Virus record (IMG/VR): IMGVR_UViG_3300027741_000082
Location: 1-54,627 of that record
Source: a virus
Taxonomy: Duplodnaviria; Caudoviricetes
DNA length: 54,627 nucleotides
Strand: one strand, 5' to 3'
Each line of letters starts with the position of its first letter. Positions within the stretch are counted from its first letter, which is position 1. The position numbers and the translations under genes are program-made. Shown one piece after another: positions 1-54,627 of the stretch. The notes below the pieces were generated by a model that was not told where the DNA came from, ran no database searches, and saw only the letters and a list, made by a program, of their open reading frames with translations.

Positions 1-138
1 GCTGATTCGTTTTCGTAATAGCCCAGCTCGGGATTGATGCCAGTGGCGATCATCATCTCGATGATCTGCTCGGTGGTCTTGCGGTAGAGGTCGCGGTACA
101 TCTGCTCTGCGGTGTAAGACATGGGGTCATCCTTTCTG
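1..138. repeat. Terminal direct repeat, left copy (circular assembly overlap)
   Basis: 1-138 matches 54490-54627; positions 13-138 identical, mismatches at 3, 6 and 12. Confidence 0.95.
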
Positions 139-160
139 TGTTGGTCCCGTCTTGTATGTC

Positions 161-189
161 AAGATAGATGGGTGATTTGACAGTGTCAA
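161..189 (-). promoter_or_regulatory. Sigma70-type early promoter with TTGACA-G-TGTCAA palindrome
   Basis: Minus strand TTGACA-N17-TATCTT upstream of the gene starting at 122 (=54611); perfect palindrome 177-189. Confidence 0.75.
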
Positions 190-261
190 GTGGGGTTGTG
201 GAAATAATTTACAAATTGTTTTTCGAAGGGCGGCTGTCCTTTGTCCTTAGAGAAGATAGAC

Positions 262-503
262 TCTATCAAACATTGTCAATGATATAGTGTGTAACCCTTT
301 GAATATAGGTAGATATCAAAATATAGGGGGTTTCCAGAATTATCATCACTTCCGTCGCGCACACAGTAAACAGAATTGTCGCCTCGTGCACGTACGCGGA
401 GACGGACCCCCCTCTGGACCGTTTCCTCGCTAAACCCCCTATAAGATGATATCCCCCTATATTCAAAGGCTTACATACTATATTTGTTACAATGTTTGAT
501 AGA
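262..503. repeat. 72-bp imperfect inverted repeat (262-333 / 432-503) around a 98-bp spacer; candidate origin or packaging site
   Basis: Manual alignment gives 61/72 complementary positions; AT-rich non-coding region between divergent transcription units. Confidence 0.85.
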
Positions 504-547
504 ACTGTGATAGTTTATAGCAGAACCGCCAGCGAAGGAGAGCATCT

Positions 548-1141
548 GTGGCCCGTTCGAAAGTGACCCACCGCCCAAAACTTGACATTGTTGTCAACCC
601 GAAGAATGAAAAGGGATTGACCGAGAAGCAGGAGAAATTCTGCCGCATCTACGCCACCGAGGACGTGACCCGCACCGAGGCGGCACGGCTTGCTGGATAC
701 ACCGAGAGCACCGCACTGGTGGCGGGCTCTAAATTCTTGAACGGCAGGGACTACCCCCAGATACTTGCCCGCATAGCCGAGCTGAAAGAGGAGCTTGGCA
801 AAAAGTATGAGGTGACCTTCGACAACCACGTCCGACAGCTGGCCCGCATCCGCGATGCCGCGATGGAGAAGCAGAACTATGCCTCTGCTGTTGCCGCCGA
901 GAAGGCCAGAGGACAGGCCGCAGGGCTCTACATCAGTCGCTCGGAGATACTGGTCGGCAAGATCGATCAGATGTCGAAGGAGGAGGTTCTTGCCGAGATC
1001 ATGCGCCTTCAGGCTGAGTTTCCCGCGCTTGCACAGGGGACAGGCCCAACCATCGACATGGTCAAGACCATGCGCTCCGAAACAGGCGAGGACATACCCA
1101 CATACGAGTCACCCGACACCCTCGCGGAGCTCGACGAATGA
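548..1141 (+). CDS. terS: Terminase small subunit
   Basis: LTEKQEKFCRIY...TEAARLAGY N-terminal HTH typical of TerS; GGAGAG RBS before GTG. Confidence 0.85.
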   Translation: MARSKVTHRPKLDIVVNPKNEKGLTEKQEKFCRIYATEDVTRTEAARLAGYTESTALVAGSKFLNGRDYPQILARIAELKEELGKKYEVTFDNHVRQLARIRDAAMEKQNYASAVAAEKARGQAAGLYISRSEILVGKIDQMSKEEVLAEIMRLQAEFPALAQGTGPTIDMVKTMRSETGEDIPTYESPDTLAELDE

Positions 1142-1611
1142 AGACCGAAAAAGCAATCTGGGAACACCTGAAAAAGGAAACCGACAAGGACGTTCACTGG
1201 ACCCGCATCGAGGCTTGGGCGGGTTCGGGTATCCCCGACCTGAACGGGGCCTATGTGTGGCCTTCTCTGTCGCAGGAAACCACCATTGAGCTGTGGTGCG
1301 AACTCAAGGTCTGTTCTACCATAAAATTTCAAGGGGATGGACTGTGGAGACCCGCGCAAATTGCATGGCAGACCAAGCGGTCCCGCGTTTCACGCAATGT
1401 CTATAACCTGATCAGCCACCCTCGGGCATGGGTCGTCAGGATTTATGGCGCAGAACACGTGACCCAACTGCACGACCCGTCGACAGAATCGCCAGAACCT
1501 TTGATGATCTTGCCCATTGGCAGGGGGATGTGGTCGGCTTTCCTCGAACTCGCGGCCTCGCGCTCGAAAGAATCGCCAGAATACAAGGACTCGACAGAAT
1601 CGCCAGTGTAA
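1138..1611 (+). CDS. PD-(D/E)XK nuclease (VRR-NUC / Holliday-junction resolvase-like)
   Basis: RIE..GIPD..W-ELK..Q.AW motif order; ATGA overlap with terS. Confidence 0.8.
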   Translation: MKTEKAIWEHLKKETDKDVHWTRIEAWAGSGIPDLNGAYVWPSLSQETTIELWCELKVCSTIKFQGDGLWRPAQIAWQTKRSRVSRNVYNLISHPRAWVVRIYGAEHVTQLHDPSTESPEPLMILPIGRGMWSAFLELAASRSKESPEYKDSTESPV

Positions 1612-1622
1612 AGACAGCGGAC

Positions 1623-1646
1623 AAAGGAAAGGGGGCTTTCGCCCCC
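1623..1646 (-). terminator. Intrinsic terminator ending the early cassette
   Basis: Minus strand GGGGGC-GAAA-GCCCCC followed by TTTCCTTT, just after the 1655 stop. Confidence 0.7.
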
Positions 1647-1654
1647 CTGCCCCC

Positions 1655-2416
1655 TTAGTGTGCCATGATGACAATGGACTTGCGGACCTTTGCCGAGTGC
1701 CCGCCGCATGCTTTGCAATCGGTGCAGGAAACCTTTGCGCCCGCCTCTTTCGATGCCGGACAAATCGCCTCGTTTGACAAGCGGCTTTCATCTTTCGCCC
1801 GAACTCTAAACGTGCGCCAGCCCGCGTCCCATGCTTGCAAGGCTTCGGCTTCATTGTCCGCGCTTGCCATGGTCAAGGCTTTGAACTTAGCGAACTCTGG
1901 CTTGTGCCACTGATGAGAATAACCGTTAACCATCGCCGCCCGCTTAACAGCCCGCGCCCACATTGCAAAGGGTGCAGCAGCAGGATCCCCGTAGGAACCC
2001 ATGCGAAAGGCTTTACCTTCGAACAAATCGGGCAGGATCCTAGGATCATAGTCTACAATCGGGCGAGCATATCGCCCGCGCCCCAAGGCTTTCCATGTCG
2101 AAAGAACCGACTGGAACACCTTAACATAGCAAGGTTTGATGCCCGCCGCTTTCGCGACACTAGGCCGCCGCTTGCAGTCTCCGCACACTGACGCGTCATC
2201 GCCGGACCGTAAAGCCTCGACCGGATTAATGTCGGACCGAACAATAAAAGTTTGGACCATTGCGCCAGTCTTATCATTATTGCTTTTTGTCGTTATGCGG
2301 TTTGCGATAACAGCAATCGGCTTGCCGTCCAATCGACTCGGACCCTCGTAAAGAATCACGCCCGCGAACTGTCCGCGCTTTAAAGCTTCGACCATTGCGT
2401 CCACTGTCTTAATCAT
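1655..2416 (-). CDS. Cys-rich phage protein, GP88-like (possible Fe-S or metal binding)
   Basis: CGDC..CYV, FRMGSYGDP, YSHQW, CPA..CTDCKAC..IMAH motif series; AGAAAGGA RBS. Confidence 0.55.
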   Translation of the reverse strand: MIKTVDAMVEALKRGQFAGVILYEGPSRLDGKPIAVIANRITTKSNNDKTGAMVQTFIVRSDINPVEALRSGDDASVCGDCKRRPSVAKAAGIKPCYVKVFQSVLSTWKALGRGRYARPIVDYDPRILPDLFEGKAFRMGSYGDPAAAPFAMWARAVKRAAMVNGYSHQWHKPEFAKFKALTMASADNEAEALQAWDAGWRTFRVRAKDESRLSNEAICPASKEAGAKVSCTDCKACGGHSAKVRKSIVIMAH

Positions 2417-2591
2417 TGTTAGAATCCTTTCTATGGTTAGAAGCTATAAATTTTTGTCCGGCTGCAATCATTGCTTCTTCAACTTCTTCGCTATCAATAA
2501 TCCATTGCGTATCGTGTGGCCTAAAGATTGCCACAATATACCCCGCCGCTTCGAGTTTATTAATGGTTTCAACCACCTCGTTAATGTCCAT
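2409..2591 (-). CDS. Small acidic early protein
   Basis: Start moved to MDINEVV after AGAAAGGG RBS; first gene after the promoter at 2627-2655. Confidence 0.7.
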   Translation of the reverse strand: MDINEVVETINKLEAAGYIVAIFRPHDTQWIIDSEEVEEAMIAAGQKFIASNHRKDSNND

Positions 2592-2626
2592 AGGATAACC
2601 CTTTCTTCGGTTTAAAAGACTCATTA

Positions 2627-2655
2627 GGTTTAACAGGATCCGGTGACATTGTCAA
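2627..2655 (-). promoter_or_regulatory. Sigma70-type early promoter with (G)TGACA-T-TGTCAA palindrome
   Basis: Minus strand TTGACA-N17-TAAACC with TGn extension. Confidence 0.7.
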
Positions 2656-2810
2656 CTAATAAATCGCCAAAATAAATCGCCGCGATTTATTGCGCCCGCC
2701 GGAATCGCCCGCCGCGCCCGCTCGAAAGAATCGCCAGTGTTTAAGATAGAACCCGAGAGAATCGCCCGCCGCGCCTCGTTAGAATCGCCAGTGTTATAAT
2801 ATACAGGCAT

Positions 2811-2837
2811 AAAAAAAGGGCCCGCCGAAGCGGGCCC
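2811..2837 (-). terminator. Intrinsic terminator (cUUCGg hairpin plus U7)
   Basis: Minus strand GGGCCCGC-TTCG-GCGGGCCC-TTTTTTT. Confidence 0.9.
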
Positions 2838-2855
2838 CCGTAGCAGGGCGACAAG

Positions 2856-3083
2856 TTAGAGCATGGCTTTCAATTCAGCCTTGATCCGCTTGGCGGTTTC
2901 GCCCCGCCAAGTGGCAGCGTTCGCGAGAAAGTAGCGAACGATGCTATCTCCAGAATCATAGTAAAAAGGGTCTTCGATGGAACTTAGCGTCGCCATGGCT
3001 TGCAGATATGGAACCGCTCCGAAGTAGGGCTTCTTCCAATCGACAGATATCTCGCGGGCGATAGTGTGCAATGGACGTGTCAT
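2856..3083 (-). CDS. Small hypothetical phage protein (75 aa)
   Basis: Start moved to MTRPLHTIAREI after AGGAGAAAG RBS. Confidence 0.8.
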   Translation of the reverse strand: MTRPLHTIAREISVDWKKPYFGAVPYLQAMATLSSIEDPFYYDSGDSIVRYFLANAATWRGETAKRIKAELKAML

Positions 3084-3108
3084 GTGCTTTCTCCTAATGA
3101 CATGTGGT

Positions 3109-3128
3109 GGGCCCGCCGGAGCGGGCCC
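3109..3128 (-). repeat. Intergenic GC hairpin, copy 2 (no U-tract)
   Basis: GGGCCCGC-TCCG-GCGGGCCC between a stop codon and the next RBS. Confidence 0.8.
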
Positions 3129-3135
3129 GATAGGG

Positions 3136-3414
3136 TTAGTCGTTCGTGATGACAGGCAGGGCCGCTTGCATGGTGTAGATCCACTGGTCCACATCAGCAA
3201 TGGCCTGATCATACTGGCCCCGCTTGTAGACCTTGCCTGTAATCTTTCCGGCCCTCTCAAGAGAAGCCTTCGGAGTAGCAGTGCGGGTTAACCGCATGCC
3301 ATGCTTGATAGCCTTCAGAGCATGCTTAACCGCGAAAGCATGCAGTAACCGTGTCGCGTCAGGCCCGACATACGCGGTAACCCCTTCGCCTCGCTTTGCA
3401 ATGTATGAGTCCAT
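3136..3414 (-). CDS. Hypothetical early protein
   Basis: Start moved to MDSYIAKR after AAGGAG RBS. Confidence 0.75.
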   Translation of the reverse strand: MDSYIAKRGEGVTAYVGPDATRLLHAFAVKHALKAIKHGMRLTRTATPKASLERAGKITGKVYKRGQYDQAIADVDQWIYTMQAALPVITND

Positions 3415-3451
3415 AATCTTTCTCCTTAACCTGAACCGTTCAGGCCATATA

Positions 3452-3480
3452 GGTTTATCAGTGACCTTTGACAGTGTCAA
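3452..3480 (-). promoter_or_regulatory. Sigma70-type early promoter with TTGACA-G-TGTCAA palindrome
   Basis: Minus strand TTGACA-N17-TAAACC with TGn; perfect palindrome 3468-3480. Confidence 0.75.
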
Positions 3481-3585
3481 CAAATTATTTTGCGCCTCGA
3501 CCGGATTGTTGCGCCCGCCGGAAACGAAAAAGCGGGCCCGACTGAACCGCCGCGCCCGCTCGCTAGAATCGCCAGTGTTTAAAGA

Positions 3586-3834
3586 TTAGTCCGCTAGCAT
3601 CTCGCCGACACGGTCGGTGATAGATTGCCAATCGTCGCCCGACATGTGCTCCTTATAGATCATGTCGACAATCGCCAGTGCCCGCTCCGGCGTCACTGTC
3701 ATCTCTTGCTCTGCCGCAACCTCATAGATATCCTCTACCGATATCGATAGTAGAACCCTAACCCCGTTCGAATGCAACACGTCAAAGGCTCTCTGGATAC
3801 GGTCGTCTTGTCTTGCGTCACTGATGATAATCAT
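3586..3834 (-). CDS. Small acidic early protein
   Basis: 82-aa ORF with AGGAGAAAG RBS. Confidence 0.75.
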   Translation of the reverse strand: MIIISDARQDDRIQRAFDVLHSNGVRVLLSISVEDIYEVAAEQEMTVTPERALAIVDMIYKEHMSGDDWQSITDRVGEMLAD

Positions 3835-3855
3835 GGTCTTTCTCCTATGGTTGGT

Positions 3856-3875
3856 GGGCCCGCCGAAGCGGGCCC
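3856..3875 (-). repeat. Intergenic GC hairpin, copy 3 (no U-tract)
   Basis: GGGCCCGC-TTCG-GCGGGCCC; flanks shared with the 3109 copy. Confidence 0.8.
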
Positions 3876-3882
3876 GATGGGG

Positions 3883-4260
3883 TTAAGCGAGGATCGAGTC
3901 GCGGGCCTTGAACCCGACTGTCGTATCGTAGGGCTTATAGTGTTCGCCAAACATAACTTCGAAGTAGGCATGGGGCCCGAACGTCGACCAACGACCCTGC
4001 CCGCTTGACCCCTTCCAGTCCCAGATATGCATGACGAACCCTGTGAAGCTCTCGGGCCCGCCGACCTCGAACAGCCATTCGCGAGTGACCTTACCGCCGA
4101 GATCATCAGACTTGATCGATGGGATATTCAGGATCGACTCGATATGGCGGGCGGACACCCCGACAAGTTCTCCGGTCTTCCAAGTCTGGATACCGTGCCC
4201 GACGTCGTCCAGTGTGATGATCCGCATGGGGATCACGTAGCGTGATGTTTCTTTTGTCAT
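3883..4260 (-). CDS. Hypothetical early protein
   Basis: 125-aa ORF, first gene after the promoter at 4312-4340. Confidence 0.75.
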   Translation of the reverse strand: MTKETSRYVIPMRIITLDDVGHGIQTWKTGELVGVSARHIESILNIPSIKSDDLGGKVTREWLFEVGGPESFTGFVMHIWDWKGSSGQGRWSTFGPHAYFEVMFGEHYKPYDTTVGFKARDSILA

Positions 4261-4311
4261 GTGACTTTCTTTCTTTCTCTACGATTAAGAACCACTCTCA
4301 ACCGTGCCTAT

Positions 4312-4340
4312 ACTCTACATGATACAATTGACATTGTCAA
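4312..4340 (-). promoter_or_regulatory. Sigma70-type early promoter with TTGACA-T-TGTCAA palindrome
   Basis: Minus strand TTGACA-N17-TAGAGT; perfect palindrome 4328-4340. Confidence 0.8.
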
Positions 4341-4621
4341 CCTATACCTTAGTCGTAAGTAAAACTACTTAGTCTCGGGTCCCTTGGCAGATTTCCAGCT
4401 GTCAGGTTTCCGACGGTTTAAATCGCCGACCCCCCTTTTAGGCCCGCCCGCTCGCAGGACTCACCTAAAAATCCGATTTTCCCCGGAACGGCAGCAACTT
4501 CAAAACATTTGGCCTACCCCCTAATTGTCAACTAATAGTAATGGGTCCCCTACCCCCACCCCATAATAAAAATTTCAAAAACTATTGGACCGCGTTGACA
4601 TTGTAGTGTACCGGTTAATAA

Positions 4622-4704
4622 CCGAGGTCAGAGGTTTTTTGCTGTTTCCCCTCTGTTTAGGTGGACCACAGGAGAACAGCGTCAGGTCCACCACTCGGAA
4701 CCTC
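4622..4704. ncRNA. Candidate structured element (interleaved pseudoknot helices)
   Basis: Pairings 4641-4650/4671-4680, 4660-4667/4685-4692, 4622-4626/4694-4698, 4631-4636/4699-4704. Confidence 0.4.
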
Positions 4705-4708
4705 CCAT

Positions 4709-4737
4709 AAAAAATGGGGAGCCGAAGCCCCCCATTT
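4709..4737 (-). terminator. Intrinsic terminator of the acidic-protein gene
   Basis: Minus strand ATGGGGGGC-TTCG-GCTCCCCAT followed by a T-run. Confidence 0.8.
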
Positions 4738-4759
4738 ATTGCTTTGTAGGTTGTGAGGG

Positions 4760-4987
4760 TTAGGCGAGGTCTTCTTCTGACCACTCGTCGTCTTCGCCTT
4801 CTTCGTCTTCTTCAACGATGATGTAGTCATCGTCCATCAGGTCGTACAAATGATCGATGAGCATATAGAGTGCACCGATGCGCTCTGGCAACGAGCATTC
4901 CATAAATTCGTCGGACAGGTTGAACTGAACGAGATCGATCTCGCCCTCGTTACGTTCTATAACAGCAGTACCGATAACAACAGACAT
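4760..4987 (-). CDS. Very acidic 75-aa protein, candidate DNA mimic
   Basis: Start moved to MSVVIG after GGGAG RBS; 25 of 75 residues are D/E, 2 R, no K. Confidence 0.65.
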   Translation of the reverse strand: MSVVIGTAVIERNEGEIDLVQFNLSDEFMECSLPERIGALYMLIDHLYDLMDDDYIIVEEDEEGEDDEWSEEDLA

Positions 4988-5073
4988 GGCAAACTCCCAC
5001 AGGTGAGGTGAACGTCTGCAAGCTACAAACAAAAGATGACAAATAAAAGACTTGCTTTTTCCATATGTTGCAC

Positions 5074-5102
5074 TTGCGAAGAGCGGCATGCTGGTATACA
5101 TT
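5074..5102 (+). promoter_or_regulatory. Sigma70-type promoter upstream of terL
   Basis: TTGCGA-N17-TACATT (alternatively TGn-TATACA). Confidence 0.55.
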
Positions 5103-5145
5103 GCGCGTACACCTTGTCTGCTCCATGGTGTTCCTCCCTAGACTT

Positions 5146-5187
5146 GGGACGGTAGCTATGGCTTTGATCTTGCTACCGTCCCCTTTT
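5146..5187 (+). terminator. Terminator or attenuator about 20 nt upstream of terL
   Basis: 11-bp stem GGGACGGTAGC/GCTACCGTCCC plus TTTTT. Confidence 0.75.
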
Positions 5188-5206
5188 ATCTACGGAGCTT
5201 TATCCT

Positions 5207-6679
5207 TTGCCCTCTGAACTTGCACATAGCCTCCCGGAAGACGCGGCTCGCCAATACGCTCGTCTTTTGGAAAGAGCGGCGAGACTTGCCACTCTAGAGA
5301 AGGCCAAGGTTGGCTTTCTTGATTTCGTTAAGTTTGTGTGGCCCGGGTTTATTGCCGGGAGACACCATAGGATTGTTGCTGAGAAGCTTGAGGCCATGGC
5401 GCGTGGCGAGCTCAAGCGTTTGATCATCAACATGCCGCCGAGGCATACGAAGTCTGAGTTTGCCAGCTACCTGTTTCCGGCTTGGTTCATAGGGCAGATG
5501 CCAGACAAGAAGATTATGCAAGCGACCCATACCGCTGATCTGTCGATCCGGTTTGGGCGTAAAGTGAGAAACCTAATGGATGGGGATATGTTCAAGCCCA
5601 TCTTTCCAGAAGTGAAGCTACGGTCAGATTCCAAGGCAGCGTATCGCTGGGAGACCGATCAAGGAGGAGAGTACTATGCAGCGGGTGTTGGGGGTAATAT
5701 CGCAGGGCGCGGCGCGGATCTTTTCATTGTTGACGATCCGCACTCAGAACAAGACGCCCTCTCACCAACAGCAATGGAAGGCGCATGGGAATGGTATCAA
5801 TCCGGACCACGCCAGCGTCTTCAGCCCGGAGGGGCGATCCTTGTTGTTATGACCCGGTGGGGGGAGGCGGATCTGACCGCCCGCCTTTTAAAGCAGCAAG
5901 CGACAGATCCCAAAGCCGATCAGTGGGAGGTCGTGGAGTTTCCGGCAATATTGGATAGCGGTGAGCCGCTCTGGCCTGAGTACTGGAAGCTTGAGGAACT
6001 TGAGGGGATCAAGGCTTCGATCACCCTGTCCAAGTGGCAAGCGCAGTACATGCAGCAGCCAACGGCGGACTCGGTGTCCATCATCAAGCGTAGCTGGTGG
6101 AACGTGTGGGAGCAGGAGAAGGTTCCCCGTTTGCAATACGTCATGCAGTCTTACGACACGGCGCACACCAAAAAGAAGACGGCTGACTACAGCGCGATCC
6201 AGACGTGGGGGGTCTTTTACCCCAGAGAGGATGGCCCGGCGAACGTCATCTTGCTGGACTGCAAGAAAGGCAGATGGGAGTTCCCCGAGCTCAAACGCAT
6301 TGCCCTTGAAGAGTACAAGTACTGGGAACCGGAGACCGTGCTGATCGAAGCAAAGGCTGCGGGCCTCCCTCTGTTACAGGAACTCCGGAGCGTAGGCATC
6401 CCGGCGGTGGACTTTACGCCGAGCCGTGGGAATGATAAGCATGTACGTCTGAACTCGATTGCTTCCCTGTTTGAAGCGGGGCTTGTCTGGAGGCCAGAGG
6501 CATCTTGGGCGGAAGAGGTTGTCGAGGAGATAGCCGCGTTCCCCAACGGTGAGCACGACGACTTGGTTGACTGCGCTTCACAGGCCCTCATGCGATTCCG
6601 GCAGGGTGGCTTTGTTACACATCCGGATGACTACACCATGGACGAAGGTCCGAGGTCAACGTACAGGGTTTATTACTGA
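5207..6679 (+). CDS. terL: Terminase large subunit
   Basis: MPPRHTKS Walker A, FIVDDP Walker B, SYDTA and HDDLVD nuclease motifs; TTG start after GGAG. Confidence 0.95.
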   Translation: MPSELAHSLPEDAARQYARLLERAARLATLEKAKVGFLDFVKFVWPGFIAGRHHRIVAEKLEAMARGELKRLIINMPPRHTKSEFASYLFPAWFIGQMPDKKIMQATHTADLSIRFGRKVRNLMDGDMFKPIFPEVKLRSDSKAAYRWETDQGGEYYAAGVGGNIAGRGADLFIVDDPHSEQDALSPTAMEGAWEWYQSGPRQRLQPGGAILVVMTRWGEADLTARLLKQQATDPKADQWEVVEFPAILDSGEPLWPEYWKLEELEGIKASITLSKWQAQYMQQPTADSVSIIKRSWWNVWEQEKVPRLQYVMQSYDTAHTKKKTADYSAIQTWGVFYPREDGPANVILLDCKKGRWEFPELKRIALEEYKYWEPETVLIEAKAAGLPLLQELRSVGIPAVDFTPSRGNDKHVRLNSIASLFEAGLVWRPEASWAEEVVEEIAAFPNGEHDDLVDCASQALMRFRQGGFVTHPDDYTMDEGPRSTYRVYY

Positions 6680-9075
6680 TGGCAAAATCTCCCTTCAATA
6701 ACGTAGAAGATTCCTTGTACAACGGTCCTTTGTCCTCTGACCTTGGTGGCGCGGAGGTCGAGTTGCCGGAAGACGGTATTGACGAGAGCGATGATTTCAC
6801 GATTGAGGAGGATGAAGATGGTGGAGCTACAATCACTTTTGGCGACACAGATCCAGAGAAAATGGACATATCTTCACTCGGTTTTGGTGACAATTTGGCA
6901 CTGGTTCTGGATAACAGTGCTCTTGCAACCATCAGTCAGGATCTCTCGTCTGCTATTGATGAAGATGATTCAGGCCGTGAGGAATGGAAAAAGACTTACG
7001 AAGAGGGTCTTACTCTCCTTGGTCTTACGTATACAGAGCGCACTGAGCCGTTTAACGGATCGACTGGCGTAACCCATCCCCTGCTGAACGAGGCTGTCAC
7101 CCAGTTTCAGGCGCAGTCGTACAAAGAACTGCTCCCTGCGAGCGGCCCTGCCCGTGCGCGTATCGTTGGTAAGGTGACACCTGAGCGCGAACAGCAAGCT
7201 GACCGCGTCAAAAACTACATGAACTATCAGATTACGGAAGTCATGGAGGAGTATGACCCCGAGTTTGACCAGATGCTGTTCTATGTTGGCTACGGCGGCT
7301 CGGCTTTCAAGAAGGTTTACTACGATGGCGACTTCGGACGGGCTGTTAGCCCCTACATTTTGCCAAAAGATCTCATCGTTCCCTACGGTTCACGCGATTT
7401 GGCGACCGCAGAACGGGTAACCCATGTGTTACGGGTCTCGGAAAACGAACTCCGCAAGCAACAGGTCACCGGATTCTACCGTAATGTGGAGTTGACAGGC
7501 CCAACGGAGCCTGATCGTAGCGACATTGACGAAAAAATTGACCGGATTTCCGGGATCGAGCCGTCGGGTGACCCCAAAGACTACGTTTTGTGGGAGTGCC
7601 ACTGCTATTTGGACATCGAAGGCTTCGAAGATCTGGACGATGACGGCGAACCCACCGGGATCAAGCTGCCATACATCGTAACAATTGACTCTGACTCCGG
7701 CGACGTACTGGCAATCCGCCGCAACTACAAAAAAGATGACGTCCGGAAAAAGAAAAAGCAGTATTTTGTCCACTATAAGTTCCTTCCCGGCCTTGGCTTC
7801 TACGGTTTTGGCCTGATCCACCTGTTGGGCAACCTTGCCCGCAGCGGAACTTCCATTTTGCGCCAGCTAATCGACGCTGGTACGCTGGCAAACCTTCCTG
7901 CCGGGTTCAAAGCGCGTGGCTTGCGGATCCAAGATCAGGAATCCCCACTGCAACCGGGCGAATGGCGCGATGTCGACGCACCCGGCGGGGACTTGGCGCA
8001 GAATCTGCTGCCTTTGCCCTACAAAGAACCCTCTGCAACCCTGTTCCAGCTGCTCGGCTTCGTTGTTTCGTCGGCAGAGAAGTTCCTCGGGACTGCCGAT
8101 CTCGGTATGTCAGATGGCAACCAAGAGCTGCCAGTTGGAACCACCATCGCTTTGCTGGAACGTGGCTCTCGCGTCATGAGCGCGGTGCACAAGCGTCTGC
8201 ATTATGCCCAAAAGCAGGAGTTGCGGTTACTGGCTCAGGTGTTTGCCGAGTATATGCCTGACCAGTACCCATATGAGGTAGAAGGCGGCACTCCGGATAT
8301 TAAGCGTCAAGACTTTGACGACAAGATTGACATCCTGCCCGTCAGCGATCCCAACATCTTCAGCATGACCCAGCGTATCGCGCTGGCCCAGCAGCAGTTG
8401 CAGTTGGCAAAGGAAGCCCCGCAGCTGCATAACCAGTATGAGGCTTATCATCGCATGTATTCCGCACTCGATGTCCGGAATATTGACATGATCCTGCCAC
8501 CTCCCCCCCAGCCACAACCTCAAAGTCCGGCAATTGAAAATGCTCGTTCTATGCTTGTACCCAACGGTGCTCCTGCTCTTCAGGTTTTTCCGGATCAGGA
8601 CCATGTAGCCCACATTGAAGCGCATATGGCCTTCATCAAATCGCAGTTGATCCAGACTTCTCCGCAAGTCTACGGGATCTTGCTGGCCCACGTATTTGAG
8701 CATGTATCAATGGCAGCGCATGAGATGATCATGCAACAGATGCAGCAGTTACAGGGAGCCCCCATGCCTCCGCCCGAGGCCCTTATGAAACAACAGGCGC
8801 AGATCGAAGCGCAGATGATCGACAAGGTTATGGCAGATCTCAACCCACCGAAGGGCGCAGATCCGCTGATTGAGCTTCAGGCCAAGGACTTGGAAATCCG
8901 CGACAGAGCTGTTAAACAGAAGGCGGAAGAGGCTGCACTTCGTATCGACCTTGATGAGCGTCGTCTGGCTGCTAAGGAACGGGCAGATGAGGAGCGTCGT
9001 AACTCGAACGAGGACATCTCACAGCTTCGTGCCAACGTATCTCTTGCGAGAGCCCATGTAGCTAAAAGGCCCTGA
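6679..9075 (+). CDS. Portal protein
   Basis: 798 aa directly after terL; HPLL.EAV.QFQA, FKKVYYD, FYGFGLIH motifs of podoviral portals. Confidence 0.9.
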   Translation: MAKSPFNNVEDSLYNGPLSSDLGGAEVELPEDGIDESDDFTIEEDEDGGATITFGDTDPEKMDISSLGFGDNLALVLDNSALATISQDLSSAIDEDDSGREEWKKTYEEGLTLLGLTYTERTEPFNGSTGVTHPLLNEAVTQFQAQSYKELLPASGPARARIVGKVTPEREQQADRVKNYMNYQITEVMEEYDPEFDQMLFYVGYGGSAFKKVYYDGDFGRAVSPYILPKDLIVPYGSRDLATAERVTHVLRVSENELRKQQVTGFYRNVELTGPTEPDRSDIDEKIDRISGIEPSGDPKDYVLWECHCYLDIEGFEDLDDDGEPTGIKLPYIVTIDSDSGDVLAIRRNYKKDDVRKKKKQYFVHYKFLPGLGFYGFGLIHLLGNLARSGTSILRQLIDAGTLANLPAGFKARGLRIQDQESPLQPGEWRDVDAPGGDLAQNLLPLPYKEPSATLFQLLGFVVSSAEKFLGTADLGMSDGNQELPVGTTIALLERGSRVMSAVHKRLHYAQKQELRLLAQVFAEYMPDQYPYEVEGGTPDIKRQDFDDKIDILPVSDPNIFSMTQRIALAQQQLQLAKEAPQLHNQYEAYHRMYSALDVRNIDMILPPPPQPQPQSPAIENARSMLVPNGAPALQVFPDQDHVAHIEAHMAFIKSQLIQTSPQVYGILLAHVFEHVSMAAHEMIMQQMQQLQGAPMPPPEALMKQQAQIEAQMIDKVMADLNPPKGADPLIELQAKDLEIRDRAVKQKAEEAALRIDLDERRLAAKERADEERRNSNEDISQLRANVSLARAHVAKRP

Positions 9076-9077
9076 CG

Positions 9078-10325
9078 ATGGTAGACAAAGCTCAGTACTT
9101 CCGTTCCCTTGAAGACCGCTATGGCTTGCCTGAGGGTTACCTCAGCCGGACGGAAACTATTGAAAGTCAGGGGAATGTACGGGCTTACAACAAGAACTCC
9201 GGGGCGGCTGGTCCCTTTCAGTTCGTCCCGAAGAGTCAAAAAGAGTTCAACCTTAAAGACCCCTACAGCTTGGAAGAGTCTGCCGAAGCAGCGGCCCGTA
9301 TGGCTGCTCGGAACAAGGTTTCTTTACAGCGTCAGGGTATTGAAAACCCAACAGCCGCCGATTTGTACGCGGCCCATCAGCAAGGGGCCAAAGGTTATGT
9401 TGATCTTTTGAGGGCCGGAGACCAGCCAGCGTCAAAGGTTGTTGGAGAAGATGCTGTTGTGTGGAACGGCGGCAAGCCCAATATGTCTGCCTCCGAGTTT
9501 GCAAACAAAATTACTAATAAGTTTTCCGGAGACGCCTCATCTCAACCCAAAACTTTTAGCCCTCCTTCTGCCGGAGTATTAGAGAAGCCTAAGGTTGACG
9601 TTGCAGAAACACCTGAGCAAGCAGCCGCCCTCGAAGGTCAGCAAGCAGCTTTGTCTACGCAGGATGTTTTGGATACCGCCAACGCTTCCTCGGGGCGATC
9701 CGGAAACGGCTTGAAAGAACTTGGGTTCCTCCACAACTATTTCAAATCCCTTGATACCAGTGCCACGGGGGTGAAGCCCTTAGCTGTTCCTGACTTTTTT
9801 CTCCAGCAAAGGTATAAGGAAGGTGGTATTGTTTCCTTAAAGGAGAATGCCAAGCAGGGTCGTGCTACTGGTATTGCCGGTATTGTTGACACACAAACAA
9901 AAAATGATAAAACTTACTTTCGCGGAATGTCTAACCGCGAATACAGGAGCTTTAAAAAAACAGGTCACATAAAAAGCACGGGTGAATATAATGTTGGCAG
10001 TAGTGAAAAAGGGTTGACATTTTTTTCAAAAGACCCCGCTGAGGCTGCATTTTATGCTCACGAATACGCACCCCTAAAATACAAGGCAACAGCAACAAAA
10101 CCCGCTTATGTTGTTGAGGCAAAAATACATGATTCAAAAAAGAAAATAGATGCGCCCGGCGGTGTTGGAGTTAATGGGAAAATACATGAAAAACATGTTG
10201 TTTCTGTGCATCGTGGTAGGCCAACCGAAAATGGAATGGAATGGGCAACCATTCACTCACCATCTGACCCAGTTAAAAAAATTCAATCTATAGCTGTGTT
10301 AAGTCAAATTAGAAAAGGTCTTTAA
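9078..10325 (+). CDS. Virion transglycosylase (lysozyme-like) fused to an ART-like C-terminal domain
   Basis: N-terminal IES..A.G.FQF..LYAAHQQG; C-terminal YFRG..FFSKDPAEAAFYA..YVVE. Confidence 0.7.
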   Translation: MVDKAQYFRSLEDRYGLPEGYLSRTETIESQGNVRAYNKNSGAAGPFQFVPKSQKEFNLKDPYSLEESAEAAARMAARNKVSLQRQGIENPTAADLYAAHQQGAKGYVDLLRAGDQPASKVVGEDAVVWNGGKPNMSASEFANKITNKFSGDASSQPKTFSPPSAGVLEKPKVDVAETPEQAAALEGQQAALSTQDVLDTANASSGRSGNGLKELGFLHNYFKSLDTSATGVKPLAVPDFFLQQRYKEGGIVSLKENAKQGRATGIAGIVDTQTKNDKTYFRGMSNREYRSFKKTGHIKSTGEYNVGSSEKGLTFFSKDPAEAAFYAHEYAPLKYKATATKPAYVVEAKIHDSKKKIDAPGGVGVNGKIHEKHVVSVHRGRPTENGMEWATIHSPSDPVKKIQSIAVLSQIRKGL

Positions 10326-10327
10326 TC

Positions 10328-12241
10328 ATGGCTGATAATTATCAGGGGGTATTAAAGGGATTAGCAAGTTTAAATTCAGGGCTTGATTCAGCCGGAAGAT
10401 TTAACGCGCAAAATTATTTGATGAGTAATTTGCAAGAAGGGCAAATGATAATTCCTGCCGATGTTTTAAAGGCACACCCAGAGTTACAATCATCTTTAAA
10501 CCAAATTCTCTCATCTCATGACATGAATAGCAATCAGTTTTTGGTTGGAGATGAGGGTATGAGGTATACTGGATTTGGCCCGCAGATTCATTTAGGATCT
10601 GGATGGACCACTGGAAGTGCTGCTTACGGACCATATAGCGGTCAAACAACAGACGTTAATTTTCAAAACGCCTTTGCCGGTCCATACCTAGAAAACAATC
10701 CTGTTTCCCCAGATCAATATGATTTACGGGCAGACTTACCATCTCTCAAAAGTCAGCCTGTAAATCATATTGATACACAAAATGAAGATTATAAATTTGA
10801 CCAAACGGAACCCACTTCACAGGTTTTAAACACTGGGTTTAAAACCCAACCTGATGTGGTGACAGCACAACCGATTTTGCCAGATTTTGGTGATGTTCAT
10901 GTATTGCCACCAGATCCGCGTTCAGACTATACATTTTTTAATGTACAACCCAACCCAACAACTGATTTTATCAAAACCGCACAAGACACGGGCGATCAAG
11001 CTCTTAATCTAGGGGATCAATCAAAATATACATATCAGCCAGTCACCACTGACCCAGCGGGTGGAGTTAGCGGGGGTAGCAACGCTACAAAGGATATGAG
11101 CATAAGTTTTGTTAATCGAGACGATTTAGACCCACAAGAGCAGGCTAACGTTAACAAAGCTTTTGCTGCCATGCAAACCAATACGCAAACACCAACGTTT
11201 GAACAAAACCCGCTTTTAACAAAACCAGATCCAGGTTATGAAGAAAATAAATTTAACCAAACCAATACACCGACAACATTTTCATTAACAGAAACGGACA
11301 CGGACGCTACTAGCCCTAAAATAGACCGGCAGACTATTGATGAAGTTATTAAAAATGAGCCAGTTATTAAAAATGAGCCAGTTATTAAAAAAGAGCCAGT
11401 TGTTGAAAGAAGTTCAGACGTTGCAAAAACGCTTGATTTTTTACAGGCAAAAGATGAGGCTGAAGCGCAAGAGTGGAAAGATTATAACCAGCGTGTGTTA
11501 GAAAATGCCAAGGGTATTGGCAATATGGTTGATACCCTAAGTGGCACAAATTTAACACAAACCGTTATGGACGCAATTACAACTTCATTACAAAATAAAC
11601 AAAATGAGAACGCAGAATTAACCAAGGATCTTTTAAAAAATCCACTAACAAGTAACAATACGATTGATCTTCTTAAAGATTCTTTAACCAAGGATCAAGA
11701 AACAATCGATGCTTTTAAAAAATCCACTACCCAAACCGTCGTTGATACAACTACCGATGGAAAAACTACTACCGATGGAAAAACTACTACCGATGGAAAA
11801 ACTACTACCGATGGAAAAACTACTACCGACGGAAAAACTACTACCGACGGAAAAACTACTACCGACGGAAAAACTAGTTTAGACGATGGTACTGGCAAAG
11901 GGAAAGGACCGGGAGATGGTACTGACGATGGTACTGGCAAAGGGAAAGGACCGGGAGATGGTACTGACGATAGCTCTAAGACTCCACCAAAAGACATTAT
12001 TATAAACCCAAAAGAGCCGTATCAGGAACCTAAAATTGTTTCATTGGAGACAAACACAACCAAAACCGTGTCCCCAGTAAAATATGATGTTTCAAAATTT
12101 CTTGGGAGCTTGGGGAAACCTACTCCTACTGCCTCCGTATATAAATCGCATCCTATATCAGTGGCTCCTACTCAACTTGGTATAGGACAGTTCTATAAAC
12201 CATACTTCCCACTTGTTCCCTACCAAAGGAGATACCCATGA
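10328..12241 (+). CDS. Thr/Asp-rich repeat-containing protein, putative internal virion protein
   Basis: 637-aa ORF with AT-rich codons; TTTDGK x7, DDGTGKGKGPGDGT x2, VIK(N/K)EP x3. Confidence 0.75.
   Translation: MADNYQGVLKGLASLNSGLDSAGRFNAQNYLMSNLQEGQMIIPADVLKAHPELQSSLNQILSSHDMNSNQFLVGDEGMRYTGFGPQIHLGSGWTTGSAAYGPYSGQTTDVNFQNAFAGPYLENNPVSPDQYDLRADLPSLKSQPVNHIDTQNEDYKFDQTEPTSQVLNTGFKTQPDVVTAQPILPDFGDVHVLPPDPRSDYTFFNVQPNPTTDFIKTAQDTGDQALNLGDQSKYTYQPVTTDPAGGVSGGSNATKDMSISFVNRDDLDPQEQANVNKAFAAMQTNTQTPTFEQNPLLTKPDPGYEENKFNQTNTPTTFSLTETDTDATSPKIDRQTIDEVIKNEPVIKNEPVIKKEPVVERSSDVAKTLDFLQAKDEAEAQEWKDYNQRVLENAKGIGNMVDTLSGTNLTQTVMDAITTSLQNKQNENAELTKDLLKNPLTSNNTIDLLKDSLTKDQETIDAFKKSTTQTVVDTTTDGKTTTDGKTTTDGKTTTDGKTTTDGKTTTDGKTTTDGKTSLDDGTGKGKGPGDGTDDGTGKGKGPGDGTDDSSKTPPKDIIINPKEPYQEPKIVSLETNTTKTVSPVKYDVSKFLGSLGKPTPTASVYKSHPISVAPTQLGIGQFYKPYFPLVPYQRRYP
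11345..11398 (+). repeat. 18-bp tandem repeat x3
   Basis: GTTATTAAAAA(T/A)GAGCCA. Confidence 0.95.
11747..11965 (+). repeat. 18-bp tandem repeat x7 followed by 42-bp repeat x2
   Basis: ACTACTACCGA(T/C)GGAAAA 11747-11872; GACGATGGTACTGGCAAAGGGAAAGGACCGGGAGATGGTACT 11882-11965. Confidence 0.95.
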
Positions 12242-12426
12242 AGTCCCCAATCCAAAGTGCTAAACAAAAGGATGTTCCAATCATCCACGATCTGGAAATC
12301 GTTAATCAAGGCACGATTCCTTACAAGCATCAAGAAGATGTCCCTGTCACCCCTGCTCCTAAAGGTCGTCAGGAAGCGCGTGGATTTGGTCTTCAGATGC
12401 GTCCAGTCAAATATCTCGTACGGTAA
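12238..12426 (+). CDS. Small hypothetical late protein
   Basis: AGGAG RBS, ATGA overlap, ARGFG motif. Confidence 0.7.
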   Translation: MKSPIQSAKQKDVPIIHDLEIVNQGTIPYKHQEDVPVTPAPKGRQEARGFGLQMRPVKYLVR

Positions 12427-12431
12427 AAACC

Positions 12432-12731
12432 ATGGCAAAGACCCCAGCTTGGACTCGTTCAGAGGGCAAGAACCCAAAAGGTGGGCTCAATGCCAAGGGC
12501 CGTGCCTCTGCCAAGGCACAGGGGCATAACCTCAAGCCACCCGTTCTCAAGGGTGACAACCCACGTCGGGCAAGCTTCCTTGCTCGCATGGGAAACATGC
12601 CGGGACCAGAGCGGGATGAGAAAGGCAAGCCAACCCGCTTGCTGAAGTCTCTTCAGGTGTGGGGTGCTTCCTCTAAAGCGGATGCCAAGGCAAAGGCTGC
12701 GGCAATCAGCAAAAGGAATAAGGGCAAATGA
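12432..12731 (+). CDS. Small basic phage protein (DUF6321-like)
   Basis: AWTRSEGKNPKGGLNAKGRAS..RRASFLARM motif. Confidence 0.7.
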   Translation: MAKTPAWTRSEGKNPKGGLNAKGRASAKAQGHNLKPPVLKGDNPRRASFLARMGNMPGPERDEKGKPTRLLKSLQVWGASSKADAKAKAAAISKRNKGK

Positions 12732-12886
12732 AAAAACCTGTTTGGTCAAAACCACGGCCCAAGGAACTAGGTAAGTCTAAACCCTTATCCTCAGCACAAA
12801 AGGCTTCGGCCAAAGCCGCTGCTAAAGCTGCCGGACGACCCTACCCAAATCTTGTCGATAACATGAGAGCTGCAAAGAAAAAGTGA
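12728..12886 (+). CDS. Small basic protein, 52 aa (not in ORF track)
   Basis: MKKPVWSKPRPK..GRPYPNLVDNMRAAKKK; ATGA overlap, fills the gap exactly. Confidence 0.75.
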   Translation: MKKPVWSKPRPKELGKSKPLSSAQKASAKAAAKAAGRPYPNLVDNMRAAKKK

Positions 12887-12887
12887 T

Positions 12888-13358
12888 ATGGATCCTTTAA
12901 CCGTACTAGCCCTTGCCCAAACAGCTTTCTCAGGTTTGAAAGCGGGCATTGCTGCGGGCAAAGAGATTCAACATGTCGCCAAAGACTTGTCCGATTTGTG
13001 GGGTAGCCTTGCAAAGCTAACGCAGATTGCTGCGGAACCACCCCGCAAGTCCCTATTCTCAAATAAATCTGTGGAACAGATTGCTATTGAGAGGTATACG
13101 GCAAAAGCAGAAGCTCAAGATTTGGCCGCAAAAGCCAAGAATATGTTTGTCGGACAGTTTGGATTAGCGGCGTGGGATCAAGTGCAAAGAGAAGTCATCA
13201 ATATTCGTAAAGAGATTGAGCGGGAAAAGTACGCGGCGGAAAAGGCCCGTGCTGCAAAGCTTGAGGAAATTCGCGACGCTGCGGTCGTCACACTAATTGT
13301 TCTGGGCCTTGTATCGGTGATGGGCCTTGTTGGTATGGCTTTACTAATAAGAGGATGA
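12888..13358 (+). CDS. Membrane protein with C-terminal TM helix
   Basis: Coiled coil followed by VVTLIVLGLVSVMGLVGMALLI. Confidence 0.7.
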   Translation: MDPLTVLALAQTAFSGLKAGIAAGKEIQHVAKDLSDLWGSLAKLTQIAAEPPRKSLFSNKSVEQIAIERYTAKAEAQDLAAKAKNMFVGQFGLAAWDQVQREVINIRKEIEREKYAAEKARAAKLEEIRDAAVVTLIVLGLVSVMGLVGMALLIRG

Positions 13359-13363
13359 AATGA

Positions 13364-13882
13364 ATGGATCTTTCAAAAATCGGTGGCCTTTTGGGCCAAG
13401 TAGCTCCTACTATAGCTACAGCTTTGGGTGGCCCTTTGGCGGGGTTAGCGGTCAAGACCATTTCGGAGGCGATGTTCGGACATCCGGATGCAAACGAATC
13501 CGAAGTGTCAGCCGCTCTAATGGGCGCAACGCCAGAGCAGCTTCAGAAGCTGAAAGAAACCGACGCCACCTTCAAGTTAAAAATGAAGGAGCTGGACATT
13601 GATCTTGAGCGTATCTCGGCAGCGGATCGTGACTCTGCCCGGAATATGCAGATCCATACCAACGACTGGATCCCCCGTGTCCTTGCCATCATGATCACTG
13701 TTGGTTTCTTTGGCATCTTGGTTTGGATGTTGCTGAAGGGTATGCCGCCGACGGGAACCGAAGCACTCCTGATGATGCTCGGTGCGCTGGGGACAGCTTG
13801 GACTGGGGTTGTTAATTTTTACTATGGGTCATCTGCTGGGAGCAAAGCTAAAACGGAAGCCATGCAAAAACCAAGGGAGTAA
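13364..13882 (+). CDS. Putative holin (3TM / GTA-holin-like)
   Basis: APTIATALGGPLAG, DRDSAR, two C-terminal TM helices, FYYGSS. Confidence 0.65.
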   Translation: MDLSKIGGLLGQVAPTIATALGGPLAGLAVKTISEAMFGHPDANESEVSAALMGATPEQLQKLKETDATFKLKMKELDIDLERISAADRDSARNMQIHTNDWIPRVLAIMITVGFFGILVWMLLKGMPPTGTEALLMMLGALGTAWTGVVNFYYGSSAGSKAKTEAMQKPRE

Positions 13883-13884
13883 TT

Positions 13885-14085
13885 GTGAGCGATCTTTACA
13901 TTGTTGACAGATTGTTTAAAGTGATTCGAGAGCGGAGAGACGTAGTTGAAGAGGCGGTAACAAAAGGCCCCGTCTCAGACTTCTCCGCTTTCAGACACCT
14001 TCGGGGTAAACTCGAAGTGTGGGATGAGATCGAGAATGAGCTGCGCCTTTTGCTAAAAAATGAAAGAGACAGAGACAATGAGTAA
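13885..14085 (+). CDS. Small hypothetical protein
   Basis: GGGAG RBS; in operon just before groES. Confidence 0.7.
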   Translation: MSDLYIVDRLFKVIRERRDVVEEAVTKGPVSDFSAFRHLRGKLEVWDEIENELRLLLKNERDRDNE

Positions 14086-14581
14086 TCTGATTCTACCCGA
14101 CCATGTTCAAAAGAAACTGAACGCCAAGGCCCCTGAGCCAGTCACTAATCCGGACCTTCTCAAGGAAGAACCCAAAGGTGCTTTGGGTCAGGCCTTTGTC
14201 CTCCCGGAAGAGGTCGTTCTCGACCCAACCAAGATCCCTCAGTCAGCCCTAGCACGATTGCCCCAGCCTACGGGTTGGCGACTTCTTGTGTTGCCCTATC
14301 GCGGCGCAGGAAAAACCAAGGGCGGAGTACATCTTGCTGAGGAATACGTAGAGCGTCAATCATTGGCAACCGTGGTTGCCTATGTTCTTGCCGTTGGACC
14401 AACAGCCTACAAGGATAAAGACAAGTTTCCTGATGGGCCGTGGTGCAAGCAGGGGGACTGGATTATGCTTGGGCGGTATGCCGGGGCACGGTTCCGTATC
14501 GAAGGCGGAGAAGTCCGCATCCTTAACGATGACGAGATCATCGCAACCATCTCTGATCCGGCGGACATCTTGAACGTCTGA
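14078..14581 (+). CDS. groES: Co-chaperonin GroES with N-terminal extension
   Basis: P.PTGWRLLV..TKGG..VLAVGP..GD.I...YAG..RILNDDEIIATI. Confidence 0.9.
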   Translation: MSNLILPDHVQKKLNAKAPEPVTNPDLLKEEPKGALGQAFVLPEEVVLDPTKIPQSALARLPQPTGWRLLVLPYRGAGKTKGGVHLAEEYVERQSLATVVAYVLAVGPTAYKDKDKFPDGPWCKQGDWIMLGRYAGARFRIEGGEVRILNDDEIIATISDPADILNV

Positions 14582-14604
14582 TCAGTGCAGCAACGGAGAT
14601 TGCT

Positions 14605-15513
14605 ATGAGTGAAGAAGACAAAGTCGAAGACGGCTCCATTGAGATCACCTTAGAAGATGATGGTGACGAAAAAGGAGAAGTCGAGGTTGAGGTTGCGGCA
14701 AAGCCGGAACCGGAGCTTGAGCGACGGCCCTCTCGTGATGACCAAGACCTTGAGGAGCATTCCGACAAGGTTAAGAAGCGTATCGACAAGCTGACCTTTA
14801 AGATCCGGGAAGCCGAGCGTCGCGAACGAGCGGCTCTTGATTTTGCCCGTGGGTTGAAGGGTGAGCTTGATAACTATAAGCAAAAAGCAACGATTTTGGA
14901 CCAGACGTTGGTCCAAGAGTTTGATAACCGCATTCGGTCTCAGGAACGGCTGGCCAAGGATAGGCTGAAACAAGCCATCGATATGGGTGATTCTGATGCC
15001 CAGATCGAGGCACAATCCCTTCTTGCAAACGTCGCCGTAGAAAACGAACGCTTGCGTGTCACCCGTTTGCGTCGGGAACAGGAGGATGTTGCGGAGCGTC
15101 AGCGGTATGAGCGGGAAGCTCGTGCCCCTCAAGAGGCTCCTCGCCAGCTGCAACCTGATCCAAAGGCTCAAGGCTGGGCAGAGAAAAACGAGTGGTTTGG
15201 TGCTGATCGTGCCATGACCGCTACGGCTTATGCCATTCATGAGGATTTAGTGACTCGTGAAGGCTACGACCCAACCAGCGATGAGTATTACGACGAGCTT
15301 GATCATCGCATGCGGCAAGATTTTCCCCACAAGTTCAAAAGATCGGAGCCCGCAGAACGGCCCCAGTCTCCCGTGGCTTCGGCCCGATCCACCGCAAAAC
15401 CCAGCCAGCGCAAGATTTCTCTGACCCCAAGTCAGGTAAGGATTGCCAAAGCACTCAATGTTAGTTTAGAAGAGTATGCGAAGCATGCTCGTAAGCAGAT
15501 GTTAGGACAATGA
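14605..15513 (+). CDS. Capsid scaffolding protein
   Basis: Acidic N-terminus, long coiled coil, C-terminal LTPSQVRIAKALNVSLEEYAK; upstream of the capsid genes. Confidence 0.7.
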   Translation: MSEEDKVEDGSIEITLEDDGDEKGEVEVEVAAKPEPELERRPSRDDQDLEEHSDKVKKRIDKLTFKIREAERRERAALDFARGLKGELDNYKQKATILDQTLVQEFDNRIRSQERLAKDRLKQAIDMGDSDAQIEAQSLLANVAVENERLRVTRLRREQEDVAERQRYEREARAPQEAPRQLQPDPKAQGWAEKNEWFGADRAMTATAYAIHEDLVTREGYDPTSDEYYDELDHRMRQDFPHKFKRSEPAERPQSPVASARSTAKPSQRKISLTPSQVRIAKALNVSLEEYAKHARKQMLGQ

Positions 15514-15977
15514 TTATGTCAGTTGACCGTACACCTCGTTCCGAGAATGCCCGAGCCAAACAAGCTCGCCCTCAAGTTTGGAGACCCCCGTCCTCGTTGG
15601 ACGCACCCCCCGCACCGGAGGGTTACAAGCATCGCTGGGTTCGTATGGAGACCAGCGGCTTTGACGATAAAAAGAATCTCCATTCCCGCTTACGCGAAGG
15701 CTTTGAACTTGTTCGCGCTGATGAGTTTCCGGACTTTGATCTTCCTACCATTAATGATGGCAAGCATGCCGGAGTTATTGCGGTAGGTGGATTAGTCCTA
15801 GCGCGTATCCCAGATGATCTTGTCAGACAACGGGAAGCGTACTACCGCAACCAAGCCCAACAGCAGATGGATGCGGTTGATAACGACCTGATGCGAGACC
15901 AGCACTCTTCAATGCCGATCAGTAAGCCAGATCGTCAAACTCGTGTAACCTTCGGTGGAAATCGTTCCGCCGGATAA
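15510..15977 (+). CDS. Head-module hypothetical protein
   Basis: WRPPSSLDAPPAPEGYKHRWVR; between scaffold and capsid genes. Confidence 0.75.
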   Translation: MIMSVDRTPRSENARAKQARPQVWRPPSSLDAPPAPEGYKHRWVRMETSGFDDKKNLHSRLREGFELVRADEFPDFDLPTINDGKHAGVIAVGGLVLARIPDDLVRQREAYYRNQAQQQMDAVDNDLMRDQHSSMPISKPDRQTRVTFGGNRSAG

Positions 15978-15996
15978 TTTCAAAAGGATCTAAGCA

Positions 15997-16611
15997 ATGG
16001 CAAATATCAATGCCACTTTCGGGCTTCGCCCGTATCGTATGCTTGGAAGCGGTGCTAACACCAACGGCGACAGCACATATCTGATTCAGACCGCAGCTAC
16101 TGCGGGTACGTCCAGCTCCATCTACTGCGGCGCACCTGTCATTCCGCTGACTAACGGTATGATCGATCTCCCTGCTACTGCCACCGGCGGTACAGTACCT
16201 ATTCTGGGTGTCTTCCTCGGTTGTAACTACATTGATTTGACAGGCAAGCCCCGCTGGTCGCCATATTGGCCCGGCACTTCGGCTGTCTATGCAAACTCAA
16301 TTGCTACGGCAACTGTGGTCTCTAACCCTGACCAGCTGTTCTTGATCAACACAGACGCTGCTGCGGCTGATTCGATTGTCCACGCAAACGCCAACTTCGC
16401 AACCGCCATCACTGGCAGCGCGATCACTGGTTCGTATGCAAAGCTGGCAGTTTCAACGGTAGCAACTACCAACACTCTCAACCTCCGCATCATTGGCTTC
16501 GAGGATACTCCTTTCAATACTGATGCTTCGGTTGCTGGTCGTCTGGCGATTGTGCTGCTCAACAATCACTTCTATCGCTACAATGCCAACGGCACTGGCG
16601 CGGGCGTTTAA
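15997..16611 (+). CDS. Capsid decoration / minor capsid protein
   Basis: MAN..FGLRP start, beta-rich, directly upstream of MCP. Confidence 0.65.
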   Translation: MANINATFGLRPYRMLGSGANTNGDSTYLIQTAATAGTSSSIYCGAPVIPLTNGMIDLPATATGGTVPILGVFLGCNYIDLTGKPRWSPYWPGTSAVYANSIATATVVSNPDQLFLINTDAAAADSIVHANANFATAITGSAITGSYAKLAVSTVATTNTLNLRIIGFEDTPFNTDASVAGRLAIVLLNNHFYRYNANGTGAGV

Positions 16612-16624
16612 GGAGATTTGAACA

Positions 16625-17533
16625 ATGGCTATTACTCGTTCACAACTCCTCAAAGAGCTTGAGCCGGGCCTCAATGCACTCTTTGGGATGGAATATGATC
16701 GTTACGACAACGAGCATGCCGAGATTTTCGACACGGAAAATTCTGACCGTGCCTTCGAAGAAGAAGTCATGCTGGCTGGTTTCGGTCAGGCCCCAGTAAA
16801 GGGCGAAGGTGCAGCGATCACTTACGACACCGCTGGTGAATCGTATACTGCCCGCTACACCCATGACACCATTGCCATCGCGTTTGCGATCACCGAAGAA
16901 GCTGTCGAAGATAATCTCTACGACAAACTCTCGGCCCGCTATACCCGTGCAATGGCGCGTTCGATGTCCAACACCAAACAGGTGAAGGCTGCTTCGGTCC
17001 TCAACAACGCTTTCTCCTCGTCCTATCTGGGCGGCGATGGCGTGTCGATGGTCAACAGCGCACATCCTACCTTCGGTGGCGGTACGTTTGCGAACACCCC
17101 AACCACTCAGGCTGACTTGAACGAAACCTCGCTCGAACAGGCTCTGATTGATATCGCAGCTTTCATCGACGAACGCGGCCTGAAAATCGCTCTTCGTGGC
17201 ATGAAGCTGATTATCAACCCAGCTCTCCAGTTCACCGCCGAGCGTATCCTCAAGTCCGATCAGCGCGTTTCGACCGCTGACAACGACCTGAACGCGATCA
17301 AGTCAGGCGGCTATTTGCCGCAGGGCTTTACCGTGAACCACTTCTTGACCGACCCTGATGCGTTCTTCATCAAGACTGACGCACCAAATGGCTTGAAGCA
17401 CTTCGTTCGTTCGCCAATCAAGACTGCAATGGAAGGCGACTTTGAAACGGGCAACGCTCGTTATAAGGCCCGCGAGCGTTACAGCTTCGGTTGGTCTGAT
17501 CCTCGTGCGATCTACGGTTCGCAGGGTGCGTAA
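16625..17533 (+). CDS. Major capsid protein (Mu gpT-like family)
   Basis: MAITRSQLLKELEPGLNALFG..DFETGN.RYKARERYSFGWSDPR; AAGGAG RBS; followed by a terminator. Confidence 0.92.
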   Translation: MAITRSQLLKELEPGLNALFGMEYDRYDNEHAEIFDTENSDRAFEEEVMLAGFGQAPVKGEGAAITYDTAGESYTARYTHDTIAIAFAITEEAVEDNLYDKLSARYTRAMARSMSNTKQVKAASVLNNAFSSSYLGGDGVSMVNSAHPTFGGGTFANTPTTQADLNETSLEQALIDIAAFIDERGLKIALRGMKLIINPALQFTAERILKSDQRVSTADNDLNAIKSGGYLPQGFTVNHFLTDPDAFFIKTDAPNGLKHFVRSPIKTAMEGDFETGNARYKARERYSFGWSDPRAIYGSQGA

Positions 17534-17556
17534 GCACTAAGTGCGGCAACAAAATT

Positions 17557-17588
17557 AAGGGGGTTGGCCTTGTGTCAGCCCCCTTTTT
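17557..17588 (+). terminator. Intrinsic terminator after MCP
   Basis: AAGGGGGTTGGC-CTTGT-GTCAGCCCCCTT followed by TTT. Confidence 0.85.
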
Positions 17589-17597
17589 CGTATAGTC

Positions 17598-17678
17598 TCT
17601 GTGCAGTCCGGGGGTTCCGGCTATGTTGACCGTCCCGGCGGACGCTGCACAGACAACATGGCTTACATCGTGCAGGAG
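17598..17678 (+). ncRNA. Structured RNA downstream of the MCP terminator, probably the Mu-gpT-DE motif
   Basis: Stem 17620-17628/17654-17662, inner CGTC/GACG, pseudoknot 17608-17612/17634-17638; position fits my recollection of the Mu-gpT downstream element. Confidence 0.65.
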
Positions 17679-17686
17679 TTTATACG

Positions 17687-18166
17687 ATGGGTATTACCAC
17701 TTTCTCTGGTCCCGTTAAAGTCGGCGACATCAAATTCACCACTGGCACAACCTTGGGCCAAGACGTAGCCAACCTTGGCACGGTCATCTCCATGCAGTCC
17801 GAAACCGTTTCTCAGGCGGGCGCAGGGGCAGACGGCATTTATACTTCCAACATCGTCATCCCCGCCGGTAGCACCATTACCTCCATTCAGCTGTTCATCA
17901 CCGCTATTTGGTCTGGCAGTTCGTCAACCCTCGGTGTTGGCACAACTGGGTCAGCTACTTATTTGACTGCTGCTGGTGCAGTGGCTGGTGGTACTCTTGG
18001 CATTATTGCCGCTACCGCTGGTGCAGATGCAACCCGTATCGGTAACTGGGCAAACGTTGGCACAACCGATATTCGTATCCGCCTGACCTCGACCAACACC
18101 GGCACAGGAACAGGCGTCTTGGTTGTTAGTTATGCTCAGAACCCTAACCTGACCTTTGTGGTCTAA
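17687..18166 (+). CDS. Virion structural protein
   Basis: MGITTFSGPV start; G/T/A-rich beta protein. Confidence 0.75.
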   Translation: MGITTFSGPVKVGDIKFTTGTTLGQDVANLGTVISMQSETVSQAGAGADGIYTSNIVIPAGSTITSIQLFITAIWSGSSSTLGVGTTGSATYLTAAGAVAGGTLGIIAATAGADATRIGNWANVGTTDIRIRLTSTNTGTGTGVLVVSYAQNPNLTFVV

Positions 18167-18181
18167 TAATAGGGGGCCGCA

Positions 18182-18580
18182 ATGGCTGACACTGTAGCAA
18201 CACAGCTTCTTTATGATGGCGTTAAAAAAGCCATCATGAAGTTTACCAATGCCTCCGATGGCACAGGGGAAACCGCTGTTAAGAAGGTGGATGTTACAAC
18301 CCTGTCCACCTACTTTGGCAAGGCATGTTCCGCTGTTCAGATTGAACGCATCTACGGTCTTACGCATGGAATGGAAGTTCGTTTGCTGTGGGAAGCTACA
18401 GCAAACGTAACTATCCTTACATTTCCGCAAAATGCCGCTCAGACAATGGACTTTACGGATTCCGTTAATCTGACCAACAACGCAACTACGGGTAAAACAG
18501 GCAACATCCTGTTTACTACGTTGGATGCCTCTGCCGGGGATGCTTACACAATCATCCTCGTCTTGCGTAAAATCTACTGA
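18182..18580 (+). CDS. Virion structural protein
   Basis: MADTVATQ..SDGTGE..KVDV; late-operon context. Confidence 0.75.
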   Translation: MADTVATQLLYDGVKKAIMKFTNASDGTGETAVKKVDVTTLSTYFGKACSAVQIERIYGLTHGMEVRLLWEATANVTILTFPQNAAQTMDFTDSVNLTNNATTGKTGNILFTTLDASAGDAYTIILVLRKIY

Positions 18581-18592
18581 GCTGGGCGGGGT

Positions 18593-18838
18593 GTGATGAA
18601 CATATCCATTGATTTAGTGTGGAACATGCTTCACACCCTCCTCATTGTCCCGATGGGGTGGGTACTAGTATATCTTAACAGCCAGCAAAACCAACTCTGG
18701 AAAACCGTATCTGAAACCAGAGAAAAGTACGTTACAAAAGCAGAGTTACAAAGCGACCTAGCCTTAATGCACAAAAGGTTTGATCGTATTGAAGAAAAAA
18801 TAGACCGTCTCATCGCAGACCATCTTGTGAAACGCTAG
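18593..18838 (+). CDS. Small membrane protein (one TM plus coiled coil)
   Basis: Hydrophobic N-terminus, RFDRIEEKIDRL. Confidence 0.7.
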   Translation: MMNISIDLVWNMLHTLLIVPMGWVLVYLNSQQNQLWKTVSETREKYVTKAELQSDLALMHKRFDRIEEKIDRLIADHLVKR

Positions 18839-18848
18839 GAGAACTACC

Positions 18849-19286
18849 ATGGCCCTTATGAAAAAACCCGGCAAAAACGACTCCATGCCAAAGCGCATCC
18901 GTCAACGTGCCATGAACATGGCAATGGCGGACCGCCGTGGAGCGGGTGCTCCCATGCCCCCCGCTATGTCCGATGCTCCAATGATGACCTCCCCCATGTC
19001 CCCCGGTGCTGCTCCCCCTGCCATGAAAAAGGGCGGTGCTGTTAAGGAAAAAGGCAGCAAGGAAGTTTACGCTTCCAAGGCCGCAATGAAGAAGCACGAA
19101 GCTGGCGAAAGCAAGCGTAAAGAAGCCAAAGAGCACAAGATGCGTGGCGGCGGTGTAGCTACTCGCGGCATGGGGGTAGCTTTGAAAAAGGGCGGTCTCC
19201 CAAATGTCGGTCGCGTCAAAGGCGTTACACCCAACAAGCCTAAACTTATGGTTGTCATCGCTGTTGGCAAAGGCAAAAAGAAATGA
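18849..19286 (+). CDS. Basic low-complexity protein with three xxxGG motifs
   Basis: MKKGG, MRGGG, LKKGG; AGGAG RBS. Confidence 0.75.
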   Translation: MALMKKPGKNDSMPKRIRQRAMNMAMADRRGAGAPMPPAMSDAPMMTSPMSPGAAPPAMKKGGAVKEKGSKEVYASKAAMKKHEAGESKRKEAKEHKMRGGGVATRGMGVALKKGGLPNVGRVKGVTPNKPKLMVVIAVGKGKKK

Positions 19287-19615
19287 AAAAGCTGACGGCC
19301 AAACAAAAGAAAATCGGCAAAGTAATGCACGAGTTCAAGGCTGGCAGTCTGCACTCTGGCAAAGGTGGCCCCCTTGTTAAGAGCCCCAAACAAGCAGTTG
19401 CCATTGCGTTATCTGAGTCAAAGGGTCTTGCTAAAGGTGGTGAGTGGATCAAGGATGCGATCAAAAACCCCGGTGCTCTTCGTAAGTCCTTGAAAGTCCC
19501 TGCTGGAGAAAAGATTCCAGCGGCTAAACTGGCTGCTGCTTCTAAGTCTTCCAACCCAACTCTTGCCAAACGCGCCAATCTTGCGAAGACACTTCGCGGA
19601 CTTAACAAAAGTTAA
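19283..19615 (+). CDS. Small basic protein (DUF6496-like N-terminus)
   Basis: KVMHEFKAGSLHSG..KQAVAIALSE then LAKGG then WIKDAIKNPGALR. Confidence 0.7.
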   Translation: MKKLTAKQKKIGKVMHEFKAGSLHSGKGGPLVKSPKQAVAIALSESKGLAKGGEWIKDAIKNPGALRKSLKVPAGEKIPAAKLAAASKSSNPTLAKRANLAKTLRGLNKS

Positions 19616-19699
19616 AGTAAGGATGTACTGATGTCCCAGCGCGGATCACTTAATCTTGGAATCCTAACCAACCCCGAAGAAGACAAAGGAAAAAGTACC

Positions 19700-19987
19700 A
19701 TGGCTAAAATGAGCATGAAGGAGTGGGAAGGTTCTAAGAAGGACCTCCAGCAGGACAAGAAGTTGGCTAAGAAGCATGGTATGTCTCTTGCCGATTGGGA
19801 AAAATCTAGCATGGACACCAAGCACGACAAGCAGCAATCTCCAAAAGGTTTGCGCGGCGGCGGCATTGCAACTCGTGGCATGGGCGTTGCTCTCAATCAT
19901 GGGGGCTCCGTTTGCAAGGCTGGCGGCGGCATGGTAACTCCTAAGGGGGCTGGCGTAGGTCGGTCGAAAAGCTGCAAGGTAAGCTAA
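19700..19987 (+). CDS. Small basic protein with GG motifs
   Basis: Start moved to MAKMSMKEW after AAGGA; RGGGIATRGMGVAL nearly identical to the 18849 gene. Confidence 0.7.
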   Translation: MAKMSMKEWEGSKKDLQQDKKLAKKHGMSLADWEKSSMDTKHDKQQSPKGLRGGGIATRGMGVALNHGGSVCKAGGGMVTPKGAGVGRSKSCKVS

Positions 19988-19988
19988 G

Positions 19989-20693
19989 ATGGCAACTTCC
20001 GGCACGAAGACGTTCAACCTCGATCTAGGTGAATACATCGAGGAAGCTTTTGAGCGGTGTGGTATCGAGGTCCGTACGGGCTATGATCAGCGCACGGCTC
20101 GCCGAAGCTTGAACCTCTTGCTGGCAGAGTGGGCAAACCGTGGGTTGAACCAATGGACGATTGCTCGTGATTCGATTACGGTGTCTGCTAATGGTGGGGT
20201 CAATTCGGATGGTCTGACTTACGAACTTCCCACTTCCACCATTGATATCATCTCAATGGCCTGTCGGTTTGTTAACACTGCTGCCTCTCAAAACCAGCAG
20301 GACCTAACCGTTGACCGAATCAGCCGCGATTATTACCTCAGCATTCCGAACAAACTCTCAGTTGGGCGACCCCTTCAGTTTTATGTCAACCGTCAGATCA
20401 CTCCTCAGCTTATTATATGGCCTCGGCCCAATCAGGATTATTACCTTATTGTTGATAAGCTCGTCCGTATGGATGATGCTGGAAGCGGCGCAAACACACT
20501 CGACATCCCTTTCCGCTTCTATCCCTGTCTTGTGGCTGGTCTTGCTTATTATATCGCTATGAAGAAAGCCCCGGATCGTGTGCAGCTCTTGAAGGCTGTA
20601 TACGAGGAAGAGTTTGACAGAGCCAAGAGTGAGGACCGTGACCGCGCTTCACTGCAACTTACTCCGGTGAGGAACTGGTATAGGGTAGTGTAA
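19989..20693 (+). CDS. Head-tail adaptor / tail tubular protein
   Basis: IEEAFERCG..ARRSLNLL..EWANRG; RFYPCLVAGLAYY. Confidence 0.7.
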   Translation: MATSGTKTFNLDLGEYIEEAFERCGIEVRTGYDQRTARRSLNLLLAEWANRGLNQWTIARDSITVSANGGVNSDGLTYELPTSTIDIISMACRFVNTAASQNQQDLTVDRISRDYYLSIPNKLSVGRPLQFYVNRQITPQLIIWPRPNQDYYLIVDKLVRMDDAGSGANTLDIPFRFYPCLVAGLAYYIAMKKAPDRVQLLKAVYEEEFDRAKSEDRDRASLQLTPVRNWYRVV

Positions 20694-20694
20694 T

Positions 20695-21000
20695 ATGGGC
20701 AAATACGCAGGAGGCAACTATGCAATTGCGCTATGTGACCGCTGTGGTCTCCAGTACCGTAACAACTCTTTAAAGAAAGAGTGGAATGGGTTGCGGACTT
20801 GCGTCGAATGCTGGGAACCAAAGCATCCGCAGATCCAGCCTATCTTCCCACCCACCGAGCCACAAGCTTTGTTTGAGCCGCGCCCAAGCCGGGTTGAACC
20901 AATGGACGTTCCGGTGGGTCAAGACATTTTTCCTTATCTTCAGAACATCAGCACACAGGGTGTTATGCAGATTGGTATCGTTACGGTGAGTATCACATAA
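20695..21000 (+). CDS. Small CxxC-CxxC protein
   Basis: CDRCG..CVECWEPKHPQ. Confidence 0.75.
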   Translation: MGKYAGGNYAIALCDRCGLQYRNNSLKKEWNGLRTCVECWEPKHPQIQPIFPPTEPQALFEPRPSRVEPMDVPVGQDIFPYLQNISTQGVMQIGIVTVSIT

Positions 21001-21635
21001 TGGCATGGACATACACGACGCTGGTACAAGCGGTAAAGGATTTCACCGAATACGATGAAACAACCTTTAACTCTTACATCCCCACCTTTATTCGCAACTG
21101 CGAAGAACGGATTCTGTTTTCCGTTCAGTTAGTCGATTTTCGTTATAATGTCTCCGGTACAACGACTGCCAGCAACAAGTACCTTGGTTTGCCCGCAGAT
21201 TTTTTGGCATCCTATTCGTTAAGCGTGACTGTCAGCGGGGAAACTTCTTTCCTATTGAACAAGGACGTTGAGTTCCTCCAAGAGTATAATCCTTCTGGTG
21301 CTACAGGAACCCCAAAGTATTATGCTTTGTATGATAAAAGTACGTTCCTTTTAGCCCCGGTTCCTGCTGGTGCTTACCCTGTGGAGCTGCATTATTTCTA
21401 TCAGCCCGCCTCAATTGTAGATACAGGTACATCTTGGCTGGGGGACAATGCAGAACAAGCCCTTCTTTACGGAACATTATTTGAGGCTTATACCTATATG
21501 AAGGGCGAGCAGGATTTGTTGAACTTATATAATCAACGGTTCGCGGAAGCATTAGCTCGCTTGAAGAACTACGGTGAGGGTCTCGAAGATGAGGATGCTT
21601 ATCGGGATGGTTTAGTCAAAACAAAGGCAACATAG
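21000..21635 (+). CDS. Head-tail adaptor-like protein
   Basis: FIRNCEERI..GTPKYYA..LLYGTL.EAY.YMKG. Confidence 0.65.
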   Translation: MAWTYTTLVQAVKDFTEYDETTFNSYIPTFIRNCEERILFSVQLVDFRYNVSGTTTASNKYLGLPADFLASYSLSVTVSGETSFLLNKDVEFLQEYNPSGATGTPKYYALYDKSTFLLAPVPAGAYPVELHYFYQPASIVDTGTSWLGDNAEQALLYGTLFEAYTYMKGEQDLLNLYNQRFAEALARLKNYGEGLEDEDAYRDGLVKTKAT

Positions 21636-21636
21636 A

Positions 21637-21927
21637 ATGGTTGGTAGTCAAGGTACGGTCGGTGGTTTCAGAGTTGATGTTGAAACCTCTTCAAATGGTG
21701 GTCACCCACCGGAGTTCTGGGCAAAGCGGGCCGCTGATCGCATTGTCTCTGTTTCCGAAACAGCGCACCCTGCAATCCGTGAACAGGCCGTAGCCTTTAA
21801 GGATTTAGTGGAACAAGTAGTGCTTGATCACATAAAACGTGCTATATCCTGTGACAGGACCACGGTCAGCCATCTGGTAACAGAAGCTGGTCATCCTTAT
21901 TTAGCTGAACTTTTGAGGAGGCCATAA
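21637..21927 (+). CDS. Hypothetical late protein
   Basis: Tightly coupled ORF in the late operon. Confidence 0.7.
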   Translation: MVGSQGTVGGFRVDVETSSNGGHPPEFWAKRAADRIVSVSETAHPAIREQAVAFKDLVEQVVLDHIKRAISCDRTTVSHLVTEAGHPYLAELLRRP

Positions 21928-22385
21928 TGGCATTCACTGGCAATTTCATGGCAACTTCCTTCAAGTTGCAGCTGTTGAGCGGCATCCACGCTTTCAACAC
22001 TTCTGTCGTTCGTGCAGGGACGGGCGCAGATACTTTCAAAATCGCTTTGTATACCTCCTCGGCAACTCTTGATGCCTCAACGACGGTATACTCCTCGACC
22101 AACGAAACAACCAATACGACGGGCACAGCTTACACGGCTGGCGGTAATACGCTGACAAGTCCAACCACTTCTTCCAGTGGCACAACGGCTTGGGCAGATT
22201 TTGCTGACAGCTCGTGGTCTACGGCTTCTTTTACGGCTCGTGGCGCGTTGATTTACAACTCGACTCAGAGCAACAAGGCTGTTGTTGTGCTGGACTTCGG
22301 TGCGGATAAGACCGCTTCAGCTGGTACATTCACGGTTGTATTCCCCACCGCCGACGCTTCCAACGCTATCATTCGTATTGCGTAA
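21927..22385 (+). CDS. Virion structural (tail-associated) protein
   Basis: FKIALYTSSA..YTAGG..TARGALIYN..VLDFG; GGAGG RBS. Confidence 0.75.
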   Translation: MAFTGNFMATSFKLQLLSGIHAFNTSVVRAGTGADTFKIALYTSSATLDASTTVYSSTNETTNTTGTAYTAGGNTLTSPTTSSSGTTAWADFADSSWSTASFTARGALIYNSTQSNKAVVVLDFGADKTASAGTFTVVFPTADASNAIIRIA

Positions 22386-22391
22386 TGACCA

Positions 22392-23303
22392 ATGACCGAT
22401 GCAATCGTAGCCTTTGAAGGATGGGACCGGTCCCAAGGTTGGGGACTGGGCGCATTTGGCACGGATGCGATTGCTATCGGTCTGGCTACCGGTGATGTAG
22501 CTTCGTCAGCTACTATTGTTGCAGATGCTAACGTCAGTCCAACTGGCGTTGAGGCAACAGCAAGTGTGGGCTCCGTTGTAGCGGTAGTTGATGTCAGCAT
22601 CAATCTGACGGGAGTATCAGCTACGGGGGATGTGGCATCCTCCGCCACAGTTACGGCAGATGCCAATGTTAGCCCAACCGGCCTTTCTTCCACTGGAAGT
22701 GTGGGCTCTGCTACGGTCACGGCAGATGCCAATGTTAGCCCAACGGGGGTTGAGGCAACAGGTGGTATTGGGACAGTTGATTTTATACTGAGCCCCAATA
22801 TCAGTCCAACAGGGGTTTCTGCTACTGGGGATGTTGCGTCTTCTGCCACGGTTACTGCGGATGCTAATGTCAGTCCAACGGGCCTTACTTCTACGGGAAG
22901 TGTGGGCTCTACTACTGTTACTGCGGATGCAAATGTCAGTCCGACCGGTATCGAAGCCACTGGATACATTGGAACAGTTGACTTCATCCAGAGTCCAAAT
23001 GTTTCTGTAACGGGTGTGTCTGGGTCGGGTTCGGCAGGACAGGTAGACATTACCTCGGTCAACTTGATTGATGTAACGGGTCTATCTGCGACAGGTAGTG
23101 CTGGCTCAGTCACCATCATAGCAGATGCAAATGTCAGTCTTGCGGGGGTTTCCGCAATAGGGTATGGTGGGCAAGTTCTCGTTTGGGGGAATGTCGTTCC
23201 TAATCAAACGCCTAGTTGGACACAAGTGGTCCCAAGTGGAAGCCCTGCTTGGACCCCCACCTCTCCATCTCAGACCCCCAACTGGATTCAGATTGCCGCG
23301 TAG
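22392..23303 (+). CDS. Repeat-rich fibre-like structural protein
   Basis: About ten degenerate 25-aa repeats (ADANVSPTGxxATGxVGS). Confidence 0.7.
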   Translation: MTDAIVAFEGWDRSQGWGLGAFGTDAIAIGLATGDVASSATIVADANVSPTGVEATASVGSVVAVVDVSINLTGVSATGDVASSATVTADANVSPTGLSSTGSVGSATVTADANVSPTGVEATGGIGTVDFILSPNISPTGVSATGDVASSATVTADANVSPTGLTSTGSVGSTTVTADANVSPTGIEATGYIGTVDFIQSPNVSVTGVSGSGSAGQVDITSVNLIDVTGLSATGSAGSVTIIADANVSLAGVSAIGYGGQVLVWGNVVPNQTPSWTQVVPSGSPAWTPTSPSQTPNWIQIAA

Positions 23304-23314
23304 GAGGCAGATAA

Positions 23315-25228
23315 ATGGCTAGCACTTATTCAACGAATCTTGGTCTCGAACTCATAGGGACGGGCGATCAGTCCGGTACATGGGGTGCTACAACCAATAC
23401 TAACCTCGGCACTCTGCTGGAAGAAGCAATCGGCGGGTATGTAACTCAAGCTATTACAGACGGCTCGGCGGCGACTACCACGATCACAATCCCCAACGGT
23501 GCTTCGGGTGTAGCGCGAAACATGTTCATTGAGATGACAGGCGCGTTGACGTATGCCACAACTAGCTTGATTGTTCCTGCCAAGGAAAAAATGTATTTTG
23601 TTTACAACAACACCTCCGGTGGTTTTGCTGTAACCGTGAAAGTGTCGGGTCAGACGGGGATACTCGTCCCCAATGGGAAGAAGGTAGTACTAACGTGTAA
23701 CGGCACAGACATCGTAGAGGCGCATACCGCTATCGTTGGCAATGCCACAATGGGTGGAACCCTCGGTGTAACGGGCGCGACTACTCTTAGTTCAACCCTC
23801 GGTGTAACGGGCGCGACTACTCTTAGTTCAACCCTCGGTGTAACGGGCGCGACTACTCTTAGTTCAACCCTCGGTGTAACGGGTATAACGACTGTTGCCG
23901 CGGGTAGCGCAGCACTCCCTGCCATTGTATCAACCACCGGCACAGCCGACACTGGTTTGTGGTTCCCCGCCGCCGATACAGTTGCGGCAAGTACGGGCGG
24001 CACTGAACGCATTCGTATCGACTCCAGCGGCAACGTGGGGATTGGGACAAGTTCGCCAAGCGCATCAGCAAAATTGACTCTTGCCGGGACATCAACAAAC
24101 TCAGCACTGCTTGTTTACAATAACACTGCTGCCGCTAATACAGGACTTTTTGGTTCTGTAGCAGCAATAACAGGTTCGGGAACTAGCAATGACCTTGCCA
24201 TTGGGGCGTTTGGTTCGTCCAACATGACGTTCTATACAAATGCTACCGAACGTATGCGCATCGACACCAGCGGCAACGTAGGGATTGGGACAAGTTCGCC
24301 AAGCACAAAGTTTACAGTAAGCGGAACACAAACAATCCGCGGCGCAGGAACTGATAACGGCATTTATACATGCCTTTATATGGACGAAAACACTGCACCA
24401 TACACAAGTACCTTTGCTGGTTATACGCTATCCCTAAACACTGGCAACAACAGCGCAAGAACATCAAGACTTTACATCGACCCCAGCGGCAACGTAGGGA
24501 TTGGGACAAATTCGCCGGGGGCTTTACTTCATGTAGGAACCACAACCGCAAAAATTAGGATTGGCGCAACTGCTGGTAGCGAATACTTGGATATTTCTAG
24601 GGATAGTGCAACTGGAAATATAATTTATAACGCCGCGCAAACCAGTTTCGGCACTCACAATTTTCAAATTGCTGGCATTGAAGCAATGCGCATCGACACC
24701 AGCGGCTATCTGCTGGTTGGTTGCACTTCTATTCCAAATGTAGGTATAGCAGGTCAATATGGTTTTTCTTCTTCTGTATCTGAAGTAGTCATTTCTAAAA
24801 ATACTTCAGGAAGTACACCTGCTATATATATCAGAACTAGTGCTGGTGCATCAAAAACACCAATAACTTTTTATAATGATACTTCACAAGTCGGTAGCAT
24901 TACCACGTCGACAACAGCAACGGCTTACAATACATCATCTGATCATCGCTTGAAAGAAAACGTGCATCCCATGACAACTGGGCTGGCGACAATCAGCGCG
25001 TTAAAGCCTGTCACATATGATTGGATTGGCGGTGATGAAAAAGGAGAAGGTTTTATTGCCCATGAATTGCAAGAGATTGTTCCTCTTGCGGTTTTTGGCA
25101 AAAAAGACGCAGTTGATGCTGATGGCAAACCTAAATATCAAGGCGTAGACTACAGCAAAATTGTTGTTCACCTCGTCGCCGCTATCAAAGAACTATCCGC
25201 AAAAGTTACCGCACTGGAGTCAAAATAA
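23315..25228 (+). CDS. Tail fibre with C-terminal peptidase S74 intramolecular chaperone
   Basis: RIDxSGNVGIGT repeats; SDHRLKEN..LKPVTY.W..GFIAHELQ..VDYSK. Confidence 0.88.
   Translation: MASTYSTNLGLELIGTGDQSGTWGATTNTNLGTLLEEAIGGYVTQAITDGSAATTTITIPNGASGVARNMFIEMTGALTYATTSLIVPAKEKMYFVYNNTSGGFAVTVKVSGQTGILVPNGKKVVLTCNGTDIVEAHTAIVGNATMGGTLGVTGATTLSSTLGVTGATTLSSTLGVTGATTLSSTLGVTGITTVAAGSAALPAIVSTTGTADTGLWFPAADTVAASTGGTERIRIDSSGNVGIGTSSPSASAKLTLAGTSTNSALLVYNNTAAANTGLFGSVAAITGSGTSNDLAIGAFGSSNMTFYTNATERMRIDTSGNVGIGTSSPSTKFTVSGTQTIRGAGTDNGIYTCLYMDENTAPYTSTFAGYTLSLNTGNNSARTSRLYIDPSGNVGIGTNSPGALLHVGTTTAKIRIGATAGSEYLDISRDSATGNIIYNAAQTSFGTHNFQIAGIEAMRIDTSGYLLVGCTSIPNVGIAGQYGFSSSVSEVVISKNTSGSTPAIYIRTSAGASKTPITFYNDTSQVGSITTSTTATAYNTSSDHRLKENVHPMTTGLATISALKPVTYDWIGGDEKGEGFIAHELQEIVPLAVFGKKDAVDADGKPKYQGVDYSKIVVHLVAAIKELSAKVTALESK
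23759..23883 (+). repeat. 36-bp perfect tandem repeat x3.5 in the tail fibre
   Basis: ACCCTCGGTGTAACGGGCGCGACTACTCTTAGTTCA. Confidence 0.95.
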
Positions 25229-25560
25229 TGTCCAATACTTACACTTGGTCCTTCCCAACGCTGTCGGCCTACCCTTCTTATGAAGGCGAAACTGACGTTG
25301 TGTTCACTGTGCATTGGGTAATGAATGGCACTGATGGCAATGGTCATTCCGGTTCTGTCTATGGCACGGTAGGCGTGACATATGCCGATGGTAGCCCATT
25401 CACGCCCTATGCTGATTTGACCGAAGCGCAGGTCACTGCATGGGTTATTGAAAGTCTCGGTGCAGAGCGCGTTGCTGAACTGGAAACCAGCATTGACAAT
25501 CAGATCCAGCAACAGGTATCACCTACCGTTGTCGACTTGCCTCCACCTTGGGCGGCTTAA
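25228..25560 (+). CDS. Tail-fibre-associated protein
   Basis: VHW..FTPYADLTEAQV..WV..PPW; follows the fibre gene. Confidence 0.7.
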   Translation: MSNTYTWSFPTLSAYPSYEGETDVVFTVHWVMNGTDGNGHSGSVYGTVGVTYADGSPFTPYADLTEAQVTAWVIESLGAERVAELETSIDNQIQQQVSPTVVDLPPPWAA

Positions 25561-25578
25561 CCAAGAGGAAGAAAGACT

Positions 25579-25752
25579 ATGAAAGTTACACTGGAATTTA
25601 CCGTCGACGAAGTAAACTATGTGCTGATGTCTCTGTCACAACGTCCGTTTGGGGAAGTGGTAGACCTTATTGCAAAGGTTAAATCTTCGGCACAATCACA
25701 GCTACAGGCTTCCGACTTGGTTGCCCCTATTGAGACTTCGACTACTCAATAA
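25579..25752 (+). CDS. Small 57-aa protein (not in ORF track)
   Basis: MKVTLEFTVDEVNYVLMSLSQRPFGEV..; GAGGA RBS. Confidence 0.7.
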   Translation: MKVTLEFTVDEVNYVLMSLSQRPFGEVVDLIAKVKSSAQSQLQASDLVAPIETSTTQ

Positions 25753-25761
25753 AGGACAGAC

Positions 25762-27609
25762 ATGCCTTTTCAGAAACTCCAGTTTCGTCCCGGCGTTATT
25801 CGTGATGTCACAGGATACACAAACGAGGGCGGTTGGTTTGACTGCAACCTTGTGCGTTTCCGCTTGGGGTTTCCGGAAACAATTGGCGGCTGGGAAAAAC
25901 TATCAAGCAGCACCTTTCTCGGGTCTGCTCGAACCCTTTTGGCGTGGGTAACCCTTAACGGTAACAATTACCTTTCTCTTGGGACCAACCTAAAGTTCTA
26001 TGTTGAGAAGAGCGGTGGGTATTATGACATTACCCCAATCCGTAGAACCGTTGTCCTCAATGGGGCGTTCACCGCCACAAACGGACTCTCCACAATTGTG
26101 GTAGCTGATACAAGCCATGGGTGTGTTGACAAAGACTACGTTACCTTTAGTGGTGCTACTTCTCTTGGTGGGAATGTTACTGCTACCGTCCTCAATGCTG
26201 AGTACCAGATTACTTACATTGATCCAAACAGCTATAGCATCACAGTCCCTGTGACTGCCAATGGTTCCGATACAGGTCATGGCGGCACGACCATTACTGC
26301 GGCCTACCAGATCAATACGGGTCTTGATACCCAAGTTGGTGGTGTCGGCTGGGGTTCGGGTACATGGGGCCGTGGAACGTGGGGCTCTGGTACTACCGTC
26401 ACGGTTGGTAACACCCTTCGGCTGTGGTCACAAGACAACTATGGCGAAGACCTTCTCTTCAACGTCAGAAACGGCGGGGTCTACTATTGGTATGGTGGTG
26501 GGAGTATCACAACCAGAGCAGTTACCCTAAGCTCGTTGTCCACGGACACCTCTACACCCGATGTTGTTACCCAAATCATGGTCTCGGACCGTGATCGACA
26601 CGTCATTGCTTTTGGTTCAAACATGGGTGGGGGAGGATCTCAAGACCCCCTGCTTGTTCGGTTCAGCGATGGGGAAGATCCCTTCACTTGGTATCCTTCT
26701 GCCACCAATACCGCTGGAGATCTTCGCATTGGTTCAGGGACCAAGATCGTTAAAGCCGTTGAAACTAAGCGCGAAATCGTCATCTTCTCGGATACTGCCG
26801 TTTACTCCATGCAGTATCTTGGTCCGCCATACACCTTCGGCTTACAGCAGCTTGCCGCAAATACCACAATCATGGGGTATAATTCCGCAGTAGCTGTCGA
26901 TGACGCTGTCTTCTGGATGGGTCATAGTAACTTTTATGTTTATGCCGGTCAGACTCAGCCGTTGCCCTGCCCTATTCAGTCGTACGTGTTTAACGATTTC
27001 AATACTGCTCAATCCGACAAGGTCTTTGCGTATCTGACGGCCCAGTTTAATGAGGTCAGTTGGCTCTACCCTTCTGCAAACTCAAGTGAAAATGACCGTT
27101 ATGTAACCTATAACTACATCGATAAGGTATGGTCGTACGGGATACTAGCTCGTACAGCATGGCTAGATGATGGTGTTCGTCAACTTTCGATAGCTGCTGG
27201 TACAGATAATTACCTCTATAATCACGAATACGGAACGGATGATGGGAGCACAACTCCACCTTCTGCGTTGAATGCTTACATCGAAGCTTCTCCGGTTGAC
27301 ATTGCTGATGGGGATAAGTTCTCTTTTGTTCGTCGTATTGTTCCTGATCTGAAGTTTTTTAACTCAACGAGCAGCCCCGAAGTTTCCGTCATCTTGAAAA
27401 CCCAGAATTATACGGGTTCAAACTACGCCAGTGGTTCAAGTTCCGCGGTTGATCGAACATCAACTACTCCGGTGGATCAGTACACCAACGTGGCAAACGT
27501 CCGTGTACGCGGTCGCTCCCTGATCTTCCGTATTGAAAGCAATAAGGTCGGTACTCGATGGGGTCTTGGTTCTCCTCGTATTGAGGTCAGGCCTGATGGG
27601 GGTCGCTGA
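25762..27609 (+). CDS. Tail nozzle / stabilisation protein (P22 gp10 or tubular protein B-like)
   Basis: 615-aa beta-rich protein; WSQDNYGEDL, DP..VRFSD.E, FNEV.W.YPS motifs. Confidence 0.7.
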   Translation: MPFQKLQFRPGVIRDVTGYTNEGGWFDCNLVRFRLGFPETIGGWEKLSSSTFLGSARTLLAWVTLNGNNYLSLGTNLKFYVEKSGGYYDITPIRRTVVLNGAFTATNGLSTIVVADTSHGCVDKDYVTFSGATSLGGNVTATVLNAEYQITYIDPNSYSITVPVTANGSDTGHGGTTITAAYQINTGLDTQVGGVGWGSGTWGRGTWGSGTTVTVGNTLRLWSQDNYGEDLLFNVRNGGVYYWYGGGSITTRAVTLSSLSTDTSTPDVVTQIMVSDRDRHVIAFGSNMGGGGSQDPLLVRFSDGEDPFTWYPSATNTAGDLRIGSGTKIVKAVETKREIVIFSDTAVYSMQYLGPPYTFGLQQLAANTTIMGYNSAVAVDDAVFWMGHSNFYVYAGQTQPLPCPIQSYVFNDFNTAQSDKVFAYLTAQFNEVSWLYPSANSSENDRYVTYNYIDKVWSYGILARTAWLDDGVRQLSIAAGTDNYLYNHEYGTDDGSTTPPSALNAYIEASPVDIADGDKFSFVRRIVPDLKFFNSTSSPEVSVILKTQNYTGSNYASGSSSAVDRTSTTPVDQYTNVANVRVRGRSLIFRIESNKVGTRWGLGSPRIEVRPDGGR

Positions 27610-27905
27610 TGGATTACCGTAGCGTATTTCCAACATTCCCCCGACCTCCCGGAGAGTACGATTCCAGATACTTTCAAGATGTCGTTAGAGCATTGGATGC
27701 TCTTGTTGTGGCTATCAGAAACCCCGGAGAAGGTCGTCAAACAACAATCGTTTTGACAAACCTTCAGGGGGATGAATATGGGTTGGAACAGGGTACTATT
27801 TTTCAAGTTGCGGGTGCTCTTCGTATCCCTCAACTTAATTCGGCATATGTTAGAGGTCTTTCCGCCACAGGGACAATTGGTTCCGTTTCAGTTACGACCG
27901 TATGA
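27609..27905 (+). CDS. Hypothetical late protein
   Basis: Coupled ORF after the nozzle gene. Confidence 0.7.
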   Translation: MDYRSVFPTFPRPPGEYDSRYFQDVVRALDALVVAIRNPGEGRQTTIVLTNLQGDEYGLEQGTIFQVAGALRIPQLNSAYVRGLSATGTIGSVSVTTV

Positions 27906-27906
27906 C

Positions 27907-27979
27907 TTGTCTTTTAGGTAACAAACAGGTATGTTCACATTTGCCAGTATCAGGCTCTGGCCCTGCCAAATGTGAACAT
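27907..27979 (+). promoter_or_regulatory. Internal promoter overlapping a 13-bp inverted repeat
   Basis: TTGTCT-N17-TATGTT; ATGTTCACATTTG 27931-27943 / CAAATGTGAACAT 27967-27979. Confidence 0.6.
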
Positions 27980-28001
27980 TTCGTATCGTAGGAACGCATC
28001 T

Positions 28002-29639
28002 ATGCAGGGTATTGCAGCACTCAATCCAGCTAGCCCAGTTCAGCCCTATACGCAGAATGACTTCAAGCGTATTGCTAATACTGTTGGAACATTTTACGAG
28101 AATCTGGATCCAGAGAAAAAGAAGGCCTTGTCCGGTTTGGCGGATGAGATTGCGGCACTGCCTCTTCAGAAATTGAAAGTTTTTGACCAGCTTCTCAACT
28201 TCCTTGAACAACATGCCAACCGTTATCCTGAGGTTGTTGATGAACTTGTTCGTAATGGGGCTGTTGACGAAGGTGATATGCCAGCAGAATACAGCCCGCC
28301 TATTTTTGCAACCATCCATGCCATGGTCCGCGAATCAATAAATAAGGCCAGCAGCTCTGCAAAGAAGTTTGCAAAAGGCGGTCTTGCCTCCGTAAAGGAA
28401 TCTGCAAAGCGCGTTCAGGCTGCGGGTCGAGGCGAAGATAAAATCCTTGCCCACATTACTCCTGCCGAAGCAGAGCTCCTGAAGGCTCGAGGGGGATCTG
28501 GCGACATCAATCCTGCAACGGGTTTGCCTGAATATGGGTGGCTGAAAAGTATTGGCAAGCTTCTTGGTTTTGCTGCTCCTATTATTGGTACTGTCGTCGG
28601 CGGCATGGTTGGCATGCCGTTCCTTGGCGCAGTAGTTGGCGGCGGTCTCGGTGGTCTTGCCAGTGGTGGCGGTGTTAAAGGCGCATTGATGGGTGCCGCC
28701 ATGGGCGGTATCGGATCGCTGGCATTTGGTGGTCTCAGCAACGTGTTGAGCGGCAGCGGAACCTTTATGGAAGGTGTAACTGGTGCGCTTCCTTCCTACC
28801 TCGGTGGAACGGGCGAAAGCTTTGGTGGAACCCTGTTTGGAAGTGGGGCCTCCGGCGGTACGGGCATGAGTGGGTCTTATGCTCTGGAAACCGCTACAAA
28901 TGCCAAAGGCGTAGCTGGTGGCGATCTTACGGATTTGCAGAACAGCCTTCCTACTGAAGGCCCCAGAACGGTAACTCCGGGAACCGGTGGGGCAAGTCCA
29001 ACAATTTCACCTAGTTCAACAGCATCCAAAGGGGTAAGTTTCTTGGACGATCCAATGAAGTGGATCAAAACAAATCCGGGTACGGCCCTTGCCTTGGGCG
29101 GTGGAGCATTGCTCGCAGCAAACGCTCTAGGGGGAGAGAAAAAGGCTCCAGCCTCTCTTGCTGCAAGTCATCCTGACCTTACGCAATCAGAGCGTCAGGC
29201 TAAGTACCCATGGACCGTGGTCGACTCCAGTAAGTTCGTTAGCAACTATACCCCAGCAGCTAAAGTTCCAGAATATAGTTGGCAGCAGGGTGTTTATAGC
29301 TCTCCGAACTTCCCTCAGACGGGGGGTGTTGCCCAGAACGTGGCTTCAGCTCAACCAAGTAACCAGCAGATGCCTCCCCCACAATCATATGTTATCCCTC
29401 AGGGAGCATATTCTACCCCACAGTTTACTCGGGCTGCAACCGGTGGAATCATGGATGCAAGGACTGGGGGCCACCTTAATGGGCCGGGCACTGGAAAAAG
29501 TGATTCGATCCCTGCAAAGCTATCAGATGGTGAGTTTGTAATGACTGCCAAAGCCGTTCGTGGAGCTGGTGGCGGAGACCGCATGAAGGGTGCAAAGAAA
29601 ATGTACGAACTCATGCATAAATTTGAACGGGTGGCATAA
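28002..29639 (+). CDS. Internal virion / DNA-ejection protein with glycine-zipper segment
   Basis: Start moved to MQGIAAL; AHITP.E..INPATGLPEY, long GxxxG hydrophobic tract, C-terminal SDSIPAKLSDGEFV. Confidence 0.7.
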   Translation: MQGIAALNPASPVQPYTQNDFKRIANTVGTFYENLDPEKKKALSGLADEIAALPLQKLKVFDQLLNFLEQHANRYPEVVDELVRNGAVDEGDMPAEYSPPIFATIHAMVRESINKASSSAKKFAKGGLASVKESAKRVQAAGRGEDKILAHITPAEAELLKARGGSGDINPATGLPEYGWLKSIGKLLGFAAPIIGTVVGGMVGMPFLGAVVGGGLGGLASGGGVKGALMGAAMGGIGSLAFGGLSNVLSGSGTFMEGVTGALPSYLGGTGESFGGTLFGSGASGGTGMSGSYALETATNAKGVAGGDLTDLQNSLPTEGPRTVTPGTGGASPTISPSSTASKGVSFLDDPMKWIKTNPGTALALGGGALLAANALGGEKKAPASLAASHPDLTQSERQAKYPWTVVDSSKFVSNYTPAAKVPEYSWQQGVYSSPNFPQTGGVAQNVASAQPSNQQMPPPQSYVIPQGAYSTPQFTRAATGGIMDARTGGHLNGPGTGKSDSIPAKLSDGEFVMTAKAVRGAGGGDRMKGAKKMYELMHKFERVA

Positions 29640-29641
29640 CC

Positions 29642-30616
29642 ATGGTCGAGACAACAACCCAAGAATACATCACGAGGGAATCCCCCGAGATCGAAGCCTA
29701 TAAGCTCGGTCTTCTTGATGTTGCAAAAAAGGTTTCCGAACAGCCGGTTAAAATTCCGGGGATGGAAATTGCGGGGATGTCCCCGCAGCAGCAGGATGCT
29801 TTGCGGATGGCTTCTCAGGGTATTGGTGTCTACCAACCCTATATGAATCAGGCTTCGCAAAATTACGCTAATGCTTCTGCGGGATTTAGTGGACTGCCTC
29901 AATACGGTCAGGCCGCTATAAATTACGGGGTTGCTGGGGCTCAAGCCTATAATCCTCAATCTGCTACGGAATATATGAATCCGTATCAGGAGCAAGTTAC
30001 CCAGAACGCTATGAAGGAGATGCAGCGTCAGGCTCAGGTCCAGCAGCAGGGTCTTAATGCCCAAGCTGTTAAGTCTGGTGCTTTTGGCGGTAGCCGTCAG
30101 GGTGTTCAACAGACCGAGCTTGGTCGTAACCTGTACGATATCCAGTCTCAGCGCATCTTCCAAGACTATGCCAACAACTACAATCAGGCGCAGACGGCCT
30201 CAATGAATGCTTTCCAGAACCAACAAGCCCGCGCACAGCAAGTGGGTAACCTATCCTTGGGCGCAGGAAATCTGGCACAGGCTGGTGCAGCAGGATTGGC
30301 TGGCGTTGGTCAGCAGACCGCGAACCTTGGACAGCAGATGTCTGGCCTTGCTCAGGGAGACACTTCCTTCCTGTACAATATCGGTGAAAAACAACAGGCC
30401 TACCAGCAGAAGGTCAACGATGCGGCTCGTCAGACTGCTTTGCAGCAGCAGTACGAGCCTTATCAGCGCGTGTCGTTCCTAAGCGATATCTATAAAGGTG
30501 CGCCGTCTTCACAACAGACAATTAGTCAAACTGCTGCGCCGTCTCCATCGCTGGTTTCTCAGATTGGTGGGCTTGGTATCGCGGGCCTTTCTGCGTATAA
30601 CTTGTTTAACAAGTAA
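29642..30616 (+). CDS. Internal virion / DNA-ejection protein
   Basis: Q/A-rich, YMNPYQ..GAFGGSR motif, hydrophobic C-terminus. Confidence 0.7.
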   Translation: MVETTTQEYITRESPEIEAYKLGLLDVAKKVSEQPVKIPGMEIAGMSPQQQDALRMASQGIGVYQPYMNQASQNYANASAGFSGLPQYGQAAINYGVAGAQAYNPQSATEYMNPYQEQVTQNAMKEMQRQAQVQQQGLNAQAVKSGAFGGSRQGVQQTELGRNLYDIQSQRIFQDYANNYNQAQTASMNAFQNQQARAQQVGNLSLGAGNLAQAGAAGLAGVGQQTANLGQQMSGLAQGDTSFLYNIGEKQQAYQQKVNDAARQTALQQQYEPYQRVSFLSDIYKGAPSSQQTISQTAAPSPSLVSQIGGLGIAGLSAYNLFNK

Positions 30617-30626
30617 GGTTTAAGTG

Positions 30627-32264
30627 ATGTATGATCCTGTTTTAAATCGTCCCATGTTCCAAGGTCCGTCGTCCACGGACCAAGGTCCATCCGCCCCCAG
30701 TGCCAAGGGAACGGGGATCACATCCATGGTTACAGCTCCGGATCTGGGGGCGCAGCAGCTTAGATCCTTTGCCAACCCTACAATACAACCAACTATTCGC
30801 GGATTTGCTGACGGTGGTTTCTTGGGCGGGGGTCAATCTTCTCCATTACCAGAAGATCCGATGAGTGGTAACCCCATTCAAACTGCGGTGAGTCGGGCTG
30901 TAGATCAGGCTGTCACTAACCCAGTCTCGAATTTTGCCAACGGCGGTCCTGTGCAGCACTTCCAGCAGGGTGGCCCCGCTGTTTCAAGCATGTGGGACAA
31001 TTTCGTCAATTCACTGACCATCAAAGAACCCAACCGTAGCGGTAACTACCGTTTGCCAGACATTGGTTTGCGTATTGGTCAGAATAACGAATACCGTCAA
31101 GAGGCTGGCATCACAGGTAATACTCCCAACTACGTTGAGCCTATTGATGTGGGTGGAAGAAACGCGCAAATCAGTCCCGAAGTTTACGATAAAGTTATCA
31201 GTCCTACCACGGAAGAACGTCGTGCCGAAGCTAGACGTAATATTGACAGCTATGAAGCACCTCCCCCCAATTCTTCTCCGATTGGTCGATCTTTCCAGCG
31301 TTTTATGGGTCAGGATGAAGCGGGCGTGGCGCAGTCTAAACGTCAGGCTCAAGAGGTTTCTGATGCTGCACTTGCACGTGAAGAGGCCTTGCGTAAACGC
31401 GAAGCCCTTCGTGCTCAGTACGAAGAGGCTGTTAATAAAAACCCAACAAGCGTGTCAGACTATTTCAGCAATATGACCGATGAAGAGCTGGCGCAAAAAC
31501 AGGCGCAGCGTCGTCAGGCCGAAGAAGCCGTGTTGAAGAAAGCTCGTCCAGAGGACTTTGTAGCTTCCGGAGATAGCAATCCAATGAACTTGGGTGGTCA
31601 GGGATTGGCCTCTCTTCCTCCTGTGCCCGGACCCGGGATCAAGACCGACACAACCGTTAACCCCGGAGTAGCTTCTGGGGGTGCGGGTGGCGGCAGCATC
31701 GCTACGCAACTTGCCCAGATTAAGGCCGAGCGCAATGCTCAGTCCGCAGCTGATCGTCGTGAAAACGCTTTGATGGCGTTGATGTCGGCGGGCTTTGGTA
31801 TGGCTGCTGGCAAGAGCCGTCACGCCTTGCAAAATATTGCGGAGGGCGGTCAACAGGGGATTGCTTCCTTTGCTGCTTTGGAACGTGCTCGCCGCGAAGA
31901 CGAGAACCGCCGCTATCTGGCTGCTCTTCATGAGCGCGAGCTGCTTGCAAAAGAGCCCTACATGCAAGCTCAGACTGAACAGGCTCAGGCTCAAGCCGCT
32001 TATCTTCGCGCCCGTCCCGGCATAGAACAAGCAAAACTTTCTGAAGCTGCAAGGCGAGCCGATAGCAGGGCTCGACTGCAAGCCGAAAAAGATGTCTATG
32101 CTCACATGGATAAAAACCCTGCTGCTTATTTAGGGGCAAACGGCAAGCCAGATCAGATGAAGATCGATGCCGAAATCGCCTTGCGTAAAAAGAACATTGA
32201 GCCCAACATCCTTTATGATATGCTTAACGGCGGAAGACAGACCGACAACTCTTCCGGGGAGTAA
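30627..32264 (+). CDS. Internal virion protein
   Basis: VLNRPMF..GITS start, three FxxGG motifs, coiled coils. Confidence 0.7.
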   Translation: MYDPVLNRPMFQGPSSTDQGPSAPSAKGTGITSMVTAPDLGAQQLRSFANPTIQPTIRGFADGGFLGGGQSSPLPEDPMSGNPIQTAVSRAVDQAVTNPVSNFANGGPVQHFQQGGPAVSSMWDNFVNSLTIKEPNRSGNYRLPDIGLRIGQNNEYRQEAGITGNTPNYVEPIDVGGRNAQISPEVYDKVISPTTEERRAEARRNIDSYEAPPPNSSPIGRSFQRFMGQDEAGVAQSKRQAQEVSDAALAREEALRKREALRAQYEEAVNKNPTSVSDYFSNMTDEELAQKQAQRRQAEEAVLKKARPEDFVASGDSNPMNLGGQGLASLPPVPGPGIKTDTTVNPGVASGGAGGGSIATQLAQIKAERNAQSAADRRENALMALMSAGFGMAAGKSRHALQNIAEGGQQGIASFAALERARREDENRRYLAALHERELLAKEPYMQAQTEQAQAQAAYLRARPGIEQAKLSEAARRADSRARLQAEKDVYAHMDKNPAAYLGANGKPDQMKIDAEIALRKKNIEPNILYDMLNGGRQTDNSSGE

Positions 32265-32266
32265 AA

Positions 32267-35200
32267 ATGCCTATCACCCTAGACGAGTATCGCAAAGCAT
32301 TTCCGGAAACGGCTAATGTTTCTGATGAAGCCTTGGCAAATACGCTGTATCAAAAGTACGGCGGGTCATCCGGCATGGAGAAGCCAGACTTTCTGCTTGC
32401 TTTGCAGGGCAGAGGTTCAAGGATGTCCCCCCTTGAGTCGGGTATTGCCAACCTGAAGTCTTCTTTGGGAACAACAAAAGCTGCCGTGGCTCAGGCCGTT
32501 GGTGCGGACGAGGCTGCTGGTCGTTACCTCAAGGAAGCGCAGGACATTGAGTCCGATGTCCGTGCCCGATATCAACCCGAAGTCCGTTCTTACGAAGATA
32601 TTGACAGCCCCTATAAACTGGGGCGTTACGTCTATGAGAAGTTTGGTGAGTCTGCTCCTCAGATGGGGTTGCAGATTGCGGGTGCTGTAGCGGGTGGCGG
32701 GATTGGCGGACTTGCTGCGAGAGGGGTGCTTGGATCCTTGGCAGCTCGTACTGCGGCTGCTCTCGGAACCGAAGGCGCGGCAATTGCTGGATCGACTGCG
32801 GCGGGTCTTCCTGCGTATACCGGATCCAATCTCCAACGTCAGATGGAAGAGGGTACTGAGTTCAAGGACGTAAGCCTTGCTCGTGCCGGGGGAGCTGCTG
32901 CCGCGCAGTCGGCTCTTGATACACTGTCACTTGCTACCGTCTTCAAAGCAATTCCTGCGCCCTCCCTTGCGGGCAAAACAAACATTTTTACGCAAGCTGT
33001 CATCCGTGGTGTGGAGTCTGGGGCAACGGAAGCCCTGACCGAGACTGCCCAGCAAGCGTTGGAGATTGCACAGGCCAATCCACAGAAGCTGTTCGACTTC
33101 AGCCCCGAGGTTCAGAAGGAACTGAAGGAAGCCGCCGTTGCTGGTGCGCTTCTCGGTGGGGCTATGGGTGGTGCGTCTGGTGCAATTCAGGCGAAGTTTT
33201 CGCCAGAGCCCGCTTCTCCTGCTCCCGCTGCCCCGCCTCCCACGGGGACAAACCCACCTCCACCACCCGCCCCGGCCCCGGGAACTTTACCCCCTCCTCC
33301 AGCTCCGGGAACTTTACCCCCTCCTCCGGCTCCAACTCCATCACCTATTCCTGTCCCGGGCCCGCCCCCTGCGCCTGTTGTTGAACTTGCCCCCAAGAGT
33401 TTTGGGTCCGAGGACTTAACAATTCCGGCACGTCAAACAACGGACCCTGTTACAGGTCGCCCGGTGGTTAGCGTATTTTTCCCAACGGAGGACGTGACGG
33501 CAAATGTTGAGTTCCAAAACGACTTTGACCGCGCACTACATTTGGCAGGGTCAACGGACGTAGACCCTGTAACTCGGCAGGAGTACCGTGACTTCCTGAC
33601 CTATCAGGGGTTGACGGAAGATCAGATCGATGACTTGCACGGCAAACTGGAACAGCACATTCGGGACAAGGTGATGAACGCTGACGAAGGACCCATGTCC
33701 TTCGAAGAAAAACCTTTGTCCGTTGACTTTTCTCGCACCGAAGCGTCCGATGTTTATAACAATCTTCCGATGATTGCGAAAACGTGGGGGGACCTAAAGA
33801 CGCAGGGCTTCACACCGACCCAGATCAACGAAGAGATGTCCGGTGAGGCGGCGCATAAAAACTCTGTTATGGGTCCTGTGCCCTTGGACATTCAAAAGGA
33901 AACCAACGTCTATTTCTACGGTAAGGAACTGCGCGGTCAGTGGGAGTCTGCCCCCCCAAACAAGCCGGATAAAAAATTTCAGGCAAAGCTGGAAGCCATG
34001 GCTCCCGGAATTACTGGGGTAATATCTGGGATTTTTCAACGGCTGATCCCCGGTCGGGATTTTCATATCTACAACTTTAAAACACCCGTTGGTGAAAATA
34101 TTATGGGTAGCGCGGGCTCAACCCGTTACTATAAGACAGCCCGATCAGAGGCGGGTCTTCCCACTCGCTCTGGGGATGTTGCAATTGGTTTAAACCTTGA
34201 GAAGCTTGCAGGAAAGCTAAAGGACTATTCTACAGCACCTGAATTTCGCAAAATGAAAATGGTGCACACGCTTTTCCACGAGATGAGTCACCCTGTCACC
34301 GACCTAATGCTGACCAATTTGACTGACGCTCAGTTTGAAGAAGTCATGCAGCAGTATTATGACACGAGAAACTCGGTAGTAGCCCGTAGATTTGCGATGC
34401 AATCAGTCTTTGAAAAAAAACTTCAGGCTATTGGAAAACAGGTTTGGGAACTTGACCCAAGTGATATCCGTGATAAGGCTTTGATGGACGGATTGAAGAC
34501 TTCAGCTGCCAAAAACTATGGAGCAACTGAAAAAGAATTTTCTGATTTTATTAAAGACTCTACAAAAAACGAGCTGGGTCTTGTCAAAAACCTAACCTAT
34601 CAACGTGACTTCCAAGAATGGGTTGCGGAAACCGGTGCTCGTTGGATGGCTCAAGAGTTTATGGGCCGCGTCCCTGAGACCTTCATGCAGAAGTTTGCTC
34701 GTGACGTATTCAAAAACCTTCAGCGGTTGTACTACGCTATTGAGTCTGCTCTGGGAGTTCCCTATAAGCCGGGTGCTTTTGAGAGGTTTATGAACGACGC
34801 GTTTGGTAAAACCAACGACGTTGTGTTTGATAAAAATCTTATCGAATCTCGATTGGCAGACCCTAGAAACACAAAGGAATACCCAAACAGTATTTATTAT
34901 AACAGGGCAGCTACCCCTGCCTCCGAAGGGTATGTGGGTCTCCCCGAGGTTCAGGTGGTTCGTCGCATAACTTCCGCTGCAAGTCTCAATCAGTTGCCCC
35001 CAGCTGGTGGTCTTGACCCAATCCTTGATAAGCTCCGCAAGGAAACCAAGAAGCCGGAGACGGGAATAAAAGCATTCTTTAGATCCATACGCGACGCTTA
35101 CAAAAACAATAGCTGGCGAGACCTTGCAGACGATATCACCGAAAAGGTGGCGGATAACATGATCAAGGTGCTTCGTCTTGATGAGCGTTATGCCGAGGAA

Positions 35201-37624
35201 CTGAAGAAGCAGGGTCGCACCATCGAAGCGGGGTACGATCAACGCTATCCCATGACTGCTCGCCTTTCGGCATATGCGGCAGCCCTTGCTCGCGACAACT
35301 CCCTTGCGATGGTGGAGACCATCCTTCACCACGGAGGTAAGATAGAATACGTAAAATCCGGAAATGAGGTGACGGACGGATACGTTCGCGTCAGCCGCGA
35401 TGGCGGAGGTCTTACCTTCCTTGGCGATCTGGTTCGTGCTGGCAAGCTCGAACGGTGGCGTGATTACGCCATGGCAAAACGCATCGAAGGCCTGACAGAT
35501 CGTGGTTTGAAAACCCCCATCACTCGGGCAGAAGCGCAGACCATCATCAACGAGTACGGTAAAGACGCTGATATCACCAAGGCGTATGAGGCCTATCAGG
35601 AACACAACCGCAACATGATCAATCTCGCTGTCGATACGGGTGTGATCACCAAAGAAGCGGGTGCGATGTTCTTAAAGAACAACGACTACTATCCATTCTA
35701 TCGTGAGATGGAAGAGGGCAAAGGTTTTTCGGGTCCTATCTTCACTGCTGGTATCGTCTCCCCTACCAAGATTGCTCAGGCGATGGGTGGTACAGAGCAC
35801 CTGAAGAACGATCCTGTCGAAGTGATCCTGAAGAACACGCACTTCTGGGCAAACGCTGCTGCAAAAAATGTTGCATCCAACAAGATGTATACGATGATGA
35901 AGACCTTGAAAGAAGCAACGGATCTTCCTGCCAAGGGCGGAGTGGTAAAACCCGGTGAGCTAGAGGGGGCAACCCGGATTGACGGTAAGGAACGTCGGTT
36001 TATCATCAAAGATCCGGGACTTGCTGCTGCCCTCGAATCAATGGGCGCAAGCCCTATGCCCAATTGGACCAAAGTACCCGGAGCGTTCACAAGTCTCTAC
36101 CGCGAACTTGTGACCCGTGATCCAACCTATATCCTCAAGAACCTTATGCGTGACCCGTTCTCCGCGATGGTCACCAGCGGCGTAAACTTCAACCCCTTCA
36201 AGGCTATCGGGAATTTCTTTAGGGCCTTGCGTAATCCAAAGGATATGGAGTCCTTGCTGGCCTTGCAGAACTTCGGGATCTTGGGCGGGTTCAAGTCGCT
36301 CCCCAATATGGACAGCGCAGAAAAACTTCTTGGCAGGGGCTTTGATCCCAAGTCTATCCAACAAGGCAGCGTCTTCGTTGTGCCGAACGCTAATACCTTA
36401 ACTGGTATAATCTCCAAATCGTGGAATGCCCTCGGTCGTATGTCCGAGGCTTCCGATGCGGCGACCCGTACCGCTATTTACGAAGAAGTCCTGAAGAAAA
36501 CGGGGAGCGAAGCCGAGGCTGCGTTCCGTGCACAGGAGGTAATGAACTTCCGCAAGCACGGCACAAGCCAAGGTATCCGTATCTTGAGCATGATGGTCCC
36601 CTTCGTCAACGGTCGCATCCAAGGTATCAGTGTCGCAGCGAGTGCGTTCAAAAAAGAAAACCTTCCATACACCATGATCCGCGGTGGAATGTTGTTCGGT
36701 GCTGCAATGGCCTTGCAAGCCCTAACCGCAGACGACAAGGATTACCAGCAGCTGCCGGACTACGTTCGTCAGGGGTCCTTGGTCCTTCCTTTGAAGACCC
36801 TTGGACTTGCCGACAAAGGGTTCCTTGCCATACCAAAGCCGTTCGAAATGGGCTTCATCTTTCAAACGATCCCGGAGATGTTGATCCAAGCGTATGGTCT
36901 TGACACTAAGGAAGACCGCGCTGTTCGCACGGTTCTTTTCAACTACATGGCACAGACCTTCGGTTTCAGTCCTTTTCCCTCTATCATTGCACCCTTCGCT
37001 GAGGTGTACTTCAACCGCTCCAGCATGACGGGCTTACCCATCATCACGCAGTCGATGGAGCATCTTCCTCCGGAGTTGCAGTACACTGCGGCAACCTCCG
37101 ACACGATCAAGAGCCTCGGACAGGTGACGGGTATCTCCCCCGCAAAGTTGGAGACCATCGTTAAAGGGTACGGCGGTCAGGTGATCACCACTCTGTTGGG
37201 TGTGGTCGACGGTATGTATCGCACAGCTTCTGGAAAGGGTGTGGAAAAGGATTTTACTCAGTACCAGCCTGTGTCCACGTTCATCAAAACCGAGAAGAAT
37301 ACCAATCCGCAGGGTGTCGCCGACATCTATCGGCTATCCGCTGAAATTCAGGGTCTGACCACCGGGTTCCAGAACTACATCAGCTACGGTATGGTGAAGG
37401 AAGCGCAGGAGCTAATGGAAAATAACCAAGGGTTGTTTGCAATCAAGCAGACAATCAACGGTTTGCGTAACCAACTTAATAACCTCAGCAAGCAAGAGCG
37501 TATGATGATGAACAGCGAGGGCATGTCCCAAGAAGCCCGTACGCAAGCCATCGATAGTTTGCGGGATGCCCGTCGCCAGATATCCACCATCATGCCTGAG
37601 CTCATCAAGTACACAGGGAAATAA
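32267..37624 (+). CDS. Large polyvalent internal virion protein (zincin-like HExxH domain, LPD38-like C-terminus)
   Basis: 1785 aa; FHEMSH..FQEWVAE; IPKPFEMG..PFAE..N.S.TG.PI..SP.KLE..GYGG. Confidence 0.75.
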   Translation: MPITLDEYRKAFPETANVSDEALANTLYQKYGGSSGMEKPDFLLALQGRGSRMSPLESGIANLKSSLGTTKAAVAQAVGADEAAGRYLKEAQDIESDVRARYQPEVRSYEDIDSPYKLGRYVYEKFGESAPQMGLQIAGAVAGGGIGGLAARGVLGSLAARTAAALGTEGAAIAGSTAAGLPAYTGSNLQRQMEEGTEFKDVSLARAGGAAAAQSALDTLSLATVFKAIPAPSLAGKTNIFTQAVIRGVESGATEALTETAQQALEIAQANPQKLFDFSPEVQKELKEAAVAGALLGGAMGGASGAIQAKFSPEPASPAPAAPPPTGTNPPPPPAPAPGTLPPPPAPGTLPPPPAPTPSPIPVPGPPPAPVVELAPKSFGSEDLTIPARQTTDPVTGRPVVSVFFPTEDVTANVEFQNDFDRALHLAGSTDVDPVTRQEYRDFLTYQGLTEDQIDDLHGKLEQHIRDKVMNADEGPMSFEEKPLSVDFSRTEASDVYNNLPMIAKTWGDLKTQGFTPTQINEEMSGEAAHKNSVMGPVPLDIQKETNVYFYGKELRGQWESAPPNKPDKKFQAKLEAMAPGITGVISGIFQRLIPGRDFHIYNFKTPVGENIMGSAGSTRYYKTARSEAGLPTRSGDVAIGLNLEKLAGKLKDYSTAPEFRKMKMVHTLFHEMSHPVTDLMLTNLTDAQFEEVMQQYYDTRNSVVARRFAMQSVFEKKLQAIGKQVWELDPSDIRDKALMDGLKTSAAKNYGATEKEFSDFIKDSTKNELGLVKNLTYQRDFQEWVAETGARWMAQEFMGRVPETFMQKFARDVFKNLQRLYYAIESALGVPYKPGAFERFMNDAFGKTNDVVFDKNLIESRLADPRNTKEYPNSIYYNRAATPASEGYVGLPEVQVVRRITSAASLNQLPPAGGLDPILDKLRKETKKPETGIKAFFRSIRDAYKNNSWRDLADDITEKVADNMIKVLRLDERYAEELKKQGRTIEAGYDQRYPMTARLSAYAAALARDNSLAMVETILHHGGKIEYVKSGNEVTDGYVRVSRDGGGLTFLGDLVRAGKLERWRDYAMAKRIEGLTDRGLKTPITRAEAQTIINEYGKDADITKAYEAYQEHNRNMINLAVDTGVITKEAGAMFLKNNDYYPFYREMEEGKGFSGPIFTAGIVSPTKIAQAMGGTEHLKNDPVEVILKNTHFWANAAAKNVASNKMYTMMKTLKEATDLPAKGGVVKPGELEGATRIDGKERRFIIKDPGLAAALESMGASPMPNWTKVPGAFTSLYRELVTRDPTYILKNLMRDPFSAMVTSGVNFNPFKAIGNFFRALRNPKDMESLLALQNFGILGGFKSLPNMDSAEKLLGRGFDPKSIQQGSVFVVPNANTLTGIISKSWNALGRMSEASDAATRTAIYEEVLKKTGSEAEAAFRAQEVMNFRKHGTSQGIRILSMMVPFVNGRIQGISVAASAFKKENLPYTMIRGGMLFGAAMALQALTADDKDYQQLPDYVRQGSLVLPLKTLGLADKGFLAIPKPFEMGFIFQTIPEMLIQAYGLDTKEDRAVRTVLFNYMAQTFGFSPFPSIIAPFAEVYFNRSSMTGLPIITQSMEHLPPELQYTAATSDTIKSLGQVTGISPAKLETIVKGYGGQVITTLLGVVDGMYRTASGKGVEKDFTQYQPVSTFIKTEKNTNPQGVADIYRLSAEIQGLTTGFQNYISYGMVKEAQELMENNQGLFAIKQTINGLRNQLNNLSKQERMMMNSEGMSQEARTQAIDSLRDARRQISTIMPELIKYTGK

Positions 37625-37625
37625 A

Positions 37626-38219
37626 ATGAATTTCATCGGATTAGCAAAGCCATCATCCCTCTCCGACATTGAAGCTATCGCTGCGGAGATTGGCGTTCCA
37701 ACCGCCGCATTCCGTGCGGTGATTCAGGTGGAAGCAGGAGGCAAGGGGTATGATAAGTCGAACCGCCCCAAGGCTTTGTTCGAGCGTCACCACTTCTACA
37801 AGCACCTGAAGGACACGCCGGAGAAACTTGAGGTCGCCGTCAGCGAGGGGCTGGCCTATCCAAAGTGGGGTACAACCCCGTATCCAAAAGGCAGCGACGC
37901 TGTCTATGAGGAAATCCGTCGGGCCTGTGATATTGAGGAGGAAGCCGCCTTGCTGTCTACGTCGTGGGGCCTTCCGCAGATCATGGGTTCCAACTACAAG
38001 ATGGCGGGATGTTCTTCGGTCCATGAGCTGGTCGAGCAGTCGATGGAGTCCGAGGCAAATCAGCTGCGGCAGATGGCGAACTTCCTGAAGTCCGCTGGCC
38101 TTGCCGACGATCTGGCAGAATTAAATTGGGCCGCTGTTGCCCGTGGGTACAACGGCCCTCAATATGCAGTAAACAAGTACGACGAAAAGCTGGCAGCAGC
38201 TTACGAAACTTTCGCCTAA
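37626..38219 (+). CDS. Endolysin, N-acetylmuramidase (DUF3380-like)
   Basis: AV..VEA.G..LFERH.F..STSWG.PQIMG.N..W...ARGYNG..Y; start moved to MNFIG. Confidence 0.88.
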   Translation: MNFIGLAKPSSLSDIEAIAAEIGVPTAAFRAVIQVEAGGKGYDKSNRPKALFERHHFYKHLKDTPEKLEVAVSEGLAYPKWGTTPYPKGSDAVYEEIRRACDIEEEAALLSTSWGLPQIMGSNYKMAGCSSVHELVEQSMESEANQLRQMANFLKSAGLADDLAELNWAAVARGYNGPQYAVNKYDEKLAAAYETFA

Positions 38220-39661
38220 ATCAGCCAGTCCTTGTATCCTTCGTTCAGTACCTCCGTAGCAATGTTGATCTTGTTACGGAGGGCTAGAAGGATCTTCTCG
38301 TCGACCGTCCCCTCGGTGACGATGTCAATGTAGGTCACATTGTTCTTCTGACCTATGCGGTGAGCGCGGTCCTCGGACTGGAGCCGTACCTCTAAGTCAT
38401 AGTTATTTGAGAAGTAGATCACGGTCGAGGCTTCCGTGAGCGTAAGTCCGTAGCCACCTGTCCTTGGTTGACCGATAAAGAACCGCAGGGGGTGATTCGG
38501 ATCTTGGAAGTCCATCACCATCTGTTGGCGGTCCTCTGTCTTTGTCTCACCAAAGTAGATACCGCAGCTATTCGGTCCGTAAATTTCAGACAGCTTCTTC
38601 TCGATTAGCTTCAGGTCGTAGACGTAGTTGGCCCAAATGATGACCTTGCCGTCGACCTCCTCCAGTGCAGCTTCCAACTCATCAAACTTGTTGGAGTGCA
38701 TCTCGGTGACTGTCCCATCGTCCGCCTTAAAATAGCCGGAACAAATCTGTTGCAAGCGGATGATCTGAGTTAAAACGTTCTGAGCCGTGGCTTGCTTGTC
38801 ATTTAACTCTGCCACCGCCATCTTCTTCATGCGGTAGTACAGCACGGCTTGTTCGTCCGTTAGCTCTACGTTACGACGTGTGTACACTTTCTCAGGAAGG
38901 TCTAGGCATTCAGACTTTAGGATCCGGAAAGAAAAATTGTCTAGCTTCTCAGACAATTCGGAGAGGTTTTGATAGCCCACTACCTGATTGAAGGAGTGCG
39001 ATCCAACGTTGCGGCGGACCATGCGGGCATAGCGAGACTGGAATGTATAGAAAGAGGAATGCCCTAACAGCCAAGGATCAAGGAACTCGCACTGTGTGTA
39101 CAAGTCCATGGGGCTTTTGGTAATCGGTGACCCCGTCATGATTCTCTTATAGGCTGCGAGCATTCCAGCCCTAATGCAGTTCTTTGTGCGCTTGGCCTTG
39201 CCGTTCTTGATCGTCGTGCTTTCGTCCACTGCCATTAGGACTGGACGCTTCTTCAGGAAATCAATCGCAAATTGGGTCCCTCGTGATGAGGAAAACGCTT
39301 CGATATTCATCACGACGATTTTAAAGTTGTCATCCTCAACAAGAGCCAGCTTGAGACGCTCCTCTTGTTTCTTGGTTTGAGAGGGTGACCATACGATTAT
39401 GTCGTGCAAGATATGGTCGGGAAGGTGTTTGGGGATTTCGATCCTCTCCCAGTTCTTGTACACACCCTTGGGTGCGATAATGAGGAGGCCTGTTATGCTG
39501 CCTTTGTCATAGAGAATAGCGGCGTTGTCAATCAGGATTTTTGACTTGCCTGTTCCCATCTCGGCGAACAGCGCAAACTCTGGTTGGTTCCACGATTTAT
39601 TCAAGGCATCCTGTTGATGCTTGTACGGGGGGAGCTTAAACTTGTAACGTTGAATGTCCAT
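38216..39661 (-). CDS. SNF2-family helicase
   Basis: EMGTGKS, VDES, MTGSP, GGYGLTL, QSEDRAHRIGQ; start moved to MDIQRY after AGAAAGG. Confidence 0.92.
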   Translation of the reverse strand: MDIQRYKFKLPPYKHQQDALNKSWNQPEFALFAEMGTGKSKILIDNAAILYDKGSITGLLIIAPKGVYKNWERIEIPKHLPDHILHDIIVWSPSQTKKQEERLKLALVEDDNFKIVVMNIEAFSSSRGTQFAIDFLKKRPVLMAVDESTTIKNGKAKRTKNCIRAGMLAAYKRIMTGSPITKSPMDLYTQCEFLDPWLLGHSSFYTFQSRYARMVRRNVGSHSFNQVVGYQNLSELSEKLDNFSFRILKSECLDLPEKVYTRRNVELTDEQAVLYYRMKKMAVAELNDKQATAQNVLTQIIRLQQICSGYFKADDGTVTEMHSNKFDELEAALEEVDGKVIIWANYVYDLKLIEKKLSEIYGPNSCGIYFGETKTEDRQQMVMDFQDPNHPLRFFIGQPRTGGYGLTLTEASTVIYFSNNYDLEVRLQSEDRAHRIGQKNNVTYIDIVTEGTVDEKILLALRNKINIATEVLNEGYKDWLI

Positions 39662-39725
39662 GGTATTGCCCTTTCTGGTTGGCACTGCTAGAAATAAACA
39701 ATGTAAAAAATATTTCAACCCCTCC

Positions 39726-39754
39726 TTGACAATCTTTTTTCGCTGACCCATTTT
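39726..39754 (+). promoter_or_regulatory. Promoter of the replication operon
   Basis: TTGACA-N17-CATTTT in the AT-rich divergent gap. Confidence 0.55.
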
Positions 39755-39778
39755 AGGAAGGCACAACGGGAGAAAGCC

Positions 39779-40105
39779 GTGACAGTCTACATAACGCAAG
39801 AGATCCGTGGGCGTGACTTATCAGACGCTCTGGAATTTGGTGAGCTTGAGATTCTGGTTCCCGCTAAGGAACAGGTCTCACTCTCGTCAATGCCGACCGT
39901 CCGCAGGATGGAACGCAAACTCAGCAAGTTTACCGACGAAGATTATTTGGTGCTGGCGGGTGACCCTGTCTGCATAGGTATTGCTTGCGCTGTCGCAGCC
40001 TTGAACAACAACGGACGATACAAAGTCTTGAAGTGGGACAGGCTTGATGAGCGGTACTATCCTTTAGACGTAGACGTTTACCACAACCAGAGGAAAGAAA
40101 GATGA
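39779..40105 (+). CDS. Hypothetical replication-module protein
   Basis: GGGAG RBS; DYLVLAGDP..LKWDR. Confidence 0.75.
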   Translation: MTVYITQEIRGRDLSDALEFGELEILVPAKEQVSLSSMPTVRRMERKLSKFTDEDYLVLAGDPVCIGIACAVAALNNNGRYKVLKWDRLDERYYPLDVDVYHNQRKER

Positions 40106-40650
40106 ACCTCGAAGACATTGCGAATGAGTTGAGCACTGTGAAGGATGACGATCTTGGCAAGGTTGCCAATCTTGTCCGTCACCAGCTCAGTCTCGAACTG
40201 CAAGTGGCCCAGCTGGAAGAACAGCTGAAGCGCACCAAGCGCGAACTTGACGAAGTCTCCGGACAACACCTTCCGGAAGCACTGCAAGAGTACGGCCTGT
40301 CCGAACTGACCATGGCTGATGGTTCCAAGATCTCGGTGCAGACCGTCATCTCGGCATCGATTAGCAAGGAGCGTCAGCCGGATGCCCACGACTGGTTGCG
40401 TGACCATGGTCATGGCGACCTGATTAAGAACACCGTGTCCGTTACCTTTGGTCGCGGGCAGGATGATGCTGCTAAGGATGTTGTCCGTGTGCTTCAGTCA
40501 AACGGTCTTGATCCTGAGCAGAAAGAAGCTGTTCACCCAAGCACACTCAAGGCTTTCGTGAAGGAGCAAATCGAGAAGGGAAGCGAAATTCCTTCCGAGA
40601 CGTTTGGAATTTTCATTGGTCAAAAGACCGTCATCAAGAAAGGTAAGTAA
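40102..40650 (+). CDS. Replication-module protein (coiled coil, VHPSTLKAFVKE motif)
   Basis: WLRDHGHGDLIKN..VHPSTLKAFVKE. Confidence 0.75.
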   Translation: MNLEDIANELSTVKDDDLGKVANLVRHQLSLELQVAQLEEQLKRTKRELDEVSGQHLPEALQEYGLSELTMADGSKISVQTVISASISKERQPDAHDWLRDHGHGDLIKNTVSVTFGRGQDDAAKDVVRVLQSNGLDPEQKEAVHPSTLKAFVKEQIEKGSEIPSETFGIFIGQKTVIKKGK

Positions 40651-40651
40651 G

Positions 40652-41464
40652 ATGAGCAAGTCAACCGCAGTTGCCACTAAGGCCCCCACCTCTGTCGCAC
40701 TCACACTGGCAGACATGGACCTTGAGTCCTTTGCCAACATGGGCATGGAGGAAATGACAGCGGACGATCTTTCCGTTCCGTACCTCCGCATCCTTGCACA
40801 GTTGTCACCACAGGTGAACAAGCGCGATGGTGCATATGTGCAGGGTGCTGAAGCGGGCATGATCTTCAACACTGTGTCCAACGAAGTCTACGACGGTGAG
40901 GAGGGCATCCTTGTTGTTCCGTGCTACTACAACCGCCGTCTGGTTGAGTGGAAGCCCCGTGCTTCCGGTGGTGGGTTGGTCGCCAGCTATGACGGCAACC
41001 ACTACATCAAGGACACCACGCAGAAGAACGACCGCTACGAGGACGTGCTTCCGAACGGTAATATCCTGAGCGACACCGCCCAGTTCTTTGTCCTGCTGGT
41101 TCATCCGACGCGGGGTCCTCAGCGTTGCCTGATCACCATGACCAGCACCCAGCTGAAGAAAGCAAAGACTTGGAATACTACCCTTCAAAACATGAAGGCT
41201 ATGGGGGAGAAAGGTATGTATACCCTTCCGTCCTTTGCCAGCATCTTCCGTCTTCGCTCCGTCGAAGAGCGCAACGATAAGGGATCGTGGTTTGGTTGGT
41301 CCATTTCGCATGAGCGTTTCGTTGACTGGAAGGGCCAAGACATTCACCTGTTTGCGATGGGTCGTGACTTTGCGGTGTCCGTCCGTGCGGGTGACGTGAA
41401 GGTTAAGGATGAGCATGAGGATGGCTCTGCTCGCAATATCGATGCGTCCGAAGACATTATGTAA
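40652..41464 (+). CDS. Putative ssDNA-binding / recombination protein
   Basis: P.L.IL..LSPQ, EWKPR, NDKGSWFGW, acidic C-tail; start moved to MSKSTA. Confidence 0.55.
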   Translation: MSKSTAVATKAPTSVALTLADMDLESFANMGMEEMTADDLSVPYLRILAQLSPQVNKRDGAYVQGAEAGMIFNTVSNEVYDGEEGILVVPCYYNRRLVEWKPRASGGGLVASYDGNHYIKDTTQKNDRYEDVLPNGNILSDTAQFFVLLVHPTRGPQRCLITMTSTQLKKAKTWNTTLQNMKAMGEKGMYTLPSFASIFRLRSVEERNDKGSWFGWSISHERFVDWKGQDIHLFAMGRDFAVSVRAGDVKVKDEHEDGSARNIDASEDIM

Positions 41465-41485
41465 TCGCCCATTGATCTGAAATAC

Positions 41486-41519
41486 GGAGAGCTGGAACAG
41501 CAATTTCAGCTCTCCTTTT
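41486..41519 (+). terminator. Intra-operon terminator or attenuator
   Basis: GGAGAGCTG..CAGCTCTCC followed by TTTT before the primase. Confidence 0.7.
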
Positions 41520-41534
41520 GTCGGAGTAGAAAGT

Positions 41535-43061
41535 ATGGGCGTTGCAGAAAGATTTTTTGAACTGTTTGCTGGGAACGATAGAGCCCACGGCACGTTCAAT
41601 GTACAGAACAACAGAGCCACTGACGGTAAGAAGACGGGACAGGCGCGAGTGTTACGCGAACCTCCGTCCGTTGACCTTTGGCAAAAGCATTTAGATGGCG
41701 CGAGCGGGTTGGGTATCATCCCCATCAAGGACACCAACACGTGTCACTGGGGCGCAATCGATATCGACACGTACAATCTTGATCACTCGGCCCTGATCAA
41801 ACAGGTCCTGAAGCATAAGCTTCCGGGGGTTGTCTGCCGCAGCAAGTCTGGCGGTGCACACTTGTTCTTTTTCCTGACGGAAGAGGTTCCGGCCTCTGAG
41901 CTACAGCCCAAGCTCGTCAGCCTTGCTGCCCTCTTGGGATTTGCTGGGTCCGAAGTTTTCCCCAAGCAGCAGCAGATCCTTGCTGATCGCGGGGACACGG
42001 GCAACTTCTTGAACATGCCATACTTCTCCGGTAGCCTGACCACACGGTACGGTTACAACAATGATGGAGAGACGCTTGGTCCAGAAGAGTTCCTCGACTT
42101 TGCCGAAGGTAGGAAGGTAACCCCAGATGCCTTCCTTGGAATCGAAACTAGCCATAAAAAAGCTGAAGAAATCCTCCCGAAAGGACCGCCCTGCCTCCAG
42201 CACTTGGCGGCACAAGGCTTTGGCGAAGGGGGCCGCAATAACGCCCTCTTCAACCTTGGGGTCTATGCGAGGATGTCCAACCCAGACAATTGGCAGAAGG
42301 TAATTGAGGAGTACAACCAAAAGTTTATGAAGCCACCCTTGGGTAATAAAGAGGTGGAAACAATTACCCAACAGCTGGAGCGCAAAGAATATTTCTACAA
42401 GTGCGATGACCAGCCAATCGCCAGCTTCTGTAACAAGGAGCTGTGCATCACCCGCAAGTTTGGTATTGGTCCGGGACAGAAATCAAATGACCTCGGGTCT
42501 TTGACCAAGATCAACGGTGACCCACCCATCTGGATCTTGGATGTCGATGGGCAGCGGGTGGAGTTAAGCACCGATTCGCTCGTGTCGCAGATGCAGTTCC
42601 AGAAGGACTGCCTATCGCAGATTAACCTGTTCCCTAAAACGATGAGCACCAAAGCATGGCAGGGCCGGATGCAAGTCCTCCTTTCACAGCTGACCATCGT
42701 CGAGGTTCCACCGGAAGCTACCCGCAAGGGCGAGTTCGAAGACCACCTGACCAGCTTCTGTTGCGACCGTGCCCGTGGGACAGATAGAGAAGACGTGCTG
42801 CAAGGCATCTCTGTTTGGTCCGAGGGTAGGGTATTCTTCCAAGTGAAAGACCTGAAGCGATACCTGACAAACAACCAGTTCAACCACTACAGCGCAGTGC
42901 ACATTGGTCTACGGTTACGTGAGTTCGGAGCGGACAAAATGTTTTGGAACGTCAAAGGAAAGGGCGTTCATGTGTGGGGGATCAGGCAAGACTTCTTCTC
43001 CCACTTCGCTCCGGTGTCCTTGGACCTTCCCCCAATCCATGTCGAGAAAGATATCATGTGA
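41535..43061 (+). CDS. AEP-superfamily primase with PriCT-like domain
   Basis: WGAIDID, RSKSGGAH, FPKQ, GPPC..GGRNNALF. Confidence 0.85.
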   Translation: MGVAERFFELFAGNDRAHGTFNVQNNRATDGKKTGQARVLREPPSVDLWQKHLDGASGLGIIPIKDTNTCHWGAIDIDTYNLDHSALIKQVLKHKLPGVVCRSKSGGAHLFFFLTEEVPASELQPKLVSLAALLGFAGSEVFPKQQQILADRGDTGNFLNMPYFSGSLTTRYGYNNDGETLGPEEFLDFAEGRKVTPDAFLGIETSHKKAEEILPKGPPCLQHLAAQGFGEGGRNNALFNLGVYARMSNPDNWQKVIEEYNQKFMKPPLGNKEVETITQQLERKEYFYKCDDQPIASFCNKELCITRKFGIGPGQKSNDLGSLTKINGDPPIWILDVDGQRVELSTDSLVSQMQFQKDCLSQINLFPKTMSTKAWQGRMQVLLSQLTIVEVPPEATRKGEFEDHLTSFCCDRARGTDREDVLQGISVWSEGRVFFQVKDLKRYLTNNQFNHYSAVHIGLRLREFGADKMFWNVKGKGVHVWGIRQDFFSHFAPVSLDLPPIHVEKDIM

Positions 43062-44572
43062 TGCATATTATTTTGGGCCCTCCCGGAACGGGAAAAACAA
43101 CACGACTACTGACCCTTGTTGAAGAGAGCTTGGCTAAAGGCGTTGCTCCGGACAAGATTGGGTACTTCTCTTTCACACGGCGGGCTGCACAGGAAGCAGT
43201 CCTTCGTGCGACGGTTAAGTTCCGGAAGTCATATCGGGATCTCCTTTACTTCCGTACGCTGCATAGCCTTGCCCTGCTCCGCACGGGGATCAAGAAGCAG
43301 AAGATCATGAGCTACGATCACTACATGGACTGTGCCAAGTGGTTGAGCATCGACCCATTCTCGGAGCTTACCATGCTGGAGGAGGGGCCGTATCAAGATT
43401 TTGGTTTCCGCGACAAGTTCCTTGGTATCATCAACATGGCGCGGATTACCCGCACACCCCTGTACGATATCTACAAGTACTCCTCCGTGCCCAATACCAC
43501 GGACTGGAGCAAGGTGGATTATGTCAACCGAGGGTTGACACAGTACAAGAAGTCACACGGTCTATACGACTTCACGGATCTGCTCGAAGAGTTCATTACC
43601 TATGACCTTTCCCCTGAGTTTGATGTCGTGTTCATCGACGAGGCGCAGGACCTATCGCCAATCCAGTGGGAGATGGTGCACCAGATAGCCCGCAAGAGCG
43701 GTCAGGTTTACGTGGCTGGCGATGATGATCAGGCAATCTATCGGTGGGCCGGAGCGGATGTCGATCAGTTCATTCGGCTTGGCGGTTCCGTCGAGGTCCT
43801 CGGTCAGAGCTACCGCATCCCCCGCACTCATCACGCCATGAGCCAGAAGGTGATCCAAGGTGTGCATCACCGACGCATTAAGGAGTTCAAGCCTCGTGAT
43901 GAAGAGGGCTTGGTTGCGTGGCACTGGTCAGAGGAAGAAGTCAATCTAGACAAGGACGATTGGTTGCTGCTGTCCCGCACCAAGAAAGGGGCACGTCAGT
44001 TGGAGCAAAGCGTCCGACAGCGGGGTCTGTTCTACTCATACAACAACAGCCGTGATGTGAACCACTCCGCACTGGATGCGATCCGTGTGTGGGAAGATCT
44101 GCGTAGTGGCAAAGCCTTCACTGCAAAAGATGTCCGCATGGTTTACCGTTTCATGATGCTGAACGAACAGGTAATGCGGGGGCATAAAACATTACCCTCC
44201 GTGGACGAGGAGAAACTCCTGACCCTGCAAGAGTTGAGAGAGCATCATGGCCTAATGACTGACGAGCCATGGGAAGATGCGCTCTCGGTAATTCCGGATG
44301 AGGAGGCTCGGTACTACAAGGCTTGCATCCGGCGGGGCGAAGACTTCACCAAGCCCCCGCGCATCCGCATCTCAACCATACATACTGCGAAGGGGGCCGA
44401 GGCAACCAACGTAATCCTGATGACAGACGTCCCAAAGAAGTCTAATAATACAATGGCAAACAGTTTGCATACGGACGATGACGAGCTCCGTGTGTTCTAT
44501 GTCGGTCTAACGCGGGCCAAGAAAGAGCTGCACTTGATCCACCCGCAGAAGAATGGGAAGCGTATCATATGA
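43061..44572 (+). CDS. uvrD: UvrD/Rep-like SF1 helicase
   Basis: GPPGTGKT, DEAQD, GDDDQAIY, TIHTAKGAEA, YVGLTRAK; start moved to MHIILG. Confidence 0.9.
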   Translation: MHIILGPPGTGKTTRLLTLVEESLAKGVAPDKIGYFSFTRRAAQEAVLRATVKFRKSYRDLLYFRTLHSLALLRTGIKKQKIMSYDHYMDCAKWLSIDPFSELTMLEEGPYQDFGFRDKFLGIINMARITRTPLYDIYKYSSVPNTTDWSKVDYVNRGLTQYKKSHGLYDFTDLLEEFITYDLSPEFDVVFIDEAQDLSPIQWEMVHQIARKSGQVYVAGDDDQAIYRWAGADVDQFIRLGGSVEVLGQSYRIPRTHHAMSQKVIQGVHHRRIKEFKPRDEEGLVAWHWSEEEVNLDKDDWLLLSRTKKGARQLEQSVRQRGLFYSYNNSRDVNHSALDAIRVWEDLRSGKAFTAKDVRMVYRFMMLNEQVMRGHKTLPSVDEEKLLTLQELREHHGLMTDEPWEDALSVIPDEEARYYKACIRRGEDFTKPPRIRISTIHTAKGAEATNVILMTDVPKKSNNTMANSLHTDDDELRVFYVGLTRAKKELHLIHPQKNGKRII

Positions 44573-44784
44573 ACATGGACCGAGAGATCCTTGCCGTGTG
44601 TGAGTGCGGCAAGGAAGAAAAAGTTTTGACACTGAGAAAAGTCAAAAGCTACTGGCCCATTTGTGCATGCCGTTTAGCGATGAGGATTAAGAATGTCGAC
44701 TCCGTATCAGTACGAGCACAAGACCGAATGGGTGATGCCGGACAGCTACCCGAATTTATCCGACGCTCACGAGATAGCGATTGA
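44569..44784 (+). CDS. Small CxC..CxC protein
   Basis: ATGA overlap with uvrD; CECG..CAC; overlaps the polA start. Confidence 0.55.
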   Translation: MNMDREILAVCECGKEEKVLTLRKVKSYWPICACRLAMRIKNVDSVSVRAQDRMGDAGQLPEFIRRSRDSD

Positions 44785-46600
44785 CCTTGAAACCTACGAC
44801 CCTGACCTGAAGAGCAAGGGCAGCGGTTGGCCTATCAAGAACGGGCACGTTATCGGTATCGCCGTAGCGGTGCGCGGGGCTGAGTGGTACTTCCCCATCC
44901 GCCATGAGAACGGACCAAACCTTGATGTGAAGGCTACCCTTCGCTGGGTCAAGTCCATCTGTAACCTAGCAGATTGTACATACATATTTCATAATGCAAT
45001 GTACGACGTGGGTTGGTTGCGGGCTGAGGGCGTCGAGGTAGCGGGCCGCATCGTCGATACGATGGTTTCTGCTCCGCTTCTGGACGAGAACCGTTTCAGC
45101 TATGCGCTGAACTCGCTTGGTCGGGACTATCTCAATGAGACCAAGGACGAACGGGATCTGCGTGAGGCGGCACTGTCCATGGGGATCGACCCCAAGGCAG
45201 AGATGTACAAGTTGCCAGCGCACTTCGTCGGTCGGTATGCCGAGCAGGATGCGGCACTGACCCTGCGCTTGTGGCATCACCTCTACGGTCTGCTTGTGAA
45301 GGATGACCTCCTGTCAATCTTCGATCTGGAGATGCGCGTGTTCCGCGTGATCTTCGAGATGCGTAGCCGTGGGGTGCGCGTCGATCTGGAGAAGGCTGAC
45401 GGTGTGAAGCAGAAGCTTCTTGCCGAGGAGAACGCCCTGCTGTCCAAGATCAAGAAGACTTCTGGTGTTGAGGTCTCTGTCTGGGCAGCAGCCAGTGTGG
45501 CGAAAGCTTTTGATGCGGCTGGCCTTGAGTATCCACGCACTGCGGCAACCGGAGCCCCGAGCTTCACAAAGAATTTCCTGTCAAACCACAAGGCCGATCT
45601 GCCCAAGATGATTGTGAAGGCTCGTGAACTGAACAAGGCCCGCACCACCTTCATTGATTCGATCACCAAGCATGAGAGCAACGGTCGGATCTACGCTGAC
45701 ATCCACCAGCTGCGGAGCGACGAGGGCGGCACGATCACGGGTCGGTTCAGCTATTCGAACCCCAACCTTCAGCAGCTGCCAGCTCGCGATGAGTACATTG
45801 GCCCACTGATTCGCGGCCTGTTTCTTCCGGAAGAGGGCAACCTCTGGGGGTCCTTCGACTATTCCTCACAGGAACCACGGATCGTCGTGCACTATGCGGC
45901 GGCAGTGAAACTCCCGAAAGCTGATGACTTTGTCGATGAGTACCACAGGGACCCACGGTCTGACTTTCACCAGATTGCTGCCGATATTGTAGGTGTTCCT
46001 CGTAAGCAAGCAAAAACCATCAACCTAGGCCTGTTTTACGGGATGGGCGTGAACAAGCTAGCGGAGCAGCTGGGTTTGGATCTTGAGAGTGCGAAGGATT
46101 TGTTTGCCGTCTACCACAAAGAAGTTCCATTCGTGAAGCAGCTGTCCACCTACGCGAGCGGAGTGGCGGAAGAGAAGGGTCGTATCCGTACCCTGCTTGG
46201 TCGCGTCGGTCGGTTTGACAAGTGGGAGCCGACGGCGTTTGGTTCCAACAAACCTCTGCCCTTTGACGAAGCCGTAAAAGAATACGGTGGCCCCCGCAAT
46301 ATCAAGCGGGCGTTCACGTACAAGACCCTGAACAAACTGATCCAAGGGTCGGCGGCAGACCAGACGAAGAAGGCGATGGTTGACCTGTACGAGAACGGCA
46401 TCTTGCCAATGGTTCAGATCCACGATGAACTGGCGGTGTCGGTGGACAGTCCGGAGATGGCGCACAAGGTGATTGCCATCATGGAGAACTGCGTTCAGTT
46501 GGCAGTCCCGTCGGTTGTCGATGCAGAGGTGGGGCCTTCATGGGGTGAGGCCACCCACTCGCTTGGAGAGGATGGCCTCTTTTGGGGGGTCAAGAAGTAG
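44693..46600 (+). CDS. polA: Family A DNA polymerase with 3'-5' exonuclease (Leu762 type)
   Basis: DLET, HNAMYD, YAEQD; DYSSQEPR motif A, RKQAKTINLGLFYG motif B, QIHDEL motif C. Confidence 0.96.
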   Translation: MSTPYQYEHKTEWVMPDSYPNLSDAHEIAIDLETYDPDLKSKGSGWPIKNGHVIGIAVAVRGAEWYFPIRHENGPNLDVKATLRWVKSICNLADCTYIFHNAMYDVGWLRAEGVEVAGRIVDTMVSAPLLDENRFSYALNSLGRDYLNETKDERDLREAALSMGIDPKAEMYKLPAHFVGRYAEQDAALTLRLWHHLYGLLVKDDLLSIFDLEMRVFRVIFEMRSRGVRVDLEKADGVKQKLLAEENALLSKIKKTSGVEVSVWAAASVAKAFDAAGLEYPRTAATGAPSFTKNFLSNHKADLPKMIVKARELNKARTTFIDSITKHESNGRIYADIHQLRSDEGGTITGRFSYSNPNLQQLPARDEYIGPLIRGLFLPEEGNLWGSFDYSSQEPRIVVHYAAAVKLPKADDFVDEYHRDPRSDFHQIAADIVGVPRKQAKTINLGLFYGMGVNKLAEQLGLDLESAKDLFAVYHKEVPFVKQLSTYASGVAEEKGRIRTLLGRVGRFDKWEPTAFGSNKPLPFDEAVKEYGGPRNIKRAFTYKTLNKLIQGSAADQTKKAMVDLYENGILPMVQIHDELAVSVDSPEMAHKVIAIMENCVQLAVPSVVDAEVGPSWGEATHSLGEDGLFWGVKK

Positions 46601-46904
46601 GCTCTTCTTCAGAGGCTCTTCGAATCATTGCCTTCAGCAAGGCCTTGTCGGAGGGGGGCATGTAGTACCCCTCTCCGTAGCGACTGTGAATGTGAAACCC
46701 CTTGGTTGCCAGCACGTGGCGCAGACGGTAGACCGCCATACGAACCGTTGATTTTGAGTGCTGGATGCGCGGGTTGTAATCCACAATAGCCTGATAGAGT
46801 TCGTCCTTGGTCACCTCCTGCTTGAGCAAGAGCAGTTCGAGGAGCATCGACAGCTGTGCTGAAAGGTTCAATCCAGTTTTAATCTCCTTCAGTAATGCGT
46901 TCAT
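46590..46904 (-). CDS. Stand-alone OmpR/PhoB-type winged-helix DNA-binding protein
   Basis: L..LL....VTKDEL..TVRMAVYRLRHVL....IHSRYGEGY; no receiver domain. Confidence 0.75.
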   Translation of the reverse strand: MNALLKEIKTGLNLSAQLSMLLELLLLKQEVTKDELYQAIVDYNPRIQHSKSTVRMAVYRLRHVLATKGFHIHSRYGEGYYMPPSDKALLKAMIRRASEEEPTS

Positions 46905-47052
46905 GTCATAGGTCCTTTTATTGTTATGCGTGTAAAGCAGTTACTCTTGACACCCATTTTTAATTGTCACAGCAGTGTAAAAATATATCACATTTCCATG
47001 GGCTAATGCAAAGCCATCTCTGGAATAGACATGGTTCAACACGCGGGGCATC

Positions 47053-47469
47053 CTACTTCTTCGCCTTCTCTTCAACTGTAGGTACATCTTGTACAGGTGA
47101 ACCATAGAGCGTCTCCCTCAGATCGTGTTCTACTTGGGCCAGCACCACGTCGCGCATGTCCGAGCTCAAGGCTCCTCCGTCCTTTGCCATTGCAAGCTGT
47201 GCTGCAAAAGAGTCGTAAGCAATCGAGTCGATCCATGAGTCGGTATTGTTGGGGTCAAACGACAGGCGACTTTGTTTGACGCAGGATAGAATGACCACGA
47301 TGTCGTAAGCCGTGATGGTTTTGTTCAGGCGAATTGCCGCAAGTGCCGCCGCTCGTGTTGCCATTGGGTACATAGGTCCATATTGTTTGCCGCGTTCCTC
47401 GGTGATAGAAAGAGCCTTGCTCAAGATATCTTGATACCTCATAACTTCTTCTCCCAACTTATTGCTCAT
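47053..47469 (-). CDS. DUF6378-like protein
   Basis: ERGKQYG..VKQSR..DSWID..AY. Confidence 0.65.
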   Translation of the reverse strand: MSNKLGEEVMRYQDILSKALSITEERGKQYGPMYPMATRAAALAAIRLNKTITAYDIVVILSCVKQSRLSFDPNNTDSWIDSIAYDSFAAQLAMAKDGGALSSDMRDVVLAQVEHDLRETLYGSPVQDVPTVEEKAKK

Positions 47470-47789
47470 GCGTTACCAGCGGTTTTAAAATTCTCGGATA
47501 CAATTTCCATCGAACAATTGTACCCCTCTTTGCAGATGACGAGGAACTCCTCTAAGGGAATGCTGCTTTCCACAGCCAGATTGCAGATGTGGTACAGCAT
47601 GTTTAGCGCAAGGTACTCCCGACAAACATCGGCATCGTAGTCCCTCTCTTGTGCTACGTCGTAGAAAGCCCCAGTGATAGAGGCGTAGGCAAAGCTAGAT
47701 GCTGCCTTCCATGCTGCCTCATCCGGAAGGATGAGGCTCAATGCCTTGGCCCGTTCTTTTGCATTTACGGTGGATAAAAAATCAACCAT
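47466..47789 (-). CDS. Hypothetical protein
   Basis: Coupled ORF in the minus-strand operon. Confidence 0.7.
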   Translation of the reverse strand: MVDFLSTVNAKERAKALSLILPDEAAWKAASSFAYASITGAFYDVAQERDYDADVCREYLALNMLYHICNLAVESSIPLEEFLVICKEGYNCSMEIVSENFKTAGNA

Positions 47790-48240
47790 CTTCTTTCTCC
47801 AGTTTGCGAGTAAAAACTCTATCGTAATGTGTGGCGCACCAGCTGGTGCAATTGTGGGTAGGCTCTCCGCAAACGATGGGGTTGACCTCTCGGTTCATAA
47901 CCCACCGACATTGATAACGGCTGATGTCAAACAGCCTTGGCTTGTCGTCCATGCCCAGCTTGACCTTAAACAGGTTGGGGCTGTCCTCTATCCTTGGTCT
48001 TGTCCGCTTTACCAAAGGCCGCATGGCGGACAAAGGTGGATGCTTTCTTTCCGGGGTCACCGCCTTGACGGGTCTGGGCACACGGGGTTTACGCTCTGTC
48101 CGGAAGTTCCGGTGGATGAAACCAAGCACAGCATTGCGGGTCTTGTTGATCTCCGCCCCGATCTCCCGAGCGGACTTACCAAGCATCATCCCTGCCTTCA
48201 AGGTTTCTATGTCGTCCTCTGTCCATAAGATGTTCGCCAT
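47782..48240 (-). CDS. gcrA: GcrA-family cell-cycle regulator homologue
   Basis: WTEDDIETLK..G.SAREIG.....TRNAVLG..HR HTH; C-terminal CRW..CG....SWC..H; start moved to MANILW. Confidence 0.88.
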   Translation of the reverse strand: MANILWTEDDIETLKAGMMLGKSAREIGAEINKTRNAVLGFIHRNFRTERKPRVPRPVKAVTPERKHPPLSAMRPLVKRTRPRIEDSPNLFKVKLGMDDKPRLFDISRYQCRWVMNREVNPIVCGEPTHNCTSWCATHYDRVFTRKLEKEDG

Positions 48241-48503
48241 TACTCTAGGTGCTCCGGAATCTTTACTTGGTCCTGTGCCCACTTGATGTAGCCGCTATTG
48301 ATGGCGTCAAGTGCTTCAGTCAGCAGGGCCTCCAGCTCCTTCATAGACTTTGCCTTTGCTTGAAAGGTCTCGGTGTCGTAGCCCCACATGTGGTTGTTGC
48401 AGTAGTGTGCAAACCTTATTTCATATGTTGTTTCTTCTCCGTTTCCTCTGCGAAACAAGTGAAGCTTCTTTTCATGTACGTCATTGATATTAATGTACCG
48501 CAT
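48240..48503 (-). CDS. Hypothetical protein
   Basis: Start moved to MRYININD after AAGGAG. Confidence 0.65.
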   Translation of the reverse strand: MRYININDVHEKKLHLFRRGNGEETTYEIRFAHYCNNHMWGYDTETFQAKAKSMKELEALLTEALDAINSGYIKWAQDQVKIPEHLE

Positions 48504-48618
48504 GATTTTGAAACTCCTTTGGACGAGGAGGGGGAAGTGGAGCCCCCTCCTTAACCACAACGGCACAGGCCCCCATCAGGTGAACCACGATCAGCAACAT
48601 GAGGGCCCGCTTTATCAT
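48490..48618 (-). CDS. 42-aa secreted or lipoprotein-like peptide (not in ORF track)
   Basis: MIKRALMLLIVVHLMGAC-AVVVKEGAPLPPPRPKEF; ATGA overlap with the upstream gene. Confidence 0.55.
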   Translation of the reverse strand: MIKRALMLLIVVHLMGACAVVVKEGAPLPPPRPKEFQNHAVH

Positions 48619-48875
48619 GCCGCCTCCCCTTCGATGATGGTCACAGGAATTTCCGGATCACGTGACCGCAGGAAAATGACGCGGTCGACGATGTCATCGA
48701 TCACCTTTTCCCGAGCGGGTTCAGGCAGTTCCTTTATCAAAGAGAGGAAGAAGGTGTACATGTAACCATGCAGGAATCCTCCCCCATAAAGCATTGGGCG
48801 GGTGTTGCTGTCGTACACACGACGGATTTCGGTTTCGAGGTCCTTCATCAGAAGGTCAAACAGTTGGTTGCTCAT
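48615..48875 (-). CDS. Hypothetical protein
   Basis: AGAAAGGA RBS; minus-strand TTGACA at 48934-48939 upstream. Confidence 0.7.
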   Translation of the reverse strand: MSNQLFDLLMKDLETEIRRVYDSNTRPMLYGGGFLHGYMYTFFLSLIKELPEPAREKVIDDIVDRVIFLRSRDPEIPVTIIEGEAA

Positions 48876-48943
48876 CGCACTTAATCCTTTCTATGTCTAA
48901 GTGGAACTGTAAAGTGTCACTGTTTAGTTACATTGTCAAGCGA

Positions 48944-49219
48944 TTATTTTGGCTGGTCCTTCAACAGGGGAATCCTAAACTTTGTGAGGGGCGGCTTCCA
49001 AGCGTCTGCCTCCCAGAGGTTTTTCTTGTAGTAAGGATCGTTCTGAAACTTCAGTTCGATCCACATCTTCTGATCCTTGTCCGCCTTCAGTATCCTAAAG
49101 CGGATGCCGTGCTTTTGAGCCAGCTTGGTTGTTGCATCTGTCATCGGCACGTAGACATCACCCACATAGGTGTCCATCTCCACGCCAAGGGCTACCAGTT
49201 CCTCATACAGGGTTGGCAT
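48944..49219 (-). CDS. Hypothetical protein
   Basis: GGGAG RBS, 91-aa ORF. Confidence 0.65.
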   Translation of the reverse strand: MPTLYEELVALGVEMDTYVGDVYVPMTDATTKLAQKHGIRFRILKADKDQKMWIELKFQNDPYYKKNLWEADAWKPPLTKFRIPLLKDQPK

Positions 49220-49220
49220 A

Positions 49221-49343
49221 TCAGCTCTCCCGAAACCCTGCTGCCAGCTCGATAACTAGCTTTGCCAAGAAGGCCGTTATGCCGAGCACGATTATGACAG
49301 TAGCTATGTCAGTCGTGATACTCACCCACTGTTCTTCGCTCAT
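49221..49343 (-). CDS. 40-aa single-TM protein (not in ORF track)
   Basis: MSEEQWVSITTDIATVIIVLGITAFLAKLV..; AAGGA RBS, ATGA overlap. Confidence 0.6.
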   Translation of the reverse strand: MSEEQWVSITTDIATVIIVLGITAFLAKLVIELAAGFRES

Positions 49344-49531
49344 GGTCCTTTGTCCTTCACATCTTTTATGCCGAGCACCTTATAATACTTTAGGAGCACG
49401 GCACGTGCACTGTTTTTACTGATGTTAAACTTACGTCCTATCACCGCATAGGAACACCCCCTCTTCCGCATCTCGTGCATAGCTGCGCGTCGGATGGGGC
49501 GTTCCTCATGGGTGGCCTTGTAGGGAGCCAA
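49340..49531 (-). CDS. Small HTH protein
   Basis: RKRGCSYAVIGRKFNISKNSAR HTH pattern. Confidence 0.6.
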   Translation of the reverse strand: MAPYKATHEERPIRRAAMHEMRKRGCSYAVIGRKFNISKNSARAVLLKYYKVLGIKDVKDKGP

Positions 49532-49541
49532 TGTTTAGATC

Positions 49542-50048
49542 CTATACATTTAGGGAAGATTGTGCAGTTCCCTGCAACCACATCGTACTGGTAGAGTGGT
49601 CGAGGTTTTTGAGGGTAACGCTTCTCAATTCTCGCTCAACAATCTTATCCGAAACGATCAACGGTTCTTTCGTTTTAGGACGGCGACCAGCCTTATGTCC
49701 TGCCTTGTTCTTATTGCCGACAGGGCGTCCGAGCTTTTTACCCTTAGCCGAGAAGCGGACCTTTGATAGGTGGTCGTTGATCAATTGAGTGAAGGTTTGT
49801 CCTTCCGTAGGCCAGATGTACTTTGTCATTTGCTTTTCTCTTTCCTCTTTCTTTCCCAATGCTTCCCGCAGGGCGGAGTTACTTTGTTGCAATTGTTTGA
49901 TTGCATTATCAGCAAAATCAATTGCCGCCGCCGCTAGGCCGAGGAGTTTTCGTAGCTTCTCGATCTCGTCTGCGGCCTTGGCTCGGTCGGACCAATCCAT
50001 CTGGAATGACATCGGAACTTTCATCCGCAACCGTTCAACAATGTCCAT
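49542..50048 (-). CDS. AADEIExLR-family protein, apparently fused to a basic ORF starting at 49829
   Basis: MDIVERLR..AADEIEKLR; internal purine-rich RBS plus ATG at 49829. Confidence 0.6.
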   Translation of the reverse strand: MDIVERLRMKVPMSFQMDWSDRAKAADEIEKLRKLLGLAAAAIDFADNAIKQLQQSNSALREALGKKEEREKQMTKYIWPTEGQTFTQLINDHLSKVRFSAKGKKLGRPVGNKNKAGHKAGRRPKTKEPLIVSDKIVERELRSVTLKNLDHSTSTMWLQGTAQSSLNV

Positions 50049-50287
50049 CACTTGGCCTCCCGTGCTTTCATCATGGCATCTGCATAGGCGTATGCGTTTA
50101 TTTCAAACCATCCGCTTGCGGCACCACCTTCATCAAGGCACTTAGAAGCAAGCTTTTGATTTGACAGCAATCCGGTCAGTGCCGCCATTGCGAACTTGTC
50201 ACGCAGGGCTTTATGTTCTTGCTCTTTCTCCATCCGAAACCGCATTACTGCGGGATCAACGCCAGCTATATCGATCACATGATCCAT
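50048..50287 (-). CDS. Small phage protein (LRDxFAMAAL family)
   Basis: LRDKFAMAALTGLL..AY.YADAM. Confidence 0.75.
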   Translation of the reverse strand: MDHVIDIAGVDPAVMRFRMEKEQEHKALRDKFAMAALTGLLSNQKLASKCLDEGGAASGWFEINAYAYADAMMKAREAK

Positions 50288-50484
50288 CACTCTTTCCTCG
50301 TCTGGTTCATTGATACATTCTCCTGCAATCTGACGGCAGGGTTAGGCCATGTCCAACATTCCCCCGTGTCATCCTGAAAGCACACCCAAAGCAAGTGATG
50401 CTCCTGCCCGTAGTCAATTACAAAGTGGGCCTTAGCTGGTCCTTTGGGCGTGTCCATTGGGATGGTGGGGTTAAGTTGAAGCAT
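50287..50484 (-). CDS. Small phage protein
   Basis: MLQLNP.IP..TPKG..IDYG.EH.L.WVCF..GECW. Confidence 0.75.
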   Translation of the reverse strand: MLQLNPTIPMDTPKGPAKAHFVIDYGQEHHLLWVCFQDDTGECWTWPNPAVRLQENVSMNQTRKE

Positions 50485-50696
50485 CACTCTTTCCTCATTT
50501 GGTTCATTGATACATTTGCTTGCACTCCTTGCCATAATGCGTTCCGTGCCGCTGCCCATAGATCATATTCACCTTTGTCATAAAGTTTGTCGGAAATAAT
50601 CTCTAATGCTTCCCGCAGCCGTTCAATTTCGTCTGCGGCTTCTTTCTGATCTGGGTCATAAGCGGCGCATATCCGCAACCGTTCAACAATGTCCAT
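50484..50696 (-). CDS. AADEIExLR-family protein
   Basis: Start moved to MDIVERLR. Confidence 0.7.
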   Translation of the reverse strand: MDIVERLRICAAYDPDQKEAADEIERLREALEIISDKLYDKGEYDLWAAARNALWQGVQANVSMNQMRKE

Positions 50697-50821
50697 CACC
50701 GACTCCCTCTGGTAAATATATCCCGCAAAGCGTACCACATCAGCCAAGTCAGCATGATGACCGTGCCACCAAGCATGAACAAAACCCAGAGGCCAACAAC
50801 AAATTTGATAATGTCTTCCAT
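50696..50821 (-). CDS. 41-aa membrane protein (not in ORF track)
   Basis: MEDIIKFVVGLWVLFMLGGTVIMLTWLMWYAL..; TGATG overlaps at both ends. Confidence 0.65.
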   Translation of the reverse strand: MEDIIKFVVGLWVLFMLGGTVIMLTWLMWYALRDIFTRGSR

Positions 50822-51030
50822 CACTCACCACCTGTTGCTTTAGCAAGGGCGGCTTTTGCAGCGTCTATTTCGGGGGCAACTTTTTCCCAACGACAGGCTT
50901 CATACAAACCCGTCAACGCCTTTAACAATTTTTGATTTTCACCCCGCAACCGTTCAATTTCGTCAGCGGCCTTCTCTTCTTCCAGCTTCTCAATACGGGC
51001 GATTATATTTTCCAGCATATCCTTCGTCAT
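50821..51030 (-). CDS. AADEIExLR-family protein
   Basis: Start moved to MTKDML after AAGGAG. Confidence 0.7.
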   Translation of the reverse strand: MTKDMLENIIARIEKLEEEKAADEIERLRGENQKLLKALTGLYEACRWEKVAPEIDAAKAALAKATGGE

Positions 51031-51463
51031 CTTCTGGCTCCTTTGGTGGTGCTGCCTCAAGGGCAATGCGTTTGTATTCTTTGGTAGTCGGGTGGATTCC
51101 ATCAGGTGACGGGGTAAAGTGAATCACACCGTCGCCCATCGTGTTAGCAATCTTGCTAACCATGGCTTGTATCTTCGTGATGGTAACGTTCGCCTCCTTG
51201 GCGTTACCCTGCGGCATGATCCAGTAGACCGTGTCCGCAGATATCCGTCCTCTGATCTTCAACAGTTCGTAGTTCGTCGGCACATACTGGTGATCGTTAG
51301 AACCGACGCTGATGATGACGGTCTTCGCCTCCAGTATCTTGTCCGCATAGATCGTGCCAAACTGCACTGAGGACAGACCCACCTTGGCATAGACCTCACA
51401 CTCCGGTCGGTGCATTGCCACACCGACCGCGATGCTATCTCCGAGGATCATGCATTCCAGCAT
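50990..51463 (-). CDS. SGNH/GDSL hydrolase
   Basis: GDS block I, G block II, GSND block III, DGIHP block V. Confidence 0.85.
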   Translation of the reverse strand: MLECMILGDSIAVGVAMHRPECEVYAKVGLSSVQFGTIYADKILEAKTVIISVGSNDHQYVPTNYELLKIRGRISADTVYWIMPQGNAKEANVTITKIQAMVSKIANTMGDGVIHFTPSPDGIHPTTKEYKRIALEAAPPKEPEDDEGYAGKYNRPY

Positions 51464-51582
51464 CAAAAGAAACTCCGGACTGCCTCAACCAGTTCATCAG
51501 CGTAGTAAATGAACGGCAGCATCAAGGCAAAGAACAGGGTGTTGACGATCAGGTCGACCGTCTTGGGTGAAGGTTCGCTCAT
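51463..51582 (-). CDS. 39-aa membrane protein (not in ORF track)
   Basis: MSEPSPKTVDLIVNTLFFALMLPFIYY..; overlaps the neighbouring genes at both ends. Confidence 0.55.
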   Translation of the reverse strand: MSEPSPKTVDLIVNTLFFALMLPFIYYADELVEAVRSFF

Positions 51583-51878
51583 TTCTTTTTCTTCCTGTTC
51601 ATTACCCACACGATAGCCATTCGGGTTGACAGGTTGGGTCTGCGGCCTCCGCAGTCTCTGATGAGCCCATCCTGCCTCAACTCGGTGAAACGCGGCCTGA
51701 TTGCCAGAACGCTCTCTTCCAGAATGGCGGCGGCTTCATCGGCGGTGAGCCCCTTCTTGTGCTTCTTCAGGATGTCGATAACCAGACGGCGCAAGGTTCC
51801 TGCCCGTCCGGCAATCATCGCAGCGGCATCCTGACTGGTGTCTGTCCCCCGATAGCCCGCTCCCACATAATCACCCAT
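51579..51878 (-). CDS. Winged-helix DNA-binding protein
   Basis: TSQDAA..GLTADE.A..L....IRPR.TEL...GLI; start moved to MGDYVG. Confidence 0.75.
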   Translation of the reverse strand: MGDYVGAGYRGTDTSQDAAAMIAGRAGTLRRLVIDILKKHKKGLTADEAAAILEESVLAIRPRFTELRQDGLIRDCGGRRPNLSTRMAIVWVMNRKKKK

Positions 51879-52155
51879 GGTCGATCTCCACTTCATAAAC
51901 GTAATGCCACTCGGTGTTCTCATGATCCACCTCTGGATGCTCGAAGGTATACATGTCGCCTTGGTGAAACGGCACGGGTTCATCAAAGTCGGTGAGACCA
52001 GCCTCGCTTGAACCTTCGATGTAGTCCCGTTGCCAGATTTCCCACATTTCAGAGACGAGCTGGAGAGCTCGGGCCTCGGTGGCGCAGACGTTGACCACTG
52101 GCTCGCTCAAATTGCGACCGTCTGAAACGACCACCCATACTTTGTCCTTTGTCAT
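51871..52155 (-). CDS. Acidic hypothetical protein
   Basis: Start moved to MTKDKVW. Confidence 0.7.
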   Translation of the reverse strand: MTKDKVWVVVSDGRNLSEPVVNVCATEARALQLVSEMWEIWQRDYIEGSSEAGLTDFDEPVPFHQGDMYTFEHPEVDHENTEWHYVYEVEIDHG

Positions 52156-52156
52156 T

Positions 52157-52345
52157 TCAATCATCCCTCGATGCGTCTTCATAATTGTCCTCGGGATCTG
52201 TCTCGATCAAATCGTACGCGACATCCCCCATCTCCCATTCCTTGAATGGTATCTGGTCGACCCGCTCGAAAGCATCGTCCTCGTTGTGGGCCTCGACGAT
52301 GATCTCGTAAATGACCACCGCCTCGATCTTATATGCTCGTGTCAT
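52157..52345 (-). CDS. Small acidic protein
   Basis: IIVEAHNEDDAFE; coupled ORF. Confidence 0.7.
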   Translation of the reverse strand: MTRAYKIEAVVIYEIIVEAHNEDDAFERVDQIPFKEWEMGDVAYDLIETDPEDNYEDASRDD

Positions 52346-52605
52346 CAGTCTTTCCCCTCAAAGTGATCTCTTATTTCGTTTGCAACCCAGCTGACATCAC
52401 CGCAAACCAGCACTGCATGTTGGGTTGCGGGAGTGTTGACTAGACAAGCCTCGCCCACCAATCTCCGCAACCCCCTTGGCTCGTAGGGGGTGATGATGAT
52501 GGGGGTGTCACGGGTAATGAAGAAGGCTATCTCATTACCTTCACTGACAATCTCGTAATCAAGTTCTTCCTTTACCTCGGCCCGTGTCATGTAGAGCGGT
52601 TTCAT
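52345..52605 (-). CDS. Hypothetical protein
   Basis: AAGGAG RBS; coupled ORF. Confidence 0.7.
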   Translation of the reverse strand: MKPLYMTRAEVKEELDYEIVSEGNEIAFFITRDTPIIITPYEPRGLRRLVGEACLVNTPATQHAVLVCGDVSWVANEIRDHFEGKD

Positions 52606-52805
52606 TTATCATCTCCTTGCAAGAGTTCGGCACTGACGAGCTCGACAGAAACGTCGTCGTGGATGGGGTTGGTCCATTGTTCAATCGTCTCGGGGGCGTA
52701 AAAGATCATCCCGAGATCGTCTGAGTCAAGGGGTGTAGTGTCCAGTATGAAGGTCTTAGTTCCCGTGTACCGGACGGTGACGCGGTAGAGTTGTTTCTTT
52801 GCCAT
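52602..52805 (-). CDS. Hypothetical protein
   Basis: Coupled ORF. Confidence 0.7.
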   Translation of the reverse strand: MAKKQLYRVTVRYTGTKTFILDTTPLDSDDLGMIFYAPETIEQWTNPIHDDVSVELVSAELLQGDDK

Positions 52806-52807
52806 GG

Positions 52808-53437
52808 TCAGATGTACTCCACGATCTTGTAAGAAACGATGTCGCCATTGTCAGGATTTTCAGGATCGATAGACCACGTCAGGGCCGAGGCAACACACGG
52901 GTGTTGGGTGGGTTCCTGATTGCGGAACTTGACAAGAACAAGGGTCCGAGGACCTACCCCTTTGGGCAGAGTGCCTTTTAAATCGCCAAAGAAGGGCACA
53001 TAGCCGTCCTTTGCCCTTTCCCAGTCCTCCACTACCCGATAGGCGATGATGTCGCTCTCGTCGTATCTGCCCTCTGCCTGTGCCGCATAGTTGACATCCC
53101 AGTTGTAATGGCTTGCCAGTTCTGGGGACAAGACGTTGCCATCCCGCAGGATCACCGAGACGTAATCTTCGGGGCCGATACCACGAGGCATGGACTTCGA
53201 GTGTAGCGGAGGGTTCCAGAGCTTGTAGCCCGTCAGGTCCAGATCAGGTTCGACCGGAACCTCCGGCTCGAAGTAGTCAAACTTCTCGACAGAATAAACG
53301 AAATGGGTTTCGCCTGTCTCGTTCGCATGCCGCTGGGCATGTACCTGAGCGTCGGCACGTGTCCCATGCCAGTCGGCACTTGGAGCCTCGCGCAGGGCCC
53401 CGTGCATCTCCATGGATGATACAAAGAAAATAGTCAT
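52808..53437 (-). CDS. Hypothetical protein with an internally duplicated domain
   Basis: P.G.GP...V.V..R..W..DI.(A/S)Y..V occurs twice. Confidence 0.7.
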   Translation of the reverse strand: MTIFFVSSMEMHGALREAPSADWHGTRADAQVHAQRHANETGETHFVYSVEKFDYFEPEVPVEPDLDLTGYKLWNPPLHSKSMPRGIGPEDYVSVILRDGNVLSPELASHYNWDVNYAAQAEGRYDESDIIAYRVVEDWERAKDGYVPFFGDLKGTLPKGVGPRTLVLVKFRNQEPTQHPCVASALTWSIDPENPDNGDIVSYKIVEYI

Positions 53438-53712
53438 TGGTCCTCTCCCCTGTGCAAAGAAACAGCCATCCGAACGAACTCCTCTTCGAGAGCAAGGACA
53501 GCACGGTAGCGTTCGCCGAAGGCCTCGCGGGCCTCCGACAAATCGCCATGCTTGTAGATGTAGTCAGGTGGATAGTCGCGCCCGTGTGGCGAGGCTTTGG
53601 CAAGATTGTCCAGCAACTCGCGGGCGGTGTTCGCCACCGCCATGTACTGGTTGACCAGATCACAAACGGGTGTGCCGTTCAGATTTGGCGAGGGTTTAAC
53701 AAGCGGTTTCAT
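53434..53712 (-). CDS. Hypothetical protein
   Basis: AGAAAGGA RBS; LNGT..PHGRDYP. Confidence 0.75.
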   Translation of the reverse strand: MKPLVKPSPNLNGTPVCDLVNQYMAVANTARELLDNLAKASPHGRDYPPDYIYKHGDLSEAREAFGERYRAVLALEEEFVRMAVSLHRGEDQ

Positions 53713-53745
53713 GGTGGTTCCTTTCTATGGTGAATAATGGTGGTA

Positions 53746-54171
53746 TCAGGTGGGGTTTTCTACCATACCGAAACTCGACAGAACCGTCCGGTCCAGCTTC
53801 CAACATATGGCAAGGTCTTGGAGGCGGCGGAACAAGTCGGAGGCGGTGTCATCCCAGTAGTCATGAGCGTCTTGGAACTGTTGCAGGAAAAGGGTCAGCT
53901 GTTCATCCTCTATCGGAATGACCGAAGACAATGCGTCTTTTAGTGCAGGGTTCGCCATGTTCTGGCCTTCGAAGGCCTCGCAATACAGCTCGTCTGGGAT
54001 GATGAAGCCAATCGCACAGCGAAGCTCGCCTTCGTACCCACCGCGATAAGAGCACTGGGTGTGGTTTTCTATTTCCTCGTGCAGAGTTATAGACCTTTCC
54101 CCCTGCTCGAACAGCAGGGGGGTCACGTAGTCAAAGATCTCTTGGGCGGTGGCAAAGGTCTTGAAGGTCAT
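53746..54171 (-). CDS. Hypothetical protein (CxYR..CAIG)
   Basis: Start moved to MTFKTF after GGAGAAAG. Confidence 0.75.
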   Translation of the reverse strand: MTFKTFATAQEIFDYVTPLLFEQGERSITLHEEIENHTQCSYRGGYEGELRCAIGFIIPDELYCEAFEGQNMANPALKDALSSVIPIEDEQLTLFLQQFQDAHDYWDDTASDLFRRLQDLAICWKLDRTVLSSFGMVENPT

Positions 54172-54230
54172 GGTCTTTCTCCGGATTGTCAGATGTTTGG
54201 AAAGGGGGGCTTTTGGATTGTCTGACAACG

Positions 54231-54611
54231 TCAGCAGAGCTCGGCACTGGTGTCATACCAGCGGACCTGTTCATCGTTGTCGATGGGGATTTCATCATAA
54301 GGATCGATAACACAGTAGCTGATTGTGTCGTCAGCATCCTCGGCTGGACGGTCATAGGTCCAGTAGGGGATCTCGCCGCTGTCCTCTGCCTTTTGCACTG
54401 CGATGTCGCCGATGCGGTTCATCACGCGGGAGAAGTCGGATCCGCTAAGGCGGTTCATCAGATGCAACGCGCCCATGTCGAAGAGGTTTGCGGACTCGTT
54501 CTCGTAATAGCCCAGCTCGGGATTGATGCCAGTGGCGATCATCATCTCGATGATCTGCTCGGTGGTCTTGCGGTAGAGGTCGCGGTACATCTGCTCTGCG
54601 GTGTAAGACAT
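54231..54611 (-). CDS. Acidic hypothetical protein, first gene after the promoter at 161-189
   Basis: AGAAAGGA RBS; 5' end lies in the terminal repeat. Confidence 0.75.
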   Translation of the reverse strand: MSYTAEQMYRDLYRKTTEQIIEMMIATGINPELGYYENESANLFDMGALHLMNRLSGSDFSRVMNRIGDIAVQKAEDSGEIPYWTYDRPAEDADDTISYCVIDPYDEIPIDNDEQVRWYDTSAELC

Positions 54612-54627
54612 GGGGTCATCCTTTCTG
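54490..54627. repeat. Terminal direct repeat, right copy
   Basis: Matches 1-138. Confidence 0.95.

Follow-up and report, generated by a model that had tools for sequence, protein, structure and literature searches.

A same-strand GANTC repeat family at early-unit boundaries of a freshwater phage that encodes a GcrA homologue, with a tentative reading as GcrA boxes

The interval between terS and terL of the phage genome analysed here (the window, 54,627 nt in all) carries a family of repeats with the core GAATCGCC, all in one orientation, found wherever a leftward early-class unit has its 3' boundary, as well as within the tail of the ORF that follows terS. We tentatively propose that these copies are promoter-proximal GcrA boxes, an explanation that we hold to be possible rather than probable. 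The phage, a freshwater member of a widespread freshwater and marine group related to the pelagiphages HTVC023P and HTVC027P, also encodes a GcrA homologue, and from sequence comparison it is plausible that GcrA reads the repeats; support for a methylation-gated transcription switch is weaker than the initial annotation of this DNA assumed.

The core GAATCGCC is found on the + strand only, at 1486, 1570, 1597, 2702, 2728, 2759, 2782 and 3566 (strand bias 8/8, binomial p=0.008), and none of 100 dinucleotide shuffles reaches eight matches (mean 2.0, maximum 6). CG stands at -5/-4 of the core in all eight copies and in a ninth, degenerate one (4445..4465, +), which matches the 23-nt family at 81%, reads GACTCACC and is followed by a conserved CCTAAAAATCCGATTTTCCCCGG hairpin element; the number, strand and CG-NNN lead of the copies, and the further copy with a changed N, are thus as the initial annotation had described them. 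The copies are the cores of a larger module, 23-50 nt long, in which repeat conservation extends over 17-23 nt, far beyond a 7-bp monomer site, and they are set in arrays of one to four at a spacing of 23-31 nt. Six of them form the 23-nt type A family CTCG-NNN-GAATCGCCAG; decayed GAACC copies of GAATCGCC are seen at 523-530 and 3544-3551.

Downstream of terS (PF03592; 548..1141, +) and the ORF that follows it (1138..1611, +; phrog_2165 matches residues 1-95 only) lies a leftward cassette (1655..4260, -) of six small genes in three units (1655-2416, 2409-2624, 2856-3086, 3136-3414, 3586-3834 and 3883-4260). A first cluster of type A copies, all +, comprises one within the 3' tail of the ORF (1473..1495), one at 1557..1579 and one at 1584..1614 that continues into CCAGTG and then TAAAGA. 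Within the cassette, also on the + strand, module 1 (2698..2748) consists of a type B copy (GAATCGCC-CGCC, 2702) and a type A copy (2728) on either side of a GC-rich spacer, with the AT box TAAGATA after them; module 2 (2752..2801) of a type B copy (2759) and a type A copy (2782) followed by TGT-TATAATA; and module 3 (3544..3588) of a type B copy that has decayed to GAACCGCC (3544-3551; GAATCGCC in relatives), a type A copy (3566) and an AT box overlapping the stop codon of gene 3586-3834. A leftward promoter is marked by TTGACAATGTCA, a -35 element with palindrome (2644..2655, -), also present at 3468-3480, 4328-4340, 177-189 and 48928-48939 (8 matches against 0.19 expected). The unit 3414-2856 ends at an intrinsic terminator (2816..2839, -), and further ones are located at 1629-1648, 3535-3548 and 4472-4487. 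Because the cassette promoters have the TTGACAnTGTnA element in common with the leftward early operon, the name early cassette given previously is reasonable.

A symmetric TATNNTA box follows four of the eight GAATCGCC copies, the other four having no -10-like box. The -10-like sequences TATAAT (2795, preceded by TGT), TAAGAT (2742) and TAAAGA (3580 and 1609) lie where they had been reported, and one is a perfect TGnTATAAT (2792-2800); a consensus promoter scan called none of the four a full promoter, since they have no -35. In relatives the sequence after CCAGT differs, with TATNNTA kept (TATAATA, TATATTA, TATCTTA) at a fixed distance, and a family-wide scan revealed no favoured GANTC-to-TAnnnT distance. 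Relative to the transcription start, published GcrA boxes sit at -20±1, -30±2 or +5 to +30, with a single box at most promoters, according to the accessible text of PMC9976885. Taken as a -10 and read rightward, the AT box puts the GANTC centre at about -23 (-23 to -24), between the published windows and outside both; read leftward, it puts the centre at +6 to +9, inside the +5 to +30 window. In both solved GcrA-polymerase complexes the consensus strand of the GcrA box runs away from the -10, and the GcrA-type box here has that orientation relative to the AT box. Constant polarity favours firing to the right (antisense to the cassette, in the direction of terL), as previously suggested, and arrays of relatives lying upstream of rightward genes agree with it, but the GANTC position just given does not; the box-to-GANTC distance favours firing to the left, in the sense direction of the cassette.

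The expected enrichment of GANTC over chance is absent, with 18 sites in the 4069 nt of the terS-terL interval against 17.0 expected from composition. Outside the interval the density is 1.88 per kb, about half of expectation (approximately two-fold depleted), and in the window observed/expected is 0.49, against 0.61-1.23 for seven control palindromes, so that the intergenic sites stand out. Relative to the genome's own depleted background the interval does show an excess (P=0.001), which is gone once the eight repeat copies are removed (10 GANTC, P=0.24). This under-representation is indirect evidence of a CcrM host, whose signature it fits; restriction directed at the same site would leave an identical mark. 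The extended GcrA consensus YGAKTCK, named in the initial annotation, is that of Haakonsen et al. 2015 (PMC4647560) in its accessible text, and it is fitted on the minus strand (CGATTCT) by seven of the eight GAATCGCC copies, the copy at 2702 (CGATTCC) failing; as all copies come from one motif, their agreement counts effectively as a single event, of prior 0.25. Consensus-fitting sites make up 13 of the 18 GANTC in the interval and 24 of the 95 elsewhere (Fisher p=2e-4), and 6 of the 10 non-repeat GANTC in the interval also fit (p=0.02).

Members of the GcrA family prefer m6A-GANTC for binding and bind domain 2 of sigma70. The phage homologue (47782..48282, -, with an ATG at 48240), earlier named from sequence as GcrA, is borne out by the Pfam PF07750 profile and by alignment: the match (E 4.2e-14, 53.6 bits) exceeds the curated cut-off of 26.9, aligns residues 20-159 with profile positions 3-147 of 155, and spans both the N-terminal DNA-binding and the C-terminal sigma70-binding parts. 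Five residues contact DNA in the solved GcrA-DNA complex (R33, N34, I37, G38 and H41, as given in the available sections of PMC5887438); four of the five are identical in the phage protein (R33, N34, G38, H41) and I37 is replaced by L (TRNAVLGFIHR, against TRNAVIGKVHR in the alignment to 7ye1_G and 5yiu_A). The protein is apparently competent as a DNA reader. No PF01555 or PF02086 methylase was found in the phage genome.

In the module, the type A copy is preceded by a GC-rich spacer and, before that, optionally by a type B copy, and is followed by the symmetric TATNNTA box. Under the GcrA-box explanation, its GANTC heptamer, which reads CGATTCT on the minus strand, is taken as the GcrA box. 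Host CcrM would methylate this heptamer, which would then be bound by GcrA on sigma70 RNA polymerase, the acting protein being the phage's own (a product of the leftward early operon), the host's, or both, and binding would help to open the adjacent weak promoter that has no -35. A more far-reaching claim, that the repeats are methylation-gated GcrA-dependent promoters, or sites capturing GcrA or CcrM, which face every early unit and form a phage-borne epigenetic timer, seems to us distinctly unlikely. If it were true, only fully CcrM-methylated DNA would fire (the incoming genome, or genomes in the host CcrM window), convergent transcription would run into the early cassette and on toward terL, and timing would be set by replication-driven loss of m6A together with the host cell cycle, i.e., a hijacked cell-cycle module.

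Close relatives carry 6-12 repeat copies each, always on one strand, and across nine close genomes G precedes AATCGCC in 45 of 46 distinct type A/type B contexts. The copies keep 40-48 of 48 positions, and as the intergenic DNA around them is 86-93% identical between close relatives they show no extra constraint. In lineages at 73-74% terS identity the repeats have only the core AGAATCG in common, not CC (CGAGAATCGAACG in three copies in G001; AAAGAATCGCGG in L140), and low-GC relatives have GANTC-N5-GANTC arrays, with variable N, upstream of rightward genes. The terS-terL interval of each lineage holds a high-copy same-strand repeat peculiar to it, mostly without GANTC (e.g., the top repeats GCGGGCCT, GATGGATGGA, GTCGGCGG and CTCTGCGC). 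Of 42 lineage representatives, 8 have GANTC within repeated 8-mers (at least three copies); for seven control palindromes of equal composition the number is 4-12 (mean 6.4), so that GANTC is no more frequent there than the controls. The suggested co-occurrence with gcrA holds in part: a GANTC array or enrichment is found in four of five near-complete GcrA-positive genomes (G000, G006, G001 and G012; not G002) and in one of six GcrA-negative genomes (G011; not G003, G004, G005, G007 or G015), where "array" was defined post hoc and G000 and G006 form a single lineage. The exceptions are G002, with a full-length GcrA, no array and none of its four sites fitting the consensus, and G011, which is 100% complete and without GcrA, yet has 6 GANTC within 150 nt.

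The main rival explanation, which we judge somewhat unlikely, is that the repeats are sites of another phage or host regulator with the half-site (A/G)AATCGC(C), the GANTC being incidental, and that leftward early promoters are repressed or activated via operator-like sites plus auxiliary upstream copies. AATCGCC is itself strand-biased (18 on + against 2 on minus), and five of its 13 sites in 1487-4421 are non-GANTC (the preceding base is A at 1763, 2662, 2675 and 4421 and C at 3670). Two of these are AAATCGCC copies (2661..2688, +), the second of which forms a perfect 7-bp inverted repeat, AAATCGC-C-GCGATTT (2674-2688), which in the leftward sense precedes the -35 at 2644-2655 by approximately 20-45 nt; this operator-type arrangement beside a promoter is confined to the AAATCGCC sub-family and is not shared by the GAATCGCC copies. 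The early promoter at 48928-48939 likewise has AATCGC adjoining its -35. Conservation of the CTCG and CAG flanks past any 7-bp box, the scarcity of GANTC in the repeats of other lineages, and the presence of further candidate DNA binders in the phage (an OmpR-type winged helix at 46590-46904 and a weak winged-helix-like match at 51579-51986) point the same way. Against this regulator stand the near-invariant G of the type A/type B contexts, retained in the inter-lineage core where CC is not, and the separate nature of the AAATCGCC sub-family, whose flanks are unlike those of types A and B. Moreover, the upstream copies are all direct and none inverted, there is no promoter for the first cluster to act on, and no candidate protein is tied to the site.

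The proximity of the first cluster to terS (345-456 nt past the gene, in two blocks about 65 nt apart) suggests instead a polar packaging signal recognized by the terminase small subunit (pac-type), perhaps methylation-sensitive; recognition would then take place at the first cluster, with only a subsidiary part for the copies in the cassette. We regard this as rather improbable. The pac of phage P1 is a compact, methylation-regulated element beside packaging genes, made of short-repeat clusters with the host Dam methylase site, and the present repeats are likewise short, clustered, next to packaging genes and equipped with a presumed host methylase site, but of CcrM rather than Dam type and spread over 3 kb at unit boundaries. 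The first cluster keeps a 9-nt phase (CGnnAGAAT|CGCCAGnnn), polarity is constant across 3 kb, and the ends of the record overlap, as expected of a circularly permuted genome. Many relatives, GcrA-negative ones included, have lineage-specific short tandem repeats at the same position (three TCGACAGAT with CGATAGATC arrays, CCGACAGCA, GATGGA repeats, four GACGAAGAGC), and L196 retains five GANTC there, its next gene being inverted relative to L243. A pac site does not, however, need copies at every unit boundary beside -10-like boxes, and part of the periodicity may be coding, as the stretch of ORF tail that separates the two blocks shows conservation at the protein level. It is improbable, in our view, that the repeats are duplicated module boundaries without a function of their own, at most crossover points for small-gene shuffling; on that account, duplication would have spread homologous promoter/terminator spacers, and recombination would have kept them similar. 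In its favour, 2687-2744 and 3506-3582 are homologous from end to end, and a 54-nt tandem duplication makes up 2698-2798; alignment breakpoints of close relatives fall at a repeat or hairpin (1647/1650, 3583, 3831), whole genes are swapped between them, the copies are conserved no better than their surroundings, and decayed copies exist at the two places given above. This account sits poorly with the single polarity of 8/8 copies over both gene orientations, the maintenance of 6-12 copies in every close relative, the retention of TATNNTA through sequence turnover, and the location of the first cluster in a coding tail with no module boundary.

Read as GcrA boxes, the repeats resemble the GcrA/CcrM promoters of Caulobacter crescentus, as far as the accessible text of PMC4647560, PMC5887438 and PMC9976885 describes them, in combining GANTC with extended-consensus flanks, at four of the eight copies an adjoining -10-like element without a good -35, and a GcrA with conserved contact residues; they differ from the mostly single-box C. 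crescentus promoters in lying on a phage genome, inside a strictly conserved repeat in arrays of one to four copies, and in centring at -23 (rightward) or +6 to +9 (leftward). CtrA-box clusters in phages of Alphaproteobacteria, linked to "lytic deferment" by Mascolo 2022 (PMC9437464), offer a parallel in that cell-cycle-regulator sites in phage intergenic regions would tie phage expression to the host cycle; in the phages scanned, the portion of that study available finds asymmetric positions for CtrA sites but not for those of GcrA, SciP or DnaA. The present window differs in having no meaningful CtrA boxes (one TTAA-N7-TTAA match against 0.64 expected). GcrA homologues have been known in phages since phiCbK, and the phiCbK-like Caulobacter phages (Gill 2012, PMC3556154) parallel this one, a lytic phage of a presumed alphaproteobacterium, in carrying a GcrA family member; for phiCbK, action on host replication genes has been proposed, and the accessible literature describes no phage cis-target, whereas here the candidate cis-sites are on the phage genome itself. 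If the repeats are not GcrA boxes, they still give a clear description of modular boundary elements in the HTVC023P/HTVC027P-related group. If they are, these phages would offer a small, testable example of viral transcription coupled by the virus to adenine methylation in its host, in which the naturally decayed GAACC copies would serve as built-in controls.

The same-strand array of repeats between terS and terL to which the initial annotation had drawn attention is clearly present in the window: GAATCGCC occurs eight times, all on the + strand (1486, 1570, 1597, 2702, 2728, 2759, 2782 and 3566), each copy containing GANTC, the CcrM site, and having CG at -5/-4, with -10-like boxes at 1609, 2742, 2795 and 3580. 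Dinucleotide shuffles held 2.0 copies on average, and none of 100 reached eight. A repeat search placed six copies in a 23-nt family, CTCG-NNN-GAATCGCCAG (type A), to which a degenerate copy at 4445-4465, GACTCACC, aligns at 81% identity. The full module opens with a type B copy (GAATCGCC-CGCC); after a GC-rich spacer come a type A copy and then CCAGT with an AT box (TATNNTA, -10-like). It occurs at 2698-2748, 2752-2801 and 3544-3588, the first copy of the third module being decayed to GAACCGCC. This GAACCGCC is found at 523-530, just upstream of the terS start, and at 3544-3551; the close relatives G006 and L095 read GAATCGCC at both places, so these are natural decayed copies.

The record (54,627 nt, CheckV completeness 100) encodes the same N-terminus at 3-122 and 54231-54611 (minus strand), so its ends overlap. 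Rightward terS (548-1141, PF03592) is followed by a rightward ORF (1138-1611; phrog_2165 match over residues 1-95 only), six small leftward genes (the cassette, 1655-4260) and rightward terL (start 5207). The cassette genes form three leftward units, each beginning at a TTGACAnTGTnA element (2644-2655, 3468-3480 and 4328-4340), and further copies of this element stand at the head of the leftward early operon (177-189 and 48928-48939), amounting to eight strand matches at five loci against 0.19 expected. Since TTGACAnTGTnA is common to both, the cassette is probably early-class. The element is palindromic and, at the head of five leftward units, resembles an early promoter common to them that carries its own operator. 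On the minus strand, the leftward units end in terminator-like hairpins (2839-2816, 1648-1629 and a weaker one at 3548-3535), with an additional one at 4487-4472. Each leftward unit has repeat copies directly past its 3' end (3566; 2702-2789; 1486-1604), the degenerate copy sits past the 4487-4472 hairpin, and all except the cluster at 1486-1604 precede the next leftward promoter by 80-165 nt. At 4464-4487 a conserved CCTAAAAA... element, which includes a hairpin, comes after GANTC sites; in distant low-GC relatives this element (L137, 11248-11271; L243, 11744-11762 and 12290-12310) comes after GANTC arrays.

GANTC is depleted in the window as a whole: a first-order model predicts 228.6 sites where 113 occur (ratio 0.49), as compared with ratios of 0.61-1.23 for seven control palindromes of the same composition. 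The enrichment over chance that would be expected under the initial annotation is absent: the terS-terL interval, 4069 nt long, contains 18 sites where 17.0 would be expected, and therefore escapes the genome-wide depletion (1.88 sites per kb elsewhere) rather than being enriched. Once the eight repeat copies are removed, 10 sites remain and the interval no longer stands out (P=0.24). The region is unusual in the kind of GANTC site, not in density: 13 of its 18 sites fit YGAKTCK, the published extended GcrA box, versus 24/95 elsewhere (Fisher p=2e-4), 12 of these 13 in leftward sense; of the 10 interval sites outside the repeat, 6 fit (p=0.02). Fine-scale GANTC clustering ranked 6th to 13th in dispersion among 16 XYNY'X' palindromes in seven genomes, and no clear peak in the distance from GANTC to a TAnnnT hexamer was seen over 365 sites in 33 lineage representatives. 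The genome's only other tight GANTC cluster comprises three GAGTCG sites, 12-15 nt apart (47210-47241; two of three fit YGAKTCK), inside a DUF6378 gene (47053-47469) two genes downstream of gcrA. GANTC is most strongly depleted in G005, whose complete record lacks gcrA (0.33 of expectation), and mildly so in low-GC lineages (0.71-0.77); its avoidance does not track phage gcrA.

The phage gcrA reported earlier is confirmed as a minus-strand ORF at 47782-48282 with an ATG at 48240 (PF07750, E 4e-14), and its product falls within the GcrA family. Among the DNA-contact residues listed in the consulted portion of PMC5887438 (R33, N34, I37, G38 and H41), four are identical in an alignment to the solved Caulobacter protein across the DNA-binding domain, and I37 is replaced by L; the phage protein looks competent. 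The methyltransferase profiles PF01555 and PF02086 have no match in the phage, and any GANTC methylation would therefore come from the host. The box preference given in the initial annotation agrees with the consensus in PMC4647560 (TGATTCG/YGAKTCK), and seven of the eight repeat copies fit it. The closest known system is the Caulobacter GcrA/CcrM promoter class, the phage protein belonging to the GcrA family and the candidate sites matching the consensus. The repeats are tentatively read, with confidence somewhat short of even, as candidate GcrA boxes close to promoters: the repeat GANTC would be methylated by host CcrM, GcrA on sigma70 polymerase would dock on the methylated site, and docked GcrA would help to open the adjacent putative promoter, which has no -35 element.

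The direction in which such promoters would fire is less clear-cut. Extracts of PMC4647560 place sites in GcrA-regulated promoters at about -20 and at +2 to +30, and those of PMC9976885 place boxes at -20±1, -30±2 and +5 to +30, with one box in most GcrA promoters. In two scaffolds from the latter extracts the box consensus strand is directed away from the -10 element, and the phage box is likewise directed away from the AT box, in either reading direction. With the AT box taken as -10, the rightward reading gives 8-9 nt from GAATC to the hexamer and places the middle of GANTC at -23 to -24, which no published window covers, and the leftward reading gives 9-12 nt from hexamer to GATTC and a centre at +6 to +9, inside a published window. 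The published distances would thus favour leftward firing. Rightward firing, as proposed in the initial annotation, would be favoured by the single polarity that the copies keep though local genes change strand, and by the arrays that precede rightward genes in all-rightward relatives.

Scanning IMG/VR with a pattern and searching it with TerS yielded close relatives at 88-95% nucleotide identity, namely the complete 57-kb record G006 together with L095, L044, L122, L123, L069, L011 and L124. Each carries 6-12 copies of GAATCGCC, all on the terS strand. The sequence after CCAGT varies among them yet stays TATNNTA (TATAATA, TATATTA, TATCTTA) at the same distance, and, because this motif is symmetric, the AT box reads TAnnnT on both strands. 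That the repeats are sites of another regulator, the leading rival and a somewhat less probable reading than GcrA boxes, would fit the distribution of AATCGCC (18 on the + strand versus 2 on the minus), since 13 lie within 1487-4421 and five of these are not GANTC. Two AAATCGCC copies adjoin the 2644-2655 promoter, one making a perfect inverted repeat, AAATCGC-C-GCGATTT, that resembles the operator of a dimeric regulator; AATCGC also adjoins the -35 at 48928-48939, and the whole repeat family could be read by a protein other than GcrA. However, the AAATCGCC copies are a sub-family apart, flanked by sequence of their own, and the part of the repeat common across lineages is AGAATCG, with the G included; in close relatives the type A and type B copies occur in 46 distinct contexts, and G precedes AATCGCC in all but one of them (45).

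The cluster at 1486-1604, which falls in the rightward ORF's 3' tail and has no leftward promoter after it, might be the centre of a packaging signal, an improbable reading. Slightly more improbable still is that the repeats are functionless boundaries of recombining modules. Alignments between close relatives break at 1647/1650, 3583 and 3831, with whole genes exchanged between breakpoints, and the repeat copies (40-48 of 48 positions conserved) are not differentially conserved relative to surrounding intergenic DNA (86-93% identical overall), hence no sign of extra constraint; the module nevertheless keeps its AT box as noted.

TerS homologues of 61-82% identity provided 33, later 42, lineage representatives. 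Many carry lineage-specific short tandem repeats 330-520 nt after terS, including some lineages without GcrA in their complete records; in the 73-78% group these are 9-nt units, CGAYAGRTY, only some of which create GANTC. GANTC-bearing repeats are found in G001 (CGAGAATCGAACG three times, TGATTCGCAAGG twice), L140 (AAAGAATCGCGG), L186/L263 (up to ten tandem 26-nt units ending GTGGAATC, upstream of terL), and L196, L243, L246 and L248 (GANTC-N5-GANTC(-N5-GANTC), N varying); in L243 each array follows a terminator, ~90-130 nt before a rightward gene. An unbiased count found GANTC inside a same-strand 8-mer with at least three copies in 8 of 42 representatives, versus 4-12 (mean 6.4) for the seven control palindromes, and the top repeats of most lineages (GCGGGCCT, GATGGATGGA, GTCGGCGG, CTCTGCGC) lack GANTC.

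In 15 related records PF07750 scored above cut-off in four (G001, G002, G006, G012), below it in G009 and without a match in ten. The predicted co-occurrence of array and gcrA stands in part: among near-complete GcrA-positive genomes, arrays or enrichment are present in four of five (G000 and G006, one lineage, G001 and G012), G002 having gcrA without an array, and among GcrA-negative genomes they are present in G011, not in G003, G004, G005, G007 or G015. G004 was left out of the YGAKTCK-fit and interval comparison, as its terS-terL interval runs across the end of the record. This trend is suggestive but draws on few, related lineages, and the array definition is post hoc. C-terminal-only forms of 81-115 aa (family HMM; L133, L135, L142, L149, L161), retaining the sigma70-binding part, may represent GcrA derivatives that lack the domain for DNA binding.

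Phage-borne GcrA is already known from phiCbK (PMC3556154), a scan of Alphaproteobacteria phages describes, in its accessible portion, clustering of CtrA sites only (PMC9437464), and no paper on arrays of GcrA sites in a phage genome came up in our literature search. GCTCGNNAGAATCGCCAGTGT had 0 matches in the species genome collection; a host or prophage origin of the motif was set aside, the at least 120 matches to a looser two-copy pattern being taken as chance because they were single and scattered over unrelated phyla. Sigma54-type, ECF-type, boxA-like and DnaA-box readings of the repeat were rejected by eye on spacing. The 24 sequencing runs listed were all DNA, in the form of contigs, from which neither starts nor strands can be read; none was RNA. 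CtrA boxes matched once in the window against 0.64 expected; a 104-aa protein at the early operon end (46590-46904, minus) consists solely of an OmpR/CtrA-type winged-helix DNA-binding domain (PF00486, E 3e-8).

A tRNA search of the window gave none, and a named-phage nucleotide search with 1-5000 gave only a match to Gordonia phages (180-220 nt, ~70% identity) under the gene at 2856-3086. Between the leftward early operon and terS, the divergent control region holds a large inverted repeat (262-333 and 432-503; 72-nt arms, 85% complementary, 98 nt between). The sole Rfam match is a CyVA-1 RNA (RF02965) at 4621-4699 (+; 52.6 bits, gathering score 41.4), closely following a rightward TTGACA-type promoter at ~4595, within the 500-nt gap that separates the cassette from a small leftward gene (4760-4987). 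Finally, perfect in-frame tandem repeats occur within long rightward ORFs at 11750-11876 (18 nt x7.1), 11882-11971 (42 nt x2.1) and 23758-23883 (36 nt x3.5), the first two in a low-GC stretch at 10-12 kb (GC 0.40).
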